This document shows positions 1 through 64,000 of a stretch of 64,000 nt of DNA, piece by piece (positions within the stretch are counted from its first letter, which is position 1; the number at the start of each line of letters is the position of its first letter). Both the position numbers and the translations under genes were made by a program. The notes under the pieces were generated by a model that worked only from the letters and a program-made list of their open reading frames with translations, was not told where the DNA came from and did no database searches. The stretch covers positions 192,386,001 to 192,450,000 of the forward strand of contig OX597815.1 in NCBI GenBank assembly GCA_951406725.2, written 5' to 3'. The DNA comes from Octopus vulgaris (Eukaryota).

Positions 1-6
1 ATGATT

Positions 7-150
7 TTATTCCACATATTCCTCTCTCAGATTCCCGCGTTTATTGCAGACATCCTTCAGTTTTTATAAGTCCTGCAAAAGTGCTCGGAAGGTTGGGCCT
101 CCAAGCAGACCTTTCGTGATACCATTAAAGCCAGGAACTTGGCAGAACCC
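7..150 (-). pseudogene. Degenerate mariner transposase C-terminal remnant
   Basis: Frameshifted minus-strand translation ...CLEAQPSEHF...LKDVCNKRGNLREEYVE* resembles the mariner C-terminus pattern (W.KC...G.YVE*). Confidence 0.4.
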
Positions 151-647
151 TCTCGAAGAGAAAGAGAGGGAGAGAGAGAAAGAAAAGCAAAGAGAGAGAA
201 AGGAAGAAAGAGAAAGAGATCCATATCTACATACATAAGACAGTGAGAGGTAGCAAAAAAGGAAATATATTAATGGAGGCGCCTGTAGATAAAATGAGGG
301 AGATTTGGTTACTGCTTCTTGCAGGTCAACAGAATACGTAGAAGCATCGCCATTAGCGTATTCTCATTTTCTTAGATTCGAAATCCCACCGTTTCGAAAA
401 TATTATACGATCACGAACTTAATTTCTCCAGTGAAGTTAATAAACCATTCTCAAAATAAAGTGTTAAGGAGATTTACTCAATATCGCAGAGAATCCATGT
501 GGCGCCAACCGATTGAGAAACCATTTAGCAGACTAATGAAACCGAAACCCATCGTCCAAGAATACATTACATTATACATTATTTAAAAATGAATAAATAT
601 TCATTAACTTGAAGCATTATATAGGACGACCGAGTTTTTAGAACCTT

Positions 648-1246
648 TTCTAATCTAGGCACAGGGCCTGAAATTTTGGAGGAGGGAGCCAATCTATTAT
701 ATCGACCTCAATATGCAACTGGTAATTAATTTATCAACCCCAAAAAGATGAAAGGTAAAGTCGACCTCGGCGGAATTTGAACTCAGAACGTAAAGACAGA
801 CGAAATACCTATTTGTTTACTACCCACAGAGAAGACAAACAAGGACAGACAAACGGATTAAGTCGATTACATCGACCCCAGTGCGTAACTGGTACTTAAT
901 TTATCGACCCCGAAAGGATGAAAGGCAAAGTCGACCTCGGCGGAATTTGAACTCAGAACGTAACAGCAGACGAAATACTGCTAAGCATTTCGCCCGGCGT
1001 GCTAGCGTTTCTTATTTCTTCACTGCCCATAAGGTGCTAAACACAGAAGAGACAAACAAGGACAGACAATCGGATTAAGTCGATTATATAGACCCCAGTG
1101 CGTAACTGGTACTTAATTTATCGACCCCGAAAGGATGAAAGGCAAAGTCGACCTCAGCGGAATTTAAACTCAGAATGTAACAGCAGACGAAATACTGCTA
1201 AGCATTTTGCCCGGTGTGCTAACGGTTCTGCCAGCTTGCCGCCTTC
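648..1246 (-). mobile_element. SINE family A (tRNA-like head), tandem trimer
   Basis: Three repeats of ...atcgaccccgaaaggatgaaaggcaaagtcgacctcggcggaatttgaactcagaacg...; B-box-like gagttcaaattcc on the minus strand. Confidence 0.85.
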
Positions 1247-1289
1247 CGAGTCTTATGAACACAAGAGAAAATATAGAAATGCTTTGCAG

Positions 1290-1675
1290 TAGCTGTTGCG
1301 GTTTTGTATACACTGAGTTCAAATTCTGCTGAGGTCAACTTTACCCTTCATTCTCTCGGGGTCGATAATATAAAGTACCAGTCAAGTACTGGTTCCGTGG
1401 TATCGATTGGCAACCCTCCTCTCCCTAACGTTGCTAACCTTGTGCCTAAATGAGAAATTAGTGAAAGCTGGCGAGCTGGTCGAGTCGTTAAAGTACCGGG
1501 AAGAATGGCATGCATTATTTGTTCCAGCTCTTTACATTCTGAGTTCGAATTCCGCTGAAGTTAAATTTGGCTTTCATTCTTTCGAGTCGATAAAATAAAA
1601 TACCCATCAATTAATTATTGAAGTCGATTTCATCAACTGCTGACCTTAAAATTCCTGGCTTTGCGTATGTTAGAA
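1290..1675 (+). mobile_element. Two degenerate SINE family A copies
   Basis: ctgagttcaaattc...ccttcattc...gtcgataa..aagtacc motif occurs twice. Confidence 0.65.
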
Positions 1676-1984
1676 TCTAGATATGGGGTGTAGGGTAGTA
1701 GCATTCATGCCTCTCCCAAAATTAGAGAATGGTAAACTTCATCCTTTGCTCAATTTTAAGTCACTACTTGCCACTTGAATGACGGGTCCATTAGCGGAGT
1801 TTAACTCAACTGCGAATATCAGAGCCATGGTTTCACTAAGATGGTGATTATTTTTCTGTCAAGCCGGAAGCCTTGCGAAGGATCATCTGAAGCAATGTCA
1901 TTTTAAAGTAGAAAACTAAAGATGTTGAGTACCCGGAAGACCCACAGGCCTTTGAATAATATATATACGTTATATTTTGCGTCA

Positions 1985-2370
1985 TCTACATAAAGCTGAA
2001 GTTGTCTGTGTATCGCAGATTTGGTAGCCTTCAACTAACACTATCTCCTCCGAGACCCTGCGGCGCAAGTTGACCTAAATTGAAAGTGTGATAGAAGAAG
2101 GCTTGCTCTTCTTTCATAGAAGAAAAAATTCAAATAGGACCATGTTAACATCAAAAATTATTTACATCAAAAGGTGTTTTTTTTTTCTATGAAAATCCCT
2201 ATTTTTTACGATCTTTTGACTGCTGTGTCGCCATTTTTCGGTGTATTTCAATCAGAAAAATGTTCACTTAAAGAGAATAACAAGCTACATAATGCAACAT
2301 TTTTACTTTTGAAAAATTCCAATTCTAAAGGGTCGAAACAAACCCGAGCAACGCCGGGCGATACTGCTAG
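1985..2370 (+). mobile_element. Non-autonomous Helitron
   Basis: 5' TC after A; 3' hairpin cccgagcaacgccggg followed by CTAG then T; near reverse-complement copy at 60831-61224. Confidence 0.8.
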
Positions 2371-3279
2371 TATTTTGATAGATTTGGATCTACATCTCCG
2401 GCGCAAAACAAGGACTCAAGAGTAACTACAGATAGTCCTAATCACGAATACAGCCATTCCTTCTCTCACTAAAGCATTTAAAGCATTTCACTTCGTGTTG
2501 CCCAATTCTATTTCGCCTCCTCTCCCTTCAGCTGTTGCTTCTTCTGCTGTTTCAGTGGGTCGAATATAGAGGAGCCGAGATAGTGTTTGTATCAGGTCGC
2601 GATTACATAGGCGCCTAAACAATTAATCAGAACATGGTATATACTATCAAGCCATACTTGCTTGCGTGCGATGGCTGTTGATGAATTAATTTGTTATTTT
2701 TACTCTTCACAGTTGGCTAGTGTTTCTGTCTTTATATCTTGAATTAAGTTTGTACTCGTTTGGTTTTGTTTAGTTGATTTTGGGTGGTCTAAGGACGAAC
2801 GCACGATATACAAAATATGAGCCGAAGTAGTTGGAAGTTACGTATCACGAATATGATGTGTTATTCCTGTCTGAAAGCGGAACGGAGAGAGGAGAGCAAC
2901 TAGACGAATATTTGTTCTGGTTACTGTTTCTAATAGATCGTGTGACAGTATAGAAGTTCCTTTGGTTAAAAATTTGGCAATTTTTTTTTTTTTTTTGGTT
3001 AAAAATTTGTAAGGATGGGTTGTTCAGTTGATATAATTAAATCGTAGTATTTTACCGAACCCAGATAGGTTGATAAACAAAGTTGAATCTGATGGAATTT
3101 GAACTCACAACGCAAAGGGTAGCAGTATCTTTACCAAAAGGCCCCACAAGTTATTTTGTCTGAACCTCTACTGACTCTGCCCACCACATGCCAGACTACT
3201 AAAAAAACTCAAGGTAATTTTTCGTTAGTCATGCTATCCAGAAAGTCCCTCAGGGTGCAGGTTTCTCATGAATGCTTTG

Positions 3280-3921
3280 GTGGAGGCGCATGACTTAGCG
3301 GTCAGGGTATTGAACTCATGATCATAAGATTGCGGTTTCAATTCCTCGACCGGGCAACACATCGTGTTCTTGAGCAAAATACCTCACTTCATATTGCTCC
3401 AGATCACTAAGCTGGCAAAAATAAGTAAACCCAGGACGGACCGGTGTGCCATCCATGAGTAAATATATACCCTACAGAAACCGGGAAACCGGCCCTTATG
3501 AGTCTATATGACTGCTTTAGCAATTCCTTCACTTGATCCCCTTCTTGTGTTTGTTATTTATGTTAATAAAAATGGTTTTTATATACTTGTTGCTTTTGTT
3601 ATTGTTGTTGTCATCTTTGTTATTGTTATTTGACCCCAGATCAGCTCTGATGGAGTCGACCTATGATGAAAGCTGTGTGAAGGCGCGTGGTTTAGTGGTT
3701 AGGGGGTTCTACTCACGATTGTAAGAATATGATGTCGATATCTGGACCGGGTGGTGCATTGTGCTCTTGAGCAAAACACTTAGTTCCTTGCTGCTCCTGT
3801 TCACTGAGCCGGTAAAAATGAGTAACCATGCGACAGACCGGAACCCGTCCAAGAGTGGGGGACATATGCCACACAACTGGGAAACTGACCTTATGAATTT
3901 ACAGGACTCAAGTAGGACTTT
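3280..3921 (+). mobile_element. Two degenerate tRNA-headed SINE family D copies (~3280-3520, ~3678-3921)
   Basis: ggcgc.tg..ttag.ggt.aggg heads and cttgagcaaaa.ac core. Confidence 0.65.
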
Positions 3922-4207
3922 TATGATGAAATCTGTGATTCTCCCCATCTTGTAACATCTTGGACTACATAATTCGCCATATCGCTCCTTTCTCAATACG
4001 GTAAAGTGTAATTCCAGAGAAATTTGGTTCCTCTTTCTTGTAGTCCAAACCAGCCCGTCGAGACTTTCTCAAATGAAGGTCAATTAGGTGTGTATATGCA
4101 TTTATGTGTTTTTATGGATCCGTGTATATGTATATGTGTGTTTCTATGTGTGTATGCGCCTGTGACTGTATGTGTGTGTGTATATATACATATATGTATA
4201 TATATAT

Positions 4208-4427
4208 CACCGTTCACCAACCAGGCTATCAGATGTTGCTACACATCGCTGGTCACAATGTGCTTTGCATTGTTTTAGCCTTCAAGTGACGCCAGCCCGC
4301 TGGCTAAGCGAGCAGGCCAACAGAAGAAAGAGTGAGAGAAAATTTTGGCGAAAGAATAGGGGAATCGAAACTGCGATCCTACAACCGCGAGTCCGCTGCC
4401 CTAACCACTGGGCCATTGTGCCTCCAC
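4208..4427 (-). mobile_element. SINE family C (tRNA-Arg-like head), internally deleted
   Basis: Minus-strand gtggaggcacaatggcccagtggttagggcagcggactcgcgg...gtttcgattccc. Confidence 0.8.
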
Positions 4428-4994
4428 ATATATGTGTGTGTGTTTACTAACGAAACATTTAATTTTACCTCCGTTACTAATTTCCACCAATGGAATGCCG
4501 ATGGACACCATTTTAAACTGCGTCGTATAATTTGGCTCAATGGGAGCTTAATCTTCTTCTATCAGATACCTACCAAGTAGTCCTAATTATTTTAGCACGT
4601 TTACTTAATTAATTCAATCTACGGGGGGGGGGGTTAATTTATGTAGTACTGCTATGGAAAGATTAAAAGCAAATAGTATATTGAAAATCTACTTAAAGGA
4701 AGCAGTACAAAGGAAAAATTTAATTACGGAATTGATAAGTAATTATAGTCAGCATTGTAATCATTAGAGAATGATATAAGTTTCAGTTCGTTCGCAGCAT
4801 TGAGAAAATTTTAAATCGTAATGAAGCCGCGTTTCAAAGTTAATATCAGTTACGTTGAGTCTCACATATATTTCACTCGTGTTTTGTCAATGCGGTGAAA
4901 CCATGGCACGACTTAGGCAGGATAAATTTAAATGCTAAATGAAGTCTGTGTATATGGGTGATGTATGTGTGATTGTATGTATGTAGACATTCAA

Positions 4995-5410
4995 GGCGGT
5001 GAGCTGGCAGAAACGTTAGCACGCCGGGCGAAATGCGTAGCCGTATTTCGTCTGCCGTTACGTTCTGAGTTCAAATTCCGCCGAAGTCGACTTTGCCTTT
5101 CATCCTTTCGGGGTCGATTAAATAAGTACAAGTTACGCACTGGCCTCGATATAATCGGCTAAATCCGTTTGTCTGTCTTTGTTTGTCCTCCCTGTGTTTA
5201 GCCCCTTGTGGGTAGTAAAGAAATAGGTATTTCGTCTGCTGTTACGTTCTGAGTTCAAATCCTGCAAAGGTCGACTTTGCCTTTCATCCTTTCGGGGTAG
5301 ATTAAATAAGTACCAGTTACGCATTGGGGTCGATATAATCGACTTAATCCGATTGTCTGTCCTTGTTTGTCCCCTCTGTATTTAGCCCCTTGTGGGTAGT
5401 AAAGAAATAA
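4995..5410 (+). mobile_element. SINE family A dimer
   Basis: ggcggtgagctggcagaaacgttagc head; second unit restarts at aaatag|gtatttcgtctg. Confidence 0.85.
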
Positions 5411-5446
5411 GTACGTATATAGACATTCATATACACATGAAATTAT

Positions 5447-5762
5447 GGGTGGCTTAGTGGTTAGGGGTATTCAACTCATGATCGTAAGGTCGTGAGATCA
5501 ATTCCCGGCGGTGCGTTGTATCCTCGAGCAAGACACTTTATTTCACGTGGCTCTTGTCCACTCAGCTGGCAAAAATGAGTAGTACCTGTATTTCAAAGGG
5601 TCAGCCTTGTCACACTCTTTGTCACGCTGAATCCCCCCGAGAACTACGTTAGGGGTACAGGTATTTGTGGAGTGCTCAGCCACTTGCACGTTAATTTCAT
5701 GAGCAAGCTGTTCCGTTGATCGTATCAGCTGGGACCCTCGTCGTCGCAACCGACGGAGTGCT

Positions 5763-5764
<2 letters not shown>
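5447..5764 (+). mobile_element. SINE family D
   Basis: tggcttagtggttaggg head, gagcaagacacttta core, tail ending aaccgacggagtgc followed by (TA)n. Confidence 0.8.
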
Positions 5765-5816
<52 letters not shown>

Positions 5817-5819
<3 letters not shown>

Positions 5820-7128
5820 TATACAAATTAAGTACAGGACATCACCAACAAGTGAAAAATACGTAAGCACATAAAGAGAGACAAGAACGAGACAAAATAC
5901 CAAAAGAAGTTTAACTCCTCCTCAGTTGTCGACTGTTTATTACTCCCTATTTTGAGCTTTCAACGACAAGACAGGACAATTTCATAAGATAGCAGCATCC
6001 AGAAATTTTAGAAATATAAAATTTGTGGAGAGTTAGGGCTTCGAAAAAACAAAAAGCAACAGAGTGAGAGTACAGAGTAAACAATCGACGAAGACAAATA
6101 TTCAGGGCCGTGAGGCAAAAGATGAATTATAATGAGTAATGCCTGGGGGAAATTTTGAAAAGATATAGAATAAATAGAAGAGAAGACAGTAGAAGAGAAA
6201 AAATGTTGGGAGGCAAGAGAAATGACGTCCAGCTAGGTGGACGTCTGGTCTAGAAAAGATAGAGGCTAGAGAAAAATGGCCTGTAGTCACGTGTGACGAA
6301 CAGGCAGAGAGGAAGGGGGACAAGAGAGAGGATGAGGGAAAGCAACAAAGGAGTGAGGAAAAGGGAGAAGGAACGAAAGATGGTAGGGAGTGGAAGAAAG
6401 ACAGGATATTGGCGAAGAAGGAAGGGGAGAAACGGAAAATAAAAAGGATTATAGAGGGATAGAGAGAAGGAAAGAAAACAGAATATGGAGTCGTAGAAAT
6501 TATATATAAGTGTAAGAATTTATTGTGGACAAGGCTGCGTGACGTTCGATAATAAATAAATAAAAAATACATCCGTGATGTATAAAAGTATATATATATA
6601 TATATAAAAATTCTATAATTATGAGTATAATTATAATTAGGGTTCAGCAAAATATGCTTTACCATATACCGAAATTTAGAAATAGCAGTTAGAATACTCT
6701 TCTACTACCATAAGATATCTCTCAGACAGCAATATCGTCTGGGAGATATCTTATGGTAGTAGAATAGTATGTGGTGAAGCAAATTTTGCTGAACCCTAAT
6801 TATAATTATGCTCATAATTATAGAATTGTAAAAGCAAATTAAATAAAATTTGGGATTATTTTGCGGAGGGTGAAAGTGGTAACAAGAACAGGACAGTGAG
6901 TGCGGGAAGGACTGTTTCAACGAAGTCGCGTGTTGTTCTTGCCTTCGTCACGCGGAGTAGATGAAACAGGGATAACTGAAGAAGGAGAATATTCTTTATG
7001 TTGCATGTCTCGTTTCTCTGTTTGTTTTTTTTCGTTGTTCCAAAAAAAAACGTTCGTTTCTATGTTTTTGTTTTTATGTTTTCGTTTTTCATTGTGTTCA
7101 ACGTTTTTTTTAATGTCCTGTACCCATA
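5817..7128. mobile_element. Putative non-autonomous Penelope-like element with inverted termini
   Basis: Termini gtacaggacat (~5833) and atgtcctgtac (~7113) face each other next to (TA)n; related terminus at 44461-44510; no ORF. Confidence 0.4.
6609..6827. repeat. Long inverted repeat / hairpin
   Basis: aattctataattatgag...ttagggttcagcaaaat pairs with attttgctgaaccctaa...ctcataattatagaatt; inner arm ttctactaccataagatatct/agatatcttatggtagtagaa. Confidence 0.9.
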
Positions 7129-7272
7129 TATGCATGTATATATACATATATATGTAGGTATGTACATATATGTATGTGTATATGCATATATTTATATATT
7201 ATTTATATTATTATATGATCGAACGCCACGAATCCTTTTCCAAGTAAGTTTTATCTATCTATCTAGCTATAA

Positions 7273-7320
<48 letters not shown>

Positions 7321-8494
7321 TGCAAACGTATTTTCATATATATATACTTATGTTTGTTTATATGTGTTGCTTTTAGTAACAACTTGTAATCCACTTGCAT
7401 CATGTTATTCGCAACCCAACTTCCCTATGATCCTTCTTTCCGTAACCCGTAAGTTTTATTTTCTTAGTTTTAAAATCTATAGAGATCGCATGCAGTTATG
7501 CTACTCAACTTAAGATTTTATCAATTCTCTCTATGAAATATTAAGCAAAGCTAGAAATAATATCTCTTGAAAAATACAATTTATTTATTTTGCTATCTTG
7601 TTGAATTGATCTTAAGTTTCGTAGATATTTCTTTTAATGGAAATAATTCTAAAATTAACTGTAAGACTTTATATAATTTTATATTCCTCGGTTTTTACAG
7701 TTACGTCTATTTACACATATTTTATGTACATTTACGTTTATCGTAAGCTAATTGTTCATGGTGCCAAATATGGAATTAGTTCTTCCAGTTGGTTAAACCG
7801 ATAAATTTTTACACATATCTGTATCATTTTATATTTACCTCTTAGTTATGATTTTTGTAGAAATGAAAAAAAGACAAGAATATTTATTTTCAAAATACTT
7901 ATCGCACCTACCTTAATCCTTTCTATTCTAACCATTATTAGCTGAAGATACTTCAGTTCATTTTAAACAAAATTAACTTATTTTTAGATAATTTGATAAT
8001 TACTTCTATGTTTTTATTTATTTCAACCAAATATTTTTTACATAACACGGAGTGTTGCAGACATCATTTTCCAACTTGACAATACCCCGAATGCTTATAT
8101 ATATTTCATTTTTATAAGTTTTTCTCATAATAATAATCTTGCCTATGTATGTGCACATGAAATGACTCTTCTGTTGTTCGCATTGTATTCATAGAGCGCT
8201 CTTCAGCGCTAAGCAGTCTACACGTATGCGCAACGAACAGAGGAAAATATATACAACTACTACACAACCACACTAAAGCAGTTAACATGTACAAATATAT
8301 CAACACACCGTTACGTACACAGAGAGTCTTACATAAATAGGTGGACAATTATGGACAACTTGGCAGCTATTCATTTTATTATGTCGTTTCAAAAACATTA
8401 TTTACAATGAAGTATTACTTGAAAAATCTGTAACAACTCCATGTCAGATCAAAGACGCATACTTTTATATATTTAGAGACAATCGTTTATTTGT

Positions 8495-8690
8495 TCTTTT
8501 ACTCTTTTACTTGTTTCAGTCATTTGACAGTGGCAATGCTGGAGCACCGCCTTTAGTCGAGCAGATCGACCTCAGGACTTATTCTTTGTAAGCCTAGTAC
8601 TTATTCAATCGGTCTTTTTGCCGAACCGCTAGGTTACGGGGACGTAAACACACCAGCATCGGTTGTCAAGCGATGCTGGAGAGACAAACA

Positions 8691-8734
<44 letters not shown>

Positions 8735-9047
8735 GATTATATATATATAATTTCAACAATATTAAGGAATGGCCCTGATAGGCCATTCGACTCACCAGAA
8801 AGAGCAGCCAAACTGTAACCGCTAAATAGTAGTAATTCAGAAATCAAAGGAAAATCAAATACACTGAATTACTACTATTTAGCGGTTTGAGTTTGGCTGC
8901 TCTTCCTGGTGAGTCGAATGGCCTATCAGGGCCATTCCTTAATATTGTTGAAATTATATATATATAGTCTGTGACTATTTTCTCTTTCTCACTGGACCGC
9001 TGGTGGCGAAACAAATTTCTATTGAATTTTTTGCTACCCTTATATTG

Positions 9048-9093
<46 letters not shown>

Positions 9094-9258
9094 TACGACG
9101 GGCTTCTTTCAGTTTCCGTCTACCAAATCCACTCACAAGGCTTTGGTCGGCTCGAGGCTATAGTAGAAGACACTTGCCCAAGATGCCACGCAGTGGGACT
9201 GAACTCAAAACTCCGGTTTTGCGAAACAAACTTCTTAAACACACAGCCATACATGCAC
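8495..9258 (-). mobile_element. SINE family B, split by an insertion in its internal microsatellite
   Basis: 3' half at ~8495-8730 and 5' half at ~9050-9258 match intact copies at 20932 and 53054. Confidence 0.8.
8739..8966. repeat. Palindromic element, ~100-bp arms
   Basis: aatttcaacaatattaaggaatggccctgataggccattcgactcaccag... and its near-exact reverse complement, ~22-nt spacer. Confidence 0.9.
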
Positions 9259-9284
9259 TTCAGTGAATTTTTAGAAGGCAGGAG

Positions 9285-9678
9285 TTCTACTATTGGTACA
9301 AGGCCTGAAATTTTGAAGAGAGGAGTAGTCGATTATATCGACCCCAGTACTTTATTGGTACTTAATTTATCAACCCCGAAAGGATGAAAGGGAAAGGCGA
9401 CCTCGGTGGAATTTGAACTCAGAACGTAACGACAGACGAAATACCTATTTCTTTACTACCCACAAGGGGCTAAACACAGAGAGGACAAACAAGGACAGAA
9501 AAACGGATTAAGTCAATTATATCGACCCCAGTGCGTAACTGGTACTTAATTTATCGACCTCGGAAGGATGAAAGGCAAAGTGGACCTCGGCGGTATTTGA
9601 ACTCAGAACGTAAACGACAGACAAAATACCTCTAGACATTTCGCCCGGCGTGCTATCGTTTCTGCCAGCTCGCCGCCT
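9285..9678 (-). mobile_element. SINE family A dimer
   Basis: Two core units; head ctgccagctcgccgcc at the right end. Confidence 0.85.
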
Positions 9679-9923
9679 TGCCTCTCAGAACAACAATGAC
9701 GACAGAAGCAAATTCTTATCTATTTCTTTTACTTTCTTTCTACTGTTTCGATCATAAATGCCATAGTTTTGACACGAGAAAGTGGGGAGCGATTCTCCTG
9801 CTTAAACATCAATCTCACTTTCGTAATTTTGCTGCTAGTGTCATTTTGCTTGGCATTCAGAGAATGGTTTCAAACTTATTATTTCTATAATAATATTGTC
9901 TTCATATTTAATACTTTTTATTG

Positions 9924-10001
<78 letters not shown>

Positions 10002-10165
10002 ATATATATATGTGTGTGTATGTGCGTGTGCATCTATCTATCCATCTATCTATCTCTATCTATCCATCTGTCTATCCATCTAGCTATCCATCTATCCATC
10101 TAGCTATCCATTTATCCATCTAGCTATCCATCCATCCATCTATCTATCTATCAATCTATCTACCT
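9924..10165. repeat. (CT)n and (ATCT/ATCC)n microsatellites
   Basis: Direct inspection. Confidence 0.95.
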
Positions 10166-10617
10166 ATTTGCTTCTCTGTCTGTCTATATATGCTATAATA
10201 ATCATTTCTTCCTTAGGCAGAAGGCCTGAAATTGTGTGTCTGTGTGTGTGGCGGGGAGGCTATAAACTGATAATCATTTAATCAATCTCAAAAGGATGAA
10301 AGGCAAAGTCGACCTCGAAATTTGAACGAATTGGTTGAATAATGTCCCTGTAGGTATTAATGTTTTTATAGCAATACAGTTAATTTCACGTAGCTGGCTT
10401 TGCCTTTTTTTTTGTTTTTTTTTTCCAATATAGCTAGGCTGTGGTTCTAAACTGGGGATCTGAGTAGGCTGGTTCGAAACTCAGGAAGAACCTTACTAGA
10501 CAAGAATCAAAATGTCTTTTGCTATTTGTAACAGCCATTTTCCAGGTAAAGGAAGACGTTCGTTGCTGCAGTTGTTTGCCCTTGAAGTGACTTAATTTTA
10601 GGTAATAGTCATCTCAG

Positions 10618-10939
10618 GTAGAGGCGCAATGGCCCAGTGGTTAGGGCAGCGGACTCGCGGTCGGAGGATCACGGTTTCGATTCCCAGACCGGGCGTTGTG
10701 TGCGTTTATTGAGCGAAAACACCTAAAAGCTCCACGAGGCCCCGGCATGGGGTGGTGACAACCCCTGTTGTACTCTTTCGCCCCAACTTTCCCTCACTCT
10801 TTCTTCCTGTTTCTTGAGTAACGCTGCGATGGACTGGCGTCCCGTCCAGCCGGTGGGGGGGGGGGGGGCACATACGACATGGAAACCGGGCCCATGAGCC
10901 TGGCTAGGCTTGAAAAGGGCGCATAAATAAAATATATAA
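10618..10939 (+). mobile_element. SINE family C, full length with 15-bp TSD
   Basis: TSD taatagtcatctcag at 10603-10617 and 10940-10954; tRNA-like head with A-box tggcccagtgg and B-box ggtttcgattccc. Confidence 0.92.
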
Positions 10940-10987
10940 TAATAGTCATCTCAGTAATTTTTTAACCGCTTCATTGTAGCAATTTTT

Positions 10988-11189
10988 TTCTTTTACTTGT
11001 TTCAATTATTACACTGTGGCCATGCTAGGGCACCGCCTTGAAGAATTTTTAGCCGAACGAATCAATTCCCGTACTTTATTTTGTAAAGCCTGACATTTAT
11101 TCTACCAGTCTCTTTCGGTGAACTGTTAAGTTACGGGGACGTAGACACACTAACACCAATTACCAAAAGGTGGTGGGATGACAAACACG

Positions 11190-11242
<53 letters not shown>

Positions 11243-11405
11243 GTGTATACGACGAGCTTCTTTCAGTTTCCGTCAACCAAACCTGCTCACAAGGTATTGG
11301 TCAGCCCGAGGCTACGGTAGAAGATACTTGTACAACAACGTGCTATGCAGTGGGACTGAACCCGGAATCATGTGGTTGAGAAACAAGCATCTTACCACAT
11401 AATCA
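10988..11405 (-). mobile_element. SINE family B, diverged
   Basis: Both halves present plus internal (CA)n. Confidence 0.8.
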
Positions 11406-11602
11406 CGGTAGTTGATAGTGGTGTCTTCTCTGGATTTATATAGTGTCGATTAAAAATGCTAGCTTCATTACAAATACCTGGTGAAATGGAAAAGTGACAT
11501 TTTCGTAGATAGCTCAGAAGTAACGTTTGTGGTGTCATTCTCGGTGTCAGCCATGCAAAATTCTATGAGTTTTAAAGTGACAATAAAAATGTTTTTAACT
11601 AG

Positions 11603-11736
11603 TACTCATTTATAACAACAGAATGAGTGAAAATTGCTTCCCATTTGTAACAACAGAATGAGTGAAATTTGTTTCTCATTTATAACTGCTGAATGAGTGA
11701 AATAATAGTTCAATGAGTGAGAATTGCTTCTCATTC
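11603..11736. repeat. ~35-bp minisatellite, ~4 units
   Basis: ctcatttataacaacagaatgagtgaaaattgctt-like unit repeated. Confidence 0.8.
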
Positions 11737-11979
11737 GAGAAAGAAGAAAATAATATACATATTTATTGATCTAGGCCTTCTTTAGGTCGGCAGAGTTGCA
11801 TCAGAAAAACCCTCCAAAAATGCATTTTAGACGAGTCTCCTTCATCTGCAATTTTCACTGACGTTTCATCTATGCATATCTATTTGTGTATACGTGTGTG
11901 TGAATGCATGTGTGCAAGTGCAGATGCATGCATGTGCGCATGCGTATGTATGAGTGTGTGTATGTCTGTATGTATGTGC

Positions 11980-12024
<45 letters not shown>

Positions 12025-12539
12025 TATACGTAAACCGATTCGACATTGTACATGTATTATTTTTGTGTGTCTGTGCAATTGCATGATGGGTGTATTGTAT
12101 GTGTGAGTGTGTGTGTGCTTGTTTGTGTATGCGTCTTTATGTGTTTATACGTGTATGTGCGTGTGTGTGAATGTGTGTAAGTATTTGATGTCTGCGTTTG
12201 TGTGTGTGTTTGTTTCTGTGGAGTGAGTTTGTGTTTACCTACTGTGTCATTTGAATGTCTGAGTATGTGTATTTCATTATGCGAAAGCGACAATGAATAT
12301 ATTATTCGGAACGTTCAATTTAAAGCAGGATGATGTGTTTGAATGCTTTGGGTTATGTAATTAAGTGTTTTACAACTCTGTTTAACTTGTCTAAAAATCA
12401 ATAAATACTACAAATATATTAAGATCGATTTAAAAGACTAACTCTTCACCCACTCATAAAACGCACCGTGTTTCTCAGAAATAGCCTGTCTTACATGATT
12501 TCGATTGTCGATCGCCATCAGGTAAGAGAGAAGAAGAAG

Positions 12540-12579
<40 letters not shown>

Positions 12580-12720
12580 AGAAAGGAAGAAAGAGAGGCT
12601 TCTAAACAAACAACGGTTTTGATCAGTTTCGATTTTAGACTGTCGTTAGTTCACCTTATTTAAGTTGTTAATGCCCTTGACAAAGTTCTATATTATATTA
12701 TTATTATTATTATTATTATT

Positions 12721-13194
12721 GAGTGACAGAGCAGTTCAGGCCATCAAAGTGACACTGGGGTAAAATATACGAAGCCCAGTATACCCATCATCACGACCCA
12801 AATGATAAGGGTACACCAGACACATGCATCACAAACATATGTGCGCGACATGGTGATCTCATATCAAGAGAAACCGCGCATGGCCTTGCAGGTGGGGCCC
12901 AGTTAGAATTTTCTTCTGGTCGAGTAGCCCATAACGCTCAAAAGGTGTCTGAATAAGGTTTGTTTAAGGATGTTGAACGAAACACCCATGCTTCCAGAGG
13001 TGAATTATTCAAACCCCAAAGAATCCCTCTCAATACATGGCTATGATGCTGCCCCCACTACTTCTGCTCGTGATCAGAGATGCTCATATCATCAGCCACT
13101 AAGAGACATGCTCAACTGGTTAAGGTCAAGCAACTGACAAGCAAATCTGTGGTATTGAGCAGAATATTTGCTGTAGCCTATCTTTTGTACCAAG
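12721..13194 (-). mobile_element. (TAA)n-associated interspersed repeat
   Basis: Reverse complement of 24671-25225; abuts (TTA)n; no convincing ORF. Confidence 0.75.
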
Positions 13195-13659
13195 ACAGAA
13201 TCGTTAGCATGCGAAGCAAAATGCTTAGCGGTATTTCGTCTGATTTTACGTCCTGAGTTCAAATTCCACCGAGGTCGACTTTACCTTCCATCCTTTCGGG
13301 GTAGATAAATTAAGTACCACTTACGTACTGCAGTCGATCTAATCGACTGGCCACTCCTCCAAAATGTCAGGCCTTGTGTCTATAGTAGAAAGGATTATTA
13401 TAATAATGTTATCATTATTATTGTTGCTGTTGTTATTATTATTATTAGCAGTAGTAGTATTTTATGTCACATATGCCGAAGAATAGGATCGTTCTTAACA
13501 AGTTCAATCCTTGATAACAGGTCAATCAATAATTTACTGTATGTACGATGGGACGGAACAAATATCACAACGTGATTTTGATCGAAAGTAGCATTTCATC
13601 GCTTTTAAATTTTATATTTGCAGTATCCCACTTTCACTGATATATCTATATGTACACAC

Positions 13660-15276
13660 AGAGACACACACACATACACGCACGTACAATATACACACAC
13701 ATATATATACATATACATATTATATGTACAAATATATACATTCATATATATATATATACATATACATATACATATTATATATACAAATATATACATTCAT
13801 ATATATATACATATACATATTATATATACAAATATATACATATGTATACATATACATACATACACATACATACATATACATACATACATATACATACATA
13901 TACATACATACATATACATACATACATACATACATATATACATATACATACATACATATACATACATACATACATATAAATACATACACATACATACACA
14001 TACATACATACATATAAATATCTGAACACTCACACACACGCACACTAGCACACGCACATACATATTCAGGCATAGACGCATTAAAATATCTTATAAATAT
14101 ACATTATAACAGATTCCTTTTTCTCTTCGTTTTACTTCTTTTCAAACCAAATTTAACAATGCCATATCCAAATATTCTCAAAGAAAAATTTAATTATGCG
14201 TCTATTTATTCCGAGTTAAACGACACAAAAAGAGATCAATTCCCGCCCATAGATGACATTTTAACACTTACACAAGGAAAGAATTGAATTTGTATAAACG
14301 AAGATATACTAAAGAGGAGAATGACTCTATCACTGAATTACTTCTTTTGATACAACTATATTCAGAGGTCATCTAACCAACCGCTGAATGTAAATCTCTC
14401 ACATCATTTGTTTTACGAAAACCATGGAACTGGGCTGTTTGAAGACGCTGAACCATTCCAATAACGTTGATGCCATGTATGAACTCGCAGACCGTTTCTA
14501 CTTTACTATTATCACCTATTTAATTACTATTATTTTTTTTATGAAAATGAATTTATTTTTATGAAAATGAATTTGTTTTTGTTTTCGAATTGTAAATGTA
14601 AAAATAGATTAATTGATGGCAATATGATTTTAAAAAAATACTTATCGTAATGGCTTCTTTATTTGTCAAATCAAATTTTACAATGCAACAACACAAACCT
14701 TTTTAACCAAAAGAGTACACATACATACATACATACATACATACATACATACATACATACATACATACATACATACATACCTACACACACATGTATGTCA
14801 ACATCTATCTCATCTCTTCATTTCTCTCTTCATATGTGTTTGTGTGTGTTGTGTGTGTGTGTGTGTGTGCGTGTGTTTGTATGTGTGTGTGCGTGTGCTT
14901 GTGTGTGTGTGTGTGTGTGTGAGTGTGTGTGTGTAAAAATGTATTGTAGCTCTGAAATGTCTCTTTGTTTCCTACCTCAAACTTTCGAAAATATCACTTA
15001 TCACATCTGATTTATGATTATTGAACACACACACAGCCACAAACATTACACACACACTTACACACACATGCCCAAAACACACATATTCACATATGCATAC
15101 ATACATGTATATCTAAAAAAAGTAACACACGCGCATACATTATATATATATATATGTGCACTTACATTAGCGGAAATACTAATTTTGTTTATATGTATGT
15201 ACAACCATACAGCTGCTCACACATAGCCGTACTCGTACAAGTATAAAAACTAACACAGAAGTACAGGACACACAGC

Positions 15277-15327
<51 letters not shown>

Positions 15328-15360
15328 GTGTGTGTGTGTGTGTGTGTGTGTATGCATGAG

Positions 15361-15397
<37 letters not shown>

Positions 15398-15406
15398 ATG
15401 CATGAG

Positions 15407-15443
<37 letters not shown>

Positions 15444-15543
15444 ATGCATGAGTGTATATATATATACATATATATATGTGTGTGTGTATATATGTATGCA
15501 TGAATATATATATATATGTGTGTGTGTATATATGTATGCATGA

Positions 15544-15575
<32 letters not shown>

Positions 15576-15591
15576 ATATATGTATGCATGA

Positions 15592-15622
<31 letters not shown>

Positions 15623-15808
15623 TATACATGGACATACATATGTGTGTGAGTGGGTAAAATAGACGATAAAATACAGATAAGTATTTAAAAATATGATTGA
15701 AGTGAAATATATTTAAAATGTTCGAAAGTGATAGAGAAAAAAATATATTGAAGCTATTGATGAAACACAAACTCGTACATATGTGTACACACACGAACAC
15801 ACACACAT

Positions 15809-15855
<47 letters not shown>

Positions 15856-15996
15856 TATACATGTATATATATATGTATATATATATATATAAATGTATAC
15901 ATGTATATATATATAAATGTATACATGTATATATATTATATATATATATATATATATACATGTATATATATATAAAAAATCTATATATATATAAAA

Positions 15997-16033
<37 letters not shown>

Positions 16034-16450
16034 TATACATGTATATATATATAAAGTATACATCTATATATATATATATATATATATAAATGTATACATG
16101 TATATATATATATATATATATAAATGTATACATGTATATATATATATATATACAAATGTATACATGTATATATATACACACACATATATATATATACAAA
16201 TGTATACACATATATATATATATATACAAATGTATACATATATATATATATATATACAAATGTATACATGTATATATATATATATACACACACAAATGTA
16301 TACATGTATATATATAATGTTTACATGTATATATATATAAATGTATACATGTATATATATATATGTATATATGCTTACATTTATACAAACACACAACACA
16401 CACACACACACACATACATACATACATACATACATACATACATGTATATG
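13660..16450. repeat. Compound (TA)/(CA)/(CATA) microsatellite fields and aaatgtatacatg(ta)n minisatellite
   Basis: Dense tracts at ~13660-14050, ~14720-14935 and ~15280-16450. Confidence 0.9.
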
Positions 16451-17105
16451 TGAAAAGAAAAATGAAAGGGGAAAAAATTTAAATGAATGGTTAACGATAA
16501 AGAAAGAAAAAGTAGGAAGAAAAAGAAGGTGAGAAGGGAAAATGGACAGAAACGGAGTAAAAAGAAAAGAAAACAATGAAGAAGAAAATATAAAGCGAAG
16601 GTAAAGAGGGGGAAGAGAAAGATATGTATTATATCGTTATTCAAACATTGGAAGGCGCAATAGGTTTAAAAATGGAGATATAGTTGAGATCGAGATAACA
16701 AAACAACGAAAATTTATGAAGAAAAGACAGAGGCCAAGTTAAAAATGGATGAAAAAGCTCAGATAGAGATAGTGAAGTAAAGTGGTGGAATAGGGAAGTC
16801 GAATGATTTTAGGAAGAAAGGAAATTCTACGAGTTAGACGTAAATGAAGAAAGCCACTCGTATGTAAGTCAAGAAATTGATAGGAACGTCTGCAAATACG
16901 TTAATCACTTTTTAATTTTAACATGCTTTTTGTTCTCCTTTTCCTTACGTCCACCAAATTGCCTTTCTTTTCTTCTTCTGCTTCCCATCTTTTCATTGTC
17001 TGAGCTTTTCCTAAAATTTAATATGAGGAGCAAATGACATTTTGAAATTGAAGTGTGTTATGTGTATTTTACCAATGAAGAGACAATATACACATATATA
17101 CATAA

Positions 17106-17136
<31 letters not shown>

Positions 17137-17313
17137 CTATTGGCTAAATGTTTCACTGGGATTAGTCAAGTGATGTAGACATCTCTGATGTGTCTCCAAT
17201 AAGGATCGAAAATCGATTAAAGGTATTCACAATTTCACCATTTTCTCAGCTATGGAGAAATCGGTAAATTTGGACATGTTTGTATGTCTGCTAAGCGCAT
17301 ATATGTATAATAT

Positions 17314-17352
<39 letters not shown>

Positions 17353-17521
17353 AACAGAGAGAGGTAGACCTAAGTTCTAGACATACAAACATATATATAT
17401 ATGCACACATATATATTTGTATGCATATATATATATGTGTGTGTGTGTGTTTGTGTGTATACATGTATGTATGTGCGTATATATATATATGTGTATATAT
17501 ATGTATGTGCATGTATGTATT

Positions 17522-17594
<73 letters not shown>

Positions 17595-17595
17595 T

Positions 17596-18360
17596 CTATT
17601 TTTTTTATTATTATAAATCTTCCACTGAGAAGGGAGCTGGTTTCCATGGTCTTTTTTTGTATGCTGAGAGCTTTCTATCCAGGTCTTCTCTGAGGTCAGG
17701 GAACCAAGCTGTTTTGGGGCTATATTGGAGATCATCAGGAAGAGAGTTTTCTTGAGGAGTTCACTGCCAACTCGTACAATGTTGCACACTTCACTTTTCA
17801 GGAGTGCATTAATATTTTTATTTTTGTTGTTGTTGTTTAGCAGGTACTGCCTGAGTGATACCATACGGCATTCGAAGGCCGCCTGCACAGATCTCAGGCC
17901 TCTACCACTTTCATTTCTTCTTAGGCAGAGCCTGTCAGCATCACTGTTTCTGTGGGACTTCCCAGTTGTCAGGATTTTGCGGGTTTGATATCTATGGAGT
18001 GGATTTCCTCTACAGACCAATCAAATATCCCAAATGTTGGGATCAGCACTGGTACTGCAAATGCATTGTGGGATATTGTTTTATTGTAAGAGGAGAGTTC
18101 CGATTGCCATATTTTCCCAAGTCTGGTGTAATATTCTCGGGTCACTCTATCTTTATTCACAGTGCCTCCATATGACACATTTTCGTCTATGCCAAGGTAC
18201 TTGTAACATTCATTGTGTGGAATGGGGGAGATAGAGAGACCGTTGATGCACAAGTTTGTGGTTTGGAGGACTGACTTTCTTCCTTCTATAACTAAATATG
18301 AACATTTCTTTTGGCCAAATTCCATGCCTATATCAGGTGAAAATGTTATTAATTCCAGTT
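17596..18360 (-). mobile_element. R4/Dong-like LINE fragment (RT C-terminal region joined to 3' UTR)
   Basis: DIGMEFGQKKCS...YKYLGIDEN...SELSSYNK...AVPVL...RLCLRRNESGRGLRS across a frameshift; (CATA)n tail. Confidence 0.85.
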
Positions 18361-18399
18361 GTATGTATGCATGTATTCCAGTTGTGTGTATGTATGTAT

Positions 18400-18632
18400 A
18401 TATTTCTTTACTACCCACAAGGGGCTAAACATAGAGGGGACAAACAAGGACAGACAAAGGTATTAAGTCGATTACATCGATCCCAGTGCGAAACTTGTAC
18501 TTAATTTATCGACCCCGAAAGGATGAAAGGCAAAGTCGACCCCGGCGGAATTTGAACTCAGAACGTAACGACAGACGAAATACCGCTAAGCATTTCGCCC
18601 GGCGTGCTAACGATTCTGCCAGCTCGCCGCCT
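18400..18632 (-). mobile_element. SINE family A monomer
   Basis: Full head-to-tail match to other copies. Confidence 0.88.
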
Positions 18633-20173
18633 TTGTATGTGTATATACATGAGACATGTAAATTTTCATATATCACAGCAAAACGCAAGGTGTAAGGGCG
18701 ATGCATTGGAAATAAATGGACGAAACTAAAAGGCGGAAATGGACGAAAGGTAAATTGAAGTAGAATATAATATAGAATAAACCGTTACATAAATAAATAA
18801 CGTGAAATACACGAAGGGACGAACATAAGAGACAGACGGGTCATTCAAAGCCTTCGTTCTTCAGTCAGAAGTGTTCGTTGTTGTTTAGGGAAGATACACT
18901 CAGATGTGAACATACGCGCGCACACACACACAACACACATTCATCACTGTTTAAAATAAATTGTCAGAAGTTGACGTAGATTGGTGATATATGTATGAAT
19001 GCTCGTGTGGTAGATTTGCAGCGTTATGTCCAGATGTGTATAATAATGAAATGAAAGGAAATTCCAAGCAGAATAAACAGTCCAGCCGTCTTATTGTTAG
19101 ATATACAACTCTATACTGAAATGTAAAAGTAAAAATGGAATGAAAAGTCGTCAAAATATTACACGTAAAATTCCGACGCGTGATTTTTGTGACAGAACGT
19201 ATTATTATTTATTCGGTTGGTAAAGTTAATATCTACAGAAGATATATTCTCTCATGAGAACACGAAAAGAAAAAAAAAAAAAAGGATGTCTAATTTAGTG
19301 ATAAATAAATCTGGTGACTGCCTCAGAATATAAAATCCTTCTGAAAAACAGAGGCGACGTTTGAATACGTTGATGTATGCGAAGATTCACAAATTGATAT
19401 TGAAATTATTAACGCCTTCCAACCTTCTGATTCCAGACATATTTTGAGAGGGTTGCGGTATTTCTGTTATGATCGCAACAGAAAAGAACATGTACTGATT
19501 ACATTTTGATTAAAAGGTATCTTCACTCAGGCTTGTGTAATGACTTGCGTAGCTATCGTTCCTAATTAAGATCTTCGCTCAGAACACCATATTTATTTCA
19601 AGGTATTTAGCCTCTCAGAAGAGGCATTTATGTCAGTGTGTATAAGGCTGTATATACTTATACATGAATGGGTATATTTGTACCTCTCATATATATTTAT
19701 CTATGAGCGCGTACCAGGTATTTTTTATGTTTGTATATGCGTATATACATAAGCGCAGATTGTATTCAATCATTTTGAGCGTGTACGCATACACGGATCT
19801 ATCCACCCTTTTTATCAAGGACCTCTATCAAAAATGTATTTATATTAAGCTCCCTGCCATTACGCTTATCAGTTAACCTTATTTATAGGATTTCTTACCT
19901 GAATTATGTTATCAGGTGTCTGACACTGATTTTTGAGACTGCACAAGAATATTCCATATATGCATTGTATAGAGATCTCTTTGGGAAATACAGAATTCGG
20001 TTTTACAGGATCCATGTAAGAAGCTCGAAACACCGAAGTAATACTCAGGTGTTTTCAACTTCAAATACATATCTGCCACACACACACACGTTTATATATT
20101 CCACCTGCCTTCGTCTTTTGTTTATTTCCGTAAACCTGCCTTCGTCTTTTGTCTATTTTCATAAAGCTTCCCG

Positions 20174-20231
<58 letters not shown>

Positions 20232-20311
20232 GTGTGTGTGATATATATATATATATACGTGTGTATATATATATATAAACGTGTGTGTGATATATATATA
20301 TATACGTGTGT

Positions 20312-20394
<83 letters not shown>

Positions 20395-20419
20395 GTGTGT
20401 GTGATATATATATATATAT

Positions 20420-20513
20420 AACTTATAAACAAGGGCAAAAAAAAATTATTTCTATGCCAATATGTTGCATATTGGCATAGAAATCATTTCTCTTTTGCTC
20501 TTGTTTATAAGTT
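20420..20513. repeat. Hairpin next to (TA)n
   Basis: aacttataaacaagggcaaaa...atttctatgccaatatg ttg catattggcatagaaat...ttttgctcttgtttataagtt. Confidence 0.85.
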
Positions 20514-20603
20514 GTTTATAATTTTAGCCATTAAAGGTATTTTAATATGCTGCCACTTTGATGAAATCTTTTCTGAAAATTTTTTTATCCTATATTAGTA
20601 GTA

Positions 20604-20646
<43 letters not shown>

Positions 20647-20931
20647 ACTCTTCCGTCGAAGACGACGTTTGAGCGATCAGCGTTTCTGTCGAATAACCTG
20701 CACACAATTGATTTGTTTATAGTGATCAAACGTATTTGCAGTACATTAACTCACTCTCTCCGCCATTAAATCGATGTTGCGTAAACAGGGGAACGGTGTG
20801 CCACGCGTCAAGTGTCGAAAGGGATCGGTGAATAATGTGAGATAAAGGGGGCTTTGCTCAAGAACATTTACATGTGTGTATACGTATGTGTGTATGTATA
20901 CATGTTTATATATATATATATATATATATAT

Positions 20932-21297
20932 AGGCGTAGGTGTGGCTGTGTGGTAAGTAGCTTGCTTACAAACCACATGGTTCCGGGTTCATTCCCACTG
21001 CAGTGCACCTTGGGCAAGTGTCTTCTATAGCCTCAGGCCAACTAAAGCCTTGTGAGTAGATTTGGTAGACGGAAACTGAAAGAAGCCCGTCGTATATATA
21101 TGTATATATGTATGTATGTGTGTGTGCATATGTTTGTTTGTCTCTCCAACATCGCTTGACAACCGATGCTAATGTAAGATAGCGGTTCGACAAAAGAGAC
21201 CGATAGAATAAGTATTAGGCTTACAAAGAATTCGGCTGAAGGCGGTGCTCCAGCATGGCCGCAGTCAAATGACTGAAACAAGTAAAAGAGTAAAGAG
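20932..21297 (+). mobile_element. SINE family B
   Basis: ggcgtaggtgtggctgtgtggtaag head, ccttgggcaagtg core, internal (TA)(TG)n, tail gactgaaacaagtaaaagag. Confidence 0.88.
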
Positions 21298-21373
21298 GGC
21301 ACCTGGTCAAGGAATTGAAATCACGGTCTCGCAATCGTGACTGCAACACCCTAACCACCAGGCCATGCGTCCT

Positions 21374-21419
<46 letters not shown>

Positions 21420-21479
21420 TAACGTGTATAACCATCAGACTTAGATACTCATATACACAGTATATATACATACATACGT

Positions 21480-21512
<33 letters not shown>

Positions 21513-22310
21513 CCACATTTATAACCATCAAACTTAGATACCTATACACAAATGCACAGTACACATACATATATATATACATACGTGTGTGTATGTGTGT
21601 GTGTGTGTACTCTGCATACGCATGATTCTGTATGCGTGAGTGAGTATGTGTGTATGTGATTGAAACCTTTCCTCACCAGCCAGAAGCCTGAAGTTGACTC
21701 GCAGCCAGCTCCATTGAAACCAAGTGTCTGTTTAGATAAGAAAATACGATAAGAGTTTTTCTCGAGAAAAGTATTGCCACTAAAACTGATGCATTTATGT
21801 ATAAGGTCAGCTTAAAGTAATATTCTAATTTGTTCTACATTGTTAGATACTTCGCTTCGGTTTTTCCTTCTCATCCTGTTTATTTCATTAAATATCATTT
21901 CCTTTTTGCACCATAGCAGCATAAATCTAATAGAAAACTTTCCAAGCATGAGGGAAATAAAATTGATAAAATAAACAGTCTTGCAATCTTACGATCGAAT
22001 CAAGCTCTTATTTTATATATGTATATGTATGTACGTTTGTATGTGTATGTGTATGTATACATGTATTGTAACATATGTATGTATGTATGTATGTATTGTA
22101 ACATGTGTATGTATGTATGTATATGTGTATGTATGTATGTTTAGGGATTTTTTAAAAAAACACCGAATTTGAAGTATTTATTTTCTTAAAGTTCTTTCCT
22201 GTGATCCTTGTATAACTTAATTTTCGGACATCATGTAATTCTTTCGCGGGTTGAAATACAGCAAGGATACAAAGAAAAAACTCTGCTTTCTCATATATCA
22301 GGCAAATATC

Positions 22311-22351
<41 letters not shown>

Positions 22352-22361
22352 GTAATAATAA

Positions 22362-22575
22362 TCCTTTCTACTCTAGGCAGAAGGCCCGAAATGTTGGGGG
22401 AAGGTGGGGCAGTCGATGAAATCAACTCCAGTACGCAACTGGTACTTAATTTGTTGATTCCGAAAGGATGAAAGGTAAACTCGAACTCGGTGGAATTTGA
22501 ACTCAAAACGTAGCCATGGACGAAATACCACTCAGCATTTCGTCCAGCGTGCTAACGATTCTGCCAGCTCGCCGC
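22362..22575 (-). mobile_element. SINE family A within (TAA)n
   Basis: Core and head match; flanked by TAA tracts. Confidence 0.8.
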
Positions 22576-22629
<54 letters not shown>

Positions 22630-22632
<3 letters not shown>

Positions 22633-22812
22633 ATACTTTCTATGTAATCTCAAGTTTTAAAACAAACATAATTTTCTTATGGTTTCTTAGTACAAAACCA
22701 AGTATATGGCACCCTAGGCATAACAACAACATGAACTTCCAACTTGTTGTCTCTTGAGGTCTCTGGGTGAGACTTGGAGCCAACTTGTACAAATGTAAAG
22801 CAAAAGTCAAAC

Positions 22813-22815
<3 letters not shown>
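22630..22815 (+). mobile_element. Extremely 5'-truncated Dong-like LINE (last codons + 3' UTR)
   Basis: aaaatactttctatgtaa = KILSM*, like the RRVLSL*/RKVLDS* ends of neighbouring copies; (TAA)n on both sides. Confidence 0.55.
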
Positions 22816-22870
<55 letters not shown>

Positions 22871-22873
<3 letters not shown>

Positions 22874-23338
22874 GATCAGACAAAAAGAACGTGTTTATTA
22901 ATTGACATGAGTATTCCCTGTGATCACAATATGGCGGCGAAAGAATTTGACAAGATTAGTAAATATAAAGATCTGCTAATAGAAATTGAAAAAATGTGGC
23001 AATTCAAGGCGACTACAGTACCAGTGATTGTAGGATCTCTAGGAATGATAAAAAAAAGGTACTGAAACCTATTTGAAAATGATTCCAGGCTTACCATCCC
23101 TACAGGAAGTGCAAAAAATCGTGTTAACTGGAACGGCTCATGTACTGAGAAGAGTACTATCGCTGTAAAAATAACATCCATCCCTGAATTTATTTATTTA
23201 TTAATTTTTAAATACATATTTTATCTGTGAATTTGCGCGTGTAATCTGGGAATGCATACAATGCCCTTCTCTGCCCTAGGTGTATGGAAAACACTCGGCG
23301 AGAAACGGAAGAAAATTTGAAGAAAGAAGGAAAAAACA
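22871..23338 (+). mobile_element. R4/Dong-like LINE 3' fragment (RLE domain)
   Basis: CLLIDMSIPCDHNMAAKEFDKISKYKDLLIEIEKMW...VPVIVGSLG...QKIVLTGTAHVLRRVLSL*; (TAA)n on both sides. Confidence 0.88.
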
Positions 23339-23409
23339 TAATAATAATAATAATAGTGACAGGAACGAGAGAGTACTGAAAGCATAAAAAAAAAAGGAAA
23401 AACAAAAGA

Positions 23410-24275
23410 AGAAATGCAAAAAAGGCATGAAGAATTACGCAAGAAGGGACTACACAATCAGTTCCATGCAGCCACAACAGAAGTTGCCGAAAAAAAAAGG
23501 TCGGACTGTCGTATGAAAGGAATACTTGAAAAAGAGACCGAAGCACTATACTGGCAACGCATTACCAAGCTTTGGCCACGAACTGCAGGGTCAGCCTTAG
23601 GAATGAGCATGTGTCTTTGCTGTGCCACATCTGCGACAGAGTGGATGAAACCATTGCCCATATGACGAGCGAATGCCCTAGACTTGACCCAAATCACTAC
23701 AACTTGTGGCGACACGACCAGGTAGCGAAAGTGCTACATTGGAAACTGTGCGAAAAGTGAGGGTTAGAAAGAGGCAAGACGTGGTATGAACACAAACCGC
23801 AGAGAGTGGCGGAGTCGGAGACTAGCAAAATCCTCTGGGATTTCCCAATTTAAACAGATCAGGTGCTAGAGCATAACATACTGGACCTAGTGGTGGTGGA
23901 CAAGGTACACCACATATGCTATATAGTTGACGTTGCAGGCCTTTTGACCAACGAATTGTCAAGAAGGAAGACGAAAAGATACGTACAAGCCTCTTAAGTA
24001 CGAAATAACCCGGCTATGTAAAATGAAGAAGGTGAAGATAGTGCCAATTATTGTTGGGTCCTTGGGAACAGTATCAAAAGGCATCAAGAGGAATATCAAG
24101 GAAACTGGAATAGAGTGCCCAGTAGAACTGTTACAAAAGGTTTGCCTCTTTGGCACAGCCAGAATAATCAGGAAAGTATTAGATAGCTGAAACGAACGGA
24201 TAACATGGTACCGTAAGCTGCAGCTAATAAGCCCTCTACCCATTCAAGACTCCAAGAGCTTTCACAAAAAACGTG

Positions 24276-24278
<3 letters not shown>
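23410..24278 (+). mobile_element. R4/Dong-like LINE 3' fragment (CCHC knuckle + RLE domain)
   Basis: CHICDRVDETIAHMTSEC, RHDQV, KILWDFPI, VPIIVGSLG, GTARIIRKVLDS*; stops and frameshifts; (TAA)n tail. Confidence 0.9.
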
Positions 24279-24321
<43 letters not shown>

Positions 24322-24536
24322 TCTTTTTACTAGAAGCACAAGGTCTCAAAATTTTGGAGGAAGAGATTAAGTCAATTATATCGACCCCAGTACGTAACTG
24401 GCACTAATTTTTATCGATCCCAAATGGATGAAAGGCAAAGTCGACCTCGGTGGAATTTGAACTCAGAATGTAGCGACAAATGAAATACCGCTAAGAATTT
24501 CGTCCGGCGTGCTAGCAATTCTGCCAGTTCGCCGCC
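24322..24536 (-). mobile_element. SINE family A within (TAA)n
   Basis: Core and head match. Confidence 0.8.
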
Positions 24537-24573
<37 letters not shown>

Positions 24574-24620
24574 TAATAATAATAATAATAATGATAATAA
24601 TAATAATAATAATAATAATG

Positions 24621-24651
<31 letters not shown>

Positions 24652-24670
24652 TAATAATAATAATAATAAA

Positions 24671-25225
24671 TGCCCTGATGCAGTACCAAGCAGTGGCTCT
24701 CATGGCTTCTGATCTTAACTGATTGGAAGTGTTATCATGTACATTGTTTTGTCTTGGTATAAAAGATGGGCTACAGCAAATATTCTGCTCAATACCACAG
24801 ATTTGCTTGTCAGTTGTTTGACCTTAACTAGTTGAGCATGTCCCTTAGTGGCTGACGATATGTGCATCTCTGATCACGAGCAGAAGCAGTGGGGGAGCAT
24901 CATAGCCATGTGTTGAGAGGGATTCTTTGGGGTTTGAATAGTTCACCTCTGGAAACATGGGTGGTTCTTTCAACATCCTTAAACAACCCTTATTCAGGGA
25001 CCGTGTGAGCGGGATGGGCTACTCAACCTGAAGAAAATTCTAACTGGGCCCCACCTGCAAGGTCATGTGCTGTTTATCTTGATATGAGATCACCATGTCG
25101 CGCACATATGGTTGTGATGCATGTGCCTGGTGTACCTTTATCAGACGGGTAGTCATGATGGGTATATTGGGCTTCGTATATTTTACCCCAGTGTCACTTT
25201 GATGGCATGAACTGCTCTCTCACTC
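24671..25225 (+). mobile_element. (TAA)n-flanked interspersed repeat
   Basis: Second copy inverted at 12721-13194; both end ...ctct.tcactc(aat)n. Confidence 0.75.
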
Positions 25226-25255
<30 letters not shown>

Positions 25256-25256
<1 letters not shown>

Positions 25257-25785
25257 TGGTACCAACATACACCGCAAAAGGTAATAGACGAAAAGGGGAA
25301 GGCAAAAATCCTCTGGGACCTTTACATTCAGACTAGGTGTTAGAGCATCGAAGGCCGGATATAGTAACCTTTACGAGGGACAAACAAGAGGGCCTAATAA
25401 TTGACGTGGCAGTGCCTGGAGATCGACATATTATCATGAAAGAAAGAGAAAAGGTTGATAAATATGGAGACCCGAGAATTGAGATCGCTAAGATGTGGCA
25501 GCTACGAGAGTCAAATATAAAGGTTATCCCTATTTTCATCGGAGCATTGGGTTCAATACCACCTAGTCTGTAAAAACATCTGAAAGCCTAAGCGATACCC
25601 TACAGTCTAGGTGTATTGCAAAAGTCGGCATTACTTGGAACTGCAAGCATATTGCGTAAAGTAGTGTCTGTCTGAGATACTTGTTGTGACCTGAGATACT
25701 TGTTGTGACCTGAGATACTTGTTGTGACACAATATCTTCAATCAACATCCTCACGATATTGTATACTGTGCGACGTCTTAAATAG
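25256..25785 (+). mobile_element. R4/Dong-like LINE 3' fragment (RLE domain)
   Basis: WYQHTP...KILWD...HRRPDIV...IIDVAVPGD...EKVDKY...IPIFIGALG...GTASILRKVVSV*; 19-bp unit x3 at 25672-25728. Confidence 0.88.
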
Positions 25786-25837
25786 TAACAACAACAACAA
25801 CAACGACAGCAGCAGCAAGAAGAAGAAGAAAAAGAAG

Positions 25838-25872
<35 letters not shown>

Positions 25873-26032
25873 AGAAGAAGAAAAAAGAAGAAAAAGAAGA
25901 AGAAGAAGAAGAAGGAGAAGAAGGAGAAGAAGGAGAAGAAGAAGAGGAAGAAGATAAAAAGAAGAAAAAGAAGAAAAAGAAGAAAAAGAAGAGGAAGAAG
26001 ATAAAAAGAAGAAAAAGAAGAAAAAGAAGAAA

Positions 26033-26071
<39 letters not shown>

Positions 26072-26218
26072 GAGAAGAAGAAGAAGAAGAAGAAGAAGAA
26101 GGAAGGAGAAGAAGAAGAAGAGGACGAAGAAAAAGAAGAAGAAGAAGAGGAAGGAGAAGAAGAAGAAGAAGAGGACGAAGAAAAAGAAGAAGAAGAAGAA
26201 GAAGAAGAAGAAGAAGAA
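25786..26218. repeat. (CAA)/(CAG)/(GAA)n compound trinucleotide tract
   Basis: Direct inspection. Confidence 0.95.
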
Positions 26219-26389
26219 TGGTTTCAAATTCTGCCTCGAGAGCAGCAATTTTGTGGGAGGGGATAAGTCGATTTGATTTTCTTTTATTATAATCCCACAC
26301 TTAACCCTTATGACCTAATGTAATCCCACACTTAACCCCTATTGACCCTTATGGTCAATAAAGAAAGCATTAATATTATTATTGTTATT

Positions 26390-27640
26390 GTTCAAATTTC
26401 CCCTGAGGTCGACGTTGCCTTTTAGCCTTTCGGGCTCGACTAAATAAGTACCAGTTACCCGCTGGGTCGATGTAATCGACTTAGTCCCGTCCCCCAAGCT
26501 GCCCTTGTGGCAAAAAAATTGAAATCATTATTATTGTTATTATTATTAGATGCTGCGAGTTGGCAGATTCGTTCAGAATCTGAGTTCAAATTCCGTCGAG
26601 GAATTTGATTTTTGAACTTTGAACTTTGCCTTTCATCTTTTCGGAGTCGATAAATTAAGTACCAGTTACGCACTGGGGTCGATGTAATCGACTTAATCCC
26701 TTTGTCTGTCCTTGTTTGTTCCCTCTATGTTTAGCCCCTTGTGGGCAATAAAGATTTAAGAATCGTTAGGACGCCGGGCGAAATGCTTAGCGGTATTTCG
26801 TCTACCGAGGTCGACTTTGCCTTTCATCCTTTCGGGGTCGATAACTTAAGTACCAGTTACGCACTGGGGTCGCTGTAATCGACATAATACCTATGTCTGT
26901 CCTTGTTTGTCCCCTCTATGTTTAGCCCCTTGTGGGTAATAAAGAAATAGGTATTTCGTCTACCGAGGTCGAATTTGCCTTTCATCCTTTCGGAGTCAAT
27001 AAATTAAGTACCAGTTACGCACTGGGGTCTATGTAATCAACTTAATCCCTTTGTTTGTCTCCTCTATGTTTAGCCCCTTGTGGGCAATAAAGATTTAAGA
27101 ATTGTTAGCACGCCGGGCGAAATGCTTAGCGGTATTTCGTCTACCGAGGTCGACTTTGCCTTTCATCCTTTCGGAGTCGATAAATTAAGTACTGGGGGCC
27201 GATGTAATCGACTTAATCCGTTTGTCTGTCCTTGTTTGTCCCCTCTATGTTTAGCCCCTTGTGGGCAATAAAGATTTAAGAATCGTTAGGACGCCCGGCG
27301 AAATACTTAGCGGTATTTCGTCTACTGAGGTCGACTTTGCCTTTCATCCTTTCGGAGTCGATAAATTAAGTACCAGTTACGCACTGGGGTCGATGTAATC
27401 GACTTAATCCCTTTGTCTGTCCTTGTTTGTTCCCTCTATGTTTAGCCCCTTGTGGGCAATAAAGATTTAAGAATCGTTAGCACGCCGGGCGAAATGCTTA
27501 GCAGTATTTCGTCTACCGAGGTCGAATTTGCCTTTCATCCTTTCGGGGTCGATAAATTAAGTACTAGTTGAGTACTGGGGTCGATTACATCGACTATCCT
27601 CCTCTCCCAAATTTCAGGGCTTGTACCTATAATCGAAAGA
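26390..27640 (+). mobile_element. SINE family A tandem array (~7 units)
   Basis: gaggtcgactttgcctttcatcctttcgg.gtcgataaattaagtacc repeated at roughly 150-190-bp period. Confidence 0.88.
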
Positions 27641-27669
27641 ACTATTATTACTATTATTATTATTAATTC

Positions 27670-27721
<52 letters not shown>

Positions 27722-28094
27722 AGCAGCAGTGTGTTGTTGTTGTTGGTGGTGGTAGTGGTAGTAGTTGTAATTTTGTTGTTATTGTTGTTGCTGTTGTTAA
27801 TATGATATATGGCGTTGGGGAGTGAGCGGTAGAATGTCTGTTCGAAATTGCTTTAGATTGTTTATCTGAAGTTCAACCTAGCAAAGTATCACATGATAGT
27901 CTGGAATTAAGTTACATCTACGGTATACTCAAGCAGCAGAACAGAGCTTACGTAAACAAATAACGAGGTTAATTTGTTAGGATTTCTCAATCAAAAATCC
28001 TGTCTTAATTAGTGTAAGCAATTACTCTTGATTTTAATGGTCATTGCTAATTTATACAATGTAATAGAACTGTCAGTACGTTAAATAGAGGAGA

Positions 28095-28124
28095 GGGGAG
28101 AGAGAGAGAGAGAGAATATGTGCA

Positions 28125-28157
<33 letters not shown>

Positions 28158-28230
28158 AAGAGAGAGAGAGTGTGTGTGTGTGTGTGTGTGAGTGAGGGAG
28201 TGTGTGTGTATGTGTGAGACAGAAAGTGTG

Positions 28231-28287
<57 letters not shown>

Positions 28288-28467
28288 GTGAGTGAGTGAG
28301 TGAGTGAGTGAGTGTGTGTGTGTGTGTGTGTGAGTGAGAGAGAGAGAGAGAGAGAAAGTGTGTATGTGTATGCGCGTGTGTGAGAGACAGTGTGTGTATG
28401 TGTGTGTATGTGAGAGAGAGAAAGTGTGTATGTGTATGTGTATGCGCCTGTGTGTGAGAGAGAGAGA

Positions 28468-28503
<36 letters not shown>

Positions 28504-28652
28504 GAGTGTGTGTGTATATGTATGTGTGTGAGAGAGATTGTGTGCATGTGTGTGAGAGTGTGTGTGTGTGTGTATGTATGTGTGTGAGAGAGAGAAAGTG
28601 TGTGTGTATGTGTGAGAGAAAGAGAATGTGTGTGTAGTGTATGAATGCGTGT

Positions 28653-28690
<38 letters not shown>
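28095..28690. repeat. (GA)/(GT)/(GAGT)n compound microsatellite
   Basis: Direct inspection. Confidence 0.95.
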
Positions 28691-28692
<2 letters not shown>

Positions 28693-29567
28693 CTGTATTG
28701 AAACATAGTATGTTTGTGTGTGTGTGTGAGTGTGTATATGTGTATGTTTGTGAATTCAGTGATATGGCCTGTACAATCAGTAACGGGAAGAAAGCACAAC
28801 AGCTGTCGAAAGATAAACAGCATAAGTGCACGCTGGCGCGAATGTATATGTATGCATGTGTGTGTGCACGTGTGAGTGCAAGGGCAAAGCTATATAAACT
28901 GCACACATGTACACACATAGAATTCCTTTTTCGCATATGCGCAATTGCGCGTACATATATACAAAAATGTGCACAGATATACGCAGCCCTGAGCAGAAGA
29001 GAGGGTGGAGGAATCAGTGGGCATGGGCCTACGGTTTTGAGGTGGGGGGGTTTACTACCCTCTTCTCGGCGAAGGGGAGATTCTTTGGTAAAGAATTTTG
29101 TTTTTCTTATATAATTCTCTGGTTCGTTTATTCTCTCTTGTTACTTCTAATTACATCAATGAACGCTACATGTATACGTAAGGGAACTGCAACTCATTCA
29201 TAAACCACGTATTATATTAAGGACCGTCTGCCATGAAAATTCGTGATAAACAGATTAGAATATGGCCCACGCTTCTCATTTAGGGCTGAGTTTGCATTCG
29301 TCTGTACATGCAAATAAACATGCATATATACATTTATGCATGGCTTACATTCGTACATGTTTTCATGCATACATACTGACATACAGGCGTGGCTGGGTGG
29401 TAAGACGCTTGCTTCCCAATTACATGGTTCCTGGTTCAATGCTACTGCGTAGTACCTTGGGCAAGTGTTTTCTACTATAGCCTCGGATCGACCAAAGCCT
29501 CGTGAGTGGATTTCGTAGACGGGAACTAAAAGAAGCCCATTGTGTGTATATATATATATATAAAATC

Positions 29568-29669
29568 AAAAATAAGCAACAAGAATGACTCCGGTAATTT
29601 GGTACAATTGTTTCGCACTACATCATTTTAATTTTTAAATTACAGGAGTCATTCTTGTTGCTTATTTTT
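29568..29669. repeat. Inverted repeat containing a half hammerhead motif
   Basis: aaaaataagcaacaagaatgactcc / ggagtcattcttgttgcttattttt; minus strand GAAA-caattg-TA at 29603-29614. Confidence 0.8.
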
Positions 29670-29769
29670 TATTATAATCACCCCGCAAATTTTTATGGAT
29701 AACACCATACAAAATTCTGGTACATCTAAATTAAGTACCATATTCATTTGAATCTAAATTGTTGCTGAA

Positions 29770-29860
<91 letters not shown>

Positions 29861-29904
29861 GTAATAAGTGACAATTATTCGGTAGCCTCAGTAAAATGCT
29901 AGCA

Positions 29905-30475
29905 CAGACCTGATACCAGATTTGAGATAAAGAAGAAAAACTGTACACTTGTGGAAATTAGTTGCCCAGCAGATGTTAACATAAAGCTGAAGATCAGTGT
30001 AGAAGAGAATACCTATGCTGAACTATTGAGAAATCTGCAGTTACTCTATCCAGATTACAAGTTCAGGTTTATACCAGTGATTATCGTGTCCCTGGGATAC
30101 GTAACACACTGTCAAAATACAAAACTTGAGAAATTAAGCTTCTCAAAACCAGAAAGGAGTAAGCTAATTCGAAGACTACATATCCAATCCATCAGTGGAA
30201 CTGTAAAAATCTGTAAAACTTTCCAGAAGTTTATCATTTAAGTATATAGGAGCATGTCTAGATATGCAACTATATGTTTGAGAATATATACATAAAAGAA
30301 AACATACAAATCTGCACGTATACATACATACATACATACATACATACATACATACATACAAACAAAAATACCCTCTTGCTGATGTTGAAATTCCAATGAA
30401 GGAGCCTTGGATCTAGGTTAGAAAGCGGCTCTTTCTCTATTGACAAGAAATCTTGGAATAAAACTGGATGATCAC
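29905..30475 (+). mobile_element. R4/Dong-like LINE 3' fragment, (CATA)n-associated
   Basis: VEISCPADVNIKLK...KFRFIPVIIVSLG...GTVKICKTFQKFII*; same family as 58790-59425. Confidence 0.85.
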
Positions 30476-31949
30476 ATACATACACACATATTCATAACTG
30501 AAAACAGAAGAAAGCTTACATTCATACTTGCATAAATACATACACACATGGTGGTGCCCCAGCATGGCCACAGCTCGTGAGCTGAAACTAGATAAAATAA
30601 ATAAATAAATAAATAAATAAATAAACATACATACATACATACATACGCACACACACACAATTATGCATACGTACATCGCATACATGCCATGCATACATTT
30701 ATCCATCCATTTAGAGCTCCATATATTTATAAATGTGAAGACACGCGGCCTAGTGGTTAGGATGTTGCATTTACGATCTCTGGATCACGGGTTCGATTCC
30801 AGGATCGGCTGGCACGATGTGGTTTTGAGCAAAACACTACATTTCACGTTGCTCCAGTCCACTCAGTTGTAAATAGGCCACCGTGCGACGGGGAATATTG
30901 GTCTGCCCACCTAGCCAGCGAGTTGCATCATTCGAAAGATAAAATGATGCAAAGCGTATTGTAACCAGCGATGTATAACAACACCCGATAGTCTAGTCGA
31001 TCACGTGATACTTATACATAAGTATAATCACATATAAATCTTACATACACCCTGATTCTAGTTTTATAAACATACCAATTACTATTGGTGCACTATCTTA
31101 TTAAAATGATAAAATGACAACCTTAAAAAAATTAGAATTTTCAAGTAAAAACGAGACCGGTTAATACGAACTTTACAAATACAATCCGTAAGTGGAAGAG
31201 TAAAGCTATGCAAGACTTTCTTAAAGTTCGATATGCAGGAATTACGTTGACTTTATCCAAATTCCATTGATAGAACTCTTGTTTCGTGGCTACAAACCAG
31301 CTTCCACTTTTAAGGAAAAATACTAATTATTAAAAGAAAAAAAAACATACATACATACATACATACATACGCACACCCATCCGCCCGTCTGTCCGTCCAT
31401 CCACCCATCAAGTCGTTCAAGAATTTGGACCTGGAGATCTCCATTTCCAGCGACTTCGAGGGCCACCTCCCAGTGGTGTCGGGCGTCAACGAAGAGCCCT
31501 CGACTACAACAAGACGGCCAAAGTTTTTTTTTTCCCCCCAAGGTCTGGGTTCTCCCGCCCCTAAGCCCTAGATCATTACCTGAACACCCTTACCCGTCTT
31601 GTTGCTTAACAACAACAACAATCCACCCATCCATCCATCCATCCGTCCGTCCACCCATCCCCCCATCCATCCGTCCATCCTTTCCCCCATCCATCCATCC
31701 ACCCGTCCGTTCATCAATCCATTCATTCATCTACCCGTCCCTCCGTCAATCCATACATACATACACGCATTCGTACGGAGACGTCTAAATCCAGGTGCGT
31801 GCGTTAGTAAACATTTCAATTATTAATTCTTCTTCCGTTTCTGTTAAATACATCCCTTTCATCCGCCATGAAGCTCGTCTGTATGATTCATTGATAGAAT
31901 GCTCTTTTTGTTGCTTTATATCTTCTGTGTGTGTATACAACACCAAACA

Positions 31950-32284
31950 CACACACACACATTCATATATATATACACACATATACATCCATATATATAT
32001 ATATACATCCATATATATATACATATACATCCATATATATATCCATATACATACATATATATATATCCACATATATACATATATATATCCATATACATAT
32101 ATATATATCCATATACATATATATATCCATATACATATATATATATCCATATTCATATATATATCCATATTCATATATATATATCCATATACATATATAT
32201 ATATCCATATACATACATATATATATATATATATATCCATATACATATATATATACACCCATATACATATATATATACACCCAT

Positions 32285-32318
<34 letters not shown>

Positions 32319-32650
32319 CCATATACATATATATATATATATACACCCATATACATATATATATATATATATACACACCCATATACATATATATATATAT
32401 ATACACCCATATACATATATATATATACACATATACATACACCCATATACATATATATATATACACATATACATACATATATATATACATCCATATACAT
32501 CCATATATATATATATATACATACATATATATATACATATATATACACATTCATATATATACATATATACATACATATATATATACATATATACATATAT
32601 ATATATATACAAATATATACACATACATATATACACACACACACATACGT
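31950..32650. repeat. (TA)n-based minisatellite (ccatatacat(at)n units)
   Basis: Direct inspection. Confidence 0.95.
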
Positions 32651-33690
32651 AAATATGTGTGTACACTAACGTATATCGAAGCTAACGTATGTATACCATG
32701 CATTTGATATTTTCATTGCATGGAGAATGAAAAATGTCCTATCAAGATATGCTGTATTCAGGAATGTTATTTTTGTAACGTATATAAATGTTTGAGACAT
32801 GGTTTGTTGCTGTTGTTGTTCTTCTTGTTCTTGTTCTTGTTGTTGTGCTGTCGATGTTGTATGAATTTATGCGTGAATCTGTGTGTTCATATATATTTAC
32901 GCGTGCTTTCCTGTGCGCAGACGTGAACGTGTTGCGCGCGTGCGTGCGTGCGTGTGTGTCTGTTGTATCATCATCGCGTGTACTCACCGAACATTCCCTA
33001 ATGTCCCGTTTGGCAGTTTCTCAATTTCCTTTCCGGTACATCAGAATGCTATATTGGATTGGTATATCGATCACTAAAGCCTCAACATCCTTAATCATAA
33101 TATACAGACACAGTTAACCATGATTTATATGACTGTTAGTTTGCACAGGCACGGAGCAGACTATTATAACACGGCCATTTTTAGGGGGGAAATATTTTGC
33201 GCTGATTTCTTAATGTTTGTATAGTATCGAATGAATACAAACAACCTACTCAATTATGCATCGTATAATATATTCCAGCCTAGCCTAGCCTAACCTAAAG
33301 TGTTATAGTTGAAATGGGAATCTCACTTTGTGTTTAACAGGCTATCTCATATATTCCGTTGAATATTCTGACTAGTTTGTATGGTCTAATTCTGTACAGA
33401 TTTACAAAAGGGCTTTGTTGTATATTTTACGATTGCGGCATCAGGTTATATTATTGGTGAGAGGTGAGGGTTCTATCTACGTAGTCACTCGGTCTGCTAG
33501 AAATAGCAGCCAAATTTCCTTCAAAGGAAATCGTAGTCTTTGATGTACAAAGACATGGCATAAATATAAAAAGATGCTATAGAAGCAAGCAATAAATAAA
33601 GCTGAGATGGGCTCGGCTGGAATGCCTTTTGTTCAAAAGGTTTGCTTGATCAGAGTTACTCCGGAGTAAACGATGTCAAAACAATAGCAA

Positions 33691-33885
33691 GTGGAGGCGC
33701 GATGGCCCAGTGGTTAGGGCAGCGGACTCGCGGTCGTAGGAACGCGGTTTCGATTCCCAGACCGGGCATTGTGAGTGTTTATTGAGCAAAAACACCTAAG
33801 CTCCACGAGGCTCTGGCGGGGAGGGGTGGTGAACCCCACTGTGCTCTCTCACCACAACTTTCTCTCACTCTTTCTTCCTATTTCT
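33691..33885 (+). mobile_element. SINE family C 5' part
   Basis: gtggaggcgcgatggcccagtggttagggcagcggactcgcgg head. Confidence 0.85.
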
Positions 33886-34056
33886 GCCATAAAGCAGAGG
33901 AACCATGGTGTGGTAAACTTTCAGACCCTAGTCTAGATTGCAAATCCGCTGTACCCTAGGATGGTTCCACTCTCTACCCGTTAAAAAAGCCACCGTTTAC
34001 GGAATGAGGATAACAACGCAGCTTTCGCGCCCGTGCAACCGCCAGCCTATCGTGTG

Positions 34057-34348
34057 TTACGGGGACGTAAACACACCAGCATCGGTTGTCAAGCGATGTT
34101 GGGGGGACAAACACAGATACACAAACACACACACACACACACACATATATATGTATATATATATATATATATATATACATATATACGACGGGCTTCTTTC
34201 ACTTTCCGTCTACCAAATCCACTCACAAGGCTTTGGTCGGCCCGAGGCTATAGTAGAAGATACTTGCCCAAGATGCCGCTGAACCTTGGGACTGAACCAG
34301 GAACCATGTGGTTGGTAAGCAAGCTACTTACCACACTGCCACTCCTCA
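34057..34348 (-). mobile_element. SINE family B, 3' truncated
   Basis: Match to the 53054 copy. Confidence 0.85.
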
Positions 34349-35101
34349 TATGTGCTTCACTTTTAAATGTTCGATTTAAAAGTATACATATGGACCATTT
34401 TGATACCAAGTTGCCCGAGACCGACCCTTGGTTTCTTGAGAAAAAAACTTCCTGTTTATAATGATGTAAATTAAAATCTTCAATCAACATTTTGTATTAA
34501 TTTATGTTCCAAACACTAATTTAATAACAAAAACGTTATTTTACTAAATTCTTCATGATTTTCAAAATTAATGAAAAGAAACAACAAAAAAACCCCAAAA
34601 AAACAAAGGCAATACATTTTAACAACAAAAGCAGTGTATTTCACATAAAATATAGTAATGAAAGTTTTATATCACTTAAGGATTGTCAAGGTAATCTCGG
34701 ATCTGTTCGCCAGATATGAATCGCCATTAATTTTAATGTCAATTCATAGACACGTGTGCATGATTATTAAAAGAATATTAATGTACGACAAGATGAACAG
34801 CAAAATGTGAATAACAGTTTAGAACACATGTGTGTCAGTAAATGCAAAACACAAGTTCGCATCTGGATGGTATACGTTTCGCAAGAAGCTAAAAACAAAA
34901 TAAAAACCAAAAAAAAGAAAACAAACAAAAAACCGAGACATTCTGAAAGAAACCGTGGTGCATATATATATATATATATATATGTGTGTGTTAGTGTGTG
35001 TATATATAGGGAGAGTTTACAAAAAAAAACAACAAAAGACCAAGACAGGTGGTGTACAAAACAAACAGATGTACTAGTATAACGCTCAGGAATAGAAAAG
35101 T

Positions 35102-35137
35102 CTTTTAAGTTTCGAGCCTACGCTCTTCTACAGAAAG
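35102..35137 (-). ncRNA. Degenerate minimal hammerhead ribozyme motif
   Basis: cuuu CUGUAGA a gagc-guag-gcuc GAAA cu UA aaag; A6 is substituted, so probably inactive. Confidence 0.5.
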
Positions 35138-35208
35138 GGACACAGAAAAAACAAGGAGAGAAATAAGGAGAGAAATAAGGAGAGAAAAAAATGTGTGTAG
35201 TGGCTAAC

Positions 35209-35610
35209 GTTCGGTTTGAACGGTAGTTTTTAACATAATTTCTAGGTACTAAAAAATTTTAAACTTCGTATACTGGTAGAATGTGTTTATAAAACATCTT
35301 TTTCTCTTGGCTTTATTGAGAAAATTCTATGGTTTGTAAGATATTTGTTGTTTTTTTCTTCAATTTCTGCAATTTCAACCAATCACTGGCGTCTATTGAG
35401 GTAAAAAACATTCTGTGTCGTATGAATGTGTCCCTCGTTTAAGAAACAGATTGGGTTTATTTACATTTGTGAAGAAAAAAAGATACCCTTCTCCCCACCC
35501 CTAACCCTAAAACAGATTGAAATGCAATAGATCGATACTAGGTTCATAATTATAGGTGACAATTTCATATGACACCGCTAGAAAAAACTGCCGTTCAAAC
35601 CGAAAAGATC
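35209..35610. mobile_element. MITE-like element with terminal inverted repeats
   Basis: ttcggtttgaacggtagttttt and aaaaactgccgttcaaaccgaa about 400 bp apart; no ORF. Confidence 0.75.
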
Positions 35611-36004
35611 CAAAAATTATGACAAAGATGTTATTGTTTTGTTACGGACGACTGATAAAAATAATACATACATACATACATGCATGCATGCATGGATACT
35701 TGCATAAATACATACATACATGTGTACATGATTCCAGTGGGATTCTACGTAGTTTCTGCGTACCAAATTTACTCAAAGACATTGGCTAGGCCTGGGACTA
35801 TTGCAGAAAGCACTTGCCCAAGACCACGTAGTTACGATGCAAACTTCTTCACAAAACAGCCATGTTTGCACCCATCGATTATTATCTTTTTTTCCTTTTA
35901 AAATAATTTCAGAAATAGAATACAAATGCAAGTCTCTTTCACATCAGACCCGAGCGTATTTAATTTTAATAGAAGAAGGACATTTTAGTAGCCTAGAATT
36001 TTTT

Positions 36005-36604
36005 GTTGGAAGCACTCCGTCGGTTACGACGACGAGGGTTCCGGTTGATCCGAATCAAAGGAACAGCCTGCTCGTGAAATTAACGTGTAAGTGGCTGAGC
36101 ACTCCACAGACACGTGCACCCTTAACGTAGTTCTCGGGGATATTCAGCGTGACACAAGAGAGTGACAAGGCCGGTCCTTTGAAATACAGGAAGTAAGAGT
36201 GAGAGAAAGTTGTGGTGAAAGAGTACAGCAGGGATCACCACCATCCCCTGCCGGAGCCTCGTGAAGCTTTTTAGGTGTTTTCGCTCAATAAACACTCACA
36301 ACGCCCGGTCTGGGAATCAAAAAAAAATATGAGTATACATATATATTTTAATATTTAGCAGAACAGAGTGACTCTAGGTCAGAGAGTTTCGTGCGTTGGC
36401 ACTTATCAAACTTTGATAAGTGTTAACGCACGAAATTCTCCAGCCCCGACTCACTTTGTTACTTCTGCTAAACGTTAATATGTATATAAATATGTATGCA
36501 TGCAAATATCATGTAAACACTCACAACGCCCGGTCTGGGAATCGAAACCGCGATCCTATAACCGCGAGTCCGCTGCCCTAACCACTGGGCCATTGCGCCT
36601 CCAC
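36005..36604 (-). mobile_element. SINE family C pieces (~36005-36318 and ~36515-36604)
   Basis: Match to the intact copy at 51873-52261; aaacactcacaacgcccggtctgggaatc is duplicated. Confidence 0.8.
36354..36472 (+). other. Compact hairpin; the 29-nt inner arms pair fully on the + strand using G-U wobbles
   Basis: gagagtttcgtgcgttggcacttatcaaa c tttgataagtgttaacgcacgaaattctc; outer arms tttagcagaa/ttctgctaaa. Confidence 0.85.
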
Positions 36605-37483
36605 AGCCTAGGATAAACCATGTCTGAAAAGAAGAAATGGTTACGGCCTGAATACCTTTGATCATAGGTCTGCTCGATGAAGACTGACCTGGTACTAAAG
36701 AAACAACGACGTCGTATGATGATAATACTAATCGTAATAATGGATTAGAATTGATTTGCTACCAGTTCTGATGCTCCTTTGAAAAATGTAAGGCGACACA
36801 AATTTGCTGAAGACTCGTTGTAATTAGTTCTCGAAAGATAGTAACAATCGATTATGTAAAAAGATCAAAGACAATATTCAGAGAAATATAGGCAATATTT
36901 TAATTAACATTTGAGAGTCATCAAATAGATGGAAAAAAATAATCAGGGTGTGGTAAATGGCTTGAAATGGGCTGTTGCGATGGTGAAGGGGAGGACGATA
37001 ATAACAACAACATCAACGATATAAATCTTGAAACAAACAAATAAAACAATTATGAATAAAAAAAAATAGATTAATAAATAAATTAAGAAAAAAAAATGGA
37101 ATCTAACATCCGGGAACATCTTTAAGATGCGAAAATAATGTGGAAATGAGGACATCTTAGTTGTTCCATAAATAACTTTAAAATTCTTCATGGAACCACC
37201 CATAAAACTAATTCACTTCTAATAAGCATTGACTTTTTCTCAATAACGGCCTTAACATCCACACAGGCAGCAACCTCTCTTCCGACTTCTATAGACAGTT
37301 ATTCAAATTAATTATAGAACACAGAAGAAAAAAAGAAAAGACGAAAAGAGAAAAACGAAAGAAAAAAAAAATTTATTCTCTAAATATGAGTGATAATTTT
37401 TCTTAATCTTAATTTTTATTTCTATTTTATTTTTTTTAATATTTTGTTGTTAATTTTTTTTATGTTTTCTTGCTCTTTTTTGT

Positions 37484-37857
37484 ATTATTATTATTATTGT
37501 TAATATTATTATTATTGTTTATATTATTATTATTGTTAATATTATTATTATTGTTATTATTGTTAATATTATTATTATTGTTATTATTGTTAATATTATT
37601 ATTATTATTATTGTTAATATTATTATTATTATTGTTAATATTATTATTGTTAATATTATTATTATTATTGTTAATATTATTATTATTGTTAATATTATTA
37701 TTATTATTGTTATTATTATTATTATTATTATTGTTATTATTATTATTGTTATTATTATTATTGTTAATATTATTATTATTATTATCATTATTATTGTTAA
37801 TATTATTATTATTATTATTATTGTTATTATTATTGTTAATATTATTATTATTATTAT
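37484..37857. repeat. (TTA)n/(TTG) trinucleotide tract
   Basis: Direct inspection. Confidence 0.95.
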
Positions 37858-38899
37858 TTTCTTTTTTTAAATGCAATTGCTGTGCAGAAATAATTTAAAG
37901 TTTCTCTTACACTCCCTTCGCCCTTGATGTCTTCGCTGCCGCCCGAACAGCCTAAATAACTTTGAAAGACATACTGAATAAGAGAGCTCGGAGAGCAAGA
38001 TGCAGAAGAGAGAGCAAGTAGGAGGAGAGCAAGCAATGGAGAGCGAGAAAGAGCGAGAGAGAAAGATCCAGAATTAGATCGCCTCATCGAAAATAAAAGC
38101 GAGAAAATAAAAATAAAATGGAAGAAAAACCAAACCGAAGCAATAACATCTGCTTCACGAACCACTTCATTTTGACTGTCAAGATTCATTTGATTGACTT
38201 AATATTTGGTATCGACCAATTTGTCTTATTGCTTTCTTCAATTTTTCAATACGGCCATGATCAGCTATTCTCTCTCTCTCTCTCTCCCTCTCTCTCTATC
38301 TATATATGTATCTATCTATCTCATTATCTAACTACGTATGTGCGGGCGTGCGTGTATGTGTGGTGTGTAATGTGTGAGTTGTAAAGCTGCTTTCTTAGAA
38401 CAAGTTATAAAGATAAAGCTTAGATGTAAATGCGTAGGGGGGGGCGCAAGAAATCACACACATACACACATACATGCACACATGCAAACACACTACACAT
38501 GTGTGTGTGTGTACGTGCATGAGAGAGAGAGAGAGAGAGAGGCAGTGGGTGCTGATCACTCAATCATTATCTCTTTATTCCTTTCAATCGCATGAATTTT
38601 TCATCAATTTCTTTTTCTCTTTCTCGTTCTCTCATAAATCCTTCGTCTCTCTTCTCCGGCCATAACTCTCTCTCTCTCTCCTTCCATCTCTCTCTCTCTC
38701 TCCTTCCATCTCTCTCTCTCTTTCCATTCTCTTTCTCCGAGTCTTTCTTTCTCTATGTCTATTTCCATCATACTCCTTTCCATCTACTTGTCCTTGTATG
38801 TCAATCAGTCTCTCCATCTCTCCAATCTCTCCTTATTTATTCCACGTTTCCCATTCATCAAGGATTTCGTTTTACTCCTTTCACACACACACACACACA

Positions 38900-38938
<39 letters not shown>

Positions 38939-39470
38939 CGCGTTACACACAACTGTTTGATTCTTGCGCATGTCATTCATTTATTTCTATATTTACTTAT
39001 TTATTAATCTACTTTTGCAGGAATTAAGGCGATGAATGAATTAAGTACCACGGCTTAATCTGGAAAGAAGGCGAGATGAAAACACACCAAAACAAAGTAA
39101 AAATAGATGGAAGCAGTTAAGTAGCAGCAGCAGCAGGAGTAGTAGCAGAGGAAAAGCCTGTGACAAGAATAACATGTATTATATAGAAAAGAACCCTGTT
39201 TTCGTAATACATCCAGCTTGTGTAGCTGAAATAGAGAATAAGATCAGAAGTGACTAAGAATTGGTAGGTTAGAAATGGTCGTTATAGTCATGAACCAGGC
39301 TGAAGATCAAACGAATGTGAATGAAGTGTATGGTGATGTTTAGCAAGTGGTGAGCAGTATATAATGGTACAGAGTACAGTAAAGGGAAAGAGTGATATAA
39401 GATGTTCGTTGTTGTGATGTTAGCAATAATGTAGAGAATACAGTAGAGGTTTTAACGTTATATTAGCAGA

Positions 39471-40212
39471 GGGTGGTGAGCTGGCAGAAACGTTAGCACG
39501 CCGAACGAAATGATTTGTGGTATTTCGTCCGCCGAGGTCGACTTTGCCTTTCATCCTTTCGGGGTCGATAAATTAAGGACCAGTTACGCACTGGGGTCGA
39601 TAGAATCGACTTAATCCTTTTGTCTGTCCTTGTTTGTACTCTCTGTGTTTAGCCCCTTGTGGGCAATAAAGAAATAGGTATGTCGTCTGTCTTAATGTTC
39701 TGAGTTCAAATTCCGCCGAGGTCGACTTTGCCTTTCATCCTTTCGGGGTCGATAAATTAAGAACCAGTTACGCACTGGGGTCGATAGAATCGACTTAATC
39801 CGTTTGTCTGTCCTTGTTTGTCCTCTCTGTGTTTAGCCCCTTGTGGGCAATAAAGAAATAGGTATGTCATCTGTCTTAATGTTCTGAGTTCAAATTCCGC
39901 CGAGGTAGACTTTGCCTTTCATCCTTTCGGGGTCGATAAATTAAGTACGAGTTCCGCACTGGGGTCGATGTAATCGACTTAATATCTATGTCTGTCCTTG
40001 TTTGTTCCCTCTATGTTTAGCCCCTTGTGGGTAATAAAGAAATAGGTATTTTGTGTGCCGTTACGTTCTGAGTCGACTTTGCCTTTCATCCTTTCAGGGT
40101 CGATTAAATAAGTAACAGTTAATCACTGGGGTCGATGTAATCAACTTAATCCACTTGTCTGTCCTTGTTCGTCTCCTCTATGTTTAGCACCCTGTGTGTA
40201 ATAAAGAAATAA
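39471..40212 (+). mobile_element. SINE family A tetramer
   Basis: One head followed by four core-tail units joined at aaagaaatag|gtat. Confidence 0.88.
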
Positions 40213-40927
40213 ATGTTATATTGGCGGCCACGTTGGTGGCGAGATGGACGAAACCTTAGCGCATAGGAGAAACAAAATTTTTTAACAACATTTCTTCCGG
40301 TTCTTTAACATTCTGAGTTCAAATTCCGTCGAGGTCGACTGCTTTTTCATTCTTTCGGGGTCGATGAAATAAGTACCAGGTGAACACTGGGGTCGATGTA
40401 ATTGATTAGCACTCTTCCCCCAAATTTCTGGCCTTAGCAAGGATATTTCTGGTCCTGTTGGTGTCGAGCTGGCTGAATCGTTAGCGCGTTGGAGGGGAAA
40501 TTTTTCGACAGCATTTCTTTCGGCTCTTTTCGATTTGAGTTCAAATTCCATCGAGGTCGACTTCACCTTTTATCCTTTCGGGATCGAGAACATAAGTACC
40601 AGTCAAGTATTGGGATCGATGTAAACGTCTACGCCCTTCTTGCACCAAGGTTCCAGGCCTTATGCCTAAAGAAGAAAGGACTTTAAGCGAAATACTTATA
40701 GCAAGGTGTTATGTTATTGGAGCCCTTATATGCATAAGTTTGTGTGCGTGTGTGTATGCTGTTGTTGAATATATATATATATATATAATAAATATTAGGG
40801 AATAAATCCAAATTTACAGGGCGAATTGTAGTGGCGAATATAATTTTATTTAATTTATATTAAAATTTTTTATGTATTGGATTAAGTCTTTGTTTGATTT
40901 GCAAAATAGTGGTTTTGTCTCTAATTA

Positions 40928-40973
<46 letters not shown>

Positions 40974-41317
40974 CACAAAAGGTAAAGATACTCTTCGGTC
41001 ATGAATGACCATGGGATTGCACCAAGGAAGTTACCCTCCGAGGCACAAGTACGGGCGAGGTTGCTTGTAGAAAACCAGCAGTCACCTATGCATACTGACC
41101 TCACCTGTCCTCGCCACCGATGTTAACCAAGGGAACGGCAAAGGTCGATACAGCTTGGCACCAGTGACGTCACAACTCATCTCTACAGCTGAGGGAACTG
41201 GATCAATGTGAAATAAAGTATCTTGCCCCAAAACACAAAACACAGTCCGGTCTGGAAATCGAACTCACTACCTCATGATTGAGAGTCCGACACTTTAACC
41301 ACTGAATTACGCACCTT

Positions 41318-41370
<53 letters not shown>

Positions 41371-41396
41371 AACGCAGGTGTTATTCAAATTCTTCT

Positions 41397-41484
41397 ACTT
41401 CCGACACATGTTTCGAAGATATCACTGGTATTATTCCAAAAGAATAAAATAGTGTAAAATAACGTAATCTTCTCTTCATGAGTT
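41397..41484 (-). ncRNA. Degenerate type I hammerhead motif with long stem II insertion
   Basis: AUGAAGA gaagau...aucuuc GAAA c-augu-g UC; C3 substituted by A, weak stem I. Confidence 0.55.
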
Positions 41485-41561
41485 ACAACCTTTTTACTTG
41501 TATGATTTTTTGCTACTCTGGTAACTATTTATATATTTGCCGTGTTAATTGTTAACAAGGG

Positions 41562-41632
<71 letters not shown>

Positions 41633-41727
41633 ATGAGTTATAAGCATTTATAGAACATGTATCCTATAGAAACTCAACAAACAATTAAAGACGGAGAAGA
41701 GTAGGTGTTAAAATTTTTTTACTCCAT

Positions 41728-41836
41728 GCATACGATCGTTTCGAACGATAAAACTAACATGTAAGACACATGGCAAGTATCAAAAATTAATTTAATTATA
41801 ATTAAATTAATTACATATTACCGTTCTCCTCAGTGC
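41728..41836 (-). ncRNA. Type I hammerhead ribozyme motif, intact core, long stem II insertion
   Basis: gca CUGAGGA gaacgguaa [~65 nt] uuaucguuc GAAA c-gauc-g UA ugc; predicted cut between 41731 and 41730. Confidence 0.75.
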
Positions 41837-42300
41837 GAAAGAAGAATACATCAAAAAGAATATATCAGAAGAATATTATATTGTTACAGACGACTAGAAG
41901 GGGCAGAGTGTTATATAACATGTTCGGATATTCAAAATATGATTATGAAAGATGAAAGATATAAACATGCTTAGTGAGTGTTGAGTCTAGTTGTGTATGA
42001 ACTATAACTGATGCGGCTAACGGATCTTTGGAAATATAAGTGAAAAATGTTTAAGAAACATTCTCTGTGTATGAAGATAAGAAATTAAGTGATATATACA
42101 TTCCATATAAAGCATTTATCATAAGAAGTAAAATATAATATTATATATGTGTTTGGGGGTTGTGTATAGATATGTATATATATATATATGTGTGTACATA
42201 AATAAATAAGCATCCAAAGGGACAGCATAACTACATTTAAATTTTTATATGATTTGACAGTTATGACTGGTATACAATGGAAATAAGGAAAATAAATTAT

Positions 42301-42606
42301 TGTTGTTTGTTCCTTCTCGAGCCACGCCTGGATCATAAGGGCCGGTTTCCCGGTTTCCTTGGCGTATAGGTCCCCCACCTGGACGGGACGCCGTTCCGTC
42401 GCAAGTGAGCTACAAGATACAGGAGGAAAGAGTGAGAGAAAGTTGTGGCGAAAGAGTCAGCAGAAGTTCGCCATTACCTTCTGCCGAAGCCGCGTGGAGC
42501 TTAGGTGTTTCGCTCATAAACACACACATCGCTCGGTCTGAGATTCGAACCCGCGGTCTCTCGACCGCGAGTCCGCTGCTCTAACCACTAGGCCATGTGC
42601 CTCCAC
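42301..42606 (-). mobile_element. SINE family C variant with 13-bp TSD
   Basis: TSD gaaaataaattat at 42288-42300 and 42607-42619. Confidence 0.92.
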
Positions 42607-43330
42607 GAAAATAAATTATGGTGTATATTAAAAAAAATTGCTTTAAAAATTCCTAGAATAAGAAATACAAGTAGTTAGTATAATTTTATACAAGTTACTT
42701 GAAATTCAAGTGAAAAATATTTTAGGATTGTGAGGAGTAACTTAGGTTAATGTAATAAGTCTAAGAGGAAAGACAAAAAAAAAATAAAGAAGAATAGTTG
42801 TTAATATTACAGAATCGAGAAAGAAAATACTTACTATGGTTTAACATATTGAAAAAAAAAAAAAAAAAGAAACACGGTCGGTGATAAAAAGGGTTATTTT
42901 TTGAGATGTTGAATAAGGTAACAATATAGGGGAGATAGGGCTAAGGTAAATTCGTGAGAATGATTCTTCGAAAAAATACACGTTTCTATCTTTTAATGTT
43001 AACTATGTAAGATATTAAAAAATTACAATATGAATTGAGAATCTTGTTATGGATAAAAGAGATAGAAAACGGTAGTGGTATTTATAAATAATTTTCTAGC
43101 TTCTATAACTTTAATGGTGAAAGCGGATGTAAGAAAAGGTGTTTTTATTATTATGGAGCGAAAAAATAAGTATAATAAAGATACGAGAAGTAATTCAAAT
43201 ACATAAATTTCTAATATAAGAGAGGAATATTATTTCAAAATATCTATACATATTTTGATACTGATGCATTTAAAAGGAACAGAAACTACGAAATAAGATA
43301 AAACGATACGTGCATATATATATATATATA

Positions 43331-43834
43331 CTAGCAGTATCGCCCGGCGTTGCTCGGGTTTGTAAGGGAAATAATTATATAAGCATTTTTAGAGAGTTAC
43401 TTCCCTTATAGATGCCAATTCGGGCTTTCTTAGCCATTTCTGTTTTGGTGTCTTCAAGCCATGAAGTCATTGTTCTAAAAGAATGCTGGTCTCCTTGACA
43501 ACGCTTTACGACGTTGATATCCTTACACTCCCTTCTCCACAGCTTCACGAGGGAGGGAAGAAGGGGGAGAAGCAAACACAGGTGCAGGTGTTTGAGCGTG
43601 GACGCCAACTCCGCCGCCATCGACACACGAAAATTATGCATTAAAATGGAATAAAAAATGATGTTGAATTATTTTTAAAATCGTAGACTCATCGAAGACG
43701 CGCGCTAATACTCAGACGGGCTCGATATGAATCACGACTATAAGATACCCGAATTTGGTTAAACTGCACTGCAAAATGTGGGAGTAGTTAGGAATCTAAA
43801 TCGAAGGGGACAGACACTCACACAACTACAGATT

Positions 43835-43850
<16 letters not shown>
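43331..43850 (-). mobile_element. Non-autonomous Helitron
   Basis: ctagcagtatcgcccggcgttgctcggg 3' end on the minus strand; body shared with the 52305 copy. Confidence 0.8.
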
Positions 43851-43865
<15 letters not shown>

Positions 43866-44294
43866 TTTAATATATATATATATAATTTCTTATAAAGATT
43901 TTATCCTTAATTTTAAATTTATATTTTTCACCGGAATAGTTCAATACTGAATTTTTGTTCCGAATAGGCAGATTGTTACCGAAATGCATTGCGAATAAGC
44001 CCGCCATTTTCATAGATATGTAAAGATAAACATTCGTACAAGCTACGACGAATTCTACGGTTGGCTGTCGGGTATGCTGTATTGTGTTTTTTCCTTACAT
44101 GTCTTGAGTTCGTTGCACTGAAGAGCATAGAATGCATATTCTGCATTGATTGCGAAATCACAGGTGATATGTAGCTAAATTCTGTTTTTAAATTACTTGC
44201 TTTGAAGTTTTGCATTCGGTACAATTTGTTTATTTTAGTAGTTTTGACTGCAAGAGTCCCTCCTAGCGTGCAGTACCTATGAATAATAGTACCC

Positions 44295-44400
<106 letters not shown>

Positions 44401-44551
44401 AATACATGCATATATTCATACATATATATACATATCTACATCTATATGTATATATACATATATGGGTACAGGACATCAAAAGAACGTTGAACGCAATGAG
44501 AAACGAAGATTAAAATTGTTACATACAAAATTATAAATTTTGTATGTAAAA

Positions 44552-44605
<54 letters not shown>

Positions 44606-44696
44606 GTATAAGGATTGGAAGGGAACACACGAGTTGATATATATGAAAAAATAAGTCAAAATAGAAAATACTAAAATAATTTTATAAAGAACATTT

Positions 44697-44734
44697 CAGT
44701 ACCGGTTTCGGTCATTTTGAGACCTTTTCAACTG
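44697..44734 (-). ncRNA. Minimal type I hammerhead ribozyme motif, U3-A8 variant
   Basis: cag UUGAAAA gguc-ucaaaau-gacc GAAA c-cg-g UA cug; predicted cut between 44700 and 44699. Confidence 0.7.
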
Positions 44735-46639
44735 TAAGGATTAAATAATTAAATTTAGAAAAATTAAAAGAAATGTTTTTTTAAAGGAATATTTGTATAG
44801 TGTTCAAATATAAGTGGCATTTTCCTTGTTTCTGCCTTGCTCTGTCTCTCTTGTTCACACTTGTGGGTTCGAGGTCGTTGTGAATTCTTGGTAGGGAAGA
44901 AGAAGAAGGATGATGAGAAGAAGTGGAGGTATTTTGGGAGTGCCTTGATTGTTGTATTTTGAATGGTCAGTGGCGGCTAGTAGTTCATGAGAGTATTTCT
45001 ATTGAAAGGTTTGTCTATAGAATTTGCGTAGGTGTTATACTAAAAAGCATTAGTGATGAAGTTGGGACGTAGAAGGGGGAGAAGAAGAAGAGATGATGAT
45101 GGTGACGATGTTGACGCTGAAGAAGAAGTAGAAGATGATGATGATGATGAAGAAGAAGGGGAAGAAGAAGAAGAAGAAAGAGGAGGGAGAATATGAATGA
45201 GTGGAAGTAGTGAGGTGTTGTATGACTTAAAGTTGGCACGTTATGTATATATGTATATATATTCATACATATTCGTACACGCATACATACCTATATATAC
45301 ATAGACACACACAAACACACACATTATTGTCTTTGCAGGAGCATTGAGGGCCACATGTTGAAGTGATAGCAGAGCAACATGAGATGTAGTGTTTACTTCA
45401 AGAACACAAGACCGCTCTATTCGGAAATCAACCTCACGGTCTTGCAATCGTGAGTGCAACACCACCCTAACCACTCGGCCACACACACACACACACACAT
45501 TTATGTATACTTTGCTTTGGAATGGTCATGTGGCCAATTGTATCAACGCGCCAGTTATATTTTTCTTTATTTTTATAACCATTTAGATTAATCGATTAAA
45601 TTTTAATTCTGTCAAAGTTCTTTTATCACGGCCTGTGATCTTATCGATAATGTTATGCTCCTCCTACACGTTCTTTGCACTAAACTCATTGCTCTTTGCC
45701 ATGTTTTGTGGTAATTTTTATTTGTTCCGTTAGTATTTAGCGCATGTACGTACGTATTTGAGTATGAATGACTTTTATTTGTGTTGGTGGTGGTGATAGC
45801 GATCTATGTGTACTTTCGTATGTGGTGACGAATTGTGTGTATTTTCGTATGGGATGGTCAATAACTGTGTATGCATTACTCTCGCGTATATCTACGTATC
45901 TGTTTAAATATGTGTGTGTTTGAACGACCTGTTTGTGTGTTTTACTGCTTATCATGTTGTCTCCTCCGTTTTGTTTGAAGCTTGTCATTCATTTTTCTTT
46001 TTACTATTTTCTCCCTTCGCATGTGTTGCTAATAAAACGGAGTGGGATGACTCATCTCAGATATTTATCGAGGCTTATATTCATACATACACATATGCGC
46101 CTGTACACAGATATGTATAAATGCATGCATGTACGCGTGCATGCATATAAATGCATCCAAGCACCGTAGACATGCATATATTCATGTACGCATGCAAGTA
46201 TGTATAATATGTTAATCGTTATTTTTGCATTGCGATATTGTACTGTTGTAGATATCTGTTATAGATAATTTTGGATTGGATTGTTGTTGCTGTTGTTATT
46301 GTGGAGGCTTGTTATTATTCCGTTCACACTTTCTGCTATGGTGTGTGCAGTTTTAGATTATGTCTTCGAACACAACTGTGTAGGTGATGTATGTGAATCG
46401 TTACCTCGATATCGAAATCCCTCACCAACGTCCAATTATAAATTTTCACTTGAAATGCGCAGAGTTTTATAACAGACGAATGAATCCATTTTTCTATAGG
46501 GACAAACCTTAAAATTTTATGGTGTGGGGGAGGCCAGTCGATTACATAGATCCCAGTGTTCAACTGGTACTTATTTTATCGACCCCGAAAGTATGAAAGT
46601 AAAAGTCGACCAAGGCAGAATTTGAGCTCAGAAGACGGC

Positions 46640-47115
46640 TCAGTTGGCAGAAACGTTAGCACGCCGGGCGAAATGCTTAGCGGTATTTCGTCTGCCGAAG
46701 GCGGCGAGCTGGCAGAAACGTTAGCACGCCGGGCGAAATGCTTAGCGGTATTTCGTCTGCGTTACGTTGTGAGTTCAAATTCCGCTGAGGCCGACTTTGC
46801 CTTTCATCCTTTTGGGGTCGATAAATTAAGTACCAGTTACGCACTGGAGTCGATGTAATCGACTTAATCCGTTTGTCTGTCCTTGTTTGTCCCCTCTATG
46901 TTTAGCCCCTTGTGGGTAATAAAGAAATAGGTATTTCGTCTGCCGTTACGTTCTGAGTTCAAATTCCGCTGAGGCCGACTTTGCCTTTCATCCTTTTGGG
47001 GTCGATAAATTAAGTACCAGTTACGCACTGGAGTCGATGTAATCGACTTAATCCGTTTGTCTGGCCTTGTTTGTCCCCTCTATGTTTAACTCCTTGTTGG
47101 CAATAAGGAAATAAG
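46640..47115 (+). mobile_element. SINE family A dimer nested in an older opposite-strand copy (~46490-47200)
   Basis: gaatttga.ctcagaa is repeated on both sides of the insert; the head is duplicated. Confidence 0.8.
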
Positions 47116-48024
47116 AATTTGAACTCAGAATGTAAGACCAGAAGAAATGCCGCTAAGCAATTTTTTCTGTGTTCGAACGATTCTGCCAGCTCACCGCCTT
47201 ATAACAATTTCATATATAACACTGAAGCAAAATAAAAGACATTGATGACCAAATAATTTGTGCTGTATGTCGTACGTTACTAAAATTCTAGACCAAATGG
47301 CTCGGAGGGACGAAAATTTAGAACATTGCCAAATTCAAGACTAAGTACGAAACAATATGGATGAATAAAATGTCTTGCGTGGGACAACACCGTTTCGTAT
47401 TAATATGTAAATGCTAAGGTACGTTTGTTTTTGTGAGCAGGAAATAGCGTGAGGAATACAGCGTAATGTGTGTAGGAAACAGAATTGGTGAGAAAAGATA
47501 TAGTGAAGTTTACAATATAGAAGCAAAGACCAGAATGAATCCGTTCAGAATTTCTTCGTTCAGTGCACATAGTTGTCACAAAATGACACTGCTTAAGTGT
47601 CTGATATGAAAGTATATGGTTAGTTACAGGTGTTGCACTAAAACATGTAGTCAAAAGAGAAGGTGCTACAATGTAGCTTTGATATTTGACCTCCGTTTTC
47701 TGATCACAGTCGGCTAGACTCATTCTTTCATAAGCTATGATAGCTGCTAAGACGATACTGCGTAGGACTTCCGATGTGTGAGCGTTGAGGTCATAGAGAC
47801 TATTGCTGCTGCTACTAATACTAGACACACACACACACACGTACATAATACATTCATACATACATACACTGCATGTATTATGACTCGGGCAGATACCCGG
47901 GGCGCCATGTGTTACGTGATGCTAAGGAGTGCGTGACAAAAACAAGGAAATTTCCACAAACGTCATCTTGTACGCACCAAAGTTCAGCTTGCCCGGGACA
48001 CCAGCAACCTTAGGAGCGGCTCTG

Positions 48025-48059
<35 letters not shown>

Positions 48060-48450
48060 TTATAGAAGTAAATGTAGGATAAGCAAGTTGGACAGATCAA
48101 TATATAAAGTATATTAAATACATGAAACACACACACAAAAAAAAAATGAATATATGTATATATATATGCGTGTGTGTGTTTGTGTGTGTGTCTGTGTTTG
48201 TCCCCTGGTGTGTTTATGTCCCCGTCACTTAGCGGTTCGGCAAAAGAGACCGATAGAATAAGTACTGGGCTTACAAAAGAATAAGTCCCGGGGTCGATTT
48301 GCTCGATTAAAGGCGGTGCTCCAGCATGGCCGCAGTCAAATGACTGAAACAAGTAAAAGAGTAAAGAGTAAAAGAGTATACAAAAAGGTCTGACGTACAC
48401 AGAATACAAATGATGTTGAGAATTATAGAGGTTGAAGAAAACTATTGCGA

Positions 48451-48543
48451 ATCCAACAGCTGTTTCAGGAGGGTTGGTGGTCCAAAATAATGTTTATGGA
48501 CTGATTCCATCATAGGAAGAGACGAGTCTCCGTTTTCAGGGAA
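48451..48543 (-). ncRNA. Hammerhead motif, G8 substituted
   Basis: uucc CUGAAAA cggag...cuccu GAAA c-agcu-g UU ggau. Confidence 0.55.
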
Positions 48544-48586
48544 GAGTTCTTACATTTCAGATATTAAAGGAAAGAAGTTAAAAGAT

Positions 48587-48683
48587 GAATCCCTGAAGAC
48601 GAAGACTCGTCTCATCCTACGATAGAATCAATCTACAAACATCATTTTGGACCGCCGAGCTCCCAGAAACAGCTGTTGGGTTC
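48587..48683 (+). ncRNA. Hammerhead motif, core intact, imperfect stem II base
   Basis: gaaucc CUGAAGA cgaagacucg...cgagcuccca GAAA c-agcu-g UU ggguuc. Confidence 0.6.
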
Positions 48684-48801
48684 GCAATACTTATCTTCAA
48701 CCCTTTTAATTTTCTTTTTCATTTGTAGTTTGTTTCAGTCGGACCTTTTTGTACGTAAACCCATATACATTTATTGTATTTCGTGTATTTAATATACTTT
48801 A

Positions 48802-48970
48802 CTAGCAGTATCGCCCGGCGTTGCTCGGGTTTGTAAGGGAAATAACTATATAAGCATTTTTAGAGAGTTATAGCCAAAAAATAGCAAAAAAATGGGAAAA
48901 AAATTATGGTAAATTTTTTTTAAATCGTTTGGACAAAATAATGGAAACACCTTAAATCGTAGGAGACAGA
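48802..48970 (-). mobile_element. Truncated non-autonomous Helitron
   Basis: ctagcagtatcgcccggcgttgctcggg end; internally deleted relative to the 52305 copy. Confidence 0.75.
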
Positions 48971-49000
48971 AAAATTTCAAACAAATTTATTTAATACATA

Positions 49001-50255
49001 CATGGGTTGGACAAAATGATGAAAATACCTTAACGTTTCAAACAAATTTATTGTAGGACCGCCTTTGGCAGTAATTACAGCTTGAATTCTACGAGGTATG
49101 GACTCGTACAAAGTTTGAATTGTTTCCAAAGGAATTTTTGTCCATTCTTCAGCTAAAACAGTCTCCAGTTCTTGTAGTGATGATAGTGGAGGATATCGAC
49201 TCCTTACTTGTTTTTCTAAAATGCACCATAAATGTTCAATAATATTGAGATCTGGGGACTGTGGTGGCCAGATAGGATGTTCAACTTCACCAGAATGTTC
49301 CTCGTGCTATTCAGTAACAACTTTATCTGTGTGAATTGGTGCATTATCATCGTGAAAGATTGCGTTTTCCCCTGGAAGCAGTTCTGCAACCATAGGATGA
49401 ATCTAATCAGATAAAATGCTTAAATAGTCTTGACTATTAATTCTGCCATGAAGGGAAACCATTGGGCCGGCGGATTTCCAAGATATAGCCCCCCCCCAGA
49501 TCATCACAGATCCTCCTCCATGTTTAACAGTTGGAAGAAGGCAGTCTGGGTCAAATGCTTCTTTTGGCTGTCTCCACACGTATACTCGGCCGGTGGTCAG
49601 AAATAAGGTAAAGGATGACTCGTCCGAGAAAATAACATTCTTCCACTGCTCTAGGGACCAATTCTGTAGGTTTTTACTTCACTCTAAACGCTTTGCAACT
49701 TTTGTTTTTGAAAGTAGTGGTTTTCTGATTGTAGCCCTCCTGTGAAATCCGGCTTTGTGCAGCTCCCGGCAAACAATTTTTGTAGAAACTGGGTTCTCGA
49801 AGTGGTCATTAAGCTCTGCAGTAATTTTGGGAGCTATACTTTTGTGATCTTTTCTAACAATTCGCCTAAGAATCTGACGGTTCCTATCTGAAAGTTTTGG
49901 TTTTCTTCCGGAGTTTTGTTTCGACGAGGAAGTTTTTTCCTCTTTCTCAAAGGCTGTCATTACTTTCGAGATAGTAGTGCTTGATACACCAAACATTTTG
50001 GCTGTTTTCGTTATGCTAGCGCCTGCCATACGGGCACCAACAATTTGACATCTTTGAAAGTTAGATAGATCTGTCATTTTAATGAATTTTAATTACCTTT
50101 TTCTGATGATATCTGAAAAGAAACAGCAATTTTAGCAAAACATTAAGCAACACTAATAATAAATCAAAAAACAAAAATAAACAAGCTTTTGACGGTTTCA
50201 TAGACATTTCAAAATTATGATGCTATGTGTTTCCATTATTTTGTCCAATCCTCTG
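49001..50255 (-). mobile_element. Tc1-superfamily DNA transposon (DD36E, Incomer-like), full length
   Basis: TA-flanked imperfect TIRs ca.g(g)(a/g)ttggacaaaat.atg.aaa.ac at both ends; about 1.25 kb; transposase inside. Confidence 0.9.
49052..50077 (-). pseudogene. Tc1-type transposase pseudogene
   Basis: HTH N-terminus MTDLSNFQRCQIVGARMAG, GRKPKL, VIFSDES, KHGGGSVMIWG, DDNAPIH, WPPQSPDLNIIEHLW, AKGGPT; several stops and a frameshift. Confidence 0.92.
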
Positions 50256-50258
50256 TAC

Positions 50259-50320
<62 letters not shown>

Positions 50321-51505
50321 TGGTGTGCGTGTGTGTGTGTGTGTGTGTGTGCAGTGAGCTGGGGAAGAAAGAGACAGGAGTTTATCGTTTTAGGCGGAGC
50401 TTATTCTTATTTTCCAGGTAGATCCCCCAGTCAGGAAAAGAGGCTCTTCTGTATTTTTTCCATATCCTAAAATAGATTCCAGAGACCACCTTCCAACTAA
50501 ATTATGCAAACGAAGTGGGACAGAAAAATAAACAGAAGCAAAAAAAAAACAAAAAAAAAACTGCATACTTGAAAGAATATTTATTCCTCTGCAATTTAAT
50601 GGTACTTTGGTTGAACTCATTTCTGTATTTGATTGATAGATTTGGCGTATGCATGTATGCGTGTCTGTGTGGGGTTGTCAGTAGGCTCAAATAAATAAAA
50701 ACATTCCTCCATATATCCACCGTTGATTAATGGCGAACATCAATTGCGCTTCGTTTTATTTTATGACAATTATTTTACTGTTGATTATATTTGGCTTTTA
50801 TTTTTTTTTGCGTAAAGAAACCTTTAAAACTCTCTCTGTTACGTTTTGTTTTCATTCTACATTTTATGTAAGTCGGTTTAGTGGGATTTTTTTTCCTGTG
50901 CATATGTGCGTGTATTTATGCGTGTGTTTTTACGGCTGAATGGTAATGCCTTTAAATGGCAATTCGTTTGCAATGAACCTTTTCAGCTTATCAGAATGAC
51001 GTTCCAAATTTATTCGTTTACTTAGATTTATCAACGCTAAAGCAATGGCGGACGATAAAAACGATTTTGCTGCAGAGTGAACTGTTTCTTGGCTTCGTTT
51101 AAAGAAGAAAAAAAAGCGCTACTTGCATTATCTCTGATCCCTCCTTCCAGAAACAGTTGGAAAGGGTTAATGCAGCTTCGGCTCCTTTAAATTATGATCT
51201 CCCATTGGACCTAGGTCAAATTTGTCTTTCTTCTATCAAGAGGGGATGAAATATCTAAAAGTAATGTAATGGAATCAATCCAATCTACTACATTCCTATA
51301 AGGATTTTATGCTTATTTTTCAAAATTCTTTAGTCTGAAGACGAATAGGGAACTCAGCTGTTGAAGGTTTTCTTGGCATGCTGAGGTTGTAACTGCTTGA
51401 TCCCAGGTCAAACCTAACCCAGCAGATTTATGATCAAAAGATTTCTAGCCGTGATCATCCTGTCATTTTATGGCGTTTCTCGAGTTACAATATCCAATAT
51501 GTGTG

Positions 51506-51832
51506 AGGGTGCGTGGCTTAGTGGCTTGGAGGAATTTGGCTCACGATCGCAAAGTCGTGAGATCGATTCCCAAAGACGCGTTGTCTCCTTGAGCAAGACG
51601 CTATATTTTACGTTGCTCCAGTTCACATAGCTGGCGAAAGTGAGTTGTACCTGTAATTCAAAAGGCTGAATGGTAATTGTCACATTCTGAGTCATGCTGA
51701 AGCTCTCTGAGAACTACATTAACGGTACATATATCTGTGGAGTATTCAGCCATTTGCATGTTAATTTCACGAGCAGGCTGCACCATAGACCGGATCAACT
51801 GAAACACACATCGTTGTATCTGATGGAGCGCC
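51506..51832 (+). mobile_element. SINE family D, diverged
   Basis: Match to the 5447 copy. Confidence 0.78.
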
Positions 51833-51872
51833 AAATTTTTTATCCAACGTCTCCTGCAGTTTTTAAGACGGT

Positions 51873-52261
51873 GGATGGAAGCACTCCGTCGGTTACGACG
51901 ACGAGGGTTCCGGTTGATCCGAATCAACGGAACAGCCTGCTCGTGAAATTAACGTGTAAGTGGCTGAGCACTCCACAGACACGTGTACCCTTAACGTAGT
52001 TCTCGGGGATATTCAGCGTGACACAGAGAGTGACAAGGCCGGCCCCTTGAAATACAGGTACAACAGAAACAGGAAGTAAGAGTGAGAGGAAGTTGTGGTG
52101 AAAGAGTACAGCAGGGATCACCACCATCCCCTGCCGGAGCCTCGTGGAGCTTTTAGGTGTTTTCGCTCAATAAACACTCACAACGCCCGGTCTGGGAATC
52201 GAAACCGCGATCCTATGACCGCGAGTCCACTGCCCTAACCACTGGGCCATTGTGCCTCCAC
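51873..52261 (-). mobile_element. SINE family C with D-type tail and 12-bp TSD
   Basis: TSD ttttaagacggt at 51861-51872 and 52262-52273. Confidence 0.92.
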
Positions 52262-52304
52262 TTTTAAGACGGTAGGTTGTTATTCGAAGGAGATTTAGTA
52301 AATA

Positions 52305-52706
52305 CTAGCAGTATCACCCGGCGTTGCTCGGGTTTGTAAGGGAAATAACTATATAAGCATTTTTAGAGATGTAAAGTATAATAGCCATCTAAATATGGCT
52401 AACCACAAAGGGGGGGGGGGGTGTTACTGTAGCTTTTTACGTTCTGAGATTTAATAATACATTTTTAGAGAGTTACTTCCCTTATATAAACCGAGCGAAA
52501 AGGCATTAAAAATACGGAAAAATGATGGTAAATTTTTTTTAAAATCGTAGACTCATCGTAGACGCGCGCTAATACCCAGAAGGGCTCGATATGAATCACG
52601 ACTATAAGATACCCGCTTTTGGTTAAACTGCACCGCAAAATGTGGGAGTAGTTAGGAATCTAAATCGTAGGAGACAGACACACAACTTCACTTTTATATA
52701 TAAAGA
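52305..52706 (-). mobile_element. Non-autonomous Helitron
   Basis: Minus strand: A|TC...hairpin...CTAG|T. Confidence 0.82.
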
Positions 52707-53013
52707 TTTCTACCTGACAACAGATTTTTTCGCGTCGAGTTGATTGAATAAAGTACTTAGTTAATGTTTTCACGCGATTAATGAAGTTCAATATGACGAG
52801 AGGTTGGGATACATACGACATACAGCATTCTTGTTCACAGGAATAGAAATCATTGTTATTGAAGTAGAAGGGACAGAAAAAAAGGAGCAGTGTATCGGAG
52901 TGATGGAGATGGTAGTAAGTTGTTAAAGGATTAATTCTTTTGCTTGCTGTCAATGATATTCAGGTGTTCAACTTGTCCTACACACAAACACATACATGCA
53001 CACAGAGAGACAC

Positions 53014-53053
<40 letters not shown>

Positions 53054-53055
<2 letters not shown>

Positions 53056-53236
53056 CGCAGGAGTGGCTGTGTGGTAAGTAGCTTGTTTACCAACCACATG
53101 GTTCTGGGTTCAGTCTCACTGCGTGGCACCTTGGGCAAGTGTCTTCTACTATAGCCTCGGGCCGACCAAAGCCTTGTGAGTGGATTTGGTAGACGGAAAC
53201 TGAAAGAAGCCCGTCGTATATATGTATATATATATA

Positions 53237-53276
<40 letters not shown>

Positions 53277-53495
53277 TGTGTGTGTTTGTGTGTCTGTGTT
53301 TGTCCCCTAGCATTGCTTGACAACCGATGCTGGTGTGTTTATGTCCCCGTTACTTAGCGGTTCGGCAAAAGAGACCGATAGAATAAGTACTGGGCTTACA
53401 AAAGAATAAGTACCGGTGTCGAGTTGCTCGATTAAAGGCAGTGCTCCAGCATGGCTGCAGTCAAATGACTGAAACAAGTAAATGAGAAAGAGAAA
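53054..53495 (+). mobile_element. SINE family B, full length
   Basis: Head, core, internal microsatellite and tail all present. Confidence 0.9.
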
Positions 53496-53514
53496 AGATA
53501 TATATATATACACA

Positions 53515-54071
53515 CGAGCAAAACGTCCCCCACCGTCCAATGGACGGTGCTGAGTTGTCAAACATTTAAACCAAATTTTCTCAAAACAACTTGTCCGACC
53601 GTCCCATAGGCCTCCCCGTTGAGAAACCCTGATTTAACCTAAATTTGAGACACCAGCAAAAGAAGAAATAAAGATAGACTTTTTTTGCTATTCCAAAGAA
53701 AAACGATTTTATTCACACAAATATGCAACCGAAGAGTTTAAAGTACCAGTAATGATAAGGCTGTTGACTGGGAGAACACAAACATGGTTTAAACAGTAAG
53801 CTTGGCAGGAAAGAAAAGTGTCTTTAAGCAGTACAAAAATAACAAAAAATGAAAGGTGCAGTTATGTACAGGTTGACGGATGAAAAGCAGGACAAAAACG
53901 GCTTTATCGATCGCATTCTCACCTGGAATCGATTTTTGTAAATTTTTCAAGACTTATACACGCCCTGATGACGTCGGAATCTACATATGAAATTTGAGCG
54001 CAATCGGATGGAGGATGCCCGAGATCCTAGAAGACACACACACACAGGCAGAACGGATTTTATATAATAGA
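53515..54071 (-). mobile_element. Non-autonomous Helitron, different 3' end
   Basis: Minus strand: A|TCtattatata...hairpin caccgtccattggacggtg...CTCG|T. Confidence 0.6.
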
Positions 54072-54409
54072 TATATGTATATATATGAGAAAGAGAGAGA
54101 GAGAGAGAGAGATATGGTCTTCAAATGGTTGAATCAATAGACTGGACGATGGACACTTGACCGTCTTGAATCCATTGGTCTCAGTGGACTGTCTCTCTCT
54201 TGTCTTTTTCATAGTGATAACCGCTCCATCTGTCTTTTAATAAAACTTTCGGTTTCTTTGTAGTTATGTTTTGTAGTAGTGTTCTGATGCGCTAAAACGT
54301 ACAACTTACTATACAAATTAGGGATCAATTTTTCACTTTGGTTACACTCAATTTCTTATATGATGTAGTCTGTGTAATATCATTAATACCGTCTCTGACT
54401 ACAACATAT

Positions 54410-54850
54410 TTATTTCTTTATTGCTCACAAGGGGCTGCCCACAGAAGGGACAAACAAGGACAGACAAAGGGACAAAGTCGATTATATCGATCCCAATGCG
54501 TAACTGGCACTTATTTAATCGACCCCGAAAGGATGAAAAGCAAAGTCGACCTCGGCGGAATTTGAACTCAGAACGTAGCGGCAGACGAAATACCGCTAAG
54601 CATTTCACCTGGTGTGCTAACGATTCTGCCAGCTTGGGTTTCAAATTTTGGCACATGGTCAGCAATCTGGAAGAGGGTTAAGTCGATATCATCTACCGGC
54701 AGATTTCAACTAGTACTTTATTTTACCTACTCCGAAAGCATGAAAGACAAAGTCGACTCCACCGGTGTTTGAATTTAAAAGGTAAATTCGGAAGAAATAC
54801 TGCTAAACATTTTTCCCGAAGCGGTAACGATTCTGCTAGCTCGTTGCCAT
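54410..54850 (-). mobile_element. SINE family A: young copy (~54410-54635) plus degenerate copy
   Basis: Core and head match. Confidence 0.8.
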
Positions 54851-55664
54851 TGACTACAACATAATAACAAGAGCCATATATAGTTGAAATGAACAGACCA
54901 ACTACTTAATTTCCACGAACTTGATGGATTCGTCAATTGCTAAACCTCATGGAATTCTGGGATTTAATTTTCGGTGAGCCTCACTTTCCTCGTTGCAATT
55001 TTATAGCCGTATATCCGAATTCCCACTTCCATCTAGGTAGCATTGAAGATAATTAAAGGTTCTTAAAAACCAATCTTATAAAAGAGCAGAATCTCTTAAG
55101 TGTCATGATTACTTTGGTGGCTTTCATTTCTATATTTTTATTGGAAATCTAATCCTTTGTGAAACCTGGTCTCCAAGTAATGTATTCATTATGCAGGCGT
55201 GGTTTCACACAATTTTCGAGTAAAAGAAGGCTAACTTTCACATTTTCTTTATTTTTTAGAAAGGCGAGTTCTCCCGCATATTAAAGAGTTATAGAATTCT
55301 ACAATAACGTATCCCTGATCATGCGTAAAATTTATGCATAAAACTTGGTTCGGTTGGTTAACGATTGTCGTACAGGCGTGTAAATTTGTAAACCTCATTA
55401 GCTTCATGTGCACAAATTTTATTATTGCTACAATTTTACAAGTTTTGATTTTAAGATTAAAAACAATTTTTTTTTTTCTCTAAATCGTCGACAGAAAATA
55501 TTTATCAGCATTTACCAGGCACGAACGTGGTTTTGTAATTAAGCCACAGATTTCCAAGTTCGGCCCCAACTCACGGTGCTTTGAGCAACTATCTTCTATT
55601 TATACACTTGATTTGAACATTACTTTAGGAGTGAAATTTGATAGGACGAAAATTACGAAACGCA

Positions 55665-55975
55665 CAGTCATTTGACTGCAGCCATGCTGGGGCACCGCCT
55701 TGAAGGGTTTTCAGTCGAATGAATCGACCCCAGTACTTCTTTTTAAAGCCTGGTCCTTATTCTGTCTCTTTTGCCGAACTGCTAAGTTACGGGGACATAA
55801 ACATACCAACACCGGTTGTCAAGCGGCAGTGGGAGATAAACACAGACACAAGACACACGCATATGCGCATACACGCGCACGCACACACACACATGCTCAC
55901 ACACACATTTATATAGACGAGCTTCTTTTAGTTTCCGTTTACAAATCTACTCACAAGGCTTTGGCTATTGTAGTT
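55665..55975 (-). mobile_element. SINE family B, partial
   Basis: cagtcatttgactgcagccatgctgg...ctcacaaggctttgg. Confidence 0.8.
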
Positions 55976-55999
55976 GGAAAGCAAATTTCTTATATATTA

Positions 56000-56128
56000 T
56001 ATAGATATAGATACAAATAGATAGACAAATAGACAAATAGATTGATAGATAGACAAATAGATAGATAGACAAATAGACAGATAGACAAATAGATAGATAG
56101 ATAGATAGATAGACAGATAGATAGACAA

Positions 56129-56181
<53 letters not shown>

Positions 56182-56268
56182 CAAATAGATAGATAGATAG
56201 ATAGATAGACAAATAGATAGATAGACAGATAGACAAATAGACAGACAGACAGACAGAGACAGACAGAT

Positions 56269-56299
<31 letters not shown>

Positions 56300-56300
56300 A
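56000..56300. repeat. (GATA)/(GACA)/(CATA)n microsatellite
   Basis: Direct inspection. Confidence 0.95.
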
Positions 56301-57537
56301 ACATACATAAGTAAGCAAGTACATAGGAGCAAAACAAGGTGGAGAAACTAGTACTCGAATACCGAAGATGGAGTGAATACTGTTTGTTAAAGCCGAAAAC
56401 AAATTCACAAAACGGTTACTCAGAGTTTCACGCAACCGTTCATTACTGTTGTAATAATACAGATTAGTAAAGCAATTTTTATAGATTGTGAGTATATTTA
56501 AACATTTATGAATACTAGTTCAACGAATAAGTCTTTAAATGTCTCTCTATATAAGATAGTGGTGATTGTGACGGTGGCTGTGGTTGTTGTTAAGGTAGTG
56601 CTGGTTGAAGTGGTGCTGGTAGCGATAGTGATACTAGTAGTGCTAATGGTTCTGGTAATGGGTCCTCGTAATCGAACGATGGGGATGCAGTTATTCGATT
56701 AGCTGACTTACCCGTTTCCGAATTAACGTGTTAGTGTTCGAGAATTCCCGAGAATTCCGCAGACATATATACTTTTAAAGTGATTTTCAAGCGGAATCTG
56801 CACTAAATTATTCCATACAAAAAGAAAACAACAACGCCAACAATAAAAAAAAAACCTCTAAAAGTGTGGTCGCCCTAACCGAGGATGCTTCATCACCTTA
56901 TAAACACGTCTTATAAATTTGAATCAGGATATATTTTCACTGTAAAAAACCCCACTTCACTAGCTCGTAAAAAGATTTAATTCAAGCTCCCAAATTCTAA
57001 TGAAGTTTACATCGGACAGACAAAATTTACCAAGAGAAACATACCCTGTATTCAAATGACGACAAAGACAAGATCATAGTATTATGCAGATTCCACAAAG
57101 TTTTCATTTAGACATATATGCAACATATTACAAAAATTCCTAGTCATCTCACTTTGCCTTTGTTCTGACAAAACCACGGATCAAATACGGACACATAAAG
57201 GAAACAAGCTTATTAAAAAAAATCCTGACTACGACTGAATAATATATAAGATATCAGAGACATTACATTATTGTAGTTCACATTCTTACACCCAGACACG
57301 TAGACAACCACTTAAATATGAAAAGGAAGTTATTTCTCTATTTTTAGCTATTTGAACTGTCTGCTGTTCATACAATCATACAATATCCTCTAGAGAAATA
57401 TAACCATAACTTGTTATGGACGCAACTAACGCCCAAATTGTTATACAACTTAATATAAGGACATAGCACGTAGTTGCTATCGGTGCTGTCAAAAGACACG
57501 TTTACTGATCGAATACAGGTTTACTGATCGAAAATAG

Positions 57538-57700
57538 CCGCGGGAGTGGCTGTGTGGTAAGTAGCTTGCTTACCGACCACATGGTCTCGGGTTCAGTCCC
57601 CATTGCGTGGTACCTTGGGCAAGTGTCTTCTACTATAGCTACGGGCCGACCAAGGCCTTGTGAGTGGATTTGGTAGACGGAAATTGGAAGAAGCACGTCG

Positions 57701-57732
<32 letters not shown>

Positions 57733-57960
57733 TGTATGTATGTATGTGTGTGTATATATTTGTGTGTCTGTTTGTCCCTCCAGCATCGCTTGACAACCAA
57801 CGCTGGTGTGTTTCCGTCCCCGTAACTTAGCGGTTCGGCAAAAGAGACCGATAGAATTAGTACTTGGCTTACAAAGAATAAGCTCTGGGGTCGAAATGCT
57901 CGACTATAAAGGCAGTGCTCCAGCATGGCCGCAATCAAATGACTGAAACAAATAAAAGAG
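57538..57960 (+). mobile_element. SINE family B, full length
   Basis: Match to the 53054 copy. Confidence 0.88.
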
Positions 57961-58789
57961 AGTCAGACATTCAGATTTTGATGCATTACCACATGGCCCT
58001 CTGACTTCGTGACCACCTTCGACCAACCAAACTGCACCTCAGCTTATGACAGTTTGAGATGTAATATCACCTTAGTAAGAAGCGAATATTCACAGTCCAA
58101 TCAGAGCCGAGACAAATAAGGTAGAGCTCTAGGTCCTTCCATCTAACATTATTTTTGAAAATAATGAAATTATGAAACCGGTTGATAATGTTTATAACTC
58201 ATTTTAAAAGCCCACGCGTATGGCTAGCTTTTCTTTTCTTGATACTTATATTCGTGAGAAAAGAATCTTATTTTCTTTATATGTGCGCATATGTTTGTGC
58301 GTGTATGTGCACTAATGTGTTATCCATCATTTGAAGGCTAACAGTTGGAATATGCAGTTGTCACTCCGTCAATATCAATTAATGCTACATAAATACAATA
58401 ATTATAATTTCGTTTTTTCAAATTTCACGATGAATGACTATCAATGAATTGAAAACTAATTTTCGAGAAATAGATATTCATTAAATTAGAATGAAATAAA
58501 AATTAAACAAAATTCTCGTTTGTATATTTGCGATAAATATGTGCTATCAATAACAATAATGCTGCTTTAATTATCAATTAATTAGAAATGCAACATTAGC
58601 AACAGTACGTTCACAAATTTACCTGACTTATGAATGTCAAAGGAGATAAGACCAGTTATCTCTTTTGAAACGGACAGTGAGAGAATTGAGAAACACTGCC
58701 AAATACATATACAATATATCTAATATATGCGTGCATCCGTGTGTGCGTGTATGTGTGTGTAAGAATATATATATAAATATATACATATG

Positions 58790-59425
58790 TCAGTTATTCA
58801 GTTTTATTTCTAGATTCTTGCCAATAAAGAAAGATCCGATTTCTAATCTAGATCCAAAGCACCTTCACTGGAATTTTAAACACCATTAACAAAATATTTG
58901 TGTTTGGTTGTCTGAATATGTGCTGTGCTGTATTTGGAGTCAGTGCATGTAAAGATTTGTATTTATGTATTATCACTCTTGCCTAGACGTGCACATATAT
59001 ACTTAAATGCTAATCTTCTGGAAAGTTTTACAGATTTTGACAGTTCTCTTAATTGCTTGAATCCGTTATCTAATTAGCTTTCTCCTTTTTGGTTTTGAGA
59101 CGCCTAATTTCTCAACATTGGTGCTTAGGCAGTTTGTTATTTATCCCAGTGCCCCAATAATTACAGGTATAAACCTGAACTTGTAATCCCGGTAGAGCAT
59201 CTGCGAACTTCTCAATAGTTCAGTGTAGGTATTTCCTTTTTCGCTTATCTTTAGCTTTATGTTGACATCTGCTGGGCAACTAATTTCCACTACTGTACAT
59301 TGTTTCTTTCCTCTGTCCCAAATCACTATGTCTGGTCTATTGCTTTTACATTTTGTTGGGGTTTTCACTGAGAAATTCCACCAGTACTCTTTCATATTAT
59401 GAGTGGTTATGGTCTCTACCATCAT
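58790..59425 (-). mobile_element. R4/Dong-like LINE 3' fragment
   Basis: EYWWNFSVKT...NRPDIVIWD...VVEISCPADVNIKLK...FIPVIIGALG; 3' UTR like 30360-30475; (CATA)n at the 5' junction. Confidence 0.87.
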
Positions 59426-59464
59426 GTATGTATGTATGTATGTATGTATGTATGTATGTATGCA

Positions 59465-59680
59465 TGTCTCTTCTATTTTTTAATTATTATAATTCTTCCA
59501 CTGAGAAAGGAGCCGGTTTCCAACAAAGATACAAGGCTCCATCTTTGGGATGTAGCTATTACAGACAAATTCACATTTGGAACTTGAGAACAGTCTCGTA
59601 TATATTAAATCCCAGTTTATCCAGATTCTCATTTAAACATTTACTAAGAAAACCTAGTGCTCCAATTATTATTGGTATGA
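59465..59680 (-). mobile_element. Short R4/Dong-like LINE 3' fragment
   Basis: PIIIGALGFLSKCLNENL followed by a 3' UTR matching ~17596-17645 (ggaaacc.gctcc.ttctcagtggaaga); (CATA)n tail. Confidence 0.75.
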
Positions 59681-59696
59681 TGTATGTATCTATGTA

Positions 59697-60200
59697 TATT
59701 ACGTTGGTAAGAAAGTCCAGCTGCACATTTGACATAAGTATCTTGAGGGGACTTTTTCAATACCTATGGTGAACAAAAAAACATTAATTTTTGCATTATT
59801 TCGCTTCCTTTGCAGCTTATTTGATACCATAGTTGCTGTCAATTCGTAGCAAGTTTGCCTTTTAAAATAAGTTTAGCTCAAGCACTGCATGCTATATAAA
59901 TTCCAAAAGAGGATCTTCAGCAATGGGGGCGACAATAAGTATGTGTTCGGTTTACGGAAATTAAGTGCCCGGATATGCCAACGATTGTTTACGCAGTTTC
60001 TTTCAGGGACGTTTTCTCTCGCAGATTATTTGACGACTAACCGTAATTGAAGGGTAATTCAAAGAAAGCTTCACTAATATAAGCCAAAAAGTTTAATTCA
60101 AGTGCCACTTCGGACATAAAACACTTATATAAACAAGGAAAATTAATCAAAGTGCAACCCTCCGATCATCATTGAAGATTTGTAGTTTGTATTTTTTTAA
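59697..60200 (+). pseudogene. Degenerate mariner 5' end and HTH-coding remnant
   Basis: TIR-like tattacgttggtaagaaagt; frameshifted KHCMLYKFQK/GSSAMGATISMCSVYG/LSARICQRLFTQFLSGTFSLAD. Confidence 0.6.
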
Positions 60201-60204
60201 ATAA

Positions 60205-60345
60205 AGCTTGCTTACCAACCACATGGTTCCAGGTTCAGTTCCACTGCGTGGCATCTGGAGCAAGTGTCTTCTACTATAGCTTCAGGCCGACCAAAGCCTT
60301 GTGAATGGATTTGGTAGACGGAAACTGAAAGAAGCCCGTCGTATA

Positions 60346-60408
<63 letters not shown>

Positions 60409-60623
60409 TTGTGTGTCTGTGTTTGTCCCCCCAACATCCCTTGACAACCGATGCTGGTGTGTTTACGTCCCCGTAACTTATCGGTTCGGCAAAAGACACC
60501 GATAGAATAAGTACTAGGCTTACAAAGAATAAGTCCTGGGGTCGATTTGCTCGACTAAAGGCGGTGCTCCAGCATGGCCGCAGTCAAATGACTGAAACAA
60601 CTAAAAGAGTAAAAGAGGAAAGA
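60205..60623 (+). mobile_element. SINE family B, slightly 5' truncated
   Basis: Match to the 53054 copy. Confidence 0.88.
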
Positions 60624-60830
60624 GTCTTTGTTCATATGTGATCTGTGGTTTTGTCAGAACAAAGGCGAAGTGATAAGACTAGGATTTTTTGTAATTTGTT
60701 CTACATATGTCTAAATCAGTGGTCCTCAACCATTTTTTACCTCTGAATCCCATTGATTCACACTGTACTCGGATAAACACACCTAGTCATTTAACATTTA
60801 AAAGTTTTATATTTCTAAAATTAAATATTG

Positions 60831-61224
60831 CTAGCAGTATCGCCCGGCGTTGTTCGGGTTTGTTTCGACCCTTTAGAATTCGAATTTTTGAAAAGTAAAA
60901 ATTTTGCATTATGCAGCTTGTTATTCTCTTTAAGTTAACATTTTTCTGATTGAAATACACCGTAAAATGGCGACACAGCAGTCAAAAGATCGTAAAAAAA
61001 TAGGGATTTTCATAGAAAAAAAGCACCTTTTTGATGTAAATAATTTTTGGTGTTAACATGGTCCGATTTGAATTTTTTTCTCCTACGGAAAGAAGAGCAA
61101 GCCTTCTTCTATCATACTCTCAATTTTGGTCAACTTGTGCTGCAGGGTCTCGGAGGAGATAGTGTTAGTTGAAGGCTACCAAACCTGCCATACACAAACA
61201 ACTTCAGCTTTATATATAGAGAGA
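60831..61224 (-). mobile_element. Non-autonomous Helitron (same subfamily as 1985-2370)
   Basis: Reverse complement of 1985-2370 over its whole length. Confidence 0.82.
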
Positions 61225-61439
61225 TTAAGAATTGTATATATTTGAGAAAAAATATTTTGTGCATTGTAAAGATATAAACAATTTATTGTAGATATATTTT
61301 AAGAACAAAAATCTTATATTGACCCCAAACTGAAATTCGTACTACTGTCCTAAACTATTAGTTATCCGCTGTCCAATTGCTGAAGCCAGTCAAAGAGAAA
61401 AACATTTAACACACGTTCCTGCATATAATATACACGGGG

Positions 61440-61709
61440 CTATTTCTTTACTACTCACAAGGGGCTAAACACAGAGCTATTTCTTTACTACCCACAAGGG
61501 GCTAAACACAGAGAGGACAAACAAGGACAGACAAAGGGATTAAGTCGATTACATCGATCCCAGTGCGTAACTGGTTCTTATTTAATCGACCCCGAAAGGA
61601 TGAAAAGCAAAGTCGACCTCGGCGGAATTTGAACTCACAACGTAGCGGCAGACGAAATACCGCTAAGCATTTCGCCCGGCGTGCTAACGCTTCTGCCAGC
61701 TCACCGCCT
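61440..61709 (-). mobile_element. SINE family A with duplicated tail
   Basis: ctatttcttt(a)ctac.cacaaggggctaaacacagag occurs twice. Confidence 0.85.
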
Positions 61710-62419
61710 CATACACACTTATGTATCATGTACATATACATTTGTATTCATGTATGTATGTGGGGAGATATCAGGAAAGAGAGAAAGAAAGAGACACACA
61801 TGTTTGCCTGCTTTTATGTTTGACCTTATAATTTGTACTTTCAAAGAAAACATTTACTTCGCTGCTTCTTGTCTTTTTAAAGACAATTTTCTTTTCCTTA
61901 TATTTTTCTTTGGTTGTTTCATATACCACATCTACAGAACTTTTAAAAAAACATGTTAAGTAGTCTTAGAAACGTATTTTCATCACAGGTGAATTATCAG
62001 CATTGGCCTAATCATACATCAATTGAACTTAAAAATATGCTATATATTTAGCTTCTTGGTGTAGTATGCTTGATATATAATTTAGATCTTTGATGTGATA
62101 TTATATAAGAGCTGTTATCGATGTGTGTCTTAAAAAGTTTGTATATACACCTCGTAATTCTGGGTTCGGTTGCTTGGGCAATTGTTTTCTACTATAATAT
62201 CGGTCCATTTTCAATATAAATGTTTATATTTATAAAGATATTAATAAGCATGATAAATATTCCAATGAATAATTTATAGTAATAACAATACGACGTTTTT
62301 AAAAACACTATTTTAAAATTTCTTATAACGAAAGCTTTTAACACTAACAATATCTTCGACCTCGCTCTGACTTACGCTCTGCGACAAATTGGACGGCTAT
62401 TATTTATAAACATTCTTTG

Positions 62420-62706
62420 CTGACACTCCGTCGGTTACGACGACGAAGGTTCCAGATGAAAATTAACGTGCAAGTGGCTGGGCACTCCACAGATACGCGT
62501 ACCTTTAACGTAGTTTTCAAGGAAATTCATCGTGACACAGGATGTGACAAAGGCGCCTCTTTGAAACACAGGTATATCTTATTTTTGCTAGCTGAATGGA
62601 CCGGAGTAATGTGAAATAAAGTCTCGTGCTCAAGGACACAATGCACCATCGGTTGTCAAGCGATGTTGGGGGGACAAACACAGACACACAAACATATACA
62701 CACACA

Positions 62707-62787
<81 letters not shown>

Positions 62788-62950
62788 GACGGGCCTGTTT
62801 CATTTTCCGTCTTCTAAATCCACTCACAAGGCTTTGGTCGGCCTGAGGCTATAGTAGAAGACACTTGCCCAAGGTGCCACGCAGTGGGACTGAACCAGGA
62901 ACCATGTGGTTTGTAAGCAAGCTATTTACCATACAGCCACTCTTGCACCT
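62420..62950 (-). mobile_element. SINE D tail fragment fused to SINE B 5' part
   Basis: D tail ~62420-62645; B ~62645-62950. Confidence 0.78.
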
Positions 62951-62996
62951 TAATAATTCACACACACACACATAACTATAATAACTGTATATAATA

Positions 62997-63368
62997 TCTC
63001 TCTATATATAAACGGCAGTTTGTCTGTGTGTGTTTCTGTGTGTCTGTTAGGTTGTACCCTCACCCTGACCACGGCTTTCAACCGATTCTGATGAAACTTG
63101 ACACACACATAGCCCAATGTCATAATTCAAAACTAACGCAGCGAAAATTTTGAAAAGTTCCCCCAGTTCTGAAAAAAATCGATAAATTCGACATGGGGTC
63201 GAGAATCAGAAACACAAACCACAGACTGTCTAGGGGACGCACATCGACCTTTTAAACTAAAAAAAAAATTTACCATCATTTTTTTCCCATTTTTTGGCTA
63301 TAACTCTCTAAAAATGCTTTATAGTTATTTCCCTTACAAACCCGAGCAACGCCGGGTGATACTGCTAG
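62997..63368 (+). mobile_element. Non-autonomous Helitron
   Basis: A|TCtctctatatataa...cccgagcaacgccggg...CTAG|T. Confidence 0.82.
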
Positions 63369-63845
63369 TATATCATAATGATATTTATTCTCTGATTTGA
63401 AGTGACAGTTTTTAAATATAAACAAATGACTGAACGGTTCGTTGAACATGTCAAGGGAAGTGTATTTTGACGTGTTCAACAAACTGTGACACCTAAGCCA
63501 AACCAAATCAACTTAAGTAATTTAGTAAAGCCACACATTGATTAGTCAGAATACAGTTTGCAAAACTTAACATTCTGGAGCTAATGCAAATGTATTTAAG
63601 GCACACATTTTAGCCAGTTCCCTACAGCTGTAAATTGTAAAACATAACTGTCACCACTACTACATTAACCTGAAGATTACATAGCTTAATGCATGAAAGT
63701 ACTAGTTCAATCAGAATGGACTTTTGATATTCTATCATTTCATTATATTATATTGTATTATTATAAGATTGTAAATAAAACGTGAGAATCAGACAAAGCT
63801 GGAATTTCTTTGAGTAATATATTCTTCTATGCATAATCATACACA

Positions 63846-63896
<51 letters not shown>

Positions 63897-64000
63897 GTGT
63901 GTGTGTGTGTGTGTGTATGAGTGTGTGTGTGTATTTTTTTTTTTTTTTTTTTTTTTTTGTACTTGTTTCAGTCATTTGACTGCGGCCATGCTGGAGCACC

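What the first reader, a model, noticed from the sequence alone, without database searches (positions are those of the whole stretch)
44697..44734. Compact hammerhead with a U3-A8 compensatory core
Minus strand reads cag UUGAAAA gguc ucaaaau gacc GAAA ccgg UA cug. Both C3 and G8 are changed, to U and A, which preserves the 3-8 Watson-Crick pair known to form in the active HHR fold. All three stems and a GUA triplet are intact. A paired double change suggests selection for activity rather than decay (inference from one copy).
Basis: partly seen in the sequence, partly recalled or inferred. Interest (0 to 1): 0.75.

Follow-up and report, generated by a model that had tools for sequence, protein, structure and literature searches.

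The report
Penelope retrotransposon hammerhead, U3-A8 core
This is one of about 2,700 copies of a hammerhead-shaped RNA motif in the end repeat of a Penelope-like jumping gene, where the swapped U-A core pair is the family norm; it likely cuts RNA only weakly and in pairs, and such a swap is already in print, so it is a new example of a known thing.

Summary
The motif is exactly as described (44734-44697, minus strand; chance 0.015 per window). It lies in a 5'-truncated end repeat (pLTR) of a Penelope-like retrotransposon with reverse transcriptase and GIY-YIG domains. U3-A8 is the family state: 2,644 of 2,703 genomic matches; C3-G8 occurs in 2. A sister family (RT about 57% identical) has different but still paired helices I and II and also keeps U3-A8, which supports selection on the fold. 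Caveats: helix III cannot close in a monomer, and this copy has no partner in the window. U3 can pair with A17, like the inhibitory C3-G17 trap. One sister subfamily spread with U3·G8. Cleavage is untested. Natural U3-A8 cores are published (PMC3088659), including about 1,300 in Schistosoma Penelope-like elements (PMC4209133). This scan noted the same kind on other genomes. Verdict: new member of a known kind; interest 0.2.

The parts
44697..44734 (-). Type I hammerhead motif with U3-A8 core, 4-bp helix II, palindromic helix III and GUA cleavage triplet
   Evidence: 2,644 of 2,703 family matches carry U3-A8
44725..44731 (-). Core box, positions 3-9; U3 = 44731, A8 = 44726
   Evidence: family counts
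44710..44724 (-). Helix II (4 bp, 7-nt loop); closing pair 10.1-11.1 is G-C here and A-U in a second subfamily
44701..44706 (-). Helix III palindrome (6 nt), predicted to pair between two copies
   Evidence: sequence; cofold and duplex energy -10.3 kcal/mol
44699..44700 (-). Predicted cleavage site, after A17 (44700)
   Evidence: inferred from hammerhead numbering; not tested
44637..45248 (-). 5'-truncated 3' end (pLTR) of a Penelope-like retrotransposon; no RT or endonuclease coding sequence left in the window
   Evidence: 93% identical over 610 nt to L041 (= L012 region), 82% over 617 nt to L034 pLTR; tblastn of the RT-EN protein against the window gave no hit at E 1e-3
44603..44636 (-). About 35-nt tail matching the leader that precedes ORF1 in full-length copies
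   Evidence: alignment to L034 ends at 44603; present in only some copies; such tails are described for PLEs in PMC8557442
44555..44610 (.). (TA)n/(TACA)n microsatellite at the 3' insertion junction
   Evidence: nearly all listed copies end in (TA)n

Best explanation
The motif is the hammerhead carried in the end repeat (pLTR) of an abundant Penelope-like retrotransposon family, with U3-A8 fixed in the family, and it likely works as a weak, dimer-dependent self-cleaving RNA that processes the element's transcripts. Shown: the anatomy, the position (about 65 nt before the 3' end, and in tandem copies about 120 nt before the likely ORF1 start), the parent element (RT, CX4CxxC linker, GIY-YIG; direct or inverted pLTRs) and U3-A8 fixation in two diverged families. 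Inferred: U3-A8 replaces C3-G8 as the tertiary core pair. Two motifs, from the two pLTRs of one transcript or from two transcripts, pair their 6-nt palindromes into a shared helix III and cut after A17, releasing unit-length RNA for retrotransposition. Activity is probably low, because U3 can instead pair with A17. The window copy is a truncated passenger with no second motif in the window and is probably inert unless paired in trans.
For: Motif and chance control. 2,644 of 2,703 matches U3-A8, 2 C3-G8, 34 non-U3, 28 non-A8; reversed-pattern controls 0. L034 has direct pLTRs, each with the motif, 4.4 kb apart around the ORFs; L036, L038 and L040 have inverted pLTRs. Pfam RVT_1 (E 2.9e-8) and GIY-YIG (E 1.5e-4) in a 784-aa ORF; linker CX4CxxC. 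Helix II 10.1-11.1 is G-C in 1,847 and A-U in 417 copies. U11.1 is in 95 of the first 100 listed rows, against CpG-type change of the helix III CCGG in 24 of 100 (hand count), so A-U is the subfamily's founding state and not CpG decay. Sister family: 7-bp helix I and 2-bp helix II of other sequence, same helix III, 628 matches, U3-A8 in 99 of the first 100 listed. No variant at 5% or more at positions 3 or 8 in contigs of four runs labelled as three organisms. Cofold of two 53-nt copies gives the double-hammerhead topology at -22.9 versus 2 x -7.7 kcal/mol. Literature: U3-A8 active in vitro and natural (PMC3088659); PLE motifs cleave only as dimers or trimers, and weakly (PMC4209133).
Against: No cleavage data. 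The same cofold and the monomer MFE pair U3 with A17, the analogue of the proposed inactive C3-G17 trap (PMC3884650). With longer flanks (20 nt upstream, 45 nt downstream) the MFE of the commonest fetched copy of each of 4 groups is not a hammerhead, and 3 of the 4 dimer MFEs are not the double hammerhead. A sister subfamily with U3·G8 and one A fewer after GU has 111 matches (99 of the first 100 listed are U3·G8) and is about 96% alike among 21 fetched copies (copies chosen by similarity), so an intact core seems not to be needed for amplification. Naiad PLEs lack canonical hammerheads and still proliferate (PMC8557442). The covariation rests on only about four lineages; copy counts are not independent events. 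No C3-G8 sister lineage was found.
Confidence: 0.7

Rival explanations
1. The motif is a hammerhead by descent but nearly silent as a catalyst. The fold, or the DNA sequence, is kept for another role (RT or chaperone binding, RNA dimerisation through the palindrome, promoter or 3'-end signal), or simply hitchhikes with active elements.
For: U3-A17 trap in predicted folds; alternative MFEs in longer context; U3·G8 subfamily with 111 matches; low in vitro activity of PLE minimal hammerheads, and the authors leave other functions open (PMC4209133); hammerheads may 'simply parasitize PLEs' (PMC8557442).
Against: Core positions 3-9, 12-15 and GUA are identical between two families whose RTs are about 57% identical while helix sequences changed completely. 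That pattern fits constraint on the catalytic core more than hitchhiking.
Confidence: 0.25
2. The U3 and A8 bases are two chance transitions in one decayed copy of a canonical C3-G8 motif, or the whole motif is a chance match.
For: Both changes are transitions; there is no Rfam hit.
Against: 97.8% of 2,703 family matches are U3-A8 and 2 are C3-G8; chance rate 0.015 per window.
Confidence: 0.01
3. This particular copy has been co-opted to process or regulate a host transcript at this locus.
For: The core is intact in this copy.
Against: The copy is 98% identical to the best other copies over 161 nt, so intactness reflects youth. There is no partner motif in the window. No host exon was identified nearby; a listing of ORFs of 150 aa or more showed mostly low-complexity frames and none overlapping the element.
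Confidence: 0.03

Closest known systems
U3-A8 variant of the minimal hammerheads in pLTRs of Cercyon Penelope-like elements of Schistosoma mansoni (Cervera and De la Pena 2014, PMC4209133; read parts 1-2 of 4 of the main text and searched 2 of 3 supplementary files)
   Same: Type I topology, U3-A8 in place of C3-G8, location in PLE pLTRs, mostly single dispersed copies (about 1,300 hits there, at least 2,644 here), U-rich 5' and AU-rich 3' flanks, need for a dimer.
   Different: Helix II is 4 bp here (7-8 bp in the S. mansoni consensus). There is no extra base between positions 9 and 10.1. Helix III has a 2-nt palindromic insert. Copies are homogeneous rather than highly variable. The host element has a CX4CxxC linker.
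PLE hammerhead variants with a small palindromic helix III (Drosophila virilis Penelope, rotifers, shrimp, mosquito; PMC4209133)
   Same: 2-nt palindromic insert in helix III, short helix I, highly similar copies from a recent expansion.
   Different: The paper reports U3-A8 only for the S. mansoni family in the parts I read; the D. virilis motif has a 6-bp bulged helix II and an intron end at helix I, for which I found no sign here.
Natural U3-A8 hammerhead core variants (Perreault et al. 2011, PMC3088659; read found passages and part 3 of 8)
   Same: The same 3-8 covariation, described there as natural and previously shown active in vitro; 2-bp helix II (as in the sister family) also noted as common.
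   Different: I did not see whether those examples are retroelement-borne or carry A17.
Neptune/Nematis-type EN+ Penelope-like elements (Craig et al. 2021, PMC8557442; read found passages only)
   Same: RT followed by C-terminal GIY-YIG, CX2-5CxxC linker, CCHH motif, pLTRs in direct and inverted arrangement, 5' truncation, 30-40-nt tail, (TA)n targets, hammerhead near the 3' end.
   Different: An upstream ORF1 is in a different frame from RT (the figure legend says ORF1 can be separated by a frameshift in some PLE types; the figure itself was not visible). The clade was not placed by phylogeny here.

Membership tests
Type I hammerhead ribozyme (dimer-dependent form) | Core NUGANNA / GAAA / UH with a Watson-Crick 3-8 pair | tested here: met
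   U3-A8 accepted as a natural variant in PMC3088659
Type I hammerhead ribozyme (dimer-dependent form) | Helices I and II can form, with covariation | tested here: met
   fold; 10.1-11.1 G-C versus A-U; different paired helices in the sister family; about four lineages only
Type I hammerhead ribozyme (dimer-dependent form) | Short palindromic helix III able to pair between two copies | tested here: met
   6-nt palindrome; cofold gives the double-hammerhead topology for the 53-nt copy; not the MFE in 3 of 4 longer constructs
Type I hammerhead ribozyme (dimer-dependent form) | Site-specific self-cleavage after N17 | not testable with these tools
   needs an in vitro assay or RNA end mapping
Rfam hammerhead families | Score at or above the gathering threshold | tested here: not met
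   0 matches in the window; not filed under an Rfam family
PLE-borne hammerheads (Cervera and De la Pena 2014) | Located in the pLTRs of a PLE | tested here: met
   both pLTRs of L034; inverted pLTRs of L036-L040
Strict min-HHR consensus of Cervera and De la Pena 2014 (fig. 2E) | Extra unpaired base between positions 9 and 10.1 | tested here: not met
   A9 is followed directly by helix II here and in the sister family; consensus read; so filed as a PLE hammerhead variant, not as the strict consensus form
EN+ Penelope-like element (parent element) | RT plus C-terminal GIY-YIG endonuclease | tested here: met
   RVT_1 34.1 bits (cut-off 29.6); GIY-YIG 22.4 bits, just under the 22.6 cut-off, E 1.5e-4
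EN+ Penelope-like element (parent element) | pLTRs, direct or inverted; 5' truncation; tail | tested here: met
Neptune or Nematis clade | CX2-5CxxC linker before GIY-YIG, and CCHH motif | tested here: met
   by inspection of the translation against the description in PMC8557442
Neptune or Nematis clade | RT phylogeny groups with the clade | not tested
   no reference PLE proteins were on hand
Non-LTR retrozyme | Short non-coding units in head-to-tail tandem, each with a hammerhead | tested here: not met
   single motif in the window, no tandem array at the site; part of a coding PLE

The most novel reading that the evidence does not exclude
U3-A8 combined with an A17 cleavage site, kept in two diverged families, is a built-in brake: a U3-A17 pair holds the ribozyme off until dimer formation or a protein frees U3. 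The shared 6-nt palindrome would also let these motifs form mixed dimers with the sister family and with a C3-G8 tandem retrozyme family in the same genome. The genome would then hold a natural series (U3-A8, U3·G8 lacking one A, C3-G8) for testing whether Penelope-like elements need hammerhead cleavage at all.
Probability: 0.15. Interest if true: 0.5.

Novelty: new member of a known kind. Interest (0 to 1): 0.2.

Why it matters
If active, it adds more than 3,200 U3-A8 hammerhead motifs in one animal genome (2,644 plus a sister set of 628) that CUGANGA-only descriptors and Rfam miss. It also gives a compact natural construct for the open question of what hammerheads do for Penelope-like elements. 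The variant itself and its host class are already described, so the gain is in distribution and in a testable set of natural variants, not in a new kind of RNA.

Tried and rejected
Rfam scan: no match.

One search used a pattern one base too short and counted only 33 deletion variants; it was repeated correctly and its count is not used.

Splice-acceptor idea (the CAG before U3 follows a U-rich tract, as at the D. virilis intron end): no joint at this site in contigs of four runs, which cannot show absence, and the sister family has no AG there. Dropped.

Expression: no RNA holder listed on record; the runs guessed to be RNA are contigs and show neither ends nor strand.

RNA editing of the core: no listed difference at the core in the 40 rows shown (26 rows not shown). 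Dropped.

Search for a C3-G8 sister of the family: a pattern with the same helix I and III but other helix II gave 171 matches, and the first 100 listed are mutated family copies bar one. A C3-G8 pattern with the same helix III gave 170 matches against 24 in the control; most of the first 100 listed are an unrelated 359-bp tandem family with no blastn match to the PLE.

The 2 C3-G8 copies exceed the 0.14 expected if sites change independently (P 0.009, from hand counts of 19 C3 and 20 G8). One of them (L031) is the inverted partner of a U3-A8 copy, so it likely arose at or after insertion. Unequal copy ages could explain the excess; not pursued.

Metagenome search for RT relatives: none confirmed. 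Scan look-up by sequence: nothing.

Two primary papers recalled as relevant (3-8 pair exchange, 2007; PLE hammerhead dimers, 2017) are not held and were not read. Term searches for the variant found only PMC4209133 and PMC3884650. No paper on this motif in cephalopods turned up, but one supplementary file of PMC4209133 and bioRxiv supplements could not be searched and subscription papers are missing, so absence from print is not established.

Full report
Observation. U3 is at 44731, A8 at 44726, and A17 at 44700. A descriptor scan with positions 3, 7 and 8 free found only this site in the window, against 0.015 hits per window with a Watson-Crick 3-8 pair in 200 shuffles. Rfam gave 0 matches. 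Helix III is 2 bp around a 2-nt loop, so it cannot close within one molecule; its 6 bases form a palindrome.

What it sits in. A 161-nt query gave 1,269 candidates in the own genome (2.8 Gb, 227 contigs), of which 40 were scored, the best at 98% identity. The window copy aligns to longer copies from about 45248 to 44637, followed by a tail to about 44603 and a (TA)n tract. Longer copies continue upstream into coding sequence. Of 11 stretches fetched around motif pairs or long copies, L034 holds a complete unit with direct repeats, each carrying the motif, 4.4 kb apart, and L036, L038 and L040 have inverted repeats of about 1 kb. A 784-aa ORF in L037 matches Pfam RVT_1 (E 2.9e-8) and GIY-YIG (E 1.5e-4, 0.2 bits under the cut-off), with a CX4CxxC linker. 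These are the features of Neptune/Nematis-type Penelope-like elements as described in PMC8557442 (passages); I did not place the clade by phylogeny. The window itself holds no RT or endonuclease sequence and no second motif.

Is U3-A8 the family state? Yes. With positions 3, 7, 8 and 10.1 free, 2,703 places match and the reversed-pattern control is 0. Of these, 2,644 are U3-A8, 2 are C3-G8, 34 lack U3 and 28 lack A8; 3 are changed at both, which closes the sum. These patterns fix the rest of the motif, so they count only well-preserved copies. Contigs from four runs labelled as three organisms show no variant at 5% or more at positions 3 or 8 (contigs laid at 85% identity or more).

Is the fold under selection? 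Copy numbers cannot show this; lineage differences can. Among the 2,644, pair 10.1-11.1 is G-C in 1,847 and A-U in 417, nearly all of the listed ones with a 5-nt loop; the other 380 were not classified. In the short-loop subfamily U11.1 stands in 95 of the first 100 listed rows, while the neighbouring CpG in helix III is changed in 24 (hand count), so A-U is a founding, compensatory state. A sister family was found directly behind L034: ORF1 42% and RT about 55-58% identical. Its motif has a 7-bp helix I and a 2-bp helix II of different sequence, the same helix III and GUA, and U3-A8 in 99 of the first 100 listed of 628 matches. Against this, a second sister subfamily has U3·G8 and one A fewer after GU (111 matches, 99 of the first 100 listed), and its 21 fetched copies are about 96% alike (chosen by similarity). 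The evidence rests on about four lineages, and no C3-G8 sister lineage was found, so the swap itself was not caught within this group.

How it likely works. Two 53-nt copies cofold into the double-hammerhead topology with a shared 6-bp helix III at -22.9 kcal/mol, against -7.7 for each monomer. From PMC4209133 (parts 1-2 of 4), PLE minimal hammerheads show no cleavage as monomers and low cleavage as dimers or trimers, and the proposed role is cutting the precursor RNA. By that model (inferred), motifs in the two pLTRs, or in two transcripts, pair and cut after A17. This mirrors the proposed inactive C3-G17 pair, which lowered rates 8- to 100-fold in tested ribozymes (PMC3884650, passages). With longer flanks the MFE is not a hammerhead for the commonest fetched copy of any of four groups, and 3 of the 4 dimer MFEs are not the double hammerhead. 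I put about 0.95 on the identity as a PLE pLTR hammerhead motif, 0.7 on weak dimer-dependent cleavage as its role, 0.25 on a nearly silent or non-catalytic role, and little on decay or host use.

Comparison with what is known. Natural C3-G8 to U3-A8 covariation was reported in 2011, with a note that such ribozymes had been shown active in vitro (PMC3088659, passages and part 3 of 8). It was reported in PLE pLTRs in 2014, with about 1,300 hits in S. mansoni (PMC4209133). This motif differs from the strict consensus there in lacking the extra base after position 9 and in its 4-bp helix II, and resembles the variants with a small palindromic helix III. Searches found no paper on it in cephalopods, but some supplements and subscription papers could not be seen. 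The scan's own notes list seven similar findings on other genomes, all filed under the same known kind; I had reached that reading before looking.

Verdict. New member of a known kind; interest 0.2.

Noticed in passing
L034:3857-3917 (-), L037, L038, L039; sister family L111:5180-5351 (-): In both families an ORF1 of 410-450 aa (no Pfam match for the L034 one) overlaps the RT ORF in the -1 frame, and a T TTT TTA heptamer in ORF1's frame is kept in the overlap (4 of 4 copies that span it, plus the sister copy). It is a candidate -1 frameshift site, or a splice acceptor; no downstream structure is predicted in the four main-family copies folded. PMC8557442 (fig. 1 legend) says ORF1 can be separated by a frameshift in some PLEs.
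   Followed up: partly
L081-L111; G000, 111 matches: A sister PLE subfamily spread with a U3·G8 core and one A fewer at the cleavage site: either a disabled hammerhead or a shifted register.
   Followed up: partly
L046-L068 (e.g. G000:C1:20002278-20004542): A 359-bp head-to-tail tandem family with a canonical C3-G8 hammerhead and the same helix III palindrome, retrozyme-like; no blastn match to the PLE.
   Followed up: partly
L034:1-783 and L111: A sister-family element begins about 40 nt after the motif in the 3' pLTR of L034, cutting that pLTR short: two PLE families joined in tandem.
   Followed up: partly
L031:1261-1536: An inverted pair in which one arm has C3-G8 and the other U3-A8.
   Followed up: partly
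window 5043-5413, 26950-27595, 39528-40211, 46747-47120: A dispersed repeat of about 184 bp occurs as short tandem arrays four times in the window; SINE-like by recall, not tested.
   Followed up: no
window 17370-18424 (-): Two adjacent frames of 216 and 151 aa look like a fragment of a LINE-type reverse transcriptase gene by eye; not tested.
   Followed up: no
window 3477-3493 (+) and 42341-42357 (-): A doubled GAAACCGG motif occurs in another dispersed repeat; it does not pass the hammerhead descriptor.
   Followed up: no
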